In this document: in pieces, positions 1 to 64,000 of the stretch
How positions within the stretch are numbered: position 1 is the stretch's first letter
How the letters are laid out: the number at the start of each line of letters is the position of its first letter
Virus record (IMG/VR): IMGVR_UViG_3300027896_000001
Coordinates: 64,001 to 128,000 of that record
DNA length: 64,000 nucleotides
Direction: 5' to 3' (one strand)
DNA from: a virus
Position numbers and translations under genes: made by a program
Notes under the pieces: generated by a model
Databases searched by the model: none
What the model was told of the DNA's origin: nothing
What the model saw: the letters and a program-made list of their open reading frames with translations, nothing else

Positions 1-1755
1 ATTACGAAGCGCCTTTTCTTTTTCCAATTCTTCAAATCGCTTCATGTCAAAAGCGCCAAGCTGATCGCTGTATCTTTGCATTAATTTTGCGGCTTCCATC
101 GCTTTATCCATGTATTGTTTGAAAAGCGCTTTTTGCTCTTCATGAAGATGCTCAATCGATTTATAAACACTTTTTGAAGCTTCCAAAGAAAATTTTACAT
201 AAGTTTCCATATTGTTAGTATTTAAGTCACTAAAATATTTTTTGTCGATTGCAATCAGTTCTTCATAAGGAACATTCATGTTAATTCTTCTGGCAAGTTC
301 TGTAAGAACTTTAAATAAAAGCCGGCCCTCTTCATCGAAATATTGAAACAATAAAGTTATAATACATCGGTTTCTTACAGCGAATATTATATTCGTGTAA
401 GTGTCTTTAAAAATACAATCATATTTAAAAAAGGGCGAATTTTCCCTATTCTGAAGAATAATTTGAATTGCCTTTTCTTTTTCTTCTTCAGTCCCTTTTC
501 CAGTACGAATTTTATTTATTTTTTCATTTACATCAGAACCGGTAATTATATAATGTTTTCTTATTTCCTCACCAAGGCAGATCGTCATAGCATTTCCGCC
601 TCTTGAATTGACCGGTTGATGTGCGACAAAGCCTTCTCTGTCGTTTGATAAACTCGGCGAAGGATCAATTATTACGGTGTGCTTATACACATCGTTGTCA
701 TTAATATTTTTAAGGAAATTTTTTATCGCAGCAATGTGATAATATTGGGACATTATTACGTTTTTATTTATTTGTCTTGCAAGTTTTATTATAGCTTCAC
801 TTTCTTCATCTGTCACGCCATCATGAAGCACTACAAGCCCGTTTTCTAAAACATGTTTTACAACACCTTCACGGGCCAATATAGTATAGATTTGATCAAT
901 AAATTGTTCGTTTGTTTTTTTGACTTCATTTTTTTCTTTTGGCGCCATGTCTTTCAAAAGTTCCTCCGCAAGTTTTTCTTCATTACTTAATTCATTAACA
1001 GATGCGCTTTCTGAGAATGTTTCAAACGACGGGTTAGCATAAGGGCTGGGTCCTTCAGAAGGGGAAGGACTAGGTCCTTCAGAGGATACAGCCTCAGAAG
1101 GCATGGCTGCTCCCAACATTTCTGTTAATCTTCCTATAGGCGGTATAGGTGTTACATAGGTTCCACTTCCTCCACCTCCACTTCCACCAATACCAGCACT
1201 TATGTTTCCTATGGCACCTATAATTCCTCCAGCAAGACCTTGACCACCAGAACCCTGAACTGTTCCTAACTGATCAAGACGCGTTTCAAAAGGAGAAGGA
1301 TTAGGCCTTCCAATATTTCTAAGTTGTTGTACTGCTTCAGCTTGTTGGCGTCTTAATTGGTCTTCGTATGCATTTTGTCGAATAATTTCTTCCTCACGCA
1401 TTTGCCTTAATTCTATTTGCGCTCTTTCAAGATTAAATCGTGGATTGCCCAATCCCATAAAATATCTGAATACTGAACTTTCCTTTATATGGCCATCAGT
1501 AAGAGAATATAATATACTTTCGTCAATCCAATATTTCATGAATATTACATGCATTCCCGCAACGCTTGAAGAAATTATTTGCGGTTGAAGATTGCTGCTT
1601 TCGTTTTCTCTAGTATGAAGATTTGTAAGCAATCTGACGGCGATATTTGTGTCATCTTTCGAAATAATGTAAGCGCATAGATTATCAGCCAATGGATATG
1701 GATCACTTAGGAATCCGAATAGCTGAGGAATCCATGACTCTACAAATGAGTACAT
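1..1755 (-). CDS. Hypothetical protein, 3'-truncated by the window edge; central Gly/Pro/Ser low-complexity region
   Basis: Absent from the ORF track because it has no stop in the window. Starts MYSFVESWIPQLFGF after AAGGAGG; contains GIGGSGGGGSG and SEGPSPSPSEGPSP; in frame at base 1. Confidence 0.75.
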   Translation of the reverse strand, partial: MYSFVESWIPQLFGFLSDPYPLADNLCAYIISKDDTNIAVRLLTNLHTRENESSNLQPQIISSSVAGMHVIFMKYWIDESILYSLTDGHIKESSVFRYFMGLGNPRFNLERAQIELRQMREEEIIRQNAYEDQLRRQQAEAVQQLRNIGRPNPSPFETRLDQLGTVQGSGGQGLAGGIIGAIGNISAGIGGSGGGGSGTYVTPIPPIGRLTEMLGAAMPSEAVSSEGPSPSPSEGPSPYANPSFETFSESASVNELSNEEKLAEELLKDMAPKEKNEVKKTNEQFIDQIYTILAREGVVKHVLENGLVVLHDGVTDEESEAIIKLARQINKNVIMSQYYHIAAIKNFLKNINDNDVYKHTVIIDPSPSLSNDREGFVAHQPVNSRGGNAMTICLGEEIRKHYIITGSDVNEKINKIRTGKGTEEEKEKAIQIILQNRENSPFFKYDCIFKDTYTNIIFAVRNRCIITLLFQYFDEEGRLLFKVLTELARRINMNVPYEELIAIDKKYFSDLNTNNMETYVKFSLEASKSVYKSIEHLHEEQKALFKQYMDKAMEAAKLMQRYSDQLGAFDMKRFEELEKEKALRN

Positions 1756-1805
1756 TCATCCTCCTTTTTGTAAAAAAAAGAATAAATCTTTCTATAATTG
1801 TTATT

Positions 1806-2165
1806 TCATATCTTTTGAGATAATAACGCACGAGCATTATGGGCTGTTTCAACATTAGGACGGGTTATTCTAAGAATTCGTTTTATTTCAACCCACTCTT
1901 CCCAGGAATGGCAAACAAACACCTTTGCGCCACATTCGCGAAGTTTCTGTATTTTTATCGATTGTAATTTCTCAGGACCGCCGGCGAGCCTTTTCATTTC
2001 CACAAGAACAGGGCCTGTAAGGGCCATTGTGAAAAAGATATCGGGCTCGCCGTTGTCACTGGTTTTAATAATTTTAAAACATTCGCAATATTTTCCGAAA
2101 GAACGAAGATCGTTTAAGACTTTCGTCTGGTTTTTGGATTCTTCTGCCATATATCGGCCGCCCAT
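1806..2165 (-). CDS. VRR-NUC domain nuclease
   Basis: G-E-P-D..VEMKR..LQ..IQKLRECGAKVFVCHS is the VRR-NUC PD-(D/E)XK pattern; lies near the SNF2 helicase. Confidence 0.75.
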   Translation of the reverse strand: MGGRYMAEESKNQTKVLNDLRSFGKYCECFKIIKTSDNGEPDIFFTMALTGPVLVEMKRLAGGPEKLQSIKIQKLRECGAKVFVCHSWEEWVEIKRILRITRPNVETAHNARALLSQKI

Positions 2166-2216
2166 CTGATTAGTTTGATAAAAAATTTATATGTGGAATA
2201 TGTTCCGTTTTTTTTT

Positions 2217-2669
2217 CTAGGCTGGTACTTGCGCAGGTCCACTTGGAATTCTCATGGCGGATTTGAATTCTGTATTCAACGGAACAAATGTTTGACTTGT
2301 CGCTTGAGGATCTTTGGAAACATACAACCATCCTCCCGGAACCCTTACGACAGTTGTAAAACGGTCAAGTTCGAAAGATTCACCCAATTGGGAAGAATGG
2401 AATTTTTCAGCTAAAGCTAAAGCCATTGGAGTTAATTCTTTGGACTGAATAATATTAATATTAACTTTAAGTGCAACAATTTTTTTCTTTGCTTCTTCAA
2501 AATATGTTTCAATATGATTGGCTATCCATTCCTCTTTTGTACTATAATCCATACCTGGGCCAATCTCGCTTATTTCCATGTCTGTTTGTATTACTTCATT
2601 TTCGTAGGCATCTTGCGCCATAAGCATGATTACATATTGAAGAAATTCAGGATTATTCAAATTGTCCAT
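2217..2669 (-). CDS. Hypothetical protein
   Basis: 150-aa ORF with GGAGG RBS in a co-directional gene run. Confidence 0.7.
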   Translation of the reverse strand: MDNLNNPEFLQYVIMLMAQDAYENEVIQTDMEISEIGPGMDYSTKEEWIANHIETYFEEAKKKIVALKVNINIIQSKELTPMALALAEKFHSSQLGESFELDRFTTVVRVPGGWLYVSKDPQATSQTFVPLNTEFKSAMRIPSGPAQVPA

Positions 2670-2695
2670 TGTCCTCCCATGAAAAATGTAAACAT

Positions 2696-3022
2696 CTATT
2701 TAACTGTTAATTTATTTATGATTCGGTAGATGGTTTGAACATGAAGCTTGTATTCTTTTGCAAGATCTACTTTTGTTTTAAGGCGGCTTACATATGCGGA
2801 ATAAATCAATTGATTTCGTTCTTTTTTGGCGACACTTGCCTTATATTGAACTATTTCATACTTCGCTCTTAATTTAGCTACTTTTACCCTTTTTGATTCA
2901 ATACTTTGCTTTGTTATCACCTCTCCCGGGACAAATAAATGCAAAGCTATTTCTCTGTCAGTTTTATAAACTCTTTGCATTTCTAATAACTGTCGCCGTG
3001 TTATTCTTATGGATTTTTTCAT
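2696..3022 (-). CDS. Small basic protein with C-terminal helix-turn-helix
   Basis: KVDLAKEYKLHVQTIYRII is HTH-like; likely start MKKSIR after GGAGG. Confidence 0.55.
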   Translation of the reverse strand: MKKSIRITRRQLLEMQRVYKTDREIALHLFVPGEVITKQSIESKRVKVAKLRAKYEIVQYKASVAKKERNQLIYSAYVSRLKTKVDLAKEYKLHVQTIYRIINKLTVK

Positions 3023-3273
3023 TGGCCTCCTTGTATTTTTGAATAATACCCACATTCAGTAGCGAGTTTGAATCCGCAATCACAAGCAGCAACGCAGGTT
3101 TTACATTTACTTTTTTCCCATTTAACATTGAATTCTTCCGCGTGATTTTTAATCCATTCAATGATAAACGCGTCACCTGGATCCCTGTTTATTCTTACGC
3201 CTTCATCCCATTTATCCACCAGAATTTTTTTAATTTGAATATCAACTCTTCTTTTCATTTCTTCGCCGCACAT
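3019..3273 (-). CDS. Small Cys-rich hypothetical protein
   Basis: CKTCVAACDCG..C cluster; overlaps the next start. Confidence 0.55.
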   Translation of the reverse strand: MCGEEMKRRVDIQIKKILVDKWDEGVRINRDPGDAFIIEWIKNHAEEFNVKWEKSKCKTCVAACDCGFKLATECGYYSKIQGGQ

Positions 3274-3463
3274 AAGCAGCTCCTTGAAAAGAATTATAAT
3301 TATTCAGTCGGAAGCATGTCTTCCAAAATAGAATCACGTTCAGACGTGTCTTCGTCTTCAGGAAGACTTCTATCCGCATCTATTTCTTTTTCTTCCTCCG
3401 GATCTCTTAAAATTAAATCCGGGTCTAATTCTTCTTGGAATATTGGGTCCATACAAAACTCCT

Positions 3464-5275
3464 TTAAATAGCATTTTTTATAGCAAAAATTTTATTCATT
3501 TCTTCTGGATTTTTCAGGACTCTTGAAAGTTGAGACAGACTTAATGCCATATCTTGTTTAGCAAAAAGAGCTTTTAATGTAATTACATCCATAGAACTTT
3601 CTGCAACAAGATCTATAGCAGTTACTTTGTCTTTTTGTCCTTTACGGTGTTGACGACCAAGAGCCTGATCTCGTGTTATATATGATCGTGAATTACTATA
3701 AAATACCTGGTAATTTGAAAATTGGATATTTTGTCCAACTCCCATTTTTTTAGGATTTGCTACTACATATGGAACTCCGCTTTCTCTGAATATTTTTACC
3801 TGTTCGAAAGAGTCTTGGTTTCCATAACATGTTATGAACGAATTTTTTCCATATGCCTTTTCAAGAGTTTTTGATATCAATTGAATGGCTGGAATATAAT
3901 TCGTCCAAATAATAACCTGCCTTCCATCAGGTATATTATTCAATGTAGTCATAAGCAAATCCATTTTAGGGTTTTCTTCTAATATAATAACATTCCTGTC
4001 ATCATGTTCGCGACCAAAATCATCAATAGACACTCTTGTATTAATATAAAATCCAGAAGCTATCTGATGTAGTTTTCCAACAAGTACAAGAGCATTTTTT
4101 GCAACCAATTGAGCCTCGCATGATCGGTCGCAATTTTCTTTTCTGTCGCATTTGGAACACATATCATCAATGACAGCAACAAGGTTTTCTTTCATTTGAT
4201 TGTACAGTTTTAATTGCCCACCAAGCATTTCACAACTGTATTTTTCAAATATTAATTCAGGAAGATCGATGCATTCTTCCTTTTTAAACATAACAGATAA
4301 ATCGCCTGTAATTTTTTGTATTCGCTCTTTGGTGCCAGCGCAAGGAACCCAAACATATTGATCCGGATCAACAGGATACATATATCTTCTTCTAAACTCG
4401 TTATAAGTTGCGTACGGAACTGTATCAGGACCAAGGAAACGAAACGGCATATAAAATGACATTGCGTTGTTGGCATGAAGCGTACCGGTAACAATGTATT
4501 TATATCGAGCGCTTTCGAAGATGTTTATAATCGCCCGTGTCTGCAATGAAGTTGGGCTTCCTATTCTATGCGCTTCATCTAAAACTATCATGTCAAAAAA
4601 ATCGTCCGGTATATATTGGGCCAGTGTTCTCATCGTTTCATAACTGACCAAATAGATATCATAATCACGATTTTTTTTAGTCATGGTAAATTTTTTGTTG
4701 ATTATTTTATTTCCAAGAGCGGATGAATTTATAATGGCCCCTGTAAGATGGGGAGTTTGAACACGCATTTCCTCAATAACATTTTTTTTCAAATCAGCCA
4801 ATGTTATTATGAGTGCGTGTTTAATCATTCCTTTTTGAATTCTTTTATCAATAGCCCATAAATATGGGCCTGTTTTACAAGTCCCGACATCAGCTATGAT
4901 CGCCGATACGTCAGAATAATATATTGCATTAAATATTATTTTTTGATGGTTCAGTGGAGGATAAATACCCTTGCATTCATAATCGAATTTTATCGTTCCG
5001 CTGTATTGTTCTTTAATTTTCTGTATGTTTGCTATTCTTTTTTTATGATGTTCTATAAGAGTGGAAATTACTAATTTTGATGTTTTATCAAATTCAATTC
5101 CATAATGGCTGAATTGGCTAATGTGAACTCCAGCCTTTATAGGAATTAATATTTCGTATTTTCCACGCACTTTTTTTCCATCCATGACGGCCTGCATGGT
5201 CTCAAGAATATCGCCATCCAAGCATTCGATTATAAAATTATTCTTGTCAAATCTTGAAATTTTCATCTTAACCAC
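3464..5275 (-). CDS. SNF2/SF2 helicase
   Basis: Motif I DVGTCKT, motif II LDEAH, motif III VTGT, motif VI QALGRQHRKGQ; Cys-rich insertion. Confidence 0.9.
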   Translation of the reverse strand: MVKMKISRFDKNNFIIECLDGDILETMQAVMDGKKVRGKYEILIPIKAGVHISQFSHYGIEFDKTSKLVISTLIEHHKKRIANIQKIKEQYSGTIKFDYECKGIYPPLNHQKIIFNAIYYSDVSAIIADVGTCKTGPYLWAIDKRIQKGMIKHALIITLADLKKNVIEEMRVQTPHLTGAIINSSALGNKIINKKFTMTKKNRDYDIYLVSYETMRTLAQYIPDDFFDMIVLDEAHRIGSPTSLQTRAIINIFESARYKYIVTGTLHANNAMSFYMPFRFLGPDTVPYATYNEFRRRYMYPVDPDQYVWVPCAGTKERIQKITGDLSVMFKKEECIDLPELIFEKYSCEMLGGQLKLYNQMKENLVAVIDDMCSKCDRKENCDRSCEAQLVAKNALVLVGKLHQIASGFYINTRVSIDDFGREHDDRNVIILEENPKMDLLMTTLNNIPDGRQVIIWTNYIPAIQLISKTLEKAYGKNSFITCYGNQDSFEQVKIFRESGVPYVVANPKKMGVGQNIQFSNYQVFYSNSRSYITRDQALGRQHRKGQKDKVTAIDLVAESSMDVITLKALFAKQDMALSLSQLSRVLKNPEEMNKIFAIKNAI

Positions 5276-5278
5276 TTT

Positions 5279-5761
5279 CTAGTTAACAAAGTTAAAAAAC
5301 CCGGTCTTAATATTATTGTTCTCAACTATGCAAACTAATTGTAGTTTTTTTTCGTTACTCCAGCTTTTAAGATCTATAGTATATCTAAATTCAATTCCAT
5401 CCGGAGTATTCTTTGATTTATCCTTAATGAAGTTACCTTTCTTGCGTGCATCAGCTATCAATGTTATTATAAATGATTTTAAGTTGGAAGGCATTAATAA
5501 ACATTCAGATTTTGCATCTTTGAACACGTCCTTGTAAATAATAGAATTTTCCAATGCAAGGCCTTCCAAACGTTCAGACAATTGTTTAAAAGCATGAGCT
5601 GACATATCCAGTCCGTAACTTCCATCAGCTCCTTCCTGAGACAACTCGTCCCTGAGATCGTCAATTATTCTATGCATATTATGTATTTTTAATTCAAGAG
5701 TAAACAGGTCAGTAAGCAATTCCGCATATTGAAGATATTTATCTTCTAGAGAATCTTCCAT
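5279..5761 (-). CDS. Hypothetical protein
   Basis: 160-aa ORF coupled to the upstream gene. Confidence 0.7.
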   Translation of the reverse strand: MEDSLEDKYLQYAELLTDLFTLELKIHNMHRIIDDLRDELSQEGADGSYGLDMSAHAFKQLSERLEGLALENSIIYKDVFKDAKSECLLMPSNLKSFIITLIADARKKGNFIKDKSKNTPDGIEFRYTIDLKSWSNEKKLQLVCIVENNNIKTGFFNFVN

Positions 5762-6471
5762 TATGTTTCCTCCTTAAAAACTATTGTTCCGTATTCGTGT
5801 AATGGGTCAGGTTCGGTAGAAACATATTTAAAATCATTAAGATTTTTTCTAAAATTTCTGACAATCTCCGGTAGATTTCCTGTTTTTGCATACAGGCCAG
5901 AATATGTTTTTTTCAATTTAAAAGAAAAATAAGATTCTTCTTTTGAATGAATTAAATATGCCACCAATTTTCCGGATGTTAATAAAGTATGCGTATTATC
6001 AGCAAACGAAATATTATAATTAAATGCGTTTTTAATACCATGAGTTACGATATAATGTTTAGACAAGGATATTGCTCCACTTTTTGTAAAATGAGGATTT
6101 ATATCAAAATAACATTGCGGATTATTATTAAATTCTTTTTTCACAAAAATAAAATCAACTGGTCGAATTCTGAATATTTCGTTCTTTATTAAAAATGTAT
6201 TTTCGCAATAACATTGAACTTTTTTTCCTATATAAGGTTGAAAAATAATCGGTGTTTTTATAAATATTCCTTTTCCTACTTTGACTTTACAATACAGTCT
6301 TGAAGAGTCTGTATGTTCATTTGTTTTGGCAAGAGCGACAAGAATTGTTTTATTATCCACATCACGGATAAAAATAAATTTTATATATCGCACGCCAAGA
6401 TTAATAAGTTTCAAAATTATCTCTTCATCATTGAAGTGAAAATTTGTTTTTCCAATAACAGATTCAATCAT
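5761..6471 (-). CDS. Hypothetical protein
   Basis: 236-aa ORF in the operon. Confidence 0.7.
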   Translation of the reverse strand: MIESVIGKTNFHFNDEEIILKLINLGVRYIKFIFIRDVDNKTILVALAKTNEHTDSSRLYCKVKVGKGIFIKTPIIFQPYIGKKVQCYCENTFLIKNEIFRIRPVDFIFVKKEFNNNPQCYFDINPHFTKSGAISLSKHYIVTHGIKNAFNYNISFADNTHTLLTSGKLVAYLIHSKEESYFSFKLKKTYSGLYAKTGNLPEIVRNFRKNLNDFKYVSTEPDPLHEYGTIVFKEET

Positions 6472-6495
6472 GTTTGCCTTTCTGTTAAAAAAAAC

Positions 6496-6521
6496 GAGAA
6501 AGCTACCTATGTAGCTTTCTC
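6496..6521. terminator. Intrinsic terminator-like hairpin
   Basis: gagaaagctac/gtagctttctc stem with T-runs on both strands. Confidence 0.6.
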
Positions 6522-6631
6522 AGTTTTTTAGCCACAGCTTTAATACTTTTTTTGACGTGAATTAATACAATTAATTTTGCTGATTCTTCCGCGACTATTG
6601 TAAGAATACAAGTCGCAATAAATTTAATCAT
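6503..6631 (-). CDS. 42-aa hydrophobic/basic peptide
   Basis: MIKFIATCILTIVAEESAKLIVLIHVKKSIKAVAKKLRKLHR after an AAAGGAGG RBS; below the ORF track cutoff. Confidence 0.55.
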   Translation of the reverse strand: MIKFIATCILTIVAEESAKLIVLIHVKKSIKAVAKKLRKLHR

Positions 6632-6684
6632 AATCCTCCTTTTGGCATTTTCAGCCTCGGGGAGGCTTATATGCGTAAGAAGGA

Positions 6685-8808
6685 TTATGGATTTATAAAT
6701 CCTTTGCTTGTTGCTTCTTCTGAAGTAAAAGCATCAAACGTGGCTTTTGATTTTACCTTGGAAATAGAATCAAGTTCTTCTGTAGTTAATTCAATTCCTT
6801 TGTCTTCCAAAAGATCCTTCAATTGTGAAGGAGAAATACTGAGATAATTGATGAATTCAGTCATTTCTATATTCTTTCGCAAAAGCAATTCTACCGTTTT
6901 TCTCGTATCGTATTCACGGAATTTGGTTAAATAAAAATCCAATTTTGCTTTTTTATCAATAACAATTGGATCTTCACATTGCTTTGTAAAAGATTTGCAT
7001 AATTTTGAAAGACGTTCTATTTCGGCTTTATTGGTTTCGATTCTTTTCCAGGCAGCTCTGCATTCATCCACGCTTGATACCGAACAGGCAAATGGATCAT
7101 CAAGTTTGCCTGATATCAGTTTGTTAAACAAAGGACACATGCCGTCCTCACCTAACCAACAAGTATGACAATACTCGTTTCGCGTAGGTTGAAAAGCGGT
7201 TCCATCTGTTTTAAGTATTTCCTGTTCTATACTTTGTATCGTTGTATTTATCCAAAGAAGTGCTCTTTCAGCAACTTCTTTTGGATTGTTTATTTCATAT
7301 TCTATTGTTTCTCCAAACCTAACATATTCTATTCTTACTATAATTTTATTAAAACTTCTCTCAGGAAGAAATTTATACGCAAGAAGGATATATGTCATTG
7401 TTTGGTGATCTTCCATTAACTCTTTTATACTCATCATTTTTCTGGATGATTTGTAATCCGTGATGACGACATAATCTCCGAAATAACTTAAGACATCTAT
7501 GATTCCTCGGAAATAAGCATCATTGGCATAAAAGTCTTTAAGCGATTTCCAATCTTTATCAAAGACAAGTCGTTTTTCTGTCAAAGTCAAATCACCAGGA
7601 GTTAATGAAAAATCTTTTAAAGTGTAAAATCGATTCATAATATTTCTTACTTCAAGAATGACGTCGGGATCTTCGCATTTATAATAATTAATAGCATTCT
7701 CAACCATGGCGTTATAAGACGCGAGATCCGGCATTGATGGCTTTTCATAAGTATTATGATCGATTGTTTTGTCCATGTCAAAAATCAAATCAGAAATTGT
7801 AACCAAACCAGGAAAATAAGAAGAAATTTTTGTCCGAACATCGTAAAGATATTCTGCAAGTCCCCTTATTCCTTTATTTAAATATTTACTCTCTATGATT
7901 TTTTCATCTTCAGGAAAAATTTTAATGTGTTTTGATTCTGCATAAATACAGAATTTATTTTTAAATAATTCTTCATAACACCATTCTCCGGCTTTTTCAG
8001 CAATTCTATGACATATTTTTCCTGTTTTAAAATAATTTTTATCAGGTTCTTTTAAATTCTTCACATATTGCATATACCATTTAAAAGGACACTGATTAAA
8101 AAGATTTAAACGGGAATAAGAATATGTCTGAGTAGCAAACATTTGCTTGTCACGTTCTGAAATCACAACGCCAAGTTTAAGATTATTTATGTCTTCAGAA
8201 CTTGCGAGATTTTTAACAACACTTGTTTCTGCTGAATAAAGTTGTTGCACTTCGGCCGGCATTGCAAATAGTGGAGCATCCATTTTTTTGATTCTTTCCG
8301 CTTCTTCAGAAACAAATAACTTACAATAAAGTTCGATACATTTTTTAGCATCATATTCTGAACGGTGAGACTCAGAATCGTTCCATTCAATGTTTGCTCT
8401 TATGCAGGCAGTTTTTAATTTATTTCCACCTCTGTATCTATCCCTGCAAAGCAATAATGTATCAATTACTTTTTTTGGAGAAATGCGTAAAAATTTTATA
8501 TCGAAAGACAATACGTTATGTCCAACAACAGTTCTTTCCCCTATGAACGCGGCTATTTCTTCTCTTATTCCGTCAGTAAGATAATTAGGACAATTTTTTA
8601 CCATGTCAATAGTGATATGGTTGACGGCGGTAGCTTCGGGGTTTATATAATTGGACATTGGTTTACAAAGTTTTGTAATAATTTTTCCGATTTTATTACT
8701 GCGATTAAATTCAATTGCGGTTACTTCAACTATTTCGTCTTTTTGATCATTTAATCCGGTTGTTTCAACATCTACAGATACAAGGTCAAAAACAGGTGTT
8801 AAATCCAC
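6685..8808 (-). CDS. DEDDh 3'-5' exonuclease (DnaQ-like) fused to a PD-(D/E)XK RecB/AddB-like nuclease
   Basis: N-terminal DVETTG, GHNVLSFD, HRSEYDA; C-terminal YSYSRL..QCP, GIID..DYKS, CHTC..CP. Confidence 0.85.
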   Translation of the reverse strand: MDLTPVFDLVSVDVETTGLNDQKDEIVEVTAIEFNRSNKIGKIITKLCKPMSNYINPEATAVNHITIDMVKNCPNYLTDGIREEIAAFIGERTVVGHNVLSFDIKFLRISPKKVIDTLLLCRDRYRGGNKLKTACIRANIEWNDSESHRSEYDAKKCIELYCKLFVSEEAERIKKMDAPLFAMPAEVQQLYSAETSVVKNLASSEDINNLKLGVVISERDKQMFATQTYSYSRLNLFNQCPFKWYMQYVKNLKEPDKNYFKTGKICHRIAEKAGEWCYEELFKNKFCIYAESKHIKIFPEDEKIIESKYLNKGIRGLAEYLYDVRTKISSYFPGLVTISDLIFDMDKTIDHNTYEKPSMPDLASYNAMVENAINYYKCEDPDVILEVRNIMNRFYTLKDFSLTPGDLTLTEKRLVFDKDWKSLKDFYANDAYFRGIIDVLSYFGDYVVITDYKSSRKMMSIKELMEDHQTMTYILLAYKFLPERSFNKIIVRIEYVRFGETIEYEINNPKEVAERALLWINTTIQSIEQEILKTDGTAFQPTRNEYCHTCWLGEDGMCPLFNKLISGKLDDPFACSVSSVDECRAAWKRIETNKAEIERLSKLCKSFTKQCEDPIVIDKKAKLDFYLTKFREYDTRKTVELLLRKNIEMTEFINYLSISPSQLKDLLEDKGIELTTEELDSISKVKSKATFDAFTSEEATSKGFINP

Positions 8809-8818
8809 TGATGCTCCT

Positions 8819-9289
8819 TTACACTTGGTCTGAAGGTAATGGCGGTGGTTCTTTAGATTTCATTATATCTTTCATGTACTTTTCAAGTTTTTCAATTAAT
8901 TCAATATAAAATTTAATAGTAGAAATTTGAACATAATCTCTTTGTATTAATTCTCTTAATCCTGAAGACATGGCAAACATTTCATGTTCGTTAAAATTTG
9001 TCACTACTTTAGTTATTTCATTACGCAAAGTAATTCCGTGGGATTCCTGTATACCATCTTCTAATTCCAATACTCGTTTTCGGTATCCAACGGCTTGAGC
9101 AGATTCATCGGCGAACATTTTTTGAAGTTTACCAAGATGTTCATTTTTCTGTACTACATAATCACATAATCGTTTATTTAAATCAGAAGATTTTTTTTGT
9201 TCTTCTTTTATTTTTTGATATAAATAAACAACCCATCCTATAAAACCTATAATTGCTCCTATTAAAAAATTAATTATAAAAACACTCAT
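8819..9289 (-). CDS. Membrane-anchored coiled-coil protein
   Basis: N-terminal hydrophobic helix; GGAGG RBS; conserved promoter-like motif upstream. Confidence 0.7.
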   Translation of the reverse strand: MSVFIINFLIGAIIGFIGWVVYLYQKIKEEQKKSSDLNKRLCDYVVQKNEHLGKLQKMFADESAQAVGYRKRVLELEDGIQESHGITLRNEITKVVTNFNEHEMFAMSSGLRELIQRDYVQISTIKFYIELIEKLEKYMKDIMKSKEPPPLPSDQV

Positions 9290-9325
9290 TAACCCCTCCT
9301 AATTGTTATTTCATATCAAATAAAT

Positions 9326-9520
9326 TTAATAACCGTGAAGTTCTTTCAATTCTTTTAGTATTTCGTATGCAGTAGCAGTGTCGCTATATAAATGAATGTT
9401 CTGCTGTATCCAGTGGTAATTCTCTACTTTGTCCATAGGAATATTCAATAATAGGAGTTTTCTTTTTACCTCGTCGAATCGGATAACCCACGAATCTATT
9501 ATCTTCGGTTTCTCTTCCAT
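9326..9520 (-). CDS. Hypothetical protein
   Basis: 64-aa ORF in the operon. Confidence 0.5.
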   Translation of the reverse strand: MEEKPKIIDSWVIRFDEVKRKLLLLNIPMDKVENYHWIQQNIHLYSDTATAYEILKELKELHGY

Positions 9521-9731
9521 ATTGCCATGCCTTCTTTCTTCCTCTTGCTTCTCCGACTTTTTTGTAATCTCCAGTCATTACATAATACGTTACTCCTTTA
9601 GTCATCCCGCCATGATGTTCTAATTCTACACAACTTTTGAATATTTCTTTGACATTGAATTGCCTACCTATAAATCTACCATTATACCAAGATGTTGGTA
9701 AAGTAGATTTAATAATTTCTATTCTGCACAT
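9384..9731 (-). CDS. Hypothetical protein
   Basis: AAGGA RBS; 3' part overlaps 9326-9520. Confidence 0.45.
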   Translation of the reverse strand: MCRIEIIKSTLPTSWYNGRFIGRQFNVKEIFKSCVELEHHGGMTKGVTYYVMTGDYKKVGEARGRKKAWQYGRETEDNRFVGYPIRRGKKKTPIIEYSYGQSRELPLDTAEHSFI

Positions 9732-9754
9732 AGGCTTGTTTCCTTTTTAGATAA

Positions 9755-10388
9755 TGTTAAAAGGTTAATACAACTAAAATAGACAGCGAGAAGACGATCC
9801 GGCGAAGCACCTGAGCCAGTGCTGCTGACATCTCAAATCGAGTTGAAGCGCGCAGTGCCGACGACACGAGGCGACAGAAGTAATGAAAGAGTTCATGATA
9901 CGATGAGTTGGATGCGGGCAGGCTGAGCCGAAGGAGCAGCCGGACCTCAGACAGCTCATCGTGAAATGAACGATTTTCATTACTTCAAGACGAGTGCAGG
10001 TCGGAAAATCTTCAGCGAAGGATGACGCTGAAACACCTGAGCCCCTGACCGCATGGTCGAGGGGCCGAAGGCTTGTCTCATCTCCAGGCGCCCGCGAAGC
10101 GTGGCGAATATGGAGATGAGATGTTTTGAGGAATCCTGAAGCAATCGCGGGCTGGTGGCGCATAGCGGGAAGGGCTCGGGTCCGGCGCCTAGCGCCGGAT
10201 AAGAGCCCTGAAGCTCAATTGCGCCATCCAGAACGCGGTGGTGAAGATTTTAACGAGCACTTCGAATCGATCGATGTCAGCTGCTCTGGCGGTGGTGCTG
10301 GAGCCGTGTGAGGTGACGAGTGTGTTTTCTTTCGTCATTGATTGGCGAATCACCAACCTGGCAATAAACTTGTATTAACCTCTTAACA
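9755..10388 (-). ncRNA. Retron-like msr-msd cassette A (634 nt)
   Basis: 19-bp terminal IR (9755-9773 / 10370-10388) with a G-U pair on the minus strand; unpaired G at 10369 opposite G at 9774; hairpin loop TGATTCG at 10340-10358. Confidence 0.75.
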
Positions 10389-10395
10389 AATTTGA

Positions 10396-10656
10396 TAAAG
10401 TACAACTAAAAATGAATACGAGGGCGGGCTAGATTCTCCAGGAGGAGTAGCTGCAGTGCAGCATCAATCCGCCGACGCGGGGTCTGCACGTCGGGAAAAC
10501 AGACCAGTTTTACTGGTCTGATGAACCGACTGCACGACGCCGCGCTGGCGGAATTGATGCGAAACGCAGCGGAGCCTCCAGGAGAATAGGGCACGACGAG
10601 TTGTAATATTATTATCATCGATCGCCGAAACAGCGATCAAAAATGCTTGTACTTTA
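10396..10656 (-). ncRNA. Retron-like msr-msd cassette B (261 nt)
   Basis: IR taaagtacaa/ttgtacttta; G at 10646 opposite G at 10406; TGTTTCG hairpin at 10620-10638. Confidence 0.75.
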
Positions 10657-11067
10657 GTTTGATGTTTCCACATTCAAAAAATAGTAACCGTTTTCCATTT
10701 TATCGCTTATCATTTCAGAAGCTAAACCAACTCCTGAACATGAGATGGTTCGAGATTCGGTATCAACAACAAACCTGATGCCTCGAAATGAAAAGTGTAA
10801 AAATTTATCAAGTTTGTCAGCCGCTTCCGCAGGAGTATTTTCTGTTTGTTTTGCAAAAGCAGCTTGCTTTTTTCTATCGATTATTTCGACATCTTTAGGT
10901 GTAAGAGCCACAATACATCCATCTGCATTTTTAGGTTCTCCCATATAATCATTACCTTCAAGTATGAATTTTTTAACATCTACACCTTCATTAAACGCGA
11001 CAACCGCGTGAAATGTAATTTTTGCGTTTACTTTTGTGCTTTTTTTTCTCTTCGGTTTTTCAAGCAA
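10654..11067 (-). CDS. Hypothetical protein inside the ncRNA array
   Basis: AAGGAGG RBS, TTG start, AT-rich coding composition; its stop lies in the arm of cassette B. Confidence 0.75.
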   Translation of the reverse strand: MLEKPKRKKSTKVNAKITFHAVVAFNEGVDVKKFILEGNDYMGEPKNADGCIVALTPKDVEIIDRKKQAAFAKQTENTPAEAADKLDKFLHFSFRGIRFVVDTESRTISCSGVGLASEMISDKMENGYYFLNVETSN

Positions 11068-11091
11068 TTATTCCTCCTTGGTAAAAAAATA

Positions 11092-11120
11092 TGAAAGGGG
11101 AGATTTTAATCTCCCCTCTC
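11092..11120 (-). terminator. Terminator-like or processing hairpin after cassette C
   Basis: gaggggagat/atctcccctt stem followed by a T-rich tract on the minus strand. Confidence 0.5.
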
Positions 11121-11123
11121 TGT

Positions 11124-11324
11124 TTGCAATATAACTTGATTGAACGTGATGATCTGCTACGGGCGAGCGACGGACCAGTATCCTTCCTAAGGATACCTGG
11201 TCCCGAGCGAGCCCGTTGCCAGATCAGAGCGGCTTCCTGCCCAATTGGGCAGGAATGGGCTTGTTTTGTGCTATTAGCACATACCAGGCGAAACACCTGG
11301 CGCCCTACTAAGCTTATATTGCAA
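11124..11324 (-). ncRNA. Retron-like msr-msd cassette C (201 nt)
   Basis: IR ttgcaatataa/ttatattgcaa; G at 11313 opposite G at 11135; TGTTTCG hairpin at 11284-11300. Confidence 0.75.
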
Positions 11325-11335
11325 TTTTTTTATAT

Positions 11336-11610
11336 GAAATTAATACAACTAAATTCGATATTTTCTAGGGGTCATCAGGAGACTGTAGGGACCAAAAAGT
11401 CTGGTGCGCAATGCGGGCAGCAGAATTCTGACAGTCGTCACGTTCAGATTTCTCGTAGAGACATCGGAACGTGACAATCGTCAGAATTATGCTGACGACA
11501 TGGAGCACCAGACTGTTGGTCCGGGAAGGATCCTGATGACTGGGAGAAAATCCCATAGTTACTCTATAATGCTGTCGAAACAACAACGTAAAAAATCTTG
11601 TATTAATTTC
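11336..11610 (-). ncRNA. Retron-like msr-msd cassette D (275 nt)
   Basis: 13-bp IR gaaattaatacaa/ttgtattaatttc; G at 11597 opposite G at 11349; TGTTTCG hairpin at 11571-11587. Confidence 0.75.
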
Positions 11611-11615
11611 TAACA

Positions 11616-12273
11616 AATTTGCATAACTAAATTGAGCGGTAACTTCGATATGGAGAAAAAGGCTGGATATTTTACAAATTTCGCAAGGAACCGAATTGAA
11701 CGGCTTGACGGACGAAATTTGCCAGCTGGGTGGACCTGAGATCCGTTGAGTCGTGCCCATGAGGTGGGGAGCAAAAGGCCGAAGGCCTTGTGAGCCACCT
11801 TGATGGGCAAAGACTCAGAGGATCGGTGGTCCAAGAAGCTGGTAAATTTTGTCGACTAGCCGTTTCAGATTCCGAGAAATTTGTAAAATTGATGCCGGTT
11901 GGTCTTCTTACGCTGCGAGCGCAGTCCGAGGGCTTTTACAATTTCTTCTTCAGGCTGAACCTGAAGAAAAATTGTAAAAACGTAGGACAAGCGAGGGACG
12001 TAAGAAGATCAATTTTCGACATATCGAAAAGGACCGGGACATAGCCTTCGAGGATGAATCAACGCAAATTTTCGAGTACGAACGTTCAAGCGACGTTCCA
12101 GACAAAGCTCGAGAAGACCACTTCTCGAGCTCTGTCTGGAAAAGGAACTGAACGTCCGTGCGAAGTAAATTTGAATTGATTTATCCGGGTAAGAAGGCGT
12201 TCATTTATAACACTTATTCCTGAACGAAACATTCAGGTCGAGATCGGGGACCTCGAAAAAACTTATGCAAATT
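11616..12273 (-). ncRNA. Retron-like msr-msd cassette E (658 nt)
   Basis: IR aatttgcataa/ttatgcaaatt; G at 12262 opposite G at 11627; TGTTTCG hairpin at 12219-12237; three long stems in the body. Confidence 0.75.
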
Positions 12274-12377
12274 GTTTTAAACACAACGTTTGCGCTATGC
12301 TGACGTGCCGGTTCCTCCGGCATGTGGCTTTAGCCCTTGCAGCATGGCGCTGTTAGGTGCTGTAAAATTTGTTTCCA

Positions 12378-13160
12378 TTATTTGTTTTTGCGCCTCTTCA
12401 TTAATTTTTCTTTTTCGGCTGACGTGAGCGAACCCAGGTCGAGAGAGCCGCCAATCTCGGTGGGCAGTTTCAGCCCAGCGGCTGACGTGAGCGAACGCAG
12501 GTCGAGAGAGCCGCACTTTGTGGGCAGTTTCAGCCCAGCGGCTGACGTGAGCGAACCCAGGTCGAGATAGCCGTCAATCTCGGTGGGCAGTTTCAGCCCA
12601 GCGGCTGACGTGAGCGAACCCAGGTAGAGAGAGCCGCCAATCTCGGTGGGCAGTTTCAGCCCAGCGGCTGACGTGAGCGAACCCAGGTCGAGAGAGCCGC
12701 CAATCTCGGTGGGCAGTTTCAGCCCAGCGGCTGACGTGAGCGAACCCAGGTAGAGAGAGCCGCACTTTGTGGGCAGTTTCAACCCAGCGGCTGACGTGAG
12801 CGAACGCAGGTCGAGAGAGCCGCACTTTGTGGGCAGTTTCAGCCCAGCGGCTGACGTGAGCGAACCCAGGTCGAGAGAGCCGCTATATATTCCATTTTTG
12901 CACGTCTCGCCCATTGCCCAATTGAAAAACTCAACGAACGACGGATAATGATTTTTCAACCGCTCGTTACATTCCTGCTCAGTTATTTTATCAGTAGGGG
13001 CAACGCGGCAGACTATTTGTCCGCTCGGTAAATAGTGCCCTTCGCGCCATAGCTTTTCGTTCAACTCCAATTTCGCTTGCGTCTCGCTGTGCGATTCTAA
13101 ATTAAAAACCGCGACGTCCCCATTATCGGGGCGATGAAAAAAACTGATGAATTGGCACAT
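12378..13160 (-). CDS. LRR-like tandem-repeat protein
   Basis: About 7.5 copies of GSL(D/Y)L(G/R)SLTSAAGLKLPT(KC/EIG); AAGGA RBS. Confidence 0.85.
   Translation of the reverse strand: MCQFISFFHRPDNGDVAVFNLESHSETQAKLELNEKLWREGHYLPSGQIVCRVAPTDKITEQECNERLKNHYPSFVEFFNWAMGETCKNGIYSGSLDLGSLTSAAGLKLPTKCGSLDLRSLTSAAGLKLPTKCGSLYLGSLTSAAGLKLPTEIGGSLDLGSLTSAAGLKLPTEIGGSLYLGSLTSAAGLKLPTEIDGYLDLGSLTSAAGLKLPTKCGSLDLRSLTSAAGLKLPTEIGGSLDLGSLTSAEKEKLMKRRKNK
12417..12881. repeat. 60/63-bp near-identical tandem repeat, about 7.5 copies
   Basis: Core ggctgacgtgagcgaac occurs 8 times; unit length is 60 or 63 bp. Confidence 0.95.
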
Positions 13161-13393
13161 TGTATTTCCTTTCTTGTTTTAGGCGCAAAAACCTATTTAT
13201 ATTGCCTTGACAAATTTTATTGCATCCCAACTGAGATTTGATTCGTGATGGTTGCGCGAGTGGAGGTTGGTATAAAATACAACGTCTGCGTCGGTCGCAG
13301 AAGCGTTGTATTTTAGACCTACCGACTCGAGCCAACTATCGCGACCATTAACAATATAACAGCTCGGTCGAAACAACCGAATGAAACTTGTGT

Positions 13394-14512
13394 TTATTTT
13401 TCTTTCGGAACACCCTCTCCGAGCATTGTGTCGGCGGCTTTTTTGCCAAGGTTTTCCGGAATTATTGATTCTCCCTCAGGCCGCTCTACCACGTCTCCGG
13501 CAATATCCCCTTCGTCGGCATCAGGAGGAAACTGAACTGCGATATCTCTTTGCTCGTCGATATTTACTGGAACAGCCCCTTCAACATCAATAGCTTCTTC
13601 CATAGCGGATTTTGAAGCCTCAAGAAGTTTTGCACTTGCGTCTCCGAGTAAAGATACTGCGCCGGCTTCTCCTATCATTCTGGACTGTTTTGCTTTCGAT
13701 GCTAATCCTCTTTTTATCGGTTCCATTACAGAATCGATAAACTCTGGAGTCGGCATTATATCCGTAATGAACACATCACGGCCGCCTGACTTTACCTTAC
13801 GATGAATGAGGAATAGTTTTGCTCCAAACATCCCATCATAAGGAAGAGGTTTTCCCGCTTCAATTTGTTTTACCATGTGGGCTGCTCTTAGCAGCATTGT
13901 AAGATCTATAAATGCGGATTCGAATCCGACTATTGTGTTAATGCTACGAGTTTCAAATCTGTAAGGATTAGGAGCTAAATCAATAACAGGAAAGCATTTT
14001 AGCAATCCCATTTGTTTGCATTTTCCTGCTTTAAAATCAGGACATTCATGAAACAGACATCCGCTTTCGGGAAATCTTATTTCCCATTTGCGGTCTGTTG
14101 CCCCAACAATAAGTTGTTTTGCTTCGGTGCCTTTTCCGTGAGACTTGCACAGCAGGCCTTCACTAGAAGAATATTTTGCCAAATAACTTTCCCACATATC
14201 AGGAACTTCTTTGGCAAGACAGCATACCTCAACTCTTCTTGGTTGAGGACTTTTATTATTTGCTGATTCCAGCATTTTTTGAATAGGTTCATTTAAAACC
14301 CATTCTTTTACTGCTACAATTTTCTGTTCTCTCCCGATGCGTTGCGTCTTTACTATTTCTTTAAGCATTCTATAAAATCCACAAGCGACTGGAGAATTAA
14401 CAGTATTTGGCGGTTCAAGAGGCCCGTATCCAGTGGATATTTTTCCACGATATTTTGTTACCTTGGTGGGCTCTCCATTTTCATCATGAGTCATTCCTAC
14501 TATCAAGAGCAC
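13394..14512 (-). CDS. Recombination protein, Gp3-like (recombination directionality factor-like)
   Basis: GKISTG, LLCKSHG, C..HECP..CKQMGLL pattern; sits beside the SSB-like gene. Family assigned from memory. Confidence 0.45.
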   Translation of the reverse strand: MLLIVGMTHDENGEPTKVTKYRGKISTGYGPLEPPNTVNSPVACGFYRMLKEIVKTQRIGREQKIVAVKEWVLNEPIQKMLESANNKSPQPRRVEVCCLAKEVPDMWESYLAKYSSSEGLLCKSHGKGTEAKQLIVGATDRKWEIRFPESGCLFHECPDFKAGKCKQMGLLKCFPVIDLAPNPYRFETRSINTIVGFESAFIDLTMLLRAAHMVKQIEAGKPLPYDGMFGAKLFLIHRKVKSGGRDVFITDIMPTPEFIDSVMEPIKRGLASKAKQSRMIGEAGAVSLLGDASAKLLEASKSAMEEAIDVEGAVPVNIDEQRDIAVQFPPDADEGDIAGDVVERPEGESIIPENLGKKAADTMLGEGVPKEK

Positions 14513-14541
14513 CTCCTGTAAAAAATAAATCTGTTAATTAA

Positions 14542-14570
14542 AACGCCCTTGCGTCAACACAAGGGCGTTC
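14542..14570. terminator. Hairpin terminator
   Basis: aacgcccttg/caagggcgtt stem. Confidence 0.55.
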
Positions 14571-14584
14571 CCTTTTTGTGTTGA

Positions 14585-15340
14585 TTAAAAATCTTCTACA
14601 TCAGGAACATGAGGAACCGCACTCGCATCTTCTCCAATTCCAACATCTCCGTGATCTACTGCTCCAGCGAATGATGGAGCATCGGAGGTATCAGAAGCCG
14701 GCGGCGGCACGCTTGGTCCTGGCAACACGAAGGTTTCGCTTTTATCGCCTTTTCTTGCCTGGACAATATTTTTAACCGTAAGGCGCGGTTTGCCGTCTCT
14801 GCCGAGAACTTCATCTACTATTGCCATTATTTGTTCCTTCATCTTGTGATCTTTCACAAGTTTGAAAGAACCATCGCGCTGTTCTTCGAAATCAGCCTGA
14901 AGATACTCGTGTATCCATTCAGGAGTTATAGAAATGCTCTTTGCTCCGGTTAATGCATAAAGGCGCGGTTTTGTAAACCTCATTATTTTATCAATTGCTT
15001 CTTGTGATGGCGGTTTTCCATCCGCAGTGGGACCTGGAGAAAGAACGATATTCATGAAAATACCGGATCCTTGTGGAACGCGCGGCGTTCCATCTACGAC
15101 TTTTAAATTAATGGTAAGATTAAGACTTTTCTTTTCAGCTGATATGAAAATATCAGGAAACTGTTTTGCATCTTCGCCTTTTTTACGATAGGCAAAAGTG
15201 GTGATTTCGCACAGGTAGTTTCCGGGTGCCGATATAGGAATCGCCTTTAATTCAATAGGCGCCCTATCAACAGAATTTTGTACCGCTTGTTTTTGCTCTT
15301 CGCTCTGAGCTGAAAAAAAGCGACTTAGTGCATCTCCCAT
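14585..15340 (-). CDS. Putative single-stranded DNA-binding protein (DUF669-like)
   Basis: PGNYLCEI motif, flexible tail, acidic end DVEDF; replication context. Confidence 0.55.
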   Translation of the reverse strand: MGDALSRFFSAQSEEQKQAVQNSVDRAPIELKAIPISAPGNYLCEITTFAYRKKGEDAKQFPDIFISAEKKSLNLTINLKVVDGTPRVPQGSGIFMNIVLSPGPTADGKPPSQEAIDKIMRFTKPRLYALTGAKSISITPEWIHEYLQADFEEQRDGSFKLVKDHKMKEQIMAIVDEVLGRDGKPRLTVKNIVQARKGDKSETFVLPGPSVPPPASDTSDAPSFAGAVDHGDVGIGEDASAVPHVPDVEDF

Positions 15341-15406
15341 TTAATCCTCCAATTCAGGTTAAAAGTACCATAATTGTTATTACAAAAAACTTAAGCTAAT
15401 AACTTA

Positions 15407-16096
15407 TTAAAAAGGCAATTCATCATCCTCAGTTACATAGGTTCTTTGAACGGTATTAGTCCCTATTGGATCAAATTGAGTCAGGAACTTTTCGACATCG
15501 ATTTCAGGTCCTTTTATTTTTTCCCAATCGGTGTCTATAACGTCTATTGGGTCTCTGCGTCCCCAAAACTCATATTCTATCCTTATTGGATCTATTTCAA
15601 TTCCAAACGGTTCAGGATCGAATAATTTAAATTTGTCAAGAACCCATTGAGGAACATACTCTTTTTTATGAGCATTTATCACATCATCATCAGTTGCTAA
15701 AAGAATGGCGACCATTTCCCTTTCAAGCCAATCTCCTTTTTTTAATACATCTATTCTGAATACAGAATGAACCTGGAGATATTGCTTTAATCCTGGGGAA
15801 AGGCTGATTATTTCCTGTAACATTTTTTGACGATATGAATTTCTTTTTGTCACCTCAAATAAAAATGCAGTATATTGCTGAGCAGTGTTTTCAATTCTTT
15901 CGCAAAAACCGCAATTTATATAAAAATTACATAATTGTTGAAGCTCGTTGTTTTTCCAATCATTCCAATTTATATACTCTTTTTTTTCCAAATTTTTAAC
16001 TAGCTCCGAAAGCCTTCCGCGCCTCTTGATTGATTTTAGCATTAGATTGAGCCGCTGAATATTCGAGAATATTAGATGTCTGTGCATTGTCTCCAA
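15407..16096 (-). CDS. Hypothetical protein with acidic C-terminus
   Basis: 229-aa ORF ending EDDELPF; start uncertain. Confidence 0.6.
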   Translation of the reverse strand: METMHRHLIFSNIQRLNLMLKSIKRRGRLSELVKNLEKKEYINWNDWKNNELQQLCNFYINCGFCERIENTAQQYTAFLFEVTKRNSYRQKMLQEIISLSPGLKQYLQVHSVFRIDVLKKGDWLEREMVAILLATDDDVINAHKKEYVPQWVLDKFKLFDPEPFGIEIDPIRIEYEFWGRRDPIDVIDTDWEKIKGPEIDVEKFLTQFDPIGTNTVQRTYVTEDDELPF

Positions 16097-19000
16097 GCTC
16101 CAATCTTTTTGTCAACCAGTTATTGAATTGGATTGTTTTTCTATACGTTCCTTTTTTTGTTCTTGAAAAACAATTTCTTGAAGTCAACAGCCCTATTAAT
16201 TTGGGAAGTGCTTCAAATATTTTTAACCCCGTACTGGTGCTTTGATCTGTTTTTGCATCAGGTATTGAGACGAGCCGTGTTTGCACTCTTTCAAGATAAT
16301 CATAAAATACCTGTTGAATATGTTTATCTGTAAATTCCTCTTCGTGGACAAGTTCTTCAACGTCGATATATTTACAGATATTCTCCATGAAAGACATATC
16401 TCCAAGTTTTTCCTTCTTGTATTTCATTTTAGAATAATCATCCAATCGCATGTTTTTGTGGCAATATAGATAATTAAGAAACTCTACAATGAAATCGATA
16501 TGTTCTTTCTTTACAAATATTTTATTCCAATCATCATCAGGAATTGAATAAACCATAGACGCCACTGATACTGAAAGGCGCACAAGTTTGGCTCTCATTT
16601 CTTGATTTACAAGTTGTGTGGATGAATGATATCTTTGCATCATTTCAATTTGGGCTTCATTGATTTTTTCTTCAAAACCCTCTTCGAAAATAATGTCTTC
16701 CGGCTTTCTTGAATAAACCCACCGTATCAATGTTTGGCACTGAAACTCGGTGAACTCGGTGGCTATTGCTTCATAAGATGCCGAAAATTCTTTTACATCA
16801 ACATCATCTTCCCTTACCACAAACCCAATATCGAATCTTGCAAGTATTTCATCCTTGAAACACAAATCCTTAAGGAACTGTATTCCATATGTCGGACTTT
16901 TAACATCCTCGGATTTCCATGTTCTTTTGTTTGACAACATGATTTTACGAGTTCTTGCAACCATTCGTCCTGAAACAATACCATCGATTGACGCTATTCC
17001 GTCTGATCGGCATCCGGTAAGGTCTGTTAATGTTGATTCGGTTATATTGCTAAGTTCGTCTATTATTACAAGCCCGCCATCATTCATGGGTATTTTTCCC
17101 CATGAAATTCCATTTTTATTATTGAATGAAGTCATGCCGCCAAGCAACCCGGACCTCGTTACCGCGCTGGAACCAATGATGAAATCTCCAATTTTATAAT
17201 GATTATGAAGAAATCTTGACACCATTGTTTTACATGTGCGGGTATCTCCGGCTATGATGGATTCAAGCCATCCTCTAGTTATTGCCGGCAATAATTTTTT
17301 GTTGTGAATTTCCAATGGGGAGAAAAAAGTGAGATCGTTTATAAGGAAAAGCTCACGTCTTCCACTTACACCTGCCGCATTGGCAAAAATATCATGTCGT
17401 CTTTTGATATGTTCTTTAAGTGTTTCATTTGCTTTAGGCCTGAAAACCTGAAGAATTTCATGAGTAGCTTCGTCCATTTTAAAAGTTTCAATGCATGTGG
17501 CTATAGGTTCAGCCTTGTAAATAAATAAAACAGCTTCCTGCCCATCCCACGCCTGAGTTTGAAATGCTTCAAATTTATAAGACCTATTCGGGTAGATATC
17601 ATCTTCTCCGTCCATATAAGCTTCGATATCTATCTGCGCCCCGCCTGTGTTTACAGACTTCTGAGATTCTCCATATTCATTAACATCCTTGGATAGCCGC
17701 ACATGGAGAAGTTTTCCGGGAGGAACCGAACCTTCTCCTATTACAACGGAATTACATCTTGAATTTATTCCGCATAAATCCATCTGTTGTTGTACTTTTT
17801 GTTTATGCGTCACTTCTATTAATCCAAGAATGTCATGTTCCGTTATTTTGATATAACTTCTGTCATTCGTATATTCTTTAGGAATTTCTCTTACAAAATT
17901 AAATGTAAGAGAATGTTCTGTTTCAAAATTTGGCAATGTCGGTAACATGCAATTAGCGCACATTCCCATCTTTTTCTTTTCCATACTGCATCCCATATGA
18001 AGGCATTCTACTACCACTTGTTTGGGATACAATAATGCATTACAGTTAAAATCACTTACAGACGCTATAAGTTCAACAGCCCTTGTTCCTCCATTAGAGA
18101 AATATTTTGGCATTCTGCATTCCTGTATAGTAACTTTAAAAATTTCTTTTTTAGTCCTGTCCAAATTTTGAGTATAAACCATTAATGATTCGACAAGTTT
18201 TTCAAACCTTAATTTTGCCGTATCATTAAAACCGTTCTTTTTCATATAATCAGTAAAATCTTTTTCAATCCTTTTAATTTTTTTCTTATCACCGACAGTG
18301 ATTTCTTTTACCAAGTTAGGATCTAACCCATATGGGTTAGTCTCTGACTTATCCAGATTGACGATTTTGATTTGCTTTGCGTACGGATAGAGGGACTTGG
18401 CGAGTTTGCCGGCGGCGATGATTCCCGCCTCATCTGAATCGAGGCAGATGACAATTTCCTTTCCCATGAATATCTGCCGTGCGCGCTCCTGCCCGAAGAC
18501 CCTGTCGACATCTGTTATTGCTTCAGAACCGAACGTGACACCGTTGATGCCGAAAGCGTTGGCGCAATAGGTATCCGGCTCTCCGCCGAAGAAATAGATA
18601 ACCTGATGTGTAAAATTGTTGATTGGAACCGGGCCGTTTTGATAACCCTTATAGGGATAACTCCATTTGTAATCGGGATTTCCGCGCGGATCGTACGCCT
18701 TGATGTTGATGCAGTCACCTTCCGCATTAATGACGGGGAAGATGAACTTGCCGCGGTCATTGACGCCAAGGCGGTATTTCTTTATTTCTTCAGGAGTGAT
18801 TTTTCTTGTTTCGTACAGATAGGCCAGATCGACAGGACTGTTGAGAAGTTTTTCGACATATCCATCGATTTCCGCTTTCGGAATTGTTATCGCTTGTTTT
18901 GCGAATTCAAGAAGTTCGCCTGATAGTATGTGTCTTTTTCCCGTGCTTTTAAATCTTTCGTTTTGCAGCATTTCGCTAAGCGTGCGAAGTTCCTGGCAGT

Positions 19001-19382
19001 TTTTCTCGTAATCAGGATCAGTTGTTGATGTTGAGAATTTTATCGATGCGCTCGCCGCGATTCCTAGGAAGTCGATAACCCAATCGGTATAACTGTCGCA
19101 ATTTGGTCCTTTAATATTTTCTGTCCAGTAGCTTTGAAGATTTCCTTTTATTCCGCACGCAAAGCAGTGCCACTTCCCCGTCCTGTTGTCCACCGATAGC
19201 GATGGATGAGTATCAACGCCTTTACCATGGGCCTCTCCATTCCAGCAATGGAAATTGCCGTTGGCACCCTTCTTCCACCCCAGCTTTTCATAAAGCTGAT
19301 GATAATGATTCTCCGATAATATTTCCACTGTTGCGAACAATGCCTTTAAATCATCTTTTTTAATTTTATATTTATCTCCCAT
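15996..19382 (-). CDS. Primase-helicase fusion: CHC2 Zn finger, TOPRIM primase and MCM-type AAA+ helicase
   Basis: HCW..H..D..PSLSV..WHCFACG; GEPD and CLDSDEAG; GDTRTCKT, TRSGLLGG, GKIPMNDGGLVIIDEL, ILARFD. Confidence 0.85.
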   Translation of the reverse strand: MGDKYKIKKDDLKALFATVEILSENHYHQLYEKLGWKKGANGNFHCWNGEAHGKGVDTHPSLSVDNRTGKWHCFACGIKGNLQSYWTENIKGPNCDSYTDWVIDFLGIAASASIKFSTSTTDPDYEKNCQELRTLSEMLQNERFKSTGKRHILSGELLEFAKQAITIPKAEIDGYVEKLLNSPVDLAYLYETRKITPEEIKKYRLGVNDRGKFIFPVINAEGDCINIKAYDPRGNPDYKWSYPYKGYQNGPVPINNFTHQVIYFFGGEPDTYCANAFGINGVTFGSEAITDVDRVFGQERARQIFMGKEIVICLDSDEAGIIAAGKLAKSLYPYAKQIKIVNLDKSETNPYGLDPNLVKEITVGDKKKIKRIEKDFTDYMKKNGFNDTAKLRFEKLVESLMVYTQNLDRTKKEIFKVTIQECRMPKYFSNGGTRAVELIASVSDFNCNALLYPKQVVVECLHMGCSMEKKKMGMCANCMLPTLPNFETEHSLTFNFVREIPKEYTNDRSYIKITEHDILGLIEVTHKQKVQQQMDLCGINSRCNSVVIGEGSVPPGKLLHVRLSKDVNEYGESQKSVNTGGAQIDIEAYMDGEDDIYPNRSYKFEAFQTQAWDGQEAVLFIYKAEPIATCIETFKMDEATHEILQVFRPKANETLKEHIKRRHDIFANAAGVSGRRELFLINDLTFFSPLEIHNKKLLPAITRGWLESIIAGDTRTCKTMVSRFLHNHYKIGDFIIGSSAVTRSGLLGGMTSFNNKNGISWGKIPMNDGGLVIIDELSNITESTLTDLTGCRSDGIASIDGIVSGRMVARTRKIMLSNKRTWKSEDVKSPTYGIQFLKDLCFKDEILARFDIGFVVREDDVDVKEFSASYEAIATEFTEFQCQTLIRWVYSRKPEDIIFEEGFEEKINEAQIEMMQRYHSSTQLVNQEMRAKLVRLSVSVASMVYSIPDDDWNKIFVKKEHIDFIVEFLNYLYCHKNMRLDDYSKMKYKKEKLGDMSFMENICKYIDVEELVHEEEFTDKHIQQVFYDYLERVQTRLVSIPDAKTDQSTSTGLKIFEALPKLIGLLTSRNCFSRTKKGTYRKTIQFNNWLTKRLELGDNAQTSNILEYSAAQSNAKINQEARKAFGAS

Positions 19383-19430
19383 AATACCTCCTAATAAATA
19401 AAAAGACCTTCAGAAATGATCTAAAGGTCT

Positions 19431-19739
19431 TTATGATTTTGCTGGTGCGGGATTTTGTGGTGGAATTTGCGGGCCGACGCCTGATAAAAGATCTTGTTCT
19501 TCTGGTTGTTGGTTTTGTGCAGGATGGTCTGTTTCTTCTGCTCTTATTGTCACCCTTCCATTACTCATTGGGGCTACTTCGATATTTCCATTTCTTTTAG
19601 GGATTACTGTTATTACTGATACAAATCTGTCTTTAATTTTAATTGCTATCTCCGCATTGTTTGAAAAGCCCTCTGACTGATGAATTTGATACTCAATTCC
19701 ATTTGACAACTTGCCTGAAAAAACTATTGTTTCTGCCAT
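19431..19739 (-). CDS. Hypothetical protein
   Basis: AAGGAG RBS; followed by a hairpin at 19402-19432. Confidence 0.65.
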   Translation of the reverse strand: MAETIVFSGKLSNGIEYQIHQSEGFSNNAEIAIKIKDRFVSVITVIPKRNGNIEVAPMSNGRVTIRAEETDHPAQNQQPEEQDLLSGVGPQIPPQNPAPAKS

Positions 19740-19880
19740 GAGGTTATCTCCTTTCTTAAACGAATATACAATTCAAAACAATGACTGTCTATAAAAAAGA
19801 AGTTAATAATTCATTTAATTTTTTGCATAACAATTGGTGGTATATTGATTAAAATATACCACCACAAATTGTATTTTTAG

Positions 19881-20141
19881 TTAAACGCTTTTTTTTGTTT
19901 TTTCATTTTTTTTTCTTTCTTTTTCTTTTTCATCATTAAACTCCCTTATCCATTTATTTACCGCCTTTATCACCGTCTTGTCAACTTTCCATAGACGGCC
20001 AAGAAATACACAGCAGGAAACTCCTTCAGGTATTCCGTGAATATTTCTATGTATTCTTTTCCATTCTTCAAATTTTATGGTGGCTCTTCTATAAGAACAC
20101 CATCTCAATGCCTCTTTATTCGTTGAACATAATCTTGTCAA
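19881..20141 (-). CDS. Hypothetical protein
   Basis: Coupled to the upstream ORF. Confidence 0.5.
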   Translation of the reverse strand: MTRLCSTNKEALRWCSYRRATIKFEEWKRIHRNIHGIPEGVSCCVFLGRLWKVDKTVIKAVNKWIREFNDEKEKERKKNEKTKKSV

Positions 20142-20497
20142 AAACCACCTCCAGCCCGAATGGAATTACAAACAACTCCGCCGCGCAAGGCGCCCATAAC
20201 ACATTTTCGTCCATAAGCTGGGCATTCCTTGCATTGAGGAATTTGATTAATTTTTATTGATTCTTGTATTTTTTCCATTGCTTCTTTTCTATTAACTCCG
20301 TCAAAAATGTTTATAATCATTGGGTTGTTTAATTTTTTTTCAAATTCTTCTTTTATGCATTTCATCATATAAATAAATTTAGCCCAGTCGTTTTCACTCA
20401 TTGTTAAAGCTGGGGTCAACGAGACAGTCGGAACAGACATGTTTTTTATAATAGCAGCTAATTCTATTGCTTCTTTTTTTAATTCCGTATTGACCAT
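20138..20497 (-). CDS. Hypothetical protein with C-terminal Cys cluster
   Basis: CKECP..C..C; AGGAG RBS. Confidence 0.6.
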   Translation of the reverse strand: MVNTELKKEAIELAAIIKNMSVPTVSLTPALTMSENDWAKFIYMMKCIKEEFEKKLNNPMIINIFDGVNRKEAMEKIQESIKINQIPQCKECPAYGRKCVMGALRGGVVCNSIRAGGGF

Positions 20498-20522
20498 AGT
20501 TTCTCCTGTTTATTTAATGTTT

Positions 20523-21371
20523 TTATTCTTCACTATCTCCTAATATTTGTCCGCCCCCAGTTTCCCCTTCTGCGTCCATTCCAAAAAGAGTTTCTGATAA
20601 TTTTGCTATTAAACTTTTTACTATTTTTGTTGGAATATTGGGATTTTTTCCATCATGCATTCCATCAGGAATTTTATATAAACTATCAACAGGGGATATG
20701 TTCATTTTATAAGCAACACACAAAACAGTAAAGCGTTCCAAATCGTGCGTATTAAAGCATGAATGTGCTGCTAAAATGTGTATTATTTCTGCAGATTTTT
20801 CTTTTACATAATCGTAATAATCAATAAATTTTTTAAATTTTTCGTTGTTTGGATTTTCTATTTTTCCCAATTCTTTTATTATTAATTCAGTCGCAGTTTG
20901 ATATTCATCAATCTGCGCCATTTTCTTTCGATGAGATTCAGGAAAAATGGAAGGATCGATTTTATATTTTTCGATAATCGGAATATGAATATTAAGAAGA
21001 TTTCTTCCTGTTTGTGTGGCTTTAATCATATTTTCCATCATGTCCTTATAAAACCCGTATTCCGCATATCCTATTTTTCTTTTTAATGATTTATTTATGC
21101 ATATTACCATTATACAATCCAGTTTAAAACCATCATTCGAAAGAACGCTTTGATCGTATTTTTCAAAAAAATTAATTCCATAATCTCCTTCAGCCTGGTG
21201 TATGCTTTGTTTTACGGATTTTTTATCAAGCCCTAAAGAATCAGACATTTTATAAAGATCTAATAGAAAATTTTTTACAGAATAATAATAATGTTTTCCT
21301 TCTTTTTTAATATCACTTTCTGTTATTAAAAATCTTTTCTTTTTTCTTGTAAAAAAAGATAATAAATGCAT
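20523..21371 (-). CDS. Hypothetical protein
   Basis: 282-aa ORF. Confidence 0.7.
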   Translation of the reverse strand: MHLLSFFTRKKKRFLITESDIKKEGKHYYYSVKNFLLDLYKMSDSLGLDKKSVKQSIHQAEGDYGINFFEKYDQSVLSNDGFKLDCIMVICINKSLKRKIGYAEYGFYKDMMENMIKATQTGRNLLNIHIPIIEKYKIDPSIFPESHRKKMAQIDEYQTATELIIKELGKIENPNNEKFKKFIDYYDYVKEKSAEIIHILAAHSCFNTHDLERFTVLCVAYKMNISPVDSLYKIPDGMHDGKNPNIPTKIVKSLIAKLSETLFGMDAEGETGGGQILGDSEE

Positions 21372-21399
21372 GGTATTTTCCCTTCAGTTTAGGTGTCGA

Positions 21400-21980
21400 A
21401 ATTTAATTAAAAATAACACTTTTTATGTTACAAAAAAGATAGGTTTCATCGCTTTTTTGTAAAAAAATAAAATTTTATTAATCGATTAAATTAAGAAACG
21501 CTCTAGTGAAAACTATCATTTCCGTAATTAAGAAATCAAATTACAAAAATGATAGATTTTGCAAAAGCATTTTTTAATTTAAACGTTTAAAAATACTTTT
21601 TGGAAAAATAAAAAAACCATAAAACCTAACATTTTCGTAATTAATATTATTTATTAATAGAATTTTATATCTTATGTTGTATCAAATAATTACAAATTGG
21701 CTTAATTTTTGCTTCGTATATACGTGAAAAATATATACATAACCTGTTAAAAAATCAACATGTTATATATATACATTTTCACGTATATGTGTGTGTTTTT
21801 CTCTTTTGAGTCTTATCTTATTTTTTAAAATATTTTTTTTAAAAGTTCCCTTCGTTTTTTATGTATGAAGTTTCAGAATATTCATTTGTTTTTTTTATTC
21901 AAACCCCAAAAGAGAAAACCTGAATTTTTAATAATTTTAATTTAACGTTTAAGTTACCATAAGACACAAATTAAAATCAA
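21400..21980. other. Very AT-rich non-coding region, candidate replication origin
   Basis: No ORF; imperfect palindrome at 21715-21789; tttaattta(a)acgtttaa occurs twice; close to the coding-strand switch. Confidence 0.4.
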
Positions 21981-22056
21981 TGCTATCACGCGTCCTCCAA
22001 TCTTGAAGCAGGAGCCGCTAGGAAGGCCTCCAGCAGCTCCAGGTGATATTACTCGA

Positions 22057-22593
22057 TCAGGAACCCGCTCCAACATCAACGGCTTCCTGTACCTTCAATT
22101 CGGGCTGTCCGTCAACGTTCGTAATGCTGTGGATTTCCTCGGATCCTTCCGGATTGATATCCACACCTTCACCTGGCTTCAGGACAATCAGGTCGTCCAC
22201 AAACCTGATTCCAGTGTTTTTTCTGAAACCGGTGGCTTCAACAATGATTACAGGCTCGGGCTTATTGTCCATCGGTTCCCACGACCCCGAGGTGGGAATT
22301 TCCGACGCTGTTGATGTGCAAATTCGAAGCAAAATGTTGTTGGTCTTGTGCCGGCACGGTTGTTCAAGCACGACGAACTCGTGTTTGGTTTTTTTAACGA
22401 CAATTTTCTTTGGCTCCGCCTTGATAACCCTGCCACCAACCACCTTAGCGGGGTTGGATTTATTTAGACCAACTTTCCGGCAAACTGAGCCGGCGTCATC
22501 GATCCCTAAAAGTAAGACCTTCCCAAATTTATCGTCATTACTCATCGTTAGCCCTGGAGTGATTTTTCCATGGCAATACTCGAATGTCTTCAT
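22057..22593 (-). CDS. Hypothetical protein
   Basis: AAGGA RBS; conserved promoter-like motif at 22711-22725. Confidence 0.65.
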   Translation of the reverse strand: MKTFEYCHGKITPGLTMSNDDKFGKVLLLGIDDAGSVCRKVGLNKSNPAKVVGGRVIKAEPKKIVVKKTKHEFVVLEQPCRHKTNNILLRICTSTASEIPTSGSWEPMDNKPEPVIIVEATGFRKNTGIRFVDDLIVLKPGEGVDINPEGSEEIHSITNVDGQPELKVQEAVDVGAGS

Positions 22594-22823
22594 GATGTTG
22601 GATCCTTCTGTTAAAGTTGACTAAAAATGATGTTGTGGACTTTTAAAACGCTTCAGCATACCTCCTTTATGCTGGATGAAAAATTAAATTTTATTTTAAA
22701 GTTTTCTTCCAATATTGTTATGTCATATTTTTGCGAATAATATCATGAATTATTCAGGTTGTAATAGAAGATGTTTTAATGCTATATTATATAAGAGATA
22801 TTCTAGCTATAAGGTAAAAAGGC

Positions 22824-25800
22824 ATGCCAACAGAAACCTCCCAAAAAACCCTGGAACAACTCTTGCAAATGCAGCAGGACGCCAGGAATAATCTCATTAT
22901 TAATACCACTGTAAAAGACACAGTTGGACAGATTCTTAATTCTGTCGAGAATGATGACGTAAAACTTAACATTAACAACTTAAGGGTTGTTGAAAAATAT
23001 GATAATAAAAATATTGCTCAGCAGAAAGAAGTAAGAAACAAAGGACAATCGTGGTCAAATGATCTCCGAGGCGATATTCAATTAATAGATAAAAAGACGA
23101 ATAAGGTGGTAGATTCAGTAAAAAATATGAAGGTTGCCGATATACCTAAAATTACCGATCGTGGAACGTTTCTTATAGGCGGTATAGAATATCAATTTAC
23201 GAAACAGGCACGATTAAAACCGGGAGTTTACACAAATAGAAAAAGAAACGGGGAAATAAATTCCTTTTTCAATGTCGATAAAACTGTTGATTTTGAAAGA
23301 GGATTTAATAATAATTTTAAACTGGGCTTTGACCCTGAAAAAAAAGTATTCATGATGACATACGGAACTAAAAATGTTCCGCTGATAAATGCATTAAGAA
23401 CTGTCGGCGTCACGAATAAGGAACTTGAAGATACATGGGGAAAAGATGTTTTCAGCGCAAATTCAAACGCATATGATAAATATCAGGATATAAATCAAAA
23501 CAAATTGTATGAAGCTGTATTTGGAAAACACCCACCCAGAGAACTTAACCATCTTGACGTTTCGAAACAAATTAAGGAAAGATTATTTGCCACAGAACTT
23601 GATCCGAAAGTAACAACAGTAACCCTTGGGAAGCCGTATAAAGAAGTTAATAAAGACGCCATTCTCGACGCTTCTAAAAAAATACTTGATATAAACAGGG
23701 GCGTTGTTGAAAGCGATGACCGGGAGGCACTGATATTTAAATCGTTCCATGATGTCGAAGACCATATAAGAGAAAAGCTTATTAAGGGTTCTGATAAAAT
23801 TATAAATAATATTAAATATAAGCTTGGGAAAAACAGGACGATCAACAAGTCGTTAAGTCCGCAGATGTTTAATTCTTTTACTATTGGGACAATAACAAAT
23901 AGTAGTTTGTCAAACCCCCCATCCCAAACAAACCCTCTTTCGATAATAGGTGAGAGTTCAAAATTCAGCATTATGGGAGAAGGTGGAATTGGATCAATGA
24001 ACGCGGTTACGAATGAGGCCCGGCAGATATCCAACAGCCAAATGGGATTTATTGATCCTCTTCATACACCAGAAGGCCCGGGCATAGGCGTGGCGGTTCA
24101 TACAACGCTTAATACGGTTAAGGTGGGTAATGACATTTATTCAAAATTTTTAGATCCTCACGGAAAAAAGGTAATGCTTTCACCCCTTGATGTCTATAAT
24201 AAAAATCTTGCATTTCCTGATCAATTTACTTTAAAAAATGGAAAACCGATCGCATTATCAGATACGGTAAAAGTTATTAACGCTGGAAAAATGACAGAAG
24301 TCCATAAAGACAAAGTTGATTTTATAGTTCCAAGCGCCATGGGAATGTTTGACACTTCCGCCAATTCAATTCCATTTTTAGATTCTATACAACCTAATCG
24401 TGGCCTTACAGCTTCTAAAATGCAAGAGCAGGCGCTATCATTAAAGCATCGCGATAAGCCATTATTTAAAATACTAAACGACAAGGGAACTCCATTTTCA
24501 GAAACACTTGCCGATGTTATGGCGTTACCAAAATCCCCTGTTGATGGAAAAATTAAAAAAATAGCTCGTGATCATATTATCGTTAAAGACAAGCGTGGAG
24601 ACGATCACAAAATTCATCTTTATAATAATTTTTCCCTTAATACTGAAAGTTTTTTTCATAATGAACCGGTTGTAAAAGAGGGAGATTCCGTAAAAGAAGG
24701 AGATCGACTTGCGGACAATAATTTTACAAAAGATGGACAGTTAGCTCTTGGGGCAAACCTTCGAGTAGCGTATATTCCGTACAGAGGATATAATTACGAA
24801 GACTCTGCCATAATGTCTGAGTCAGCTGCTAAAAAACTAACCTCTCAGCATATTTATGATTTGAAAACAAAACGCACGGCAAAAGGCGTATTTTCTGCAA
24901 ATAAATTCAAAGCTTATTATCCAGAAGAATTGACAGCAAATAATATTAAAAAACTGGATAAGGATGGTATTATTATTCCCGGCCAAACAGTTGAACACGG
25001 CGATATTGTAATAGCACATCTTGAGAAAAAAGTTCCGACAGCCGATGATCTTGCAATAGGGCGACTTGATAAACAACTTAAGCGTGATATGGCTGATCAT
25101 TCAGTTCGATGGGAAAACAATCATGTCGGCGTTGTAACTGATGTAAAAAAACAGGGAAACAGCGTTATAGTAAATATCAAAACAGAAGAACCTCTTAAGG
25201 TGGCTGATAAAATTTCTGGACTTCACGGAAATAAACATATCATATCGAAAATAGTTCCTGATGATCAAATGCCGTTTGATCCTAAAACAGGAAAACACAT
25301 CGAACTTACAATGAGCCCTATCGGAGTATCTGGAAGAATAAACACTTCGCAATTACTTGAAAGCGCAATAGGAAAAATTGCTGAAAAAACCGGGGAACAA
25401 TATCCTATAAGAAATTTTTCCCCTGTAGATAATTCTCGAAAAATTCTTGAAGATTTGAAAAGTGTTGGCTTGTCTGATAAAGACATTCTTGTTGATCCTG
25501 TTACAAAAAAACCTTATAAAAATCCTATAGCCACTGGCGTCGCCCATATACTTAAATTAGAACATAAAGTCGACCATAAATTCTCCGCAAGATATAAAGA
25601 CGGGTATGATTCGAATGAACAACCTGTAACTGGAGGAGAAACCGGAGCAAAAAATTTAGGAAGACTTGAAATAGGAGCGCTTCTTGCAAGAGGCGCCAAT
25701 GAAAATTTAAAAGAAATGTATACTATTAAAGGCCAGCGAAATGATGAATATTGGAAAGCGATGGAAACCGGGCAGTCTCTTCCTCCTCCTAAAAATGCTT

Positions 25801-28800
25801 TTGTTTGGGATAAAATGCTTGCTATGATGCATGGTTCCGGAATAAATGTTCAACAAAAGGGAAAAACATTTACTCTTAAACCAATGACAGATGCAGAAAT
25901 TATAGAAAAATCAAAAGGAGAGCTTTTAAGCCCTACTGACACTTATAGGTTTAAAGATATGGCCCCGATGAAGGAAGGACTTTTTGATCCAGTAAAGGCT
26001 GGAGGAATATTTGGAGAAGATTATACTCATTTTAAACTTCCGGAAAAAACACTTAATCCGATAGCGGCAACCGCAGCGGCAACTCTTATTGATCTGCCAT
26101 TAAAAAGATTAGAAAACATTGTAATAGGAAAACAATTTGTAGATAAAACAACCGGGCAAATAGTGGCTCCTGGAACCCCGAATTCTGTATCAGGTGGTCC
26201 AGCGCTTGAAATTCTTTTAAACTCAATTAAACCTAAAGAGGATTTAAAGCAAGCTATAGAAATGCTTGATAAGGCAAAAAATCCCACCGAAATTAACAGG
26301 CTTAATAAAAAAATAAAATATCTTAAAGCTTTGGAAAAAAATAAGATGAAACCGACGGATTATTTAATACAAAATGTTTTAGTCATTCCGTCAAAATATC
26401 GTCCTGTTTTTACAATGGGCGCAAATGATACCGTGATAACTTCCGATGTAAATGACCTGTATCAGCAAACAGCTCATACAGCAAATGCTTTAAAAGAACT
26501 GAATGCTCAAATTAGTTCAGTCGTCAAGGATGAGGATGTAAAAAATCTTCAACTTGCCGAAGCGCGTGGTCAGATGTATCAGGATTTAAAAGCTGTTTAT
26601 GGCCTTCAGGAACCAACGTCATATCTTAACAGGGTTCATAATAAAAAGGGTTTTGTGATGCAGATAGACGGTGGAGAAAAACAAACCAAAGAAGGATATT
26701 TTCAAGATAAGGTTGTTTCGAGAAAACAGGATATTGTAGGAAGGTCAACCATTATTTTAAATCCTAATCTTGGTGGAGATGAAATTGGAATACCGAAAGA
26801 AATGGCTACAAAAATATTCCAACCCTTCATCATGAAGAAAATGGTATCATGGGGGTATTCTCCTCTTGAGGCCCAAAAACATATCACTGACGAAACGCCA
26901 ATATTTGATAGAGCAAGACAAGTAGTTACGGATGAAAAACTTGTGATAGCTAATAGGGCTCCTTCTCTTCATCGTTGGAACATGACCGCATTTAAACCAA
27001 GATTGGTTGAAGGAAAATCAATCGAAGTTCCAACGGTTGTTGTTCAGAGAAACTTTGGAGGCGATTTTGATGGAGATACATTTCAGATTCATGTTCCTAT
27101 TTCTCCAAAAGCCCAGGCAGAAGCGGAAAGAATGAAACCTTCTGCCAGTATGTTAAAAGTAGGATATGATGAAGTTCTTAACAGGCCATTAAAGGATGTC
27201 ATTACCGGGGCCTGGCTGGTATCAAAAGGAAAAGGCGGAATAGATACCGGATTAAAATTTGATAATCTTAAAGACGCGCAGCAGGCATATAAACAAAATA
27301 AATTTGATCATGGCGATAGCGTCCAAATAGGTAAAATAAAAGCTCCTTATGGAATGCATGAAATAAACAGTGTTGTTCCTGAAGGTGATAAAAAATGGGA
27401 TATTGAACTTAATGACAAAAATACCCAAGGTTGGATAAGAGATATTACAAAAAAACATAATGGAAAATTAGGGCTTGCATTAGCAGATAAAATAAAAGAA
27501 GTTGGAAATAATTATGCCACTGATTTTGGATTTACTCTTGGCGTTTCAGATACGGTTTCTCATAATGATTTAAGAAACGAATTATTAAGAGAAGCTAATA
27601 AAAAAATAGATAAAAAAAATCCGATTACTATATTAAAAGCGTATTCTGATATATTGCAAAAAGGTCATGCAGAATTGGCGAAAAATCTTGGCGAACACAC
27701 AATGGTTGGAATAGGAATAAAATCAGGAGGCGGAAGAGATATAAGCAATACAGCAGCTATTAATTTCATGCCTGGAATAGTGACAGATGCTAATGAAGTT
27801 CCTATTCTTATGCCGATAACAAAATCGTATTCTGAAGGATTAGATACAGTTGGGTATTGGGCAGCTTCTCATGGTGCTCGTGGTGGTAATATAAAAAAAT
27901 CAATATCATCTTCCTTGCCTGGCTGGATGACAAAAGATCTTATGAGTTCTTTATACGAAACAAGAATAGTTTCCGAAGAACCTGCGGATCAAAAAGGAAT
28001 TGAATATTCAGTTGAAGATAAAAAAGGAATCATGAATAGATTTCTTGCAAAAGATGTTAAGACAACCGGAGGAAAAATTATAGCAAAAAGAAATGAAGTT
28101 GTAAGTTCAGATGTTGTTAATAAATTAAATCAACATAAGATAAAAAGTGTATTTGTTCAATCACCTCTTACCGATCCAACACCTGGAGACGGATTTTCAT
28201 CTTATTCGTATGGGACAGATTATAACAATAAACTGCATAATATTGGTGATAATATCGGAATTATGTCTGCCCACACTGTAACCGAACCGGCTTTAAACTG
28301 GGCCATGAAAGCATTTCATACAGGCGGTGCATTAGAACTTAATAAAAAAACAACAGGAACTGTTTTTGATAAATTATGGAATACTTTAAAATTCACACAA
28401 CTTCCAAATAAAGCAACTTTGGCGAGCATGCATGGGGTCGTGGATGGAATTAAAAAATCTTCGATTGGTGGTTGGGACGTGATTCTTAATGATGGAAACA
28501 AACAGGATGTCAGGTATATAAACGCGAACAACGAACCTGTTGTAAAAAAGGGAGACATTGTAAAACCGGGAGATTTTCTTTCGACAGGAGACCCCTCTCC
28601 TCATGATATACTTAAATATAAAGGAATGCCCGAAACACAAAAATTTCTTGTTGATCATATAAATGAAATAGTTGATAAGAAACTGGATAAAAGAGATATT
28701 GAAACGATGGTGCGAGGGCTTACAAATACGACCAGAATTCTTGATCCTGGTTCACATCCGAATTTTGTAAAAGGTGATACTGCATCCCTTACAATGATTG

Positions 28801-29156
28801 AAGATTACAACAACAGGAATAAAAAAGAAGATGATCTTGAAAACACTTTTGGCGATCATCTTGCTCGAAATTATGGACATTTAAAAGAAGGAACTAAAAT
28901 AGGAAAAAAAGAAATTGAAACAATAGGAAAATTAGGGTTTAATAGAGTGGATATTTACAAAGACAGAATTAAACATGAACCATTTTTAACCCCTACTGGA
29001 ATTCAAGCAAAAGCAAAAGTGTCAGAAGACTGGATAGCAAGATTGGCACATAATAGATTAGATGCCGTATTAAGAGAAGGGGCAACGCAGGGATGGAAAA
29101 CCGAAATAACTTCTACATCTCATCCGTTGCCGTCACTTATAACAGGAACATTTTAA
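22824..29156 (+). CDS. rpoBC: Single-chain DNA-directed RNA polymerase, beta-beta' fusion
   Basis: Beta motifs HTPEG, MQEQA, YNYEDS, DKISGLHGNK, LKLEHKVDHKFSAR, GRLEIGALLARGA; beta' motifs ANRAPSLHR, catalytic GGDFDGD, HGARGG, EPALNWAMKAFHTGG. Confidence 0.95.
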   Translation: MPTETSQKTLEQLLQMQQDARNNLIINTTVKDTVGQILNSVENDDVKLNINNLRVVEKYDNKNIAQQKEVRNKGQSWSNDLRGDIQLIDKKTNKVVDSVKNMKVADIPKITDRGTFLIGGIEYQFTKQARLKPGVYTNRKRNGEINSFFNVDKTVDFERGFNNNFKLGFDPEKKVFMMTYGTKNVPLINALRTVGVTNKELEDTWGKDVFSANSNAYDKYQDINQNKLYEAVFGKHPPRELNHLDVSKQIKERLFATELDPKVTTVTLGKPYKEVNKDAILDASKKILDINRGVVESDDREALIFKSFHDVEDHIREKLIKGSDKIINNIKYKLGKNRTINKSLSPQMFNSFTIGTITNSSLSNPPSQTNPLSIIGESSKFSIMGEGGIGSMNAVTNEARQISNSQMGFIDPLHTPEGPGIGVAVHTTLNTVKVGNDIYSKFLDPHGKKVMLSPLDVYNKNLAFPDQFTLKNGKPIALSDTVKVINAGKMTEVHKDKVDFIVPSAMGMFDTSANSIPFLDSIQPNRGLTASKMQEQALSLKHRDKPLFKILNDKGTPFSETLADVMALPKSPVDGKIKKIARDHIIVKDKRGDDHKIHLYNNFSLNTESFFHNEPVVKEGDSVKEGDRLADNNFTKDGQLALGANLRVAYIPYRGYNYEDSAIMSESAAKKLTSQHIYDLKTKRTAKGVFSANKFKAYYPEELTANNIKKLDKDGIIIPGQTVEHGDIVIAHLEKKVPTADDLAIGRLDKQLKRDMADHSVRWENNHVGVVTDVKKQGNSVIVNIKTEEPLKVADKISGLHGNKHIISKIVPDDQMPFDPKTGKHIELTMSPIGVSGRINTSQLLESAIGKIAEKTGEQYPIRNFSPVDNSRKILEDLKSVGLSDKDILVDPVTKKPYKNPIATGVAHILKLEHKVDHKFSARYKDGYDSNEQPVTGGETGAKNLGRLEIGALLARGANENLKEMYTIKGQRNDEYWKAMETGQSLPPPKNAFVWDKMLAMMHGSGINVQQKGKTFTLKPMTDAEIIEKSKGELLSPTDTYRFKDMAPMKEGLFDPVKAGGIFGEDYTHFKLPEKTLNPIAATAAATLIDLPLKRLENIVIGKQFVDKTTGQIVAPGTPNSVSGGPALEILLNSIKPKEDLKQAIEMLDKAKNPTEINRLNKKIKYLKALEKNKMKPTDYLIQNVLVIPSKYRPVFTMGANDTVITSDVNDLYQQTAHTANALKELNAQISSVVKDEDVKNLQLAEARGQMYQDLKAVYGLQEPTSYLNRVHNKKGFVMQIDGGEKQTKEGYFQDKVVSRKQDIVGRSTIILNPNLGGDEIGIPKEMATKIFQPFIMKKMVSWGYSPLEAQKHITDETPIFDRARQVVTDEKLVIANRAPSLHRWNMTAFKPRLVEGKSIEVPTVVVQRNFGGDFDGDTFQIHVPISPKAQAEAERMKPSASMLKVGYDEVLNRPLKDVITGAWLVSKGKGGIDTGLKFDNLKDAQQAYKQNKFDHGDSVQIGKIKAPYGMHEINSVVPEGDKKWDIELNDKNTQGWIRDITKKHNGKLGLALADKIKEVGNNYATDFGFTLGVSDTVSHNDLRNELLREANKKIDKKNPITILKAYSDILQKGHAELAKNLGEHTMVGIGIKSGGGRDISNTAAINFMPGIVTDANEVPILMPITKSYSEGLDTVGYWAASHGARGGNIKKSISSSLPGWMTKDLMSSLYETRIVSEEPADQKGIEYSVEDKKGIMNRFLAKDVKTTGGKIIAKRNEVVSSDVVNKLNQHKIKSVFVQSPLTDPTPGDGFSSYSYGTDYNNKLHNIGDNIGIMSAHTVTEPALNWAMKAFHTGGALELNKKTTGTVFDKLWNTLKFTQLPNKATLASMHGVVDGIKKSSIGGWDVILNDGNKQDVRYINANNEPVVKKGDIVKPGDFLSTGDPSPHDILKYKGMPETQKFLVDHINEIVDKKLDKRDIETMVRGLTNTTRILDPGSHPNFVKGDTASLTMIEDYNNRNKKEDDLENTFGDHLARNYGHLKEGTKIGKKEIETIGKLGFNRVDIYKDRIKHEPFLTPTGIQAKAKVSEDWIARLAHNRLDAVLREGATQGWKTEITSTSHPLPSLITGTF

Positions 29157-29187
29157 ACTGGTTTTAAACTAAAACAAAGGTGGTGTT

Positions 29188-29955
29188 ATGGAAGACAAAA
29201 TTGAATTTCTTTCAAAACTTGCAGCGGAGGTTGAAAAGGATGAATCCGACAAAGGAAAAGATTCCAAGTCTTCGGGAGATAAACCTGACTCTGGAGAAAA
29301 AAAGGAATCAAAGAAAAAACCTCCATTTTTTGCTAAAAAAAATGGAGGCGATGCTGGAGATAAAGAAAATAAAGGAGATGGTGGTGAACAACCTCCAGCA
29401 GAGGGAAAAGAAGAAAAGGGAGGAAATCCTTTCGCAAAAAATCAGTCAACTGGAGAAGGAGATAATGCTGAAGCAGGAAAAGGAACGCCTGGAGAGGAGC
29501 AACAGGAACCTGCTCAAGGCGCAGGGACAAATCAAATTGATCCGGCGGCCATTATCGAGTTCTTTGCCGGAAATCCAACCCCAACAGACGAAATGTTCCA
29601 TCAATTTGCAGAGTCAAATGGATTCGATGTCCCCGCGGCAGAAGCTGCCGCTTATGTTCTCGCAGGCAAATACATAATGTTACTTAGGGGAGGAAAGTCC
29701 GGAACGGCCCAGTTGGATCCAAATTCTGTAGACCCTCAACAACTTCAAATGGGAATTGAAGTCGAGGCAGAACATACTGATGATCCAACAACAAGGAAAA
29801 AAATTGCTCTTGATCATCTTACTGAAGATCCAGAATATTACACGAAGCTTCAACAGATGGAAGGAGGGGGAGAGCAAATAGCGGCCGAACCAACAGATCA
29901 AGGATCACAGACAGATCAGAAACCACAACCTCAATCTCAGCAGCCCCCACAGTAA
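29188..29955 (+). CDS. DUF5661-like protein with a long disordered N-terminus
   Basis: MGIEVEAEHT..IALDHLTEDPEYYTKL matches the family signature as I recall it. Confidence 0.65.
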   Translation: MEDKIEFLSKLAAEVEKDESDKGKDSKSSGDKPDSGEKKESKKKPPFFAKKNGGDAGDKENKGDGGEQPPAEGKEEKGGNPFAKNQSTGEGDNAEAGKGTPGEEQQEPAQGAGTNQIDPAAIIEFFAGNPTPTDEMFHQFAESNGFDVPAAEAAAYVLAGKYIMLLRGGKSGTAQLDPNSVDPQQLQMGIEVEAEHTDDPTTRKKIALDHLTEDPEYYTKLQQMEGGGEQIAAEPTDQGSQTDQKPQPQSQQPPQ

Positions 29956-29976
29956 TATTTAATTTTTTCAATGTGT

Positions 29977-30009
29977 AAAAAAAGCGCCTATAGAAAAGGC
30001 GCTTTTTTT
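29977..30009. terminator. Bidirectional terminator
   Basis: aaaaaaagcgcct..aggcgcttttttt between convergent genes. Confidence 0.8.
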
Positions 30010-30011
30010 AT

Positions 30012-30287
30012 TTATAAACGTCTCGCAAAAGCACGAAGTAACGCTTCGTTATTTAGGCATCCGCCGTGCTTTGCGTGTTGGTGGATGTGCCTGCCGACTC
30101 CTTGTTTTTTTTCAGCGGGCGCATCTTCAAATTCAAGAACTTCGCCGTCGAATATTGCATCTATAACTTGGTGCCAAACCTTTCGATCTTTCAGATAATT
30201 AAAATCCTCATCCGACGGCGAACTACCGCAATGGCCCGGGAATATGAATCCGCCGGTTTCGTCAATTTCAATATGATAACTTGGCAT
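30012..30287 (-). CDS. Hypothetical protein
   Basis: AAAGGA RBS; ends at the terminator. Confidence 0.55.
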   Translation of the reverse strand: MPSYHIEIDETGGFIFPGHCGSSPSDEDFNYLKDRKVWHQVIDAIFDGEVLEFEDAPAEKKQGVGRHIHQHAKHGGCLNNEALLRAFARRL

Positions 30288-30473
30288 ACTGTTCCTTTCT
30301 TGCGCCCGCCTACAATCTCGCTCTCGGCAGGCATTTACACCAACGTTCAGGCGAACGGCTGTACGTGGCGGTAGCGGGAGACGTAGGATTATCCCTACAA
30401 CGATCTATTACTACGTCCACATATCGTTGACTTACCGCCATGACAGCCTTTGCCTTGTTGTGTGCTGTACTGT

Positions 30474-30600
30474 TGGCAAAGCATCGGGAATCGAACCCGC
30501 TTCTCTCGGCTTCCAAAGTAGCTAACTTTGGCATGGTTGAGCGAGGTACCATCGGACTACTCGCGAGACGTACCGACATTTATCCTCCCTGCTCCTGCCA
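30474..30600 (-). ncRNA. tRNA-like element (T-arm plus CCA), not a canonical tRNA
   Basis: Minus strand reads cgggTTCGATTcccg-atgctttg-CCA; 5' tggcaggagca can pair with the 3' end. Confidence 0.35.
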
Positions 30601-30625
30601 ACAGTATTGCACACAACTATACGCA

Positions 30626-30922
30626 TTACGGCGTAACTGGCGCATTATGGATTACGCCAGACTTTTTAGGGCCGGTCTTCAGTTTTGACCGCGGTTTCGA
30701 CTTCGGGCGCGGTTTCGGCTTTGAGCGCGATTTCGACTTATGGCGCGATTTCGACCTTGATTTTGATTTCGATTTTGATCTCTTTCTGCGTGGCGCCGAG
30801 TCGTCATCGTCTTCTTCATTACTTTTTTTCCTTGTTCTCATAAAGAAGAAAGTTCCCAACCCTCCTGCAAGAATACCGCCTGCAGCTGACAGACCCATCA
30901 ATACTTCTTTTCTTAAACCCAT
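30626..30922 (-). CDS. Small membrane protein with an Arg/Ser/Lys-rich tail
   Basis: Hydrophobic LMGLSAAGGILAGGLGTFFF, then (SK/SR/PK)n; AAAGGAGG 6 nt before the ATG at 30922. Confidence 0.75.
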   Translation of the reverse strand: MGLRKEVLMGLSAAGGILAGGLGTFFFMRTRKKSNEEDDDDSAPRRKRSKSKSKSRSKSRHKSKSRSKPKPRPKSKPRSKLKTGPKKSGVIHNAPVTP

Positions 30923-30928
30923 CGACAC

Positions 30929-31100
30929 CCTCCTTTTGGTTAAGAATTAAACTAGTGGCTTTATCGCCACATTTGTAATTTCAAAATGGCAGGGGAAAGG
31001 ACGGGTCTACTGACCCGCCCTTTCAGGGACCTGAGTTACCCTTAACCAAAAGGAGGTTTCAATAACTCAGATCTGCCCTATCCCCCTGAATTGAAATTCA
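30929..31100 (-). promoter_or_regulatory. Structured 5' leader with a 16-nt anti-Shine-Dalgarno
   Basis: 31041-31056 is the exact reverse complement of 30929-30944, which contains the RBS. Confidence 0.6.
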
Positions 31101-31198
31101 GAATTAAAGATCTTCAATATAGTTATTCCATAATTTACGTCAATATCACTTTGGTCTTTTATGTTGAAAAAGGCAAGTTATAAAGCTATATTTAGAAT

Positions 31199-32566
31199 AT
31201 GGAATATCAGTTATCAGTAGTGCCCCATATATGCAACGGTGTCATACACAACAAAATAAAAGACACCGAATTATACGAAGTAACTATACACGAGTCTCCA
31301 TTAGGTCCTCTTGCAAATCCAATTTACGCAACCGCTATTCATCCTTCAGGACTTCAAGGAAATTACAAACAAGGCGATTATGTAAAAACAATGATCCACT
31401 TCACATTCAGTGGTTCACAAAACAAAATTATAGGCGTAAAGGATGGATCATCTGTTCATATTCTCGGGCATTATAATGAAAAATCGTATCTGAACAAAAA
31501 AGTAGAAAATCCTCTTACAGCTTCCGGAGAAGATAAAACAACATTTTCAAATAAAAACAGCGGAGCAGGAATATCTGCCGGAGATAATGGAGAACTTAAA
31601 ACAGCATCTTCCGGGTCTGTTCATACGTTGCTTAAAGCTTTTGGATATGGATTAAATGAAGATATCCATCAAGTGTGGGCACAAAATCACAAAAGGGTAA
31701 TAGGAAATAATTCTCCATTTTATCTTTGCCTTGAACAGTTTGGAATGTACTCTGGCTCGGATGACGATGATAAATTATCGAAAACAACTGATGAAGACAA
31801 TCTTATTATTTTCCGAAGATTTGTAACACAAACGCAATCTCCGAATAATTGGATTTCCACATGTGAGGGAACATGCGCTCCTTTGGTTGGGCCCAATAAT
31901 GATTCTGATTTAATTGAAGTGTCTAAAGAAGTTCTTTTTTCTAAAATAGTAAATCATGGTGCTTCAAGGGCCACTATCGAAATGGGAGAACCTGGATCAT
32001 CGTTTATTAATTTAAGAATAGATGATGTTAAGCGTAATGAAGAGATTAGCTCCCATGCCGGGTCCCCGAATGCTACTCCGGCAAAATTAGGAAATCGATT
32101 TAAATTAACGATAAGTGATAAGGGCGCAGTAGATATTAAAGCTTCCGGAGAAGGAACTCCATTTAATAATAAAGACGGTTTTCATCTCAGTATTAGCGAA
32201 ACAGGAGAATTAAAAATACATAGCAAGGGTAAGATAAGTATTTCTCATGGAGATAATGATGAATCAAAAAATTCAATAGTTCTTGATCCTAAAAAAGGAA
32301 TTGATATTACAGCAAAAAAAGGATTCAGGGTAAACGGACTTGAATTAGTTACAAAAAAGTTTATCGACTGGATGAATGAAAATAAAAAAATGTTATGTCA
32401 AGTAACCTCAATAGGAGGTCCAGCTCCAATTCATCCTACTGCAATCCCAGGTTTTACACAAGGCGTCGCGTCAATGAACGACAACAATGGGTTTACAACA
32501 AAAAATGAAGGCGCGGAAGCGTCAGGAGAAATAAAAGATAAAGATGATACATTTCATTCTATTTAA
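31199..32566 (+). CDS. Putative baseplate spike/hub (gp5/GpV-like)
   Basis: N-terminal OB-like segment (YKQGDYV..ILG); repetitive beta-strand C-terminus; next to the NlpC/P60 gene. Confidence 0.4.
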   Translation: MEYQLSVVPHICNGVIHNKIKDTELYEVTIHESPLGPLANPIYATAIHPSGLQGNYKQGDYVKTMIHFTFSGSQNKIIGVKDGSSVHILGHYNEKSYLNKKVENPLTASGEDKTTFSNKNSGAGISAGDNGELKTASSGSVHTLLKAFGYGLNEDIHQVWAQNHKRVIGNNSPFYLCLEQFGMYSGSDDDDKLSKTTDEDNLIIFRRFVTQTQSPNNWISTCEGTCAPLVGPNNDSDLIEVSKEVLFSKIVNHGASRATIEMGEPGSSFINLRIDDVKRNEEISSHAGSPNATPAKLGNRFKLTISDKGAVDIKASGEGTPFNNKDGFHLSISETGELKIHSKGKISISHGDNDESKNSIVLDPKKGIDITAKKGFRVNGLELVTKKFIDWMNENKKMLCQVTSIGGPAPIHPTAIPGFTQGVASMNDNNGFTTKNEGAEASGEIKDKDDTFHSI

Positions 32567-32581
32567 TAAAAGGAGGGTGAT

Positions 32582-33238
32582 ATGAAACCCGTTTTTATCG
32601 ATCGTGAAAAGTTGATGGATTTTGATATTTTCGGGACCACGTCGTTTGGCTTTCTTGGCGGACTTATCAGGTTTGTAACATGGGGTATACCTGGTCTTGG
32701 AAATATGAAAGACGCCTCTCATACAGGGTTTATTGTGAAATACAACGGGGTCTGGTGTGCCTGTCAGATGATGGGAACACAAGAAGTGCTTCGTTATGTT
32801 TCAGGAGTTTTAAAAAAAGTAATAGAACCGGACGAATGGGCTATATTACCGCATGAGCAGCAAACCACTTACAAACCGGTTATGCTGAAAAACGGTCTTC
32901 AAATGGACCCTCTTTCAATGTATGAAAATGATATTTTTAAACCTCATTTTGTCTTTGTTGGAAGGCACCCGGACATGACAAATGAAAAAAGAAAAAAAGC
33001 AATGGAGTATATTCAACAAAAACTGGATAACGGAATTCCATATGACATTGAAGAACTTGTAGGTTTTCCATTCGGAAAAGATAAAAATAAAGTCGCCGAC
33101 ATCTGTTCACGTCTTGTTTATAAAGTCCTCGATTTCCTAGGATTCGCTCAACCTGCTCCTTGGAGAGATAAGGTTGCGCCGGCTGATTATCAAAAGTGGT
33201 ACGTACTAAAGCTAATTGATTGGAAATTGAGTATATAA
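32582..33238 (+). CDS. Permuted NlpC/P60 papain-like enzyme (YiiX/YebB type)
   Basis: His (SHTG) precedes PYD and Cys (ICSRLV). Confidence 0.7.
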   Translation: MKPVFIDREKLMDFDIFGTTSFGFLGGLIRFVTWGIPGLGNMKDASHTGFIVKYNGVWCACQMMGTQEVLRYVSGVLKKVIEPDEWAILPHEQQTTYKPVMLKNGLQMDPLSMYENDIFKPHFVFVGRHPDMTNEKRKKAMEYIQQKLDNGIPYDIEELVGFPFGKDKNKVADICSRLVYKVLDFLGFAQPAPWRDKVAPADYQKWYVLKLIDWKLSI

Positions 33239-33532
33239 TTTATTAACCCCAAAGATTACCACCGCCGTTCAAGCGATGGAATCATCAGCCGGGGTGTCCC
33301 CGTACTGGTGTTATTTTTCTTTGCAGTTACAGCCGCCCGCTTACTTTGTCACTCGTCGGCCTGTAAACCTTCAAGTGTTTTCCCGCCTCGCGCGCCTACT
33401 TTGTAGGTTGGCTTATTAAGACAGGGGTTGCGGTAATTAGTATCATCCGCATCTATGTCGGACGATAGACATACGAACGGCACTTCAGGCGCTAACCCTC
33501 CATACCATTCAATCTTTGGGGTTAATAAATTA
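33236..33532 (-). ncRNA. Unclassified structured ncRNA closed by a perfect 22-bp stem
   Basis: IR 33236-33257 / 33511-33532; GC-rich interior; promoter-like motif at 33537-33551. Confidence 0.6.
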
Positions 33533-33647
33533 CATCAATATAGTTATACCATAAAATGGTCATTTATCACAAGTGATATTAACTTATTTGTTTAGTGATT
33601 TTTTTTGAAGTATATTGTATTATATAATATATCAGGAGGGATTGAAA

Positions 33648-33932
33648 ATGCCTCAAATAAGATATACAAAATCTTTGCTTGGGCTTTCTATTAAAAATGA
33701 GGTAAAACAATTTATTCTTGATAATGCTAATAATTTAAAAAATGATAAAGAAATTACCACAGAGCAATCGGCTGAAATGCTTTCAGACGCAATTTGTTTT
33801 GCCATTTCAAAAGCTTTATCATCAAAATCAGTTTCGGCGGCATTTGCTGTAGGACTTGGGCCACAATCAGCAGGCGCTTTAATTTATACGACTCCGGCAG
33901 TTGGGTTGCAATTTCAAACAATTGAATTATAA
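33648..33932 (+). CDS. Hypothetical (probably virion) protein
   Basis: AGGAGG RBS before MPQIRY. Confidence 0.6.
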   Translation: MPQIRYTKSLLGLSIKNEVKQFILDNANNLKNDKEITTEQSAEMLSDAICFAISKALSSKSVSAAFAVGLGPQSAGALIYTTPAVGLQFQTIEL

Positions 33933-33965
33933 TTTCAACACGATATTTTAACAAAGGACATCCCT

Positions 33966-36194
33966 ATGATAAAACTTTCAGACGCAGTCATTCAAAAGCC
34001 TTCATTCGTTAAAACAGCGGATTATGAATTGTCAAAAGACGTCTCCGAATGGAATGAACAGATCCTGAAAAATTTTTACGAGGAAGTAAATTACCTTCCA
34101 AAAGAAATCGGGGTTAACGTCGTCATAAAGGATGTCGATGAAAATAATGGATACGCAAAAGGAAGCATTATTGTTTTCTTTAATGGAAAACAGATAAACT
34201 TTCCAATCATTGTTAAAGAATACAAACTCAGTCCATTCGATGTTTTCGTAAAAAAAGAAGGCACGAAAGACATCTATTACCCTGCGTCTGAAGAAAATAT
34301 TAAAAAGTCTTTGATGGCCGACCAGATAGCAACTCTTGAAAATCGCTGGGACCAAGCGCGCGGATATCAGCTCATTAAATCTCCTGGCGGAATCATGCCC
34401 AAGCAATCAGTAAACCTATACGATGCTCCTGAAGAATCGATTTATCCTCCGTTTGCAAAAATGTCCAGATGGCCATTTCTCGCACACAAAGAAGATCTTG
34501 AAAAATTCGGCGCAACGCTTGGTAACTGGCCTGAAATCGCATCTTCTTTTCATGATAATACAGGAGACCTGGTTACCAGAATTGTTGAACTTAAAGACTC
34601 TCAACGCGAAGAAGTCATGCGTAAAGACCACCGCCAGGGTATAATCGATCTTGGGAACGTTATCAACGCGAAGCAGGCGTTGACAGCTCTAGATTCAGAA
34701 CTCATTGATACTACCAAACTCGTTCCTTTGGAACCACCATGCGTGGCAGAAGTGCGTTTATACGAATATCCTTCAATGGAAGATTTCATTGGCAGCGGAG
34801 ACAGTGCATCAGAAAGATTCATAGCATCTAAGGTTGGAAAACCAATAACAGGAATCCTTCTTGATCTTGTTGATCGCGACAAATTTTCAAACGATTGTTG
34901 TGTGCCATGCTCTGTTACCAGCTCCACAGCGACAGAAGAGGAAAAACTGAAAGCTGTGAGAAATCGCAGAGATCAAATCTTTTTCTCTCTCTGTGGAAAA
35001 TTCTACAGTGAATTCAGCGATTATAATAAAACCGGAATAGGGTTCTACGGAACCAGTATGCTCAATATGCCGGAAGCTGTTGAAAAAGCGGTCGGAATGC
35101 TCGCCCTTGTCACAACAGATGATTTTGTCAATACCAATCCGCAAAACGCCAATGATGGTTCAGACAAACTTTTTGCCGCTTTCAATACTCTTGATCAGGG
35201 TCATAGTGACCACGGGGACGGCGGCCGGATGCTCGAGAACTCCAGATACGGAAGCACCTATGATAAAGGCGTCTTTATTGTATACGGCGCCGGCACTTCT
35301 TATGAATGTGTGCGAATAGATGGTATTTTCAAAAAATACCTTGTAAATGATTCGCACGTTTATGTATCTCCGGAAGTGGTTATTATTCCTGCGAACATTG
35401 CTTCTGTTCAGAAAGTCTGTTCCGTGAAAGACCCTGTTTATAAAATGATTGTCGGAAAAGCAAAAAATATTTATCTCATTCCGGAATCTTCATTAGTAAT
35501 AAACAGGCAGTTTCTGAAATCTCTTAACGAGAGGGATTTCATGCGCCCAGATCTTTCTGTTCAGCAGACATACGAAAAGGCGAATATTACAAAGGTTGCT
35601 CTTTATATCGCATCTGACGGAAAAAATATCGGTTATAAAATCGAAGGGAAACCTTTCGAGTCATTGAAAAAAATAGCCAATCTTAACGGACAAATGCTCA
35701 ATACGATAGAAACAAAGGCCGCTTTAAGAGTCATGGGAATGAGTAAAACAGCAAGTGAAAAAGCCATGGCTTGCGCATTGAATAAATTCAGCGATTATAA
35801 CCAGAAAGATAAAAATGTTTTTATCTGGGGAGTAAACAGCGACTATATCAATCCGAACGTATTCGAAGGGCAAGAAAAAATAGCACTGGTTAAATCAGTC
35901 CTTAAAGAAATCGCTTACAATTTAAGGCGCGATCTTACTAAGGAAGCAAGCGTTCTAACGGACCCGAATGCTGTAGATGTCGTGCTTTCACTTAATTTCA
36001 TCAATGAGGAAAGTCTGGGTAATTACATAGACAGCGTTGATGATATGAAGAAAGTTTTATCCGACCTGTCTCAAATTCTTGTAGCATCAAGAATGGGACT
36101 TTCAGACATTGATGAAACAGCTGTGAAAAATGCAATCAAAGGCTTGTCAGAAGTAATCAATGGTCTTGAAAATGTAAAAATGGCAGTCAGATAA
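33966..36194 (+). CDS. Large putative virion protein
   Basis: 742 aa; recurrent KTA/KVA/KIA/KEA motif shared with head genes. Confidence 0.65.
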   Translation: MIKLSDAVIQKPSFVKTADYELSKDVSEWNEQILKNFYEEVNYLPKEIGVNVVIKDVDENNGYAKGSIIVFFNGKQINFPIIVKEYKLSPFDVFVKKEGTKDIYYPASEENIKKSLMADQIATLENRWDQARGYQLIKSPGGIMPKQSVNLYDAPEESIYPPFAKMSRWPFLAHKEDLEKFGATLGNWPEIASSFHDNTGDLVTRIVELKDSQREEVMRKDHRQGIIDLGNVINAKQALTALDSELIDTTKLVPLEPPCVAEVRLYEYPSMEDFIGSGDSASERFIASKVGKPITGILLDLVDRDKFSNDCCVPCSVTSSTATEEEKLKAVRNRRDQIFFSLCGKFYSEFSDYNKTGIGFYGTSMLNMPEAVEKAVGMLALVTTDDFVNTNPQNANDGSDKLFAAFNTLDQGHSDHGDGGRMLENSRYGSTYDKGVFIVYGAGTSYECVRIDGIFKKYLVNDSHVYVSPEVVIIPANIASVQKVCSVKDPVYKMIVGKAKNIYLIPESSLVINRQFLKSLNERDFMRPDLSVQQTYEKANITKVALYIASDGKNIGYKIEGKPFESLKKIANLNGQMLNTIETKAALRVMGMSKTASEKAMACALNKFSDYNQKDKNVFIWGVNSDYINPNVFEGQEKIALVKSVLKEIAYNLRRDLTKEASVLTDPNAVDVVLSLNFINEESLGNYIDSVDDMKKVLSDLSQILVASRMGLSDIDETAVKNAIKGLSEVINGLENVKMAVR

Positions 36195-36197
36195 AAA

Positions 36198-36446
36198 ATG
36201 CTTGGAATCAAAAGTGAATACTTTGAAAAAACGGCAAGAGAGATCCCTGAACCGTTGAAACGTTTATTGTCAAAAGTCAGAGACGATGCCAAGGATACAT
36301 ACGACTTGGTTACCAAGCTTCCGGGAAATGACACATTTGTAAGCCAGAATCTTATTTTTTATACTCCGCATATTCAAGTAGCAAAAATTAAAGAAAAACA
36401 AAATGGAAAAAAAAGAAAAATAGGAGTGTTTAAATTCGGAGAATAA
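36198..36446 (+). CDS. Hypothetical protein
   Basis: Directly follows the upstream stop; contains FEKTA. Confidence 0.5.
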   Translation: MLGIKSEYFEKTAREIPEPLKRLLSKVRDDAKDTYDLVTKLPGNDTFVSQNLIFYTPHIQVAKIKEKQNGKKRKIGVFKFGE

Positions 36447-36532
36447 TATTATAATTAGGTACATCGGTAGTACCTCCTTGGTTAAGGTGGGAAGACGGCT
36501 CTAGAACATCAGAGCCGTTTTCTTTTAATGGC

Positions 36533-36568
36533 TAAAAAAAAAGAGCCTCCTGGGTCGGAGGAGGCTCT
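36533..36568 (-). terminator. Intrinsic terminator of the RT operon
   Basis: agagcctcct/aggaggctct stem followed by a long T-run on the minus strand. Confidence 0.85.
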
Positions 36569-36573
36569 ACAAA

Positions 36574-36798
36574 CCAGTTAACACTACGGAACAGAACCTG
36601 ACTGGGGTCGGGGGCCAGGAAGGTTCTCACCTGACTGGCCCCGCCACACGGAAGCGTAAGCTTATCGTGTGGACAGGCAGACGACTTGACGCGCGTCGCG
36701 AGCCGGAAAGGTAAGCGAGCGACGTCAGCCGTCAATGATCATCCAGCGCGGAACACGCTGGTTGAGAGTATTTTATCTCTCCTTCCGCAATTAACTGG
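36574..36798 (-). ncRNA. Retron-like cassette G, RT-proximal (225 nt)
   Basis: Stem ccagttaa-ttgcggaa / ttccgtag-(tg)-ttaactgg; G at 36782 opposite G at 36592; TGTTCCG hairpin at 36743-36761. Confidence 0.7.
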
Positions 36799-37021
36799 CA
36801 GGATTTTGATCGGGATTTTTATGAAGCTGTTTTACGACTTTTTTTATTTTTTTAATTTTTTTTCTCGTGTTTTTTTTTGTTTTATGATTTTTTCTTATTC
36901 GTTTGATTGTTTCGGAGACATACGGAAATATCGCTTTCGCAAAATTTGCCGTAATGTCAACTATAATGTTGAATGCTGGCGATCTTTTATTTAGAATCGC
37001 CTTTGATTCAGGCTCGTTCAT
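36791..37021 (-). CDS. Small Lys-rich protein in the RT operon
   Basis: Overlaps the RNase H stop (ATGA); highly basic C-terminal half. Confidence 0.6.
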   Translation of the reverse strand: MNEPESKAILNKRSPAFNIIVDITANFAKAIFPYVSETIKRIRKNHKTKKNTRKKIKKIKKVVKQLHKNPDQNPAS

Positions 37022-37518
37022 AAAACAGCCCTTTCTTTTGGTTGGTTTGTGAGAAGGTCTCTTAGAGACTCATCCACATGAATATTGAATTTGCATGTGG
37101 AATGTCCTTTGACCCATTGGAATTTGAAGCTCTTGAACTCGGGGGTTAACCTGCAAAGCTCCTTCCAAAGGTCAGAATTAATAACACCTCCTCCTGATGA
37201 TTTTCTCCAACCATTCCTTTTCCATTCCTCTGAATATTCGGTAAAATTATCGGACACGTAACGCGAATCGGTAATAACAATACAATTATTATTCGACGCT
37301 CCGTCATAACTTTCTTTTAGAAGTTTTATTAAATCTTTCAACCCTTCAATTACAGCAGTCAATTCCATACGATTATTGGTTGTATTTGTCACTATATCTC
37401 TTTTACTCGAAATTTCATTTTTTGCCGGATCAAGAATTATATAAGCCCATGCGCCATTACATCCAGCGTTTCGTTTGTTTCCCGAACAACCGCCGTCTGT
37501 ATATATTGAAAACTCCAT
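37018..37518 (-). CDS. rnhA: Ribonuclease HI
   Basis: IYTDGGC, TNNRMELTA, TDSRYV, WKRNGW, NSDLW, WVKGH, N..VD. Confidence 0.95.
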   Translation of the reverse strand: MEFSIYTDGGCSGNKRNAGCNGAWAYIILDPAKNEISSKRDIVTNTTNNRMELTAVIEGLKDLIKLLKESYDGASNNNCIVITDSRYVSDNFTEYSEEWKRNGWRKSSGGGVINSDLWKELCRLTPEFKSFKFQWVKGHSTCKFNIHVDESLRDLLTNQPKERAVL

Positions 37519-38585
37519 TATGCTGCGGCCGTTCTAGGGAATTTTTTATTTTCGAATTCCGTTAGTTGGCGCATGTATTTGTTTCCTTTTTCAGGATTTA
37601 CCGACATCAAAAACGATGCCCACCCCTTTAAACATCTTATTCTTGATTTTGTCGTATGATCAGGGAATTTGTATATTGCATGATGAACTTTCGCCCTGAA
37701 TTTTTTGAACAGACTTTTCTGAACATTGGGATTCTTGTTTATAACTACGCCGCATATTTTAAGCCTCGAGCCTTTTCCTCGGTATCTTGTTTTTTCTCTT
37801 TTGGGAGAAAATTTGAACGCCCATAACAATGCGTACGCTTTCTTTTTTGTTTTTTCCATTAATTCCAATGGTGATAATGTGGGACTGCTAAACGCCAGAT
37901 CGTCTGCATATCTGGTATACGTTATCCCGTGTTGTTTGCAATGTTCGGTCATTGCTATGTCAAAACCGCGCATCACTATATTCGCAAGCATGGGAGATGT
38001 GGGGAAGCCTTGGGCCGTAAACCCATTATATGTACAGGCTTCTATTACTCTTTTAAAAAGAGATTGATAACCAGTTTCGTCACAATAATTTGGTATGAAA
38101 ATTGCTTTTATTTCTTCGCATTTATATTCGAAATTTACAACCTTATTTTTATATAATGACGGATGGCATTTTCCATCAAGCATTCTTGTGTATTTACTGC
38201 AATATCGGCAAATATTTTTATTGCCGAACAAACAGTTTTTCAGATGGTCAACCGATATCGAATCAAAAAAACTTTTGATGTCTACTTTTCCTAAAGATAT
38301 ACATCTTAAATGTTGTGTAGCATTGGTTACTATTCCTCTTTTAGGAACAAACCCGTGCGCAGCTTCATGATATGAATATCTTTTTAGGAATCTGAAATAA
38401 ACGAATTTTTGGATATGTTTTAAATCATCATCAGGGGCTATAACAACTCTTTCGGATCCGTCTTTTTTGGGAATTGTAAAACGATGAATATGCCTTTCTT
38501 TGTCATTAAGAATGGCATCGACCTCTTCTCTCGTTTTCCCAAAAATCATTTTAAAATCAAAGTTGCTTGTCCTTTCCGGCTCCAT
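37518..38585 (-). CDS. Retron-type reverse transcriptase with a Cys-rich insertion
   Basis: IPKKDGSER, AHGF, region X NATQH (NAxxH), DIKSFF, QGFPTSP, YTRYADD, region-Y-like ICGVVIN. Confidence 0.92.
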   Translation of the reverse strand: MEPERTSNFDFKMIFGKTREEVDAILNDKERHIHRFTIPKKDGSERVVIAPDDDLKHIQKFVYFRFLKRYSYHEAAHGFVPKRGIVTNATQHLRCISLGKVDIKSFFDSISVDHLKNCLFGNKNICRYCSKYTRMLDGKCHPSLYKNKVVNFEYKCEEIKAIFIPNYCDETGYQSLFKRVIEACTYNGFTAQGFPTSPMLANIVMRGFDIAMTEHCKQHGITYTRYADDLAFSSPTLSPLELMEKTKKKAYALLWAFKFSPKREKTRYRGKGSRLKICGVVINKNPNVQKSLFKKFRAKVHHAIYKFPDHTTKSRIRCLKGWASFLMSVNPEKGNKYMRQLTEFENKKFPRTAAA

Positions 38586-39669
38586 CAACTACCTCCTGTT
38601 GGCCTGGTTTGATTGTTTTAACAGCATCTTTTCTTGCTTGATTAATGTCTTTTGCCGATCCTGTTTTAATCAGTTCATCTGCTTTTTTCTCGACCGGATC
38701 GGTTGGATCTACTGCATATTTTTCCATAGGTTCGATCTCCTCTTCTTGGTTTAATATTTTTGACATATCTTCTACAAATCTATCAAGCAATTGATCTTTT
38801 ACTATTCCGGCGCCTACGTTATAATGACCGCCGCCACTTACTAAATAATCAAAACTTGAGAATGTTTTTCCTATATTTATTTCATTTGCTTCTTTTTGCC
38901 ATTGATTATAACCAACTTCTACATAAACATTATTGTTACCAATAGGTGTTATTCTTAATATGTATTTAATGTTCGGAAATATTAATAATTCGGCATATCT
39001 TGGAAATTGTCCTTTTCTTCGTTGGTTTACTATCGACATTTTTTTCGCCAGGACAATAGAGTTTTTTATCTGCAATGCACTTTTTTCAAGCTCTCTCACA
39101 TAGTATGGACCTATCCTTAAAATATAGATAGCCTCTTTAATATCAAGTTTTGTTTTTTCAAGAACTTCTACTATTCTACAATAAGTCATTTCGTTTGGAA
39201 AAGCTCTTTCGATATAAGCTCTTAATATCATCATAGGGCTTTTATCCATAAAAATCTGATTAATGTTTTTATAGGAAGCCGAATCAATCATATCCACAAG
39301 CGATATGAACGACTGGTCATAATCGAAAGTATCATTTAATCTTATAGTATGCACAAGCCTTGCCGCTGAAGGGCTTTTTGGATTATAGATTATTTTATTA
39401 TTCTTGATTTCGCACTCACCAAAGTCGGGATTAAAATGATGATCAACCCATAAATCAGCGTCTTTATGATATTGAAAATCTAGGATAATTTTAAAATCAC
39501 CTTTTTTTTTAATGATACTGGGGAAAAAAATATTAAATTTAGAACCTCTCCATGACGACGATACAGGATATAACCTGTATCTTCCGCGAACAACATTATG
39601 AAGATATAAGGATGCAGAAATAATACCATCTATATCGTCGTGGAAAAAGACATGTTGCGTTCCGTTCAT
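38557..39669 (-). CDS. DHH/DHHA1 phosphoesterase (NrnA/RecJ superfamily)
   Basis: HDDIDG, LDF, VDHH, SAA, GGGH motifs; start MNGTQ after AGGAGG; overlaps the RT start. Confidence 0.85.
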   Translation of the reverse strand: MNGTQHVFFHDDIDGIISASLYLHNVVRGRYRLYPVSSSWRGSKFNIFFPSIIKKKGDFKIILDFQYHKDADLWVDHHFNPDFGECEIKNNKIIYNPKSPSAARLVHTIRLNDTFDYDQSFISLVDMIDSASYKNINQIFMDKSPMMILRAYIERAFPNEMTYCRIVEVLEKTKLDIKEAIYILRIGPYYVRELEKSALQIKNSIVLAKKMSIVNQRRKGQFPRYAELLIFPNIKYILRITPIGNNNVYVEVGYNQWQKEANEINIGKTFSSFDYLVSGGGHYNVGAGIVKDQLLDRFVEDMSKILNQEEEIEPMEKYAVDPTDPVEKKADELIKTGSAKDINQARKDAVKTIKPGQQEVVDGAGKDKQL

Positions 39670-39705
39670 TTTCCTCCTTAAGCAAACAGTTAAAATTCTT
39701 CTACT

Positions 39706-39720
39706 ATAATTGTTATTACA
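39706..39720 (-). promoter_or_regulatory. Phage promoter-like motif TGNNATAACWATWW upstream of the RT operon
   Basis: One of 7 copies found upstream of minus-strand units. Confidence 0.6.
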
Positions 39721-39769
39721 AAACAAAGTTTAAAATAACACAAGGAATAGAGAAAACAAAAGAGAGGAT

Positions 39770-40123
39770 TTATCTCAATGTTTTTCTTATTGGAAGGTGG
39801 GAAAGGCGTCTGTCTTCAAGATGGCTTAAATCAGTTGTAGACTCTGCTACGACCTGCTGAGTGTCGGAATCCATGGGCTTGCCTATTATCCCTTCATCCT
39901 GGTGTAAAGGCTGTACATCGGCATTTGAGCGGGCTTTATGAATGGTTCCCTGCAGGTTCCTGCTATTTCTGCTGTAAGTTTTTATACCGGTCACAGCTTT
40001 AGGATTGTGTTTAGTTGAAGTTTTAACTGTATTTATAGAGGAACTTTCACTTGTCGAGGAAATAGATTTTGCTATTTTCTCTATCAGTAATTTGTTATTA
40101 ATCAAATATGAAAGATTTATCAT
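39770..40123 (-). CDS. Hypothetical protein
   Basis: Contains IEKIA motif. Confidence 0.55.
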   Translation of the reverse strand: MINLSYLINNKLLIEKIAKSISSTSESSSINTVKTSTKHNPKAVTGIKTYSRNSRNLQGTIHKARSNADVQPLHQDEGIIGKPMDSDTQQVVAESTTDLSHLEDRRLSHLPIRKTLR

Positions 40124-40193
40124 AAATTTTGTTTCTTATTAAAAAGGCGTAATAGTTTTCTATTACGCCTTCGATATATAAGCAAAAAACTGA

Positions 40194-41459
40194 TTACTTT
40201 TTTTCTGTGGCTTTCGCGCCAACTACTCCCGCTCCTGCGCCACCAGCGGCAAGGCCCGCGCCTATTGTCACTGGATGTTTCGCAAGTCCTTTAACGGCTT
40301 CCATGCGGTTGGGCCCCAGACTCTTGATCATTTCTTCATTCACCATCTGCCCTCTTCCCGTTCCTACTTTGTATTTCTGGTGGCCGCCCTTCATGAGCTT
40401 TGTAAGTCTTGCCGCCTCTGATTTTTCTGCAGAAGAGGAACCCATTACCGCTCTCCTCAAAAGTCCGCCGTAACCTTTAAAAGGATTTGCGCCGAGTTTT
40501 TCAAGCTCGTCGCGCATGGCTTCTTGGCGAATCATGTCATAAACACTGTCTGAAGACTCTTTCTCCATCAGTGCGCGTGCTCCCATGACTCCGCCTGCGC
40601 CAGCCCCTGCGCCGGCTGTCCCGTAAACAAGAGGATTTTTTGCAATGTTTTTGAGGTTCTCGCCGGCTGCTCCACGAAGACTCTTCCTCACCCACGACGG
40701 AATGGATTGATAAGCCTGTTCGCCTTTTCCGGTACGAATATTTTTTTTCACATCCTTGGAAAACCCTTTTCCAAGCTTTCCTTTCATCGGGCCGTATTTC
40801 GGAGCATGGAAAGAGGCTCCCATATTCCTGAAAAATTCTGCAGTCTCGTGCATGAGCCTGCTTGCAACATTGGCCTTTTTTGCACCGAACTTATCAAGAG
40901 CGGATTCTTTTTCCATCAATGCTGTACCGCCCGCGGCCCCGCCGGCGCCGATTCCAAGCGCGCCTGCGCCAATGGTAATTGGATTTTTCCCGAGTTCTTT
41001 GAGATGGGACATGCGCTGATGTTTGAAACCCTGTTCGACCCACTTGGGATAGAATTGGCCACCTTTCCTTGCGCTCACTATCTTTTTGATGGCCTCCTTA
41101 TCTGGACCTGAAAAAACGCCTTTTACGTGCGCGCCAAATTCCCCGACGGCCTTTGGCATTTTGAAACCGAGTTTTTCCAAAACAATACCAGCGGCATTGG
41201 ACAGATCTTCCTGAGTGATTTCAGCTGACTTTTCCACGTTTGCCTCCTGTAATCCGCGATCATAGAACTCGCGGGCGATTTGTTGGTTTTCTATTTCATT
41301 TTGTTCTGAGAATGCTTGAGTTAATGCGTTGGCGGCTTTTTTGGCTCCTACTCTTTTACCGGCTTTATATCCACCAAATCCAGCCCCACCTGCAGCAGCA
41401 GTTACGGCGAGTGTTTTTGCAACGGTTCCAAGAGTACCTCCTATTTTTTCTTGAGCCAT
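40194..41459 (-). CDS. Gly/Ala-rich repeat protein, probable internal virion protein
   Basis: Three modules of (E/D)K(L/F)G..K(N/H)P..GAG-rich helix..EK; terminator-like hairpin at 40143-40172. Confidence 0.6.
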   Translation of the reverse strand: MAQEKIGGTLGTVAKTLAVTAAAGGAGFGGYKAGKRVGAKKAANALTQAFSEQNEIENQQIAREFYDRGLQEANVEKSAEITQEDLSNAAGIVLEKLGFKMPKAVGEFGAHVKGVFSGPDKEAIKKIVSARKGGQFYPKWVEQGFKHQRMSHLKELGKNPITIGAGALGIGAGGAAGGTALMEKESALDKFGAKKANVASRLMHETAEFFRNMGASFHAPKYGPMKGKLGKGFSKDVKKNIRTGKGEQAYQSIPSWVRKSLRGAAGENLKNIAKNPLVYGTAGAGAGAGGVMGARALMEKESSDSVYDMIRQEAMRDELEKLGANPFKGYGGLLRRAVMGSSSAEKSEAARLTKLMKGGHQKYKVGTGRGQMVNEEMIKSLGPNRMEAVKGLAKHPVTIGAGLAAGGAGAGVVGAKATEKK

Positions 41460-41621
41460 ATATTCCGTCCTTTGATTTTTTTTTGGTTATATGGTATACT
41501 TAATATGGATAATATATATCGTACATGAGTTTAGGCGCAAATACAACTAATGGTAGAAACCTTTTACTAATGCCTTTAAAAATATTATATATTTCATAAT
41601 ATAAAGATTGCAACATAAATT

Positions 41622-42668
41622 ATGAACAAGATTCCATTCAAAAGGTTCATCATAATCTTTTTGCTCTTCAATAAGAGTATACAATTCATTATTGAAAAAC
41701 TCAAGGATTTTGGATATTTCATTACTGAAAAAGAAGTGTCTGACGTTTTTGAGGAATTAAAAGCCATACTTCCTGCTTCATTATCAGAGCTTATAAAAAA
41801 TGGCGGAGTTTTTCTTACCACTGATGAATCCCATGTTGAAAAATTAAAATACTTCGGAATCTTTGAATTTTATGATTTCATTTTAAGAAGAGATTCCGAT
41901 AAAAATCCTCCCGAATATTTTAAATGGTGTAGTGATTGTCTTTGGATACATAGTTACAAGGATGTCATGTGCCTTATTAATATACTTCTTTTTAATAATG
42001 AAAACATTGAAGAAATTTCAAAGATCATTACATTTAAATATAAAAAGAAAATAGGTGTAGATACAATTAAAATGTATCAAGACATTTTTTGGGACACCAC
42101 AACGATATCCGCAAAGGATGCTTTATACTTCTGTCTTCCTTTCAGAAACAACGCTCTTGTGATAAGAAAAATGCGAAGCGGAGAATCTGAAATAATGATG
42201 CATGAAGAGTGTGATGATGGCTCAGATGTTCCTTTTATATTTCATGACAATGGATATATTAAGTGGAAAATAGGATATAAAGAAGTAGAAATCCCTGATG
42301 CAAAAGGATTTATAAATCAAGTTAAAAAAGACAGTTATTATAAATATTATGAAGCAATGAATATGACTCAGAGTGTTGATTCTGAACATGAAGAAGGAAC
42401 AAACGATAGATTCGGCGCATTCGACAGGACTCTTACAAGAAAGAAAAACGTAGAAGAACAAAGAGTTAAAATGGCCAAAAACTGGCTTGATATTTTTATG
42501 AAAGCAAATGAAGTTACTTCAGATGATGGCCGGCATTCTGCTGATGATTTCTTTGAAAAAATGCAACAATTGGAATTGGATTTTGAAACCCCGGAGGATG
42601 AAAAGATAGCAAAAATATCCGAAGTCCCTGAAGTATTAAAGGATATAAAAGCGGATATGTCTCAATGA
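41622..42668 (+). CDS. Hypothetical protein, positional terminase small subunit candidate
   Basis: Overlaps the start of terL. Confidence 0.45.
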   Translation: MNKIPFKRFIIIFLLFNKSIQFIIEKLKDFGYFITEKEVSDVFEELKAILPASLSELIKNGGVFLTTDESHVEKLKYFGIFEFYDFILRRDSDKNPPEYFKWCSDCLWIHSYKDVMCLINILLFNNENIEEISKIITFKYKKKIGVDTIKMYQDIFWDTTTISAKDALYFCLPFRNNALVIRKMRSGESEIMMHEECDDGSDVPFIFHDNGYIKWKIGYKEVEIPDAKGFINQVKKDSYYKYYEAMNMTQSVDSEHEEGTNDRFGAFDRTLTRKKNVEEQRVKMAKNWLDIFMKANEVTSDDGRHSADDFFEKMQQLELDFETPEDEKIAKISEVPEVLKDIKADMSQ

Positions 42669-44305
42669 TTGTAACTCCTTCAATTTTTGCTACTAATATT
42701 TTTTGTCTTGATGGAGCGCCTTTAAAGCTTCCATTCAATTCAATGCGTCATCTTTTTCCAATTTACAATAGACCTTCCAGTGCTACTCTTTTACGATTTG
42801 CGCGACAAACTCACAAATCGACGACAGTGGCATTTAAAACAGCTCTTCCGTGTTTAAAATATGAAAACTACCATTCTCTTTATGTTGCGCCAACCGGCAA
42901 CCAGGTGTCAGTATTTTCTACTGATAAACTTGATAGCGCTATTAGAGGATCCGATGTAATTCGTGATAATTATACCAACACTCAAACAAAAGACCAGATT
43001 TTTTATAAAGAACTTTCCAATGGAAGCAAAATTTATTTAAGATCTGCTTTTCATTCCGCCGATGCAATTCGTGGTATATCAAGTGATCAGTGTTCCATTG
43101 ATGAGGTTCAGGATATTTGCAGTGACCATATTCCTGTCATAGAACAGTCTATGTCTCATAGTCTAGCAAAATGGGAGAACATGAAGGAAAGATTTCCAAA
43201 TCTTCCAATGCATTTGTTCAATAGCAGACTTTATGCAGGAACCCCAAAGACTATAGAAAATACAATGGAGCGTTATTGGGACAAATCAACTCAAAACGAA
43301 TGGATAATTAAATGCCAGAACCATGGATGTAAAAAATATAATTACATCGATGAGAATAATATTGGTTCAACTTGTTTAATATGTAGAAAATGCGGCAAAC
43401 CAATATTTTATGAAAATGGCCAATGGGTTTCAATGAATCCTTCTGGATTTATAGAAGGATATCGCCTTCCGCAAATTGTGTTGAAATGGATTAATAATAT
43501 AAACAATCCGCAGGCTTGGCAAATAAATGTAGTTAACACAAGACAAATTTATTCTGCAGAAAAATTTTTTAATGAAGTTTTGGCACTTGCTTACGCTGCT
43601 GCAAAACATCCAATAACAGTGTCAGAATTAATGGCGTGCTGTGATACATATGACATGGTTACCGAAGATACTCATGACGATAATAAGATGCTTCGAGGCG
43701 CAGAAATAGTTACTGCCGGTATAGATTGGGGAAAAGGAGATACAGCATCAGGAACATCTTATTCTGTTCTTACAATAGGAACATGGCATAAAGGAAAATT
43801 CAAAACTGTTTTTATGAAAAAATATATGGGAAGAATGTCAGACCCACTTGTTCAAGTAAAAGACATGTTAAGGATAATTTTAAAATTTGAAGTTAAATTA
43901 ACCATAGCAGATACAGGAGATGGACGAACATCAAACGCGATGATGGTTGAAACGCTTGGGCCTCAGAGATTTGCTGAATTATATGAACACGGAACAATAC
44001 GTCAAAAAATGAAGTGGGATAAAGAAAAAGGACATTATATAATTAATAGAACAAGAATCATTACAGATGTTATTATGGACATTAAACGCGCGAATGTTAA
44101 TTTTTTTAGTTATGATCAATTTAAGGAATTTCAATCGGATTTTACCGGTATTTATTCGGAATATAGTGAACGTACAAGAATGATGCGTTATGACCACAAT
44201 GTTCCAGATGACTGTTTTCACGCATGGATGTTTTCAAGAATAGCGGCAGGAATTTTAAGAGGAGAATATAATCGTTATTTATTTGGTGGAGTAAATGAAG
44301 ACTAA
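42665..44305 (+). CDS. terL: Terminase large subunit (lambda GpA-like)
   Basis: RQTHKST (Walker A), IDEVQD (Walker B), GTPK, Cys pairs, nuclease GIDWG..PDDCFHA. Confidence 0.85.
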   Translation: MIVTPSIFATNIFCLDGAPLKLPFNSMRHLFPIYNRPSSATLLRFARQTHKSTTVAFKTALPCLKYENYHSLYVAPTGNQVSVFSTDKLDSAIRGSDVIRDNYTNTQTKDQIFYKELSNGSKIYLRSAFHSADAIRGISSDQCSIDEVQDICSDHIPVIEQSMSHSLAKWENMKERFPNLPMHLFNSRLYAGTPKTIENTMERYWDKSTQNEWIIKCQNHGCKKYNYIDENNIGSTCLICRKCGKPIFYENGQWVSMNPSGFIEGYRLPQIVLKWINNINNPQAWQINVVNTRQIYSAEKFFNEVLALAYAAAKHPITVSELMACCDTYDMVTEDTHDDNKMLRGAEIVTAGIDWGKGDTASGTSYSVLTIGTWHKGKFKTVFMKKYMGRMSDPLVQVKDMLRIILKFEVKLTIADTGDGRTSNAMMVETLGPQRFAELYEHGTIRQKMKWDKEKGHYIINRTRIITDVIMDIKRANVNFFSYDQFKEFQSDFTGIYSEYSERTRMMRYDHNVPDDCFHAWMFSRIAAGILRGEYNRYLFGGVNED

Positions 44306-44316
44306 AGGAGGGATCA

Positions 44317-44532
44317 ATGCCATTTGAATCAAAATCACAAATGAAAGCCTGTTTTGCAAAGAAATCACGCGGAGAAGGAAAAGGGTGGAATTGCAAAGAA
44401 TGGGCGGAAGCAACTCCAAACCCCAAAGCGCTACCTGAACATGTTAAAAAAGCGGAACAAGAATTTATTGATTGTTTTTCAAAACTGGCTCAGTATCTTG
44501 TTCCAAAAATTACATCGCCGAAACAGGTTTAA
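44317..44532 (+). CDS. Small hypothetical protein
   Basis: AAGGAGG RBS; MPFESKSQMK..EWAEATP..LPEHV. Confidence 0.65.
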   Translation: MPFESKSQMKACFAKKSRGEGKGWNCKEWAEATPNPKALPEHVKKAEQEFIDCFSKLAQYLVPKITSPKQV

Positions 44533-44911
44533 TAAGCCCAGCTTCTTTAATATAAATTTCAGGATTGATTTGAAGAACTTGGTTCCCTTTAATAACTGAG
44601 TCCATTCCTTGATGTCTTAATGCGGCTAATGAAAGAATTTCCTTTACAGTATCATCGAATAATTTATCATATTGTTCAACGGATTTTTGATATTCAGCAA
44701 GATCGGTTCTTCGAAATTCATTAATGAGGTTGTTTTTAACCTGAACAAGAGCATCAAATGGAATACGTCCATTTGCCACAACTCGTTCAAATAATTTAGC
44801 CACGTATGCTTTGAAAATGTCTACCAGAAGCTCGTGGCGATCAAGTTTAGGGTCTGCATTAAAAATTGAATTTTTCAGTTCTTTTTGAAAATTGTACTCT
44901 GAATTTGACAT
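44510..44911 (-). CDS. Hypothetical protein
   Basis: 133-aa ORF. Confidence 0.6.
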   Translation of the reverse strand: MSNSEYNFQKELKNSIFNADPKLDRHELLVDIFKAYVAKLFERVVANGRIPFDALVQVKNNLINEFRRTDLAEYQKSVEQYDKLFDDTVKEILSLAALRHQGMDSVIKGNQVLQINPEIYIKEAGLIKPVSAM

Positions 44912-45043
44912 GTTGCCACCCTTTCCATGTATGAGGTACGATTAAAATATACAACTTAAGATTCATTATTTCAACAGAATTTGTTGATAGTTTCAATATA
45001 TAATGTTATATTTTTCTTATAGACCACAACCTGTAGGGGCTTT

Positions 45044-45487
45044 ATGGAAAATCAAAATTCGAATATAATGGCGTTTCTTTATGTGATGGAAAAGGATGCG
45101 GGCTTTTTACAAGCGGCTTCAAGCCCAATCCTAAGATTCGCAAAAGGCGCTTTTACAAAAGCGCGTCCAACTGGAGAATGGAAATCAGGAACTTTTTCTG
45201 CAGGAAGAAATGTAAGAAAATTTGTAAAAAAACAAATTACCGATCCTGTCGCAAGCGCCTTCAAACGAAATCCTGAAAAAATGAAAGCCTACAATCAGGA
45301 AATAAAAACCTGGCAAAAAAATAAACCGAAAAAACCGTTAAGCCCCGCTGCGCAAAGAGGCAAAGATGTAGTAGGCAGTGTGCTTGAAACTGGCGCGATT
45401 GTGGGAGGAATAGGGGCGTTAGGCGCCGGCTATGGGATGGCGACAGCAAAACCGGACATATCTAACGTTATCGGAAACCAAGGATAA
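45044..45487 (+). CDS. Putative virion protein
   Basis: MEKDA motif; Gly-rich hydrophobic C-terminus. Confidence 0.6.
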   Translation: MENQNSNIMAFLYVMEKDAGFLQAASSPILRFAKGAFTKARPTGEWKSGTFSAGRNVRKFVKKQITDPVASAFKRNPEKMKAYNQEIKTWQKNKPKKPLSPAAQRGKDVVGSVLETGAIVGGIGALGAGYGMATAKPDISNVIGNQG

Positions 45488-46338
45488 TGTCAGAAATAAT
45501 TCAGAATATAAAAGAAATTGCACATAAAGTTTCCGAAGATTACTTGTTGTTCGGAAAGGATATGAACGAAGCCCTTATTTCTGCATATGAGGGTGGGGAA
45601 ATAGAAAATGAAGAAGTTTTAAAAAGGATTTGTGAACATGCAAATCAAAATGTTTATCTTGGTTTATTTAACGATCCGGCAACCAACAAGGCAAATATAG
45701 CCTTTAAAATAGCAGACTATAATTCCATCATCCCAATAATAAGGGAAAGTGAGAACGCCATGAATGCATTAAATACTCCTCCAGAAGATTTCAGGAAAAA
45801 ATTGTCGACTACTGTAGAGGCAGAGCCAGAAGAAGAAGGCGCCGAAGAGAGCGAGCCGGAAAACAAATTCGGATTGCAAAAGCAATCAGAACTTCAGACT
45901 GTCATTGAATATAGAAATGCAATCAAAAATCTTCTCGACAAAGTTGATATGATGAAGTGCGCAGAAGAAAAGGTCGCAGAGGAAGCGTTTAACAAGATGA
46001 ATAAGGACGCGAGAATCCTTGTAGCAAAAGGAGATTCTCTCGGAGATATATCAAAAATCGCGGTACGCTGTGTCAAAGAAAAGGGCGGAGATTTTGAAAA
46101 GATAGCGCAGGCGTACGATCTTATTCACAAAGACCTGACTGATAACGGGTTTTATGTGAATACCGAGTTTACAAAAATATCTTCAATGAAAATACGGTAT
46201 GATTCTGAAATCCTGAAACCGGTCAATGATTTTTCAATGGCGATTATGAAGATTGCAGGTTTTCAGGAAATGAGAATGAATCTCGCAAATACCGTTGCTG
46301 TTTTTGACAAGGAAATAAAAAAAGAACTTAAAAAATAA
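45487..46338 (+). CDS. Putative virion protein
   Basis: Translationally coupled; in the head cluster. Confidence 0.65.
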   Translation: MSEIIQNIKEIAHKVSEDYLLFGKDMNEALISAYEGGEIENEEVLKRICEHANQNVYLGLFNDPATNKANIAFKIADYNSIIPIIRESENAMNALNTPPEDFRKKLSTTVEAEPEEEGAEESEPENKFGLQKQSELQTVIEYRNAIKNLLDKVDMMKCAEEKVAEEAFNKMNKDARILVAKGDSLGDISKIAVRCVKEKGGDFEKIAQAYDLIHKDLTDNGFYVNTEFTKISSMKIRYDSEILKPVNDFSMAIMKIAGFQEMRMNLANTVAVFDKEIKKELKK

Positions 46339-47063
46339 TGAACATTCCTACTGAAAATATTAAGGATAAATTAGACGACCTGCAGGCCGCTGAAAGAGTT
46401 TTTATATTGAAAAAAGTGGCACCGGCTCCGACTGAAAAAAAAGTTAACACTGATTTTAAAACAAGAGCATTATTGGCCGGATTAGCAGGCATACCTACTG
46501 GGGCCGCGGCGTTCGCATTGTCAAAACTTTTCCGTGCAGGTAAAATGGGAAATGTAATGGCTTTAGGAACTTTGGCGTCTGGAACGGCGGCTGGAGCGTT
46601 TATTCCTGATATTTATAATACAATGATTTTAAATCGACAAAACAAAATTAGTGATATTGAATTAAGAAAAAGATATAAATCGTATATTCAGCAACAACCG
46701 TCTTTCGATTATTTTACAAAAGAAGCTGCCAGAGGAAGAGGGCTTGCAAGAGGAGTCGGCAGTATAATTGGCGGTACAGCACGACTGGGAGGAAAAGTAG
46801 TCAGAACGACATTGGGAGCATTAAATCCATTTGTGCCTAAAAAAATGCCATTAGGAAAAAAAGTTTTTAGATATACTGTACAGGGCGCTGCTGCGGGAGG
46901 TGTGGGTTACGGGATGGTCAACGCCGGCCGCGCCATAACAAGGCCAGGTTCTCAAGGAGATTATAATACGCATTTAAGAAACAACCTTCTTGCTGGAAAC
47001 ATATCTCCAAATGAAATTTCTCCTATGGAACAACGAGGGGTTGCTGAACTGGGGACAAGATGA
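46338..47063 (+). CDS. Putative virion protein with hydrophobic segments
   Basis: KKVA and TKEAA motifs. Confidence 0.6.
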   Translation: MNIPTENIKDKLDDLQAAERVFILKKVAPAPTEKKVNTDFKTRALLAGLAGIPTGAAAFALSKLFRAGKMGNVMALGTLASGTAAGAFIPDIYNTMILNRQNKISDIELRKRYKSYIQQQPSFDYFTKEAARGRGLARGVGSIIGGTARLGGKVVRTTLGALNPFVPKKMPLGKKVFRYTVQGAAAGGVGYGMVNAGRAITRPGSQGDYNTHLRNNLLAGNISPNEISPMEQRGVAELGTR

Positions 47064-47314
47064 AAATAAAATACTGGTTACCATTTTTCAGAAATGAACT
47101 TGAAAAAATAGCCATACCAATGATGCCTGTTCTTATGGGAGGCCTCACGGTAATGCAGACAAAAGGCGATATAACTGAAACAAGAAAACAAAACAAACTT
47201 GAACCATTAAGGCAGAAAGAGCAATCTTTACAAACACCAGGATCAAATCAGTATCAATTCGAAGGTGGAAAAAGAATTGACAATCAAGCAGCCACAGCTG
47301 CAAACTTATATTAA
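47060..47314 (+). CDS. Putative virion protein
   Basis: FRNELEKIA motif. Confidence 0.6.
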   Translation: MKIKYWLPFFRNELEKIAIPMMPVLMGGLTVMQTKGDITETRKQNKLEPLRQKEQSLQTPGSNQYQFEGGKRIDNQAATAANLY

Positions 47315-47325
47315 AGGGAGACACT

Positions 47326-47874
47326 ATGTCAAACGGAATAAAAGAAGCAGCAGACACTCTTTTAAAAAGTGGAAAAATCACGAAGGAAGAATATGATTCT
47401 CTTGATTTCGAAAAGGTGGCTGTAAAACTTAATTCACTTGAACGTTATGGAAAATTTGTAAAAACATTGTGGCCGATACCGGTTACTATAGGAGCAGGTG
47501 TTCTTGCTAAAGAACTCATTGTTGATCCAATAGTCGCTAATCAACAAATAAACGCTTCTTACAAATCACTTGCAGAAAAAACTCCGCAATTAGCCGGAGA
47601 AGATCAGGCAAAAATAAGAGACTATTTTGATGTTGTAAGAACATATTCTCCTCATTCAGCGGCAAATCCTCTTGTGGCTGGCGCGCTCGTTAATAAAATG
47701 ATTCAATTTGGCGGCGTCGATCATAAGTTGATACAGGATATCATAGCAATACAAGAAGGCAAATCAGCTCTCAATGTTCTTCCTCCTGTTATAACTGAAG
47801 GGGCGAAAACTCTTGCAAAAGCTTCGGGTGGAGGAGATAAAACAACATCTATAATTAATAAAATATATCCATAA
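47326..47874 (+). CDS. Putative virion protein
   Basis: IKEAA and FEKVA motifs. Confidence 0.65.
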   Translation: MSNGIKEAADTLLKSGKITKEEYDSLDFEKVAVKLNSLERYGKFVKTLWPIPVTIGAGVLAKELIVDPIVANQQINASYKSLAEKTPQLAGEDQAKIRDYFDVVRTYSPHSAANPLVAGALVNKMIQFGGVDHKLIQDIIAIQEGKSALNVLPPVITEGAKTLAKASGGGDKTTSIINKIYP

Positions 47875-47876
47875 TT

Positions 47877-48212
47877 ATGAATACAATAAAAACACTTCGA
47901 ATAGCAATGGAAAAAGACGCATCTCTTCCAGGAGATATGGCTAAGGGTGTTTATAATTTTGTAAAAAAACAAAACCCTTGGGTTGTATTAGGTGGAACGG
48001 CAGGGTTAATAGGAGCCGGCGCATTAGCGACATATGCGGCTAAAAAAGTTCTTCCTACATTTCTTATATGGGATCAAAGCCGAAAAAACGAAGCAATGGA
48101 TTACCAAACAATGCTATTAAGACAAATAGCTGATTCTGTAGAAAAGCCCGCGGCCTTACAGCCTCCAGGGACAGTTCCGGCGCAAAAATTACTGGTTGAA
48201 CCTTTAGAATAG
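47877..48212 (+). CDS. Putative virion protein
   Basis: MEKDA motif plus a hydrophobic helix. Confidence 0.6.
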   Translation: MNTIKTLRIAMEKDASLPGDMAKGVYNFVKKQNPWVVLGGTAGLIGAGALATYAAKKVLPTFLIWDQSRKNEAMDYQTMLLRQIADSVEKPAALQPPGTVPAQKLLVEPLE

Positions 48213-48215
48213 AAT

Positions 48216-50177
48216 ATGATTAAATTCGTTGAATACGAAGCGTTTGATGAACATGGACAACATATTGTTCCTGTGAACAGTTTATATCATATGAACAAGG
48301 TTGCCTCTGGTTCATATTCTCCAGAATTAATGAAAGTAATTCTGAATATGAAGCGTAGACAGGATCGGTACTATGTTGTCATTAACGCATTAGGTTCGTA
48401 TGAAATATGGGGGTGCAATAGAAATGGTGATGCATTTCCTGAAATAGGATTAACTCATAAATCCTTAAGAACAGATATGGGAACACCAAATGATTATGGA
48501 TATAAAACTTTTGAATATTACGCAAGACTTTACAAGCATCATGTAAATAAAGATCCTAATAATTCTTTCGGAGAAATAGTATTTGCACACTGGAATCCCG
48601 TCACGCATCGAGTTGAGCTTATTGTTGCTATTAACATGGAGAATGGAAAAGATATTATAGACGCCCTTGAAAAGCAACAACAAGTAGCTGTGTCGATGGG
48701 ATGTAAGGTAAAATGGGACCGATGCAGTATATGCGGAAACAAAGCGGCTACGAGAGAAAAATACTGCAAGCATCTCAAAGACTATATGAGAGAAGTTGTT
48801 GATAAGGATTTGTCTGAAATATGGTCAACAGAAACTGGTCGAAGAATTATTCCTGGAATGCAGGTTTTTGCCTACAATGATTTTCCAAGATTTTTTGATA
48901 TATCCAGAGTCTATATCGGCGCAGACAGAACATCATACATACTTGGAAAAGCGGCGTCAAAGGGATATACCGCCTATTCAGCAGACATTGCCGACGCATT
49001 AGGCGTCACTGATAAAATGATTGATAAATTAGCAATAGTCGGGAAACAAGGTGAAATAGAAAAAGAACTTGGCGGAGCTGTCAGCGAAAGCGACATTGAT
49101 AAGCCTGACACTGACGGTTCAGTTTCAAATATCGAGGAAATGAATGTAATAAGAAAAGCCCTTGATGAAAAAATAAGACACACAATAGCCGCAGAACCGA
49201 AACTTCCAAATAATTTACTGGATTCGATGTCTGCGTCTTTACCTTTAGAAACAATTTTTTCTACTTTATTCGGACTCGGAATACACCCGAAACCGGTTGA
49301 ATTCCAAAGAATCATCCTTGTAAAAATAAACCAAAAACCTCTTGCTGATGAACTTGAGGAAAATAATACGGTTTTTGATTACAATGATGATTCAGAAACC
49401 ACTCCTATTGAGTTGTCTAATTCTGATTTCAGCGACACTCTTGGGAAAGCGCTCACTCCATTTCTTCAGGAGAGAAGTTGCTTTCCAAGCATGCTTGGAC
49501 CAAGAATACGCGCTGTTATCATCAAGACAGCTCAATTAAATAGGAATGGCCAACCTTGGCCGGAAACGGAAAAAAAGGAAATGAGAATTGATCCTAGGCT
49601 TGCTGCTCTGGGAGGGTTAGCTGCACTATATTCTGGATTAAAATTAAAGGCGCTCGGTTATGGAGCAAAGGATTTGGCAGCAATTTTTGCCAATAAACCT
49701 TGGTTAAGAACTCTTTTTGGCGGAAGTGTAATGTGGAAAATTTATGATGAAATTGATAAGGGAAATATAGAAAATCAAGCATTACCTTCTGCAACCGCTT
49801 ACGCCAATATTTTACAGAATACAAATCTTTCAGGGCATATTGTTAAACAAGCAGCTCGTTTTATCAAGCCTAAATTCAGGACAGACCTTGGCAATTCTTT
49901 AGGATATGGGCTCCTTACAAGCGCAGTTGCGCTTCCATCAGCCTATGTCGCAAACGCCTGGAATCAGAAGTCAATGTATGAAAAAGGTGTTGAAGTCTTT
50001 CCAGGCGCAAACAAATTAACATCCAATCCCATAAGCACCGCCATAGTTGGCGGAGGTGGAATTGCAGCGGCTCATTATGGTGGAACTAAAATGATTGATA
50101 AGATAATGGGGCCCAAATTTGTAGACAGGGCTGGAAAAGTAATTAAGAGCGGAATAAAGAATGTCTTGAAAAGGTAA
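48216..50177 (+). CDS. Prohead maturation protease with long C-terminal extension
   Basis: NRNGDAFP, HHVNKD, VSMGC..CSICGN..CKHL, FFDISRV..AD; upstream of scaffold and capsid genes. Confidence 0.7.
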   Translation: MIKFVEYEAFDEHGQHIVPVNSLYHMNKVASGSYSPELMKVILNMKRRQDRYYVVINALGSYEIWGCNRNGDAFPEIGLTHKSLRTDMGTPNDYGYKTFEYYARLYKHHVNKDPNNSFGEIVFAHWNPVTHRVELIVAINMENGKDIIDALEKQQQVAVSMGCKVKWDRCSICGNKAATREKYCKHLKDYMREVVDKDLSEIWSTETGRRIIPGMQVFAYNDFPRFFDISRVYIGADRTSYILGKAASKGYTAYSADIADALGVTDKMIDKLAIVGKQGEIEKELGGAVSESDIDKPDTDGSVSNIEEMNVIRKALDEKIRHTIAAEPKLPNNLLDSMSASLPLETIFSTLFGLGIHPKPVEFQRIILVKINQKPLADELEENNTVFDYNDDSETTPIELSNSDFSDTLGKALTPFLQERSCFPSMLGPRIRAVIIKTAQLNRNGQPWPETEKKEMRIDPRLAALGGLAALYSGLKLKALGYGAKDLAAIFANKPWLRTLFGGSVMWKIYDEIDKGNIENQALPSATAYANILQNTNLSGHIVKQAARFIKPKFRTDLGNSLGYGLLTSAVALPSAYVANAWNQKSMYEKGVEVFPGANKLTSNPISTAIVGGGGIAAAHYGGTKMIDKIMGPKFVDRAGKVIKSGIKNVLKR

Positions 50178-50282
50178 TGCCGAGGTTTTATAATTAAATT
50201 GCGTCCTGGATATTATCTAAGTTATATTATTAACTGTTGAAACTGTTTACAACCTTTTTTTCCTAAATAATGGAGGATCCAA

Positions 50283-51185
50283 ATGGAACGCAGAACCAGT
50301 CATTTTGAAGACCATCTCAGTGTCGTCGAAGCCGGCCACGAAAAAACCGCATCGAAACTCTCAGCAAAAGGACAAAATACAACCCTACTCGCCAAACTCG
50401 CCGCAGAACTCGGGCTTGAAGGCAATCCGCCAGTAGCAGAAGGACAGAAAGAACTTCCAGGACGCGAACCTTCAGAGGCCAGTACCGAAGTCGCTGCCGC
50501 AATGGACGGTGTCGCGAATCCGCAGCTTGTCGCGGCAGGGACAGACGTCGCGGCCCAGGCAATAGGAATGGAACCCAAGGTCGTCGGTGAGACCGATCCA
50601 GTCCTCATTGCGACAGGCGAAGGCGAAGTGACCGATGCCGAAAATCTGAACCGTACCGAAGAGGCTGTCGCGGCCGCCGGTCGCGGAGCAGGCGGGGCGC
50701 AGGAAGGAAAACTTGAAACGGCGGCTGTCAATGCTCCTGAAAAAGCGGAAGCCGAAAAAGTCGGCCAGCTTATCGCCAGATCATTCCAAGCAACGTTGGA
50801 AAAAGACGCCGCGGATATCGAGTACACGGAAGCGCTCAATTTCCTCGCTGACAGGGGTATGCTGGACAATTATACGATTCGGGATCCCGGCCTCGAAAAA
50901 GTAGCATCGGAAGAAGTTGATGCACTCGAGAAAATCGCAAGCGGTCAGCCGCTTACGAGGGATGATGTCATCGCTGCCGCTGCCCAATATATCGAGGTCG
51001 AAAAAATCGCCGAAGAGGCAGATGCTCAAGGCCGCGCGGAAGCGCACGAGCTTGTGGAACAGGTTGCCGAGGAAGAGAAGCTTGCAGAGCTTGAGAACGA
51101 AGAGCAGGAAAAAATCGCCGAGCTTATGCAGGACGAGAACGTAGTCGCCGCGGTGAAGGTTCTGAAACAGTACAACCTCCTGTAA
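50283..51185 (+). CDS. Putative capsid scaffolding protein
   Basis: Very acidic, Ala/Glu-rich; seven EKxA motifs. Confidence 0.6.
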   Translation: MERRTSHFEDHLSVVEAGHEKTASKLSAKGQNTTLLAKLAAELGLEGNPPVAEGQKELPGREPSEASTEVAAAMDGVANPQLVAAGTDVAAQAIGMEPKVVGETDPVLIATGEGEVTDAENLNRTEEAVAAAGRGAGGAQEGKLETAAVNAPEKAEAEKVGQLIARSFQATLEKDAADIEYTEALNFLADRGMLDNYTIRDPGLEKVASEEVDALEKIASGQPLTRDDVIAAAAQYIEVEKIAEEADAQGRAEAHELVEQVAEEEKLAELENEEQEKIAELMQDENVVAAVKVLKQYNLL

Positions 51186-51210
51186 TCACTCGTTGATATA
51201 GGAGCGTTCG

Positions 51211-51714
51211 ATGTTGATGAAAGAAACAAATATCGGCCGCCTTATCCTGGAAAATATCCCAATGGTTAAGGTGGCCGATAAAAATAAAAATTTCGACCCT
51301 TCCAGGGCTGTTGTAATCGCACAGGGATTGGCCAAGGTCGCATCATATCAGTACAATGAAAAGGTGTACCAGTCAGTCCAAGAAATGATGAAAATAGCCT
51401 CGGAATGTCTTGTCAATCTCAAATCCGCGTTCGACGAGGCAATGGAGAAAAATGCTCAGCTGCGCAAGGCGGCTGAAGTTCAATGCATCATAGAGGACAT
51501 GATGCTTAATGGCCTTGTTGGAGAACACGAAGTTCAAGAGAAGGTCGCCGAACTTATGGGCAAAACTCCTGAAAAGCTTGAAATAATGAAAGAGGCTGTC
51601 AAGCTTGCCAGTGGCGGAAAGAGTGGAAATATTTTTTCATTGGAAGCGGATTCTCCTATAATTAAAACCGCTTCTCAGAAACCTGGTATTTTTGATTCGG
51701 TAATTCCACAGTAA
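51211..51714 (+). CDS. Head-associated hypothetical protein
   Basis: KVA/KLA/KTA motifs; between scaffold and capsid genes. Confidence 0.6.
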   Translation: MLMKETNIGRLILENIPMVKVADKNKNFDPSRAVVIAQGLAKVASYQYNEKVYQSVQEMMKIASECLVNLKSAFDEAMEKNAQLRKAAEVQCIIEDMMLNGLVGEHEVQEKVAELMGKTPEKLEIMKEAVKLASGGKSGNIFSLEADSPIIKTASQKPGIFDSVIPQ

Positions 51715-51735
51715 TCACAAACAAAGGAGTATCAC

Positions 51736-52257
51736 ATGTTGGAAATTCTTACCCCACTTAATAAGTGCGAACGCGTATCTCGGCAGATCGCCCCTGCAAC
51801 ATTTGTTGCAAAACCGGGCGAATGGGCTCAGGTTGAGTCCGACGGTTCACTGATCAATGTAGAGGCCGGCGTAAATGCAAAAATCAACAAACTCGTTATT
51901 GGCAGTGCATCATCGAACCAATACGAGTCTCATGACGTTGAGGTGGGGCGCATCACCTCGATGGAAAGCCATGGAATCCGCTGCAAGGTCGATACTGTTG
52001 GTTTTCACGATGTTGTTTCCCAGGGCGACGAACTCGTCGTTTCGAGCGCGTCGGATTCCCTTGGCAAACTGATGTCGGTCAACAGGGCAGCTTCGGGAAC
52101 ATACGAGGTTGTTGCAAGGGCAGAAGAAGTGAATCTCACAACCGGCTATCTCATTTTCAGAACCGTGTCTCCGTATATGAAGGCCGTTTCTCACGCAAGT
52201 ACGAGCGCGAGTGCTTCGGCCAGCCCGTCGGCAAGTGTGTCGGCGAGTCCTTCCTAG
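51736..52257 (+). CDS. Putative capsid decoration protein with a Ser-rich tail
   Basis: Immediately upstream of the MCP; tail STSASASASPSASVSASPS; paralog of 54754-55470. Confidence 0.6.
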   Translation: MLEILTPLNKCERVSRQIAPATFVAKPGEWAQVESDGSLINVEAGVNAKINKLVIGSASSNQYESHDVEVGRITSMESHGIRCKVDTVGFHDVVSQGDELVVSSASDSLGKLMSVNRAASGTYEVVARAEEVNLTTGYLIFRTVSPYMKAVSHASTSASASASPSASVSASPS

Positions 52258-52358
52258 TCAATAAAAAGGTTGGGGCCGTACCTTTAAATCGGCCCACGTT
52301 TAACTGAACGAAATCAGTAAAACTAAAAGTTTCTAAACCAAATTAAAAGGAGCCAAGT

Positions 52359-53387
52359 ATGTTGCGAGATCTTTCTGCGGTCCAGTTTAACGAGGCCTTC
52401 CTCGAAAAAATTGCGACCATTGAAGGGCAGGCGCAACTTACAGAGGCCGGTCGTCAATACGTCAAGACCGAGCTTCTGGAAGCTGCGTTTTCGCGCGCGA
52501 TAATTCCCCAGGAACCAGTCACGACATCTGATTGTCAGAGGAACATCAACGACAATTCCCTGTACATCATTCGCGACATCGAACCCGAGGCAGCGGCCGT
52601 CGGCGTCGACAACCTGGGTGAGCCCAATGGCAAATACGTGAAGGGTGAAAGGTACATCATCCCGATCGTGAACTTTGCCACAAACCGGTTCCAGATCACC
52701 GTGGAAGACCTTCGTGCGTACCAGTACAAAATCACGAAGCGTATCGAGGACAAATCGGTGCCAGTCCTCGAAAAATTGGAAGACAAGTTCTTCCTTCGTC
52801 TCGTCGGCGCCGCTGTTGGTGTTGCCTCTGCCGGTTCCCAAAAAGCCGTTGCATACGCGGCCGGCGACAACACTCTGGAAATTTCGACACGCGACATCGT
52901 CAAGATCAAGAACACTCTCGCGTCTGGCATCAATGGCAGCGATGCAAAGCGCAAAGAGGTCGGCTGCATTCTCATGTGCCAGGAAGCATTCGAAACCGCA
53001 GTCATTCTGCCGAGTGCCGGCGATGACTTCGGTAAGGACCGTGTTCTGAATGGTATCTCTTCGGATACCCTCTTCGGAACAAAGGTCGTTCGGACAATCA
53101 AGAGCGATGTTCTGCCGCGCGGCCACATGTGGGCCTTCACGACCCCGGACTTTTTCGGCCACAATTTCGCATTGGGCGATCCCAATTTCGAAATCAAGTC
53201 GAACTTCGGGCTCATCGAATGGCAGACGAAGGAATCAATCGGAATGGGTATCGGGAACGCCCTTTCCGCAGCGCTTATGACTCTCAAGGGTTCCGTGAAT
53301 CCGGGCGGGTCGACCCCTCTCGTGGTTACATCAGACGGAACAGTTCCTCAGGCAATTCTGGATTACTACGCTTCTCTAAAGGTGTAA
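52359..53387 (+). CDS. Major capsid protein
   Basis: 342 aa; strong codon bias; gene order; strong terminator after it. Confidence 0.75.
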   Translation: MLRDLSAVQFNEAFLEKIATIEGQAQLTEAGRQYVKTELLEAAFSRAIIPQEPVTTSDCQRNINDNSLYIIRDIEPEAAAVGVDNLGEPNGKYVKGERYIIPIVNFATNRFQITVEDLRAYQYKITKRIEDKSVPVLEKLEDKFFLRLVGAAVGVASAGSQKAVAYAAGDNTLEISTRDIVKIKNTLASGINGSDAKRKEVGCILMCQEAFETAVILPSAGDDFGKDRVLNGISSDTLFGTKVVRTIKSDVLPRGHMWAFTTPDFFGHNFALGDPNFEIKSNFGLIEWQTKESIGMGIGNALSAALMTLKGSVNPGGSTPLVVTSDGTVPQAILDYYASLKV

Positions 53388-53413
53388 GCCTGAAAGAAAG
53401 CGTATCGTTGGCG

Positions 53414-53448
53414 AAAAAAAAGGCCTGGCCCATCGGCCGGGCCTTTTT
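53414..53448 (+). terminator. Terminator after the MCP
   Basis: aaaaaggcctggcc..ggccgggccttttt. Confidence 0.8.
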
Positions 53449-53471
53449 GACAAGAAATAAGAAGGTTTATT

Positions 53472-53963
53472 ATGGCACTATCATTAAGCGAATATAGAGA
53501 TGCGTTGCGCACGTTTCTTAAGGATAGCCCTGAACTAAATAGATTGTTAAAATTTGAAAAAGAAAACACAGATCCTCAATTGGATCTTTATTTAAATATG
53601 GCAATTGGTTTCTTGAATTCAATTCCACCTTACATAGGGCCGTTTAGTTGGGAAAATTTTCCGATACCAAATCTTGTAATACATCAAGCCACAATTGAAT
53701 CTTTAATATCAAATAGTATTGTTCAGGCAAGAAATGAATTAACTTATAATAACGGCGGCGTCACTCTTAAAGTTGCAGACGGCGCAAGATACGTCACGAT
53801 TATTCAATTAATATATCGCGCAACCGATCAGGAAATAAGCGCATTGAAAAACATAAAAATAGCCATCAATATTCAACAGGGATATGGCGGCGTTTCAAGC
53901 CCATATTCCTATTTGCATGGAAGATCAGCAATTCTTAATCCCAATTCAATATTGGCTGGATAA
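53472..53963 (+). CDS. Putative head-tail adaptor/neck protein
   Basis: Position after the MCP; 163 aa. Confidence 0.45.
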   Translation: MALSLSEYRDALRTFLKDSPELNRLLKFEKENTDPQLDLYLNMAIGFLNSIPPYIGPFSWENFPIPNLVIHQATIESLISNSIVQARNELTYNNGGVTLKVADGARYVTIIQLIYRATDQEISALKNIKIAINIQQGYGGVSSPYSYLHGRSAILNPNSILAG

Positions 53964-53979
53964 TTAAAAAGGAGTATTC

Positions 53980-54720
53980 ATGGAACAGACAACTCTTAAA
54001 AAACAGGCTTGTGATGCAGGCAGAAGAGCAGCTTCTGCAGCTAAAAAAAGCATGCCTATGAAAAAACTCGCCCAAGGAGATTCAACAGCTTTTGACGAAC
54101 GTGTTCCATCAAACGATGTAGGAATGCAAATGTCAGAAACTCAAGGTCAACCCCAGCCAATGAAAGAAGCTGACCTTGCTCCTGGTTCAGATCAATATGC
54201 AGCCGTTCCAAACGCAGAAGGATTTCAAAATGCGGAAGGAATGGATGAAGGATTGCCGGCTGCGCCCCCGGAGATGATAGGGGCGGCCCATTCGTTTTTA
54301 GGCCCGGATGTCATGCAGGCCGCAATAGGAGGCGACCCAAACGCTCAGGACCTCATAGCGCGAACAGCAGCGCAGGTAGGAAGCGCTTTCATGACTATGT
54401 CTGCCAATACCCAGCCTCAGCAGGATATGGGCGCACAGCCAGGCATGGAGGGCATGGAAGGTCAGGAACAGGCTCAGATGGCTCCGCCAGCAATTACCTC
54501 TCCTGAAGAGGATTTGGCGGCCGAACTGGTGCCAAATGTGATTTCTCCAGTCCCACAGGCCGGAATGAATCAAGGGATGGCAGAACCAATTCCTGGTCAG
54601 TCCGCTCCAGAAGGGGCAGCTCCTGCCGAAGGAGAGCCAGAAGGTGAAGGAGAAAATCAGAAAGTCGATATAGGAACTGTTGCAAAATTAATCAATCTTG
54701 CGAAAGCAGGAAAAATTTAA
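53980..54720 (+). CDS. Gln/Pro/Glu-rich hypothetical protein
   Basis: AAGGAG RBS; KKQA and KKLA motifs. Confidence 0.65.
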   Translation: MEQTTLKKQACDAGRRAASAAKKSMPMKKLAQGDSTAFDERVPSNDVGMQMSETQGQPQPMKEADLAPGSDQYAAVPNAEGFQNAEGMDEGLPAAPPEMIGAAHSFLGPDVMQAAIGGDPNAQDLIARTAAQVGSAFMTMSANTQPQQDMGAQPGMEGMEGQEQAQMAPPAITSPEEDLAAELVPNVISPVPQAGMNQGMAEPIPGQSAPEGAAPAEGEPEGEGENQKVDIGTVAKLINLAKAGKI

Positions 54721-54753
54721 TCTGAATTTTCAATCAACTTAAAGGAGAAACCT

Positions 54754-55470
54754 ATGGCAGATTCACCGTCAATCAGCCCGTCAGCTTCTGAAAGCACATC
54801 GGTAAGTCCCTCAGGGTCAGCCAGCGCATCGGTAAGTCCCTCAGGGTCAGCCAGCGCATCAGTAAGCCCCTCAGGGTCAGCCAGCGCATCAGTAAGTCCC
54901 TCGGGGTCGGCCAGCGCATCAGTAAGTCCTTCCGGATCGGGAAGTCCTTCCGGATCAAAAAGCCCGTCCGCGTCACCAAGCGCTTCGCCGTCTGCGGCAA
55001 TACCGGAAAAACCCATGCTCGAAATTTTAACACTGATGGAAAAGATCGAAAGGGTTTCCCGGTCGATAGAGTCAAGTTTTGTGGCCTACCCAGGACTCTG
55101 GGCGGTACTCAATAATGACGGCTCGATCGAAAACATCACAGAAGGGTCGAATGCGAAGGTTAATAAACTCGTTATTGGATCCAAGTCATCCAGTGTCTAC
55201 GAGTCGCATGACACCGCGGTCGGAAGAATAACGACCATGGAAAGTCATGGCACAAGATGCAAAGTCAATTCCGGCGGATTCTACGGCAAAGTAAACCAGG
55301 GCGACAGGCTTGTGGTTTCGAGCTTTGCCAATTCACTCGGCAAGCTTGTATCCGTTGAAGAAACCGCAGAAACAGGAGATCATGAAATAGTTGCGCGGTG
55401 CGAAGAGGTCGATCCAAACGGCGATTGGATCGTCTTCAGGACAATGTCGCCAACAATCGTTTCTCTTTGA
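54754..55470 (+). CDS. Decoration protein paralog with N-terminal (SGSASASVSP)n repeats
   Basis: MLEILT..ERVSR..YESHD..GRITTMESHG shared with 51736-52257. Confidence 0.75.
   Translation: MADSPSISPSASESTSVSPSGSASASVSPSGSASASVSPSGSASASVSPSGSASASVSPSGSGSPSGSKSPSASPSASPSAAIPEKPMLEILTLMEKIERVSRSIESSFVAYPGLWAVLNNDGSIENITEGSNAKVNKLVIGSKSSSVYESHDTAVGRITTMESHGTRCKVNSGGFYGKVNQGDRLVVSSFANSLGKLVSVEETAETGDHEIVARCEEVDPNGDWIVFRTMSPTIVSL
54781..54930. repeat. 30-bp tandem repeat, about 5 copies
   Basis: tcagggtcagccagcgcatc(g/a)gtaagtccc units. Confidence 0.9.
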
Positions 55471-55554
55471 TAATTAAAACATTTTTAAAGTCCATAGAGG
55501 CAATAATACTATTTATCGTACTATTGCCTCTTTTGGCTTAATAAGGTAGATAAG

Positions 55555-56319
55555 ATGCGTTTGACAATAGGTATGCCAAGTTATAATAATTTTTCTGAAG
55601 TCTGGTTTACCATTCAGGCTTTAAGAATGTATCATAACTTAAAAGATTGTGAAATACTTGTAGTCGATAATTTTGGTGAAAAAAACATGGAAAAATTTAT
55701 AAAACAAAATGGTAAAGGAATAGTTAGATATGAAAAATTTGTAGATCGCGTAGGAACAAGTTGTGCTAAAAATAAGATATTCGAACTGGCAAAAGGCGAA
55801 ATGGTTATTTGCATGGATTCTCATGTTTTACTTAAACCCGGGGCTCTTGATAATATTCCTGTTACAGATGACTTGATCCATGGCCCATTAATATACGCCA
55901 GTACAAATTATTATTGTTGTGAATGGCTGCCGGTATGGCGCGGGAATATGTGGGGAATATGGGGAAAAAGTGTTACAAAACTGCCAGACAAACCATTCGA
56001 AATATGGGGAATGGGGTGTGGATTTTTTTTAACAAAAAAAAGCAGTTGGCTTGGTTACAATAAAAACTTTAAAGGATTCGGAGGAGAACAAGGATATCTT
56101 CACGAAAAATACAGAAAAGCAGGAAGAAAAGTATGGTGCTATCCTCAGTTCGTATGGATGCACATGTTTGATAGAAAAATACCTTATCCATTAGATATGT
56201 CATTAAGAGTGAGGAATTACATTATAGGATTTCAAGAATTAGGGCTTGATACCACTCCAATAAAACAGCATTACGGAGAAAAACTTTTTACAGAAGCAAT
56301 GGCTAAAATAAATGGATAA
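55555..56319 (+). CDS. Glycosyltransferase family 2
   Basis: LTIGMPSYN, VVDN, MDSH, GFGGE. Confidence 0.85.
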   Translation: MRLTIGMPSYNNFSEVWFTIQALRMYHNLKDCEILVVDNFGEKNMEKFIKQNGKGIVRYEKFVDRVGTSCAKNKIFELAKGEMVICMDSHVLLKPGALDNIPVTDDLIHGPLIYASTNYYCCEWLPVWRGNMWGIWGKSVTKLPDKPFEIWGMGCGFFLTKKSSWLGYNKNFKGFGGEQGYLHEKYRKAGRKVWCYPQFVWMHMFDRKIPYPLDMSLRVRNYIIGFQELGLDTTPIKQHYGEKLFTEAMAKING

Positions 56320-57043
56320 ATTAATAAGCGCGCTTTGCATTACTTATGGAAGGCCCAAATTGCTGGAAGAAGCAATTGAAAGCTTTCTCAGGCAGGATTA
56401 TGCAAACAAAGAAATGGTCATTGTAAATGATCTTCCTGAACAGGAATTGGTTTTCGATCATCCTCGAATAAGAATTTTTAATCTTAAAAAACGGGTTGAA
56501 ACAATAGGGGAAAAAAGAAATATCGCCGTTAAGCTGGCAATGGGAAGCATCGTTATTTGCTGGGATGATGACGATATAAATCTTCCATGGCGGATGTCTC
56601 AGGTTATGAATGTATTTAATTCTGATAAAAACATTAAATATTTTAATTTAAAAACAAAATGGTTATGGAGAAAAAACAATCTATCATTTAAACAAAGTTT
56701 GTGTGTTGGATTGCCGGCAATAGATAAAAAAACTCTTTTATATATTGGTGGATATAATTCATTAATAAGGGGAGAAGATACCGATTTAAATAAAAGAATA
56801 GCATTCAATTTGTTGTCACAAAATATTAAATTAATAGCTTTTTCAAAAGAAGAATGCCCAATTATTTATCGACAACATACAGGGTATTATCATCTTTCTT
56901 CAGTAAGCCACAAACCTGATGCAATGAAAATTATAGAAGATTCTGTAAAATCAAAACCAATTAGCGAGATAGTTGTTCTTAACCCTCATTGGGAACAGGA
57001 CTGGTTGCAATTAACCAAGGAGGCGACATGTTATCAAAAATAA
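56312..57043 (+). CDS. Glycosyltransferase family 2
   Basis: ITYGRP..IESFLRQDY, IGEKRN, WDDDD, GED. Confidence 0.85.
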   Translation: MDKLISALCITYGRPKLLEEAIESFLRQDYANKEMVIVNDLPEQELVFDHPRIRIFNLKKRVETIGEKRNIAVKLAMGSIVICWDDDDINLPWRMSQVMNVFNSDKNIKYFNLKTKWLWRKNNLSFKQSLCVGLPAIDKKTLLYIGGYNSLIRGEDTDLNKRIAFNLLSQNIKLIAFSKEECPIIYRQHTGYYHLSSVSHKPDAMKIIEDSVKSKPISEIVVLNPHWEQDWLQLTKEATCYQK

Positions 57044-57609
57044 CACAAAATTTTTTCTACAATGAATTTCGTCCAGCTGGTGCTCCTGTTACGTGGATGC
57101 CAATTTCTGATTATCAAAATATATTGATCACAATGCTGGCAAACAACCTGCAAATAGTACGGTCATCTATGCCTCCAGGGTCCACTATGACAATTTCATG
57201 TGGAGTAAGAGTTCTGTCAGATTTTAATCGTTTAGTAAGTCAGGGATATCATCCGTCTCCTACGAGCGATCATTTTTGTGGAAATGCTGTGCCGGTAGAT
57301 TCTATTTCAGATAAATTCAAAAGGTATGGTCCTGTATATTATTTTTCAGTAGGAGCCGCGGATATAATTCCAAACGGAATGGATAACGATTTATTATTCA
57401 GAATGGCAGTGCAAATGACATTAAGAGGAGTATGCAGATTCGGACAGATAATTAATGAACAGGATATTAAAAAAGGCACAAAATGGGTCCACTTCTCAAA
57501 TGATTATTCGAGTATATTCTCATCTGATATGGTTAAGTTTCTTAATAAACAGCCTTTTTTAACAACAATCGATGGAGGACTTACTTATACGCCATATCTT
57601 CCGGTATAG
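57028..57609 (+). CDS. Peptidase M15-like (Zn peptidoglycan peptidase)
   Basis: ISCGVR..N, SDH, AADI, WVH; AAGGAGG RBS before MLSKIT. Confidence 0.65.
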   Translation: MLSKITQNFFYNEFRPAGAPVTWMPISDYQNILITMLANNLQIVRSSMPPGSTMTISCGVRVLSDFNRLVSQGYHPSPTSDHFCGNAVPVDSISDKFKRYGPVYYFSVGAADIIPNGMDNDLLFRMAVQMTLRGVCRFGQIINEQDIKKGTKWVHFSNDYSSIFSSDMVKFLNKQPFLTTIDGGLTYTPYLPV

Positions 57610-57658
57610 ATTTTTACTCTGTTAATTTGTATAATTAAAATAAACGCTTGGATCAACT

Positions 57659-59230
57659 ATGCAATTCACATCTGTAGACGTTGTAAAAACAAAAGAAAAT
57701 TTTTATTATATTGAATGGGGATTTGCTCCAACAACCACGACTCCAGTTCCAACAACAGAGGCCCCTACAACTCCAGAACCGTTGGTTACCACTACCCCAG
57801 AACCGCATCATCCAGGCGGATTGCCTACCACTACCACCATGCCCCCGCTGTTTGATACAACGACTACGCCTGCGCCGGAATCTCCATCAACATCTCCATC
57901 AAGCAGCGCATCATCATCTGCCAGCCCTTCTCCTCCTCCAGAATCAGTTGATGATTATAATTTCCAAATATGGTGGAGCAGGGATCCTATTTCAGGATTT
58001 CTTGCTGTTCAAGATGTTAATGGGGATCCAATTGTAATAGATGGCGCGGTAGGTCCGCTTTGTTATACGCATCAAATACGTCAATACGATTTTAATCAAG
58101 ATAATTATTATAAAATTCTTGCTATAAAAAAAGTTGAATTAACTCAATTTTTCTCTGAAACTGTTTTTATCGGAATGTTCAGCGACGGCATTCATGAGGT
58201 AATGAAATACAATGAAGAACTTCTTTACCAGCATTATCAAGGCGAACCATGTCTTATAATCAAAAGAAAAAGCTTTGGCGCGCGTTGCCCTGTATGCTGG
58301 TCTAAAGAACGCCAACAAATGATAAGATCTCATTGCGATACATGTAAGGGAACCGGATTTGTTACAGGATATTATCAAGCAATTAGAGAACAGGTTTCCT
58401 TTGATTCGGATCCTAAAAAATCTGATTCTCAAAAAGAATGGGAAAATGTATATGACACAATAAGGGCAAGGTTATCAAATTATCCTTTAGTGAGGCCAAA
58501 GGATTTAATTGTAAATCTTGACAATAATAAAAGATTCGTTATCACTCATGTTGAAACAACAAAGCTTCCAAAATTAAGCGAAAGCAAACAGGTACTTTCA
58601 AAACAAAATTATATTTTAAGTCAATTACTCACCCTCGAAGAACTTAATCCGGATGATAATGAATATTTCATAGATGTGGACCATATTCCTGAAGTTCCGC
58701 AAGGGGATGAAGGTGGAACAGGAAGCACTATTCCGTTTTTTAATGATCATCTTCCGGTAACGGTTGATCCTCCATTATCAATTACAGACAACCATCAACA
58801 TGTAGTTTTAAATTACAGTTCGGATGATTTTAAATTAATAAATGGAATACTGGCTCTTAAAAACAGCACCGGATCGATAGGCACGGAAAGTTATATAGCC
58901 GCAGAGGTAATAGCGCCCGCTCTGAAAGTAGTTATTACAAACGGAGATGGAACAATATCTATTGCAGATTCTTCAGACAAAACGCAGGTTGATAAAGTTG
59001 TAGGAATAACATTGAGTGAAGCGGCTATGGGAGGATTGGTTGTTGTTCAAAAACTTGGAAAACTTGTGAATGTATCATGGAATTGGACAATAGGAAAAGG
59101 AATATTTTTTGATGATAATGGCAATTTAACCCAAACAGTTCCAGTAGGAGGTTATTGGATGAACATCGCAAAAGTGATAACTCCAACTATAATAGAGATT
59201 CTTTTACGACTTCCGGTAATACGGGTTTAG
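57659..59230 (+). CDS. Virion (neck-like) protein with a mucin-like Thr/Pro/Ser region and Zn finger
   Basis: PTTTTPVPTTEAPTT..SPSSSASSSASPS; CPVC..CDTCKGTGFVTGY; cement-like C-terminal domain. Confidence 0.6.
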   Translation: MQFTSVDVVKTKENFYYIEWGFAPTTTTPVPTTEAPTTPEPLVTTTPEPHHPGGLPTTTTMPPLFDTTTTPAPESPSTSPSSSASSSASPSPPPESVDDYNFQIWWSRDPISGFLAVQDVNGDPIVIDGAVGPLCYTHQIRQYDFNQDNYYKILAIKKVELTQFFSETVFIGMFSDGIHEVMKYNEELLYQHYQGEPCLIIKRKSFGARCPVCWSKERQQMIRSHCDTCKGTGFVTGYYQAIREQVSFDSDPKKSDSQKEWENVYDTIRARLSNYPLVRPKDLIVNLDNNKRFVITHVETTKLPKLSESKQVLSKQNYILSQLLTLEELNPDDNEYFIDVDHIPEVPQGDEGGTGSTIPFFNDHLPVTVDPPLSITDNHQHVVLNYSSDDFKLINGILALKNSTGSIGTESYIAAEVIAPALKVVITNGDGTISIADSSDKTQVDKVVGITLSEAAMGGLVVVQKLGKLVNVSWNWTIGKGIFFDDNGNLTQTVPVGGYWMNIAKVITPTIIEILLRLPVIRV

Positions 59231-59241
59231 GAGAGTGACAC

Positions 59242-60123
59242 ATGCCAAAAACCAGTGTTATCATACCATCCAGAAATGAAAGATTTCTACAAAAAACAAT
59301 TGATGATATTCTTTCAAAAGCTACAAAAGATATTGAGGTCATAGCTGTTCTTGACGGCTATTGGCCAAATCCAGCATTAAAAGAACATAAAAATTTAATA
59401 CTAATCCATGTAACAGATCCGAGGGGAATGAGGCCGGCAATCAATTCTGCCGCTCAAATAGCGCGTGGAAAATATTTAATGAAACTAGATGCTCATTGTA
59501 TGGTCGATAAAGGGTTTGATGAAAAATTAATGGCGGACTGTGATGACAACTGGATTGTCGTTCCAAGAAGATACAGTCTTGAGCCGGAAAAATGGGAAAT
59601 AGCTAAAACTGGAAAAGCCCCTGTTGATTGTCATTATCTTTCTTATCCATATCTGAAACCGGAAGAAATCGGAATGCATGGAGTCCCATGGACCGAAAGA
59701 GCTAAGGCAAGGATTGATATTTTAATAGACGAAGAAATGTCCTCTCAAGGTTCTTGCTGGTTCATGCGCAAAGATTATTTCTGGAAATTTGGCGGAATGA
59801 GCTGTGAGGGATATGGAAATTTTGTTCAAGAGGCTCAGGAGCTTGGATTGAGAGCGTGGCTATCTGATGGAAAAATGATGGTTAATAAAAAAACATGGTA
59901 CGCGCATCTTCACAAGGGGAAAACATATGGAAGAGGATATTATATATCACAACCTAAAATGGTTGCAGGCGCAATATATTGCGCAAATTTTTGGATGAGC
60001 AATAAATGGAAAGAAAGAAAACACGATATGGAATGGTTTATAAATAAATTTTGGCCCGTTCCAACGTGGCCTGAAAACTGGAAAGAACTTCGATTTAATA
60101 AGGAAACAAATGAATACTCTTGA
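59242..60123 (+). CDS. Glycosyltransferase family 2
   Basis: SVIIPSRNE, VLDG, KLDAH. Confidence 0.85.
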   Translation: MPKTSVIIPSRNERFLQKTIDDILSKATKDIEVIAVLDGYWPNPALKEHKNLILIHVTDPRGMRPAINSAAQIARGKYLMKLDAHCMVDKGFDEKLMADCDDNWIVVPRRYSLEPEKWEIAKTGKAPVDCHYLSYPYLKPEEIGMHGVPWTERAKARIDILIDEEMSSQGSCWFMRKDYFWKFGGMSCEGYGNFVQEAQELGLRAWLSDGKMMVNKKTWYAHLHKGKTYGRGYYISQPKMVAGAIYCANFWMSNKWKERKHDMEWFINKFWPVPTWPENWKELRFNKETNEYS

Positions 60124-60772
60124 TCGCTCAGAATGGGATAAAGGAAGGGTTGGAGAATTAGGGTTTTGGAGAAATTTTCTTAATAATAAATCTAAAAAAT
60201 ATTTAATTAATAGACTTCTTCATCCTAGACTTCATTTTATGCTGGGGGATAAAAAGGAAGTCAGTATCGCCGATATTGGCGCCGGAGCGATATCTATTAT
60301 AGGAAACACTTATGAAGGCGTCAAACTCAATATAACTCCTTCTGATTTTTTAGCTGACGAATACAAACAATTATTAAACGAATTAAATATCCATCCTTTA
60401 ATTTATACTGAAAAACAGGACATGGAAAAACTAACTTATGACAATAATACTTTTGATATAGTTTATTGTCAAAATGCTTTAGATCATTGTTTTGATCCTA
60501 AAAAAGCAATATTGGAAATGATACGAATTTGCAAATCTAATGGATGGATATATTTTCGGCATTTTCCGCATGTGGCAAAACATCATAGATATCGTAATTT
60601 TCATCAATGGAATATTGACAAAACAAATAATAATGATTGCGTTGTCTGGAACAGACAGGAACAATTTTTATTATCAAGTTTGGCAAGTGGTTTTAATACT
60701 GAAACAGAAACAGGACGCATAGGGATGGTTGTAACAACAGGTAAAAAAGAAAATCTAAAGGAGGTGTCGTGA
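60110..60772 (+). CDS. Class I SAM-dependent methyltransferase
   Basis: DIGAG, DMEKLTYDNNTFDIV, NALDH. Confidence 0.8.
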   Translation: MNTLDRSEWDKGRVGELGFWRNFLNNKSKKYLINRLLHPRLHFMLGDKKEVSIADIGAGAISIIGNTYEGVKLNITPSDFLADEYKQLLNELNIHPLIYTEKQDMEKLTYDNNTFDIVYCQNALDHCFDPKKAILEMIRICKSNGWIYFRHFPHVAKHHRYRNFHQWNIDKTNNNDCVVWNRQEQFLLSSLASGFNTETETGRIGMVVTTGKKENLKEVS

Positions 60773-61386
60773 ATTTAATTGAATGCTTGTCGCAAAAATA
60801 TTCTTTTGATTTGTCTCAAAAATCACCTATACAGCTTCCATTAACGCGAAACGATCTTACAAAAATATTTAAGGAATTGGGATTTAAAACAGGAGTTGAG
60901 ATAGGCGTTCAAGAAGGAATTTATTCCGAAATTATATGCCAAAACAATCCAGAAGTATCTTTGTTTTGTGTTGATCCATGGAAAGCTTATCGTCGATATC
61001 GGGATTTTGTAAGTCAAGAAAGACTTGATAAATTTTATGAAACAGCGAAAAAGAGATTAGAACCTTATAACTGTACATTTATAAAAAAATTTAGCCTGGA
61101 TGCGGCTAAAGATTTTGCAGATAAAAGCCTAGATTTCGGTTATATAGACGGAAATCATGAATTCAGATATGTAGTAGACGATACCGATGAATGGATAAGA
61201 AAAATAAAAAAAGGCGGTATCATGGCTGGGCATGATTACAAACGATCAAAAGGCGATGCTCCATATCATGTAGTTGATGCTATTTCTGCTTATACTTATT
61301 CACATAAAGTGAAACCGTGGTTTATTACAACAGAAACAGATCATGATTTACCTAGGTCTTTTTTCTGGGAGAAACAATGGATTTAA
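60769..61386 (+). CDS. Class I SAM methyltransferase (Methyltransf_24-like)
   Basis: EIGVQEG, VDPW, YIDGNH, GGIMAGHDY. Confidence 0.85.
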   Translation: MNLIECLSQKYSFDLSQKSPIQLPLTRNDLTKIFKELGFKTGVEIGVQEGIYSEIICQNNPEVSLFCVDPWKAYRRYRDFVSQERLDKFYETAKKRLEPYNCTFIKKFSLDAAKDFADKSLDFGYIDGNHEFRYVVDDTDEWIRKIKKGGIMAGHDYKRSKGDAPYHVVDAISAYTYSHKVKPWFITTETDHDLPRSFFWEKQWI

Positions 61387-62072
61387 CAATATTATTTTAC
61401 ACATCAAATTATATAAACGAATCCTTCGCCAAGGAAATAAGGGATCAGTTAATAAGAGCTTCCGAAGGAATTCCTATAATAAGTATTTCTCAAAAACCAA
61501 TGGATTTCGGAGAAAACATATGTGTTGGAGATATTAGCAGATCTCATCTTAATATTTATAGACAAATTTTAATAGGAGCAAAAGCAGCCACAACGGAGTA
61601 TGTTGCATTGGCTGAAGATGATGTATTGTACTCTCCAAGCCACTTTACTTCATTTCGTCCAGACGGAGATACATTTGCATATAATTTAAATAAATGGAGT
61701 ATTTTTACATGGGTAAATCCTCCAACATTTTCTTATATACCGCGAATGGTTATTAATGCATTAATAGCCCCAAGAAAACTTCTTGTTGAAGCTTTAACAG
61801 AAAGATTTACAAAATGGCCTGATGATACAAAAACACCTGTTAAATATTGGGGAGATTTAGGTCGTTATGAAAATTATCTTCATGTTACAGTTAGAAAAAC
61901 AACAACTTTTAATTCTTCTCAATGTAATATTGTGTTTTCGCATACAGATGCGTATGGATATCTTGGATTAGGAAATAGAAAAAAAATGGGAGATCAAAGA
62001 GTAACAGAATTAGACGGTTGGGGAACCGCATCGGATATAATAAAAATCTTCAAGGAAAGAAACCATGAATAA
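61377..62072 (+). CDS. Glycosyltransferase-like protein
   Basis: AEDDVLY DxD-like motif; cluster context. Confidence 0.6.
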   Translation: MDLTILFYTSNYINESFAKEIRDQLIRASEGIPIISISQKPMDFGENICVGDISRSHLNIYRQILIGAKAATTEYVALAEDDVLYSPSHFTSFRPDGDTFAYNLNKWSIFTWVNPPTFSYIPRMVINALIAPRKLLVEALTERFTKWPDDTKTPVKYWGDLGRYENYLHVTVRKTTTFNSSQCNIVFSHTDAYGYLGLGNRKKMGDQRVTELDGWGTASDIIKIFKERNHE

Positions 62073-62598
62073 TATAGAAGATATAATATTTACAAATAAA
62101 GGTAAATGGCTCATGAAAATGAGCGAACGGTTAATGATATGCGGAATGGCTTCATTACTACATCCTGCCAGTATTTTAGAACTTGGGGTTTATCTTGGAA
62201 AATGTTCTGAGCAACTTTCAAAATTAACACCTATAGTTTATTGTGTCGACCCAATGAGGCATGAAGAATTAGCATTACCTTCAAATTGTTATTTTATACA
62301 ATTAACAAGCGATGAGTTTTTCAAGTGTGTTGCTAAAAACAATACATATGATTTGATTATTGTCGATGCGGATCATACAGAGGAAAATGCGTACAGGGAT
62401 TTAAAAAATTCTATTCAATATGGAAAGTACATTTTAATGCATGATAGCGCGAATCCTGAGTGCAGGCAAGGATACAAAAAGGCCATACGTGAATGCGGGG
62501 ATAAAATAAAATTTAAAAATCTCGATTTGCTACCATGTTCATATGTTTCCACAAAAAATGTTCAATGGGGCGGATTAGGAATAGTAGTAACAAAATGA
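62065..62598 (+). CDS. Class I SAM methyltransferase (Methyltransf_24-like)
   Basis: LELGVYLG, VDADH, LMHD. Confidence 0.8.
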   Translation: MNNIEDIIFTNKGKWLMKMSERLMICGMASLLHPASILELGVYLGKCSEQLSKLTPIVYCVDPMRHEELALPSNCYFIQLTSDEFFKCVAKNNTYDLIIVDADHTEENAYRDLKNSIQYGKYILMHDSANPECRQGYKKAIRECGDKIKFKNLDLLPCSYVSTKNVQWGGLGIVVTK

Positions 62599-63236
62599 TA
62601 CCTAAAATTATACATACAGCATGGACATCTAATGATTCTTTTAAAAAAAAGTATCATAAGTTCAGAGAGTCATGGATAAGATTCAATCCAGATTGGTCGT
62701 TTTATTTTTGGGATCAGCATAATTTTCCATGGGGGAAATTTGACAATATATCAAAAGAGTTATTATCGTCAAACAAGGTTCATTACGTTGTTAAATCAGA
62801 TGTAATCAGGTATGAAATATTAAGACTGTATGGGGGAATCTATGTCGACTGTGATGTTGAATGTTTAAAATCGTTTGAACCATTATTAATATACGAATCG
62901 TTTGTAGGATATGAAAGATATCCTGATATTATAAGTAATTGTATTATCGGTGTTGAAAAAGACAACCCAATTATAATAGATATTTCCAGAACATTAAATG
63001 AAAAAATTCTAAATCATCGCGATTACAGCAATAAACATCCTCATGTTTACGGGGTAGGTTTCGCCGGCAGTAAATTAAAAAATCTATCTATGGTTCTTCC
63101 TCAAAACGCGTTCTGTCCATTTTTAGGAGAAAGTCGTCCTAAAAATGTCAATTCTAAAAATTATCCAGATGCCTATGCTATTCATCATTTTTCAGGAATG
63201 GATGATGATGGATGGGTTAAAAACAGAGAGGTATGA
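62595..63236 (+). CDS. Glycosyltransferase GT32 (DXD sugar-binding)
   Basis: MIPKIIH, SDVIRYEIL..YGGIYVDCD, YAIHH. Confidence 0.85.
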   Translation: MIPKIIHTAWTSNDSFKKKYHKFRESWIRFNPDWSFYFWDQHNFPWGKFDNISKELLSSNKVHYVVKSDVIRYEILRLYGGIYVDCDVECLKSFEPLLIYESFVGYERYPDIISNCIIGVEKDNPIIIDISRTLNEKILNHRDYSNKHPHVYGVGFAGSKLKNLSMVLPQNAFCPFLGESRPKNVNSKNYPDAYAIHHFSGMDDDGWVKNREV

Positions 63237-63239
63237 TTC

Positions 63240-63902
63240 ATGAAAGTTGCTTTGATATCTGCTAATCTTGGAAAATTCTGCAACCATAATGAATGGGAAA
63301 AACAGGAAATAAATCCTGATATCGAATTATCGATATTTAGATTGGATGATAATAATTTTCCTCCCAGAGATAAATCTCTTACTTCAAGGATGCAGGCGAA
63401 AATACCCAAAGTATTTGGATGGCAGATGTTTCCAGGATTTGATTATTACATATGGATAGATGCGCGCTTCGAGGTAAAAAAAGGATTTGTACAATGGATG
63501 GTTGATCAAAATAAAAATTTTGATTGTTCGTTCTTTACTCATCCATGGAGACATTCGATAAAAGAAGAAGCCGACATGATGAATATTGCATTAAAATCAA
63601 AATTTCATAATCATTATGATTATATTCAATCAAGATATACTGGAGAATTTATAGATGAACAACTAGAAATAATTTTCAAAGACAAATCTTATAAAGACAA
63701 TTACCTTCTTGCGGCGACAACTTTTATTTATAAAAATAACGATGTCATGAAAAACATATTATCAGAATGGTGGCTTCACATTTCAAGATACTGCATCATG
63801 GATCAGTTTATTCTTCCTTATTTATTGAGACAATATAAATGCAATCTTAACATTATTCAAGACGATGTTTTTCATGCTAAACATGCTAAATACATCAAAT
63901 GA
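63240..63902 (+). CDS. DUF616-like glycosyltransferase
   Basis: AKIPK, WIDA, HPWR..EE, DQ..LPY. Confidence 0.7.
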   Translation: MKVALISANLGKFCNHNEWEKQEINPDIELSIFRLDDNNFPPRDKSLTSRMQAKIPKVFGWQMFPGFDYYIWIDARFEVKKGFVQWMVDQNKNFDCSFFTHPWRHSIKEEADMMNIALKSKFHNHYDYIQSRYTGEFIDEQLEIIFKDKSYKDNYLLAATTFIYKNNDVMKNILSEWWLHISRYCIMDQFILPYLLRQYKCNLNIIQDDVFHAKHAKYIK

Positions 63903-63917
63903 AAGGACATCAAAATC

Positions 63918-64000
63918 ATGGACCTGTCAATAGTAATTCCTGCCCGTAATGAAGAATTTTTGCAACAGACAATTGATTCTATTGTAAAAGGAATCAAAGC
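63918..64000 (+). CDS. Glycosyltransferase family 2, partial
   Basis: MDLSIVIPARNEEFLQQTIDSI; resembles the start of 59242-60123. Confidence 0.75.
   Translation, partial: MDLSIVIPARNEEFLQQTIDSIVKGIK

Follow-up and report, generated by a model that had tools for sequence, protein, structure and literature searches.

A phage-encoded retron-type operon with its own RNase HI, a DHH phosphoesterase and a candidate set of template RNAs

A viral genome of 175 kb encodes what we regard, with moderate confidence, as a phage-owned and self-sufficient retron that serves several templates and fulfils a core function rather than abortive-infection defence. The window analysed here comprises 64,000 nucleotides of this genome (positions 64,001 to 128,000 of the IMG/VR record IMGVR_UViG_3300027896_000001). 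A single minus-strand unit in it runs from a promoter motif (39704-39719) to a strong terminator (36542-36568) and encodes, in this order, a DHH/DHHA1 phosphoesterase, a retron-type reverse transcriptase (RT), RNase HI, a small basic protein and a 227-nt structured RNA. Sequence analysis and database searches together establish the whole operon as a predicted single transcript, which is driven by a phage-specific promoter and ends in an msr-msd RNA and a terminator. The features of the operon are the following.

39704-39719, minus strand: promoter-like motif GTAATAACAATTATAG, specific to the phage and located 35 nt ahead of the DHH start codon.
38557-39669, minus strand: DHH/DHHA1 phosphoesterase, 370 aa, nanoRNase/PggH-like, with a conserved C-terminal tail.
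37518-38588, minus strand: retron-type RT, 355-356 aa, with an insertion of about 55 aa that carries four invariant Cys.
37018-37518, minus strand: RNase HI, 166 aa, translationally coupled to the RT, with intact catalytic residues.
36791-37021, minus strand: small protein, 76 aa, a hydrophobic helix followed by a Lys-rich tail.
36573-36799, minus strand: msr-msd-like, retron-style ncRNA, 227 nt, downstream of the RT.
5' side of the ncRNA: 5' arm 36783-36799; unpaired G 36782; SL1 36764-36781; SL2 36743-36761.
3' side of the ncRNA: variable hairpins; H5 36611-36642; invariant CCCCGACCCCAG 36602-36613; unpaired G 36592; 3' arm 36573-36591.
36542-36568, minus strand: intrinsic terminator hairpin with a CCGACC loop, then T8.

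The four minus-strand ORFs of the original prediction are all present and tightly coupled, with the phage promoter-like motif at their head. The DHH frame ends at 38557 and overlaps by about 29 nt with the RT start (ATG 38585 or TTG 38588), the RT and RNase H genes have 1 nt in common (37518), the RNase H gene and the 76-aa ORF overlap in an ATGA (37018-37021), and the stop codon of the small protein lies inside the 5' arm of the ncRNA. For the DHH gene, the most likely start is ATG 39669, which is preceded by an AAGGAGG site and yields the 370-aa protein, instead of TTG 39726. With at most one mismatch, GTAATAACAATTATAG occurs three times, each time on the minus strand and 28-40 nt ahead of a start codon (1755, 15340 and 39669), and five matches with at most three mismatches were observed versus 1.2 expected. 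At least 10 of 14 relatives have a similar motif, (G)TAATAAC(A/T)AT.., upstream of their DHH gene. At the opposite end, the terminator proved to be a 10 bp hairpin followed by T8; its CGAC loop is limited to this operon among the 18 terminator-like hairpins of the genome, and loops of the (C)CGAC(C) type, exact or one base off, are present in 9 of 12 relatives.

Sequence and structural comparisons place the RT in the retron clade of prokaryotic RTs, away from group II intron and diversity-generating retroelement (DGR) RTs. The protein scores 69.8 bits against Pfam RVT_1 and 135-215 bits against the PADLOC retron RT models, of which RT_XIII is the best (215 bits), with III-A next to it (191 bits). 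Among the NCBIfam models, retron_St85 reaches 191 bits, followed by group II (57), Drt2 (48) and Drt3a (31); because 191 bits falls under the curated cut-off of 235, the RT is not itself a member of the St85 family. A group II intron was rejected, given the score of 57 bits against a cut-off of 300 and no Rfam match in the window. In a fold search of the PDB, the top 17 matches are all retron RTs (E 2e-21 to 4e-15), and DGR RT structures are ranked far below them. Furthermore, the RT aligns end to end with the Ec86 RT (25% identity, E 8e-27), including the NAxxH motif, YADD and the C-terminal region, and YTRYADDL is identical in the two proteins. The proposed retron region X (NATQH) is aligned with NATPH of Ec86, and across 39 members of the RT family H93 is invariant, with N89 and A90 nearly so. 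The region-Y-like ICG does occupy the position of the VTG of Ec86 (KICGVVI versus KVTGLVI), but VTG itself is substituted, so this part of the claim is a positional correspondence and not a match, and C279 and G280 of the region are invariant across the family.

RNase H had been described as a separate phage gene, and a Pfam-supported ORF directly follows the RT, with 98.5 bits against the Pfam model (cut-off 25.8), 108.7 bits against NCBIfam RNase HI and a match to phrog_531. The translation contains the catalytic residues D8, E52, D84, H139 and D149, an assignment made by analogy with D10/E48/D70/H124/D134 of E. coli. The gene follows the RT in 20 of 22 related loci, the remaining two (L020 and L021) having no RNase H beside the RT. 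The small protein matched no known family among the Pfam, PADLOC, PHROG and NCBIfam profiles, and in 12 loci the same place is taken by an ORF of 40-84 aa that shows the pattern (F/I)xxx(V/I)Dxxxx(F/L)(V/A)KxI(F/V)P.

Retron ncRNAs usually lie upstream of the RT. The ncRNA of this operon had been proposed to lie downstream, which is indeed its position, and its geometry is retron-like: an RNA closed by inverted repeats, with predicted msr hairpins behind the 5' arm, adjoins the RT. The cassette (36573-36799) folds with z = -8.5, and its architecture is kept in at least 18 of the 22 loci. The arms of the closing stem vary in sequence yet remain complementary between loci; in 12 loci, cognate arms pair at a mean of -15.0 versus -6.8 kcal/mol for non-cognate ones, the cognate partner being the best in 10 of the 12. 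SL2 is 100% paired with 5 of its 8 pairs changed on both sides, and the covariation score of SL1 and SL2 is 0.60 compared to 0.33 when shuffled (reached by 0 of 500 shuffles) and at most 0.20 when slid. A model of SL1 and SL2 finds matches downstream of the RT in 16 of the 22 loci (E <= 0.0014), and two more were recognized by inspection. Alignment-free duplex tests were used here in place of a full-length covariance model, because MAFFT misaligned the variable hairpins in the whole-length RNA alignment, on which RNAalifold returned SL1/SL2 alone or an alternative 3' pairing.

The likeness to Ec86 extends to the ends of the RNA. The phage RNA reads ..CGGAA-G-GAGAGA.., with an SL2 apex of UGUU(U/C)CG and ..GGUUCU-G-UUCCG.. 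on the 3' side, and the Ec86 locus reads ..CCCUUA-G-CGAGAGG.., with a hairpin apex of UGUUUCG and ..CUGAC-G-UAAGGG... The unpaired G 36782, which has a putative priming role, is opposite to the unpaired G 36592, exactly as in Ec86. The SL1 and SL2 model gave no significant match at the real Ec86 locus, and homology to the classical msr thus rests on the geometry and the 7-nt apex. The body of the RNA is a multi-hairpin junction, unlike the usual single msd hairpin. Rfam returned no family at gathering scores across the window, and none at E <= 0.5 in 36300-37000.

This RNA had been counted as a seventh cassette; a cassette is indeed present at the end of the operon, but the count was too low. 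Nine closed retron-style cassettes were found on the RT strand of the genome and none on the other strand, by a rule devised after viewing this genome, so that the count is calibrated by strand asymmetry alone; the corresponding numbers are 5 versus 0 in the related genome G001 and 3 versus 0 in the related genome G003. The cassettes other than the RT-proximal one are listed below, with coordinates from the 5' G to the 3' G.

9774-13387, minus strand: array of six cassettes.
Array cassettes F 13387-12287, E 12262-11627 and D 11597-11349.
Array cassettes C 11313-11135, B 10646-10406 and A 10369-9774.
Genome positions 144864-144445 and 144375-144175, outside the window: two more cassettes.

In the array, which sits among replication genes, the cassettes have ends of the AA-G ... 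G-UU geometry and contain a hairpin of 7-9 bp whose apex is of the UGUUUCG type. These ends and this hairpin are found in 17 cassettes from three genomes, exclusively on the RT strand, and the array cassettes are probably templates served in trans by the RT. When relatives were scanned with the SL1 and SL2 model, the RT-proximal copy was found and no further cassettes. The array cassettes diverge fast, the RT-proximal cassette is conserved, and cassette sets differ between relatives. The cDNA-sense strand folds 5-34 kcal/mol better than the RNA in the bodies of the seven in-window cassettes, a tendency that holds in only 12 of 17 cassettes overall, was computed with RNA parameters for both strands and is too weak to be used. 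A diversity-generating retroelement was rejected as well, since no cassette body has a second copy in the 175-kb genome and the RT is not DGR-like; no DGR-like target of the cassettes was found in this genome either.

It has to be considered whether the cassettes work as RNA, that is, as decoys, processing units or 3' stabilisers, with the RT having its substrate elsewhere, for instance in replication priming or in phage or host transcripts. Three 5' arms overlap stop codons of upstream genes, which makes the cassettes 3' extensions of mRNAs, and both the location of the array among replication genes and the unusually large bodies, up to 1.1 kb, would suit such a role. However, the 17 cassettes from three genomes share the Ec86-like end geometry and apex hairpin and are confined to the RT strand, and in at least 18 of 22 loci a cassette is a fixed part of the RT operon, which renders a purely RNA-based function quite unlikely.

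The first gene of the operon is matched by none of the Pfam, PADLOC and NCBIfam models, and its identity comes from more sensitive comparisons. The profile of the family matches PggH (7d62) with an E of 1e-12, and the AlphaFold model (pLDDT 86.4) has a two-domain DHH-DHHA1 fold, for which Foldseek returns PggH (E 9e-17, TM 0.59/0.71), then RecJ/Cdc45, pAp phosphatase, GdpP and NrnA, down to E 1e-8. In 15 homologues, the motifs HDDxDG, D64, W-x-DHH, D129 (DxxDS) and GGGH show at least 90% conservation, two DHH homologues are named 'oligoribonuclease NrnB/cAMP/cGMP phosphodiesterase' by JGI, and the catalytic motifs are lost in the homologue of locus L022, which suggests that at least one lineage can do without the enzymatic step. 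A debranching role had been proposed for the enzyme and finds no support; the closest relatives are pGpG, nanoRNA and pAp phosphodiesterases, and the L022 protein has lost its motifs. The complex prediction for RT and DHH scored 0.00, a result that carries no weight for or against binding. Among 74 clusters of DHH homologues, more than 40 have a longest contig of the same length as that of an RT cluster, and, as judged by these searches, the subfamily is found only alongside this RT.

The nearest solved relatives, namely the pGpG-specific PggH, GdpP (c-di-AMP), Pde2/NrnA and DhhP, also raise the alternative that the DHH protein is an independent counter-defence enzyme, which hydrolyses immune or second-messenger nucleotides of the host (cyclic di- and oligonucleotides, pGpG, pApA) and is merely co-transcribed with an RT of another role. 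We consider this improbable, since all detectable homologues of the subfamily accompany the RT, the reading frame runs about 29 nt into the start of the RT gene, and the conserved C-terminal tail persists where catalysis is lost, the latter suggesting that the protein is structurally tied to the module.

In 22 related viral loci, the RTs of which are 40-70% identical, the block keeps the order DHH-RT-RNase H-small ORF-RNA and its position, convergent with one and the same 742-aa gene. As the RT falls in the retron clade and the genes are linked in related genomes, neither a group II or DGR affiliation nor unlinked partner genes, both of which would have spoken against the original prediction, was found. 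In a set of 185,579 prokaryote species genomes, a single RT member with >32% identity was detected, on a 168-kb phage-like MAG contig; GenBank phages contain no DNA match and no RT above about 30% identity, and the terminase shares only about 27% identity with its counterparts in Bacillus siphophages. Neither an integrase nor a resolvase is encoded in the complete 175-kb genome. On the preferred reading, the module represents a core function passed on vertically in a clade of large and probably virulent phages. A crAss-like affiliation, which the genome size and a fused RNA polymerase might suggest, found no supporting evidence, and Yutin et al. 2021 make no mention of an RT. The only listed sequencing run with this sequence is the source freshwater DNA metagenome, which is stored as contigs, and no RNA data set is listed. 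No description of a DHH-RT-RNase H-ncRNA module was found in full-text literature searches.

Conservation of this kind bears on two further alternatives. The RT and cassettes might constitute a selfish retroelement, with non-autonomous cassettes spreading in the phage genome without benefit, as their multi-copy and tandem occurrence and their differences between relatives could suggest; however, the operon occupies one conserved place, its promoter is conserved, its proteins persist over deep divergence and no cassette body has a second copy or target in the genome, hence this reading is very unlikely. The second alternative is a phage-borne superinfection-exclusion or abortive-infection retron, with DHH as an effector that RT-msDNA restrains until a competing phage sets it free, for example to degrade signalling or nanoRNA pools. 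Classical retrons are tripartite and carry an effector gene beside the RT (PMC7736814), an effector-like position that DHH, specific to this RT, also occupies, and Ec86 itself resides in a P2-like prophage beside portal and terminase genes. Nevertheless, this explanation appears unlikely, given that the RT clade is absent from bacterial chromosomes, the position is fixed across 40-70% RT identity, the complete genome has no integrase and the DHH active site is lost in L022. In addition, the dedicated RNase H and the nine cassettes have, to our knowledge, no parallel in defence retrons, and we know of no toxins among DHH/DHHA1 enzymes of this type. The original prediction had seen no recognizable toxic effector, and DHH, RNase H and the small protein indeed have no PADLOC match and no resemblance to known retron effectors. 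Its view that this is not an abortive-infection retron also fits the evidence: the fixed core position, the phage-confined clade and the genome without an integrase argue for a core phage function and not a borrowed defence system.

If the module is a self-sufficient phage retron, the RT would recognize the two 5' hairpins, SL2 with its UGUUYCG-type apex, prime on the unpaired G 36782 at the end of the closing stem and begin copying the RNA just 5' of the opposite unpaired G 36592. The copied template would be removed by the phage RNase HI, which would relieve the system of dependence on host RNase H, while DHH most likely degrades the short RNA left by RNase H or trims the product, and the small basic protein may coat or chaperone nucleic acid. 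The same RT probably serves the eight other cassettes with identical end geometry, and the outcome would be a set of structured single-stranded DNAs during infection; with eight further template RNAs in the genome, the virus probably makes this set of small ssDNAs for its own use. Our best guess is that they are decoys or inhibitors directed against nucleases or defence sensors of the host, given the rapid divergence of the array cassettes and the conservation of the RT-proximal one. A more specific version, in which one RT and a fast-evolving template library (nine here) yield aptamer-like ssDNA decoys or inhibitors, or gene cDNA from the largest cassette, is put forward tentatively, as a possibility we would not rate as likely. 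If that version is true, a retron has been turned from bacterial defence into a tool of phage offence, equipped with an RNase H and a clean-up nuclease. Should the cDNAs exist, the retron would be working for the virus, a situation not described in the literature searched, and would amount to a natural multi-template ssDNA factory independent of host RNase H, relevant to phage-host conflict and to retron-based genome editing, which is limited by ssDNA yield and multiplexing.

Among known systems, the phage RT has its best PDB fold match (7v9x, E 2e-21) in retron Ec86/Eco1 of E. coli (type II-A, retron St85 family). The Ec86 RNA has the same layout, with arms formed by inverted repeats, an unpaired G after the 5' arm, a first hairpin of the GAGAG type followed by one with a UGUUUCG apex, and an unpaired G before the 3' arm. 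However, Ec86 has its ncRNA upstream of the RT, a toxic NDT-type effector, one template per RT and a bacterial or prophage context, and lacks RNase H, DHH and the small protein, whereas the 55-aa insertion with four Cys and the ICG in place of VTG are features of the phage RT only. Type XIII retrons provide the best-scoring RT model for both the phage RT and the nearest non-family RTs, although the margin for the phage RT is small and only the C-terminal half of the 469-position model is covered. The partners of type XIII RTs are a winged-helix/SWIM protein (cluster 114) and a HEAT/ARM protein (cluster 216) (PMC7736814, Mestre et al. 2020); Pfam detects neither kind of domain in the neighbouring proteins, and type XIII membership was rejected.

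Retron-like RTs have also been annotated in MarsHill, Madawaska and Machias, which are lytic jumbo phages of S. aureus, where a non-coding region beside the RT is suspected to hold an ncRNA (bioRxiv 10.1101/2020.12.14.422802). Like the present phage, which is probably virulent as well, these virulent phages are large and have a retron-clade RT and no recognizable effector, but their RT has 501 aa, an unrelated N-terminal domain and about 25% identity to the phage RT described here, and their description includes neither RNase H, DHH or small-protein partners nor a conserved RNA model or several cassettes. Among the DHH-DHHA1 phosphodiesterases, the stand-alone PggH, NrnA and GdpP types have the fold and catalytic motifs in common with the phage DHH, which differs in being too divergent for Pfam models in most members, in its extra conserved C-terminal tail (MEKYGVD..DPVEKKA..ELVKTG..EAR) and in its restriction to the RT neighbourhood. 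The RT-RNase H of retroviruses and LTR elements likewise pairs an RT with a type 1 RNase H, by which the RNA is removed once copied, a pairing that is predicted for the phage, where the genes are separate and translationally coupled, the RT belongs to the prokaryotic retron clade and nothing suggests genome replication through RNA. Retrons are known as bacterial anti-phage systems that combine one RT, one template RNA and a toxic effector and that use the RNase H of the host. The clade described here departs from them in belonging to large phages only, as an inherited core operon with its own RNase H and a nanoRNase-like enzyme and with no toxin, and, unlike one-template retrons, it appears to serve many templates.

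The unit read from the minus strand between 39719 and 36542 encodes, in order, a DHH phosphoesterase, a retron-type reverse transcriptase (RT), an RNase H and a 76-residue protein, and continues into a structured RNA. The four minus-strand reading frames of the original prediction were confirmed and are packed closely together. For the first gene the likeliest start is the ATG at 39669, which lies behind AAGGAGG; the upstream TTG is less likely. A 16-nt motif, GTAATAACAATTATAG, sits 35 nt upstream of this ATG; with at most one mismatch it also precedes two other minus-strand genes, and with at most three mismatches it has five matches against 1.2 expected, a count reached in none of 100 shuffles. 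At least 10 of 14 relatives have a related motif ahead of this gene. The unit closes with a terminator:

36542-36568, minus strand, 10-bp hairpin followed by T8, the end of the unit

Two genes upstream of the operon, one for 117 residues (39770-40123) and one for a Gly/Ala/Lys-rich protein of 421 residues with internal repeats (40194-41459), are syntenic in many relatives, and family searches returned no match for either.

The virus record (174,649 bp, of which the window is bases 64001-128000) has direct terminal repeats and a completeness rating of 100%. It encodes a fused beta/beta'-like RNA polymerase, a primase, a helicase, a polymerase-exonuclease and a large terminase, and no tyrosine or serine recombinase was found in the complete sequence. 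The stretch is present in a single public run, a freshwater DNA metagenome from which it probably derives, and GenBank holds no close phage, the best matches being about 27% identical for the terminase and about 30% for the RT.

Four independent tests agree that the RT is a retron-clade enzyme. The PADLOC retron models give scores between 215 bits (RT_XIII) and about 135 bits, and among the NCBIfam models retron_St85 reaches 191 bits, compared with 57 for group II intron RT, 48 for Drt2 and 31 for Drt3a. Its alignment to the RT of the E. coli retron Ec86 (E 8e-27) runs from end to end, with NATQH matching NATPH, an identical YTRYADDL, ICG placed opposite VTG and a common C-terminal region, whereas a ~55-residue insertion with four invariant cysteines is present in the phage enzyme and missing from Ec86. 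The best PDB matches of its AlphaFold model (pLDDT 92) are 17 retron RT structures, and the G2L4, group II, DRT2, DRT9 and DGR RTs all rank below them. The retron identity proposed in the original prediction is thus upheld, with neither model scores nor fold ranking grouping the enzyme with group II intron or DGR RTs. A confident assignment to any described retron type was rejected, as RT_XIII is barely ahead of III-A; membership of type XIII was discarded in the absence of the partner proteins of that type, and the nearest relatives outside the family are themselves weakly typed.

The linkage of the DHH and RNase H genes to the RT, also part of the prediction, holds in related genomes. The order upstream genes, DHH, RT, RNase H, small reading frame and RNA, convergent with the same 742-residue gene, recurs in 22 of 22 IMG/VR loci at RT identities of 40-70%, except that no RNase H is detectable after the RT in two of them (L020 and L021). 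The module is restricted to phages. Clustered at 90% identity, the RT family falls into more than 120 clusters, and contigs of 100-210 kb carry many of them. Among the representatives left at 50% clustering, no more than about a dozen match over the full length including the insertion, after which scores fall to the ordinary retron level. More than 40 of the 74 clusters of the DHH subfamily have a longest contig equal in size to that of the RT clusters, and no DHH homologue was found outside the set shared with the RT. Among 185,579 prokaryote species, represented by one genome each, a single member of the RT clade exceeds 32% identity. It is 60% identical and lies on a 168,390-bp contig (CAZUBH010000002.1) assigned to a 'Thermoplasmatales archaeon' MAG; the contig is almost certainly a phage genome put there by a binning error and does not point to an archaeal host.

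The 227 nt between the small reading frame and the terminator have 59% G+C in a genome of 37% G+C and fold with z = -8.5 relative to shuffles. Twelve relatives follow the same plan, which from 5' to 3' reads:

1, closing stem
2, unpaired G
3, SL1, a short GAGAG hairpin
4, SL2, a hairpin of 8 bp whose apex is of the UGUU(U/C)CG type
5, variable hairpin
6, GCCUGG box pairing with the 3' tail and enclosing two further hairpins
7, invariant CCCCGACCCCAG
8, second unpaired G
9, 3' arm

The closing stems have no sequence in common and retain complementarity, with cognate duplexes averaging -15.0 kcal/mol compared with -6.8 (sd 3.1) for non-cognate ones and ranking best in 10 of 12 rows. In SL2 all cells are paired (100%) and five of the eight pairs have changed on both sides. 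The covariation score of SL1 and SL2 together is 0.60 against 0.33 in shuffles, none of 500 reaching 0.60, and slid controls stay at or below 0.20. A covariance model of the two hairpins places the module directly downstream of the RT and on its strand in 16 of the 22 loci; it was recognised by inspection in L011 and L017, and in L020 and L021 (5529-5810) it lies about 200 nt downstream of the RT.

Within 36597-36690, the GCCUGG box, both halves of the hairpin at 36611-36642 and the 3' tail CCAG.CAGG can form two mutually exclusive helix sets, and in one relative, L005, all four elements are altered together, to GCUUGG / CCAA. The arrangement resembles a conformational switch, one that could be flipped when the tail is reverse transcribed. 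The terminator loop, CCGACC, repeats the word found at the invariant CCCCGACC junction of the RNA (36602-36613). Of 18 terminator-like hairpins genome-wide, the operon's alone has CGAC in its loop, and 9 of 12 relatives (L003-L019) have at the equivalent hairpin a loop of the (C)CGAC(C) type, differing from it by one base at most. The complement of the junction word (GGGTCGG) would be present in the predicted cDNA, and the shared word could be a protein-binding site common to both elements or a contact between product and transcript.

The SL1-SL2 model also detected a second module at 12218-12254, within a 680-nt stretch folding at z = -19, and a search for hairpins of 7-9 bp with a G-UU(U/C)-C apex found five more at 10.6-13.4 kb, every one on the RT strand. 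These form an array about 25 kb from the operon (9774-13387), where each of six retron-style cassettes is closed by arms of its own, at -14 to -24.5 kcal/mol compared with -6 to -9 after shuffling; in every case the 5' junction reads ..AA-G and the 3' junction G-UU... A strict rule asked for a 12-nt arm with AA at its end, a G next to it, a hairpin no more than 45 nt away and, behind another G, a 3' arm forming at least eight contiguous pairs. Under this rule the RT strand of the record has nine closed cassettes and the other strand none, and the corresponding counts are 5 versus 0 and 3 versus 0 in relatives of 186 kb (G001) and 164 kb (G003). Two of the nine lie beyond the window:

genome 144175-144864 (window numbering 80175-80864), RT strand, two closed retron-style cassettes at a distance of 44 kb from the RT

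No second copy of any array body occurs in the genome, and the two relatives compared do not conserve these bodies. The RT-proximal cassette is conserved in its 3' part, with 90% identity over 51 nt. With RNA parameters applied to both strands, the seven bodies in the window (9774-13387, 36592-36782) fold 5-34 kcal/mol better in the cDNA sense, an advantage held by only 12 of 17 cassettes tested, and the first 50 nt fold better in the RNA sense in 16 of 17, including all seven. The largest cassette (12287-13387, 1.1 kb) contains 63-nt tandem repeats and, on the RNA-sense strand, a 260-codon reading frame without a credible Pfam match, so that its cDNA, if made, would carry a whole gene.

The RNase H sequence is that of an ordinary type 1 enzyme and has every catalytic residue. 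The DHH product has no match in Pfam, PADLOC or NCBIfam, and a profile of 15 homologues finds the pGpG phosphodiesterase PggH (E 1e-12), which is also the best match of its structural model (pLDDT 86, E 9e-17), followed by RecJ/Cdc45, pAp phosphatase, GdpP and NrnA. The products left by RNase HI are short 5'-phosphorylated oligoribonucleotides, and enzymes of the NrnA/PggH type degrade such fragments, which is why a role in clean-up or trimming may be proposed for the DHH protein; debranching, suggested earlier, found no support. The DHH and GGGH motifs are conserved in all homologues except that of L022 (3390-4460), which lacks HDD, DHH and GGGH and retains the C-terminal tail kept by every member, suggesting a structural role besides catalysis. 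In L005 (3366-3423), an in-frame stop close to the 5' end of the gene falls downstream of the point where the tblastn match to DHH begins; the start may differ, or the cause may be a sequencing error or recoding of the stop codon. The 76-residue protein has positional counterparts of 40-84 residues in 12 loci, with a common hydrophobic-helix pattern and a basic tail, and might bind nucleic acids.

The best-supported reading is that of a phage-owned retron supplying its own RNase H. Priming would occur at G36782, copying would begin at the base 5' of G36592, and the phage RNase H would then remove the template, while the other cassettes may be served in trans by the same RT. For the products, an arms-race function fits better than housekeeping, because the array diverges fast while the RT-proximal cassette is conserved.

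The RNA was compared with the actual Ec86 locus sequence. Since the SL1-SL2 covariance model gives no significant score on the Ec86 msr, we claim a shared architecture rather than demonstrated RNA homology. The 5' arm of Ec86 ends in ..UUA followed by the branching G, the same end geometry as in the phage RNA, and an unpaired G likewise stands ahead of the 3' arm, with the Ec86 template beginning just 5' of it. The second msr hairpin of Ec86 carries the apex UGUUUCG, matching the UGUU(U/C)CG-type apex of SL2.
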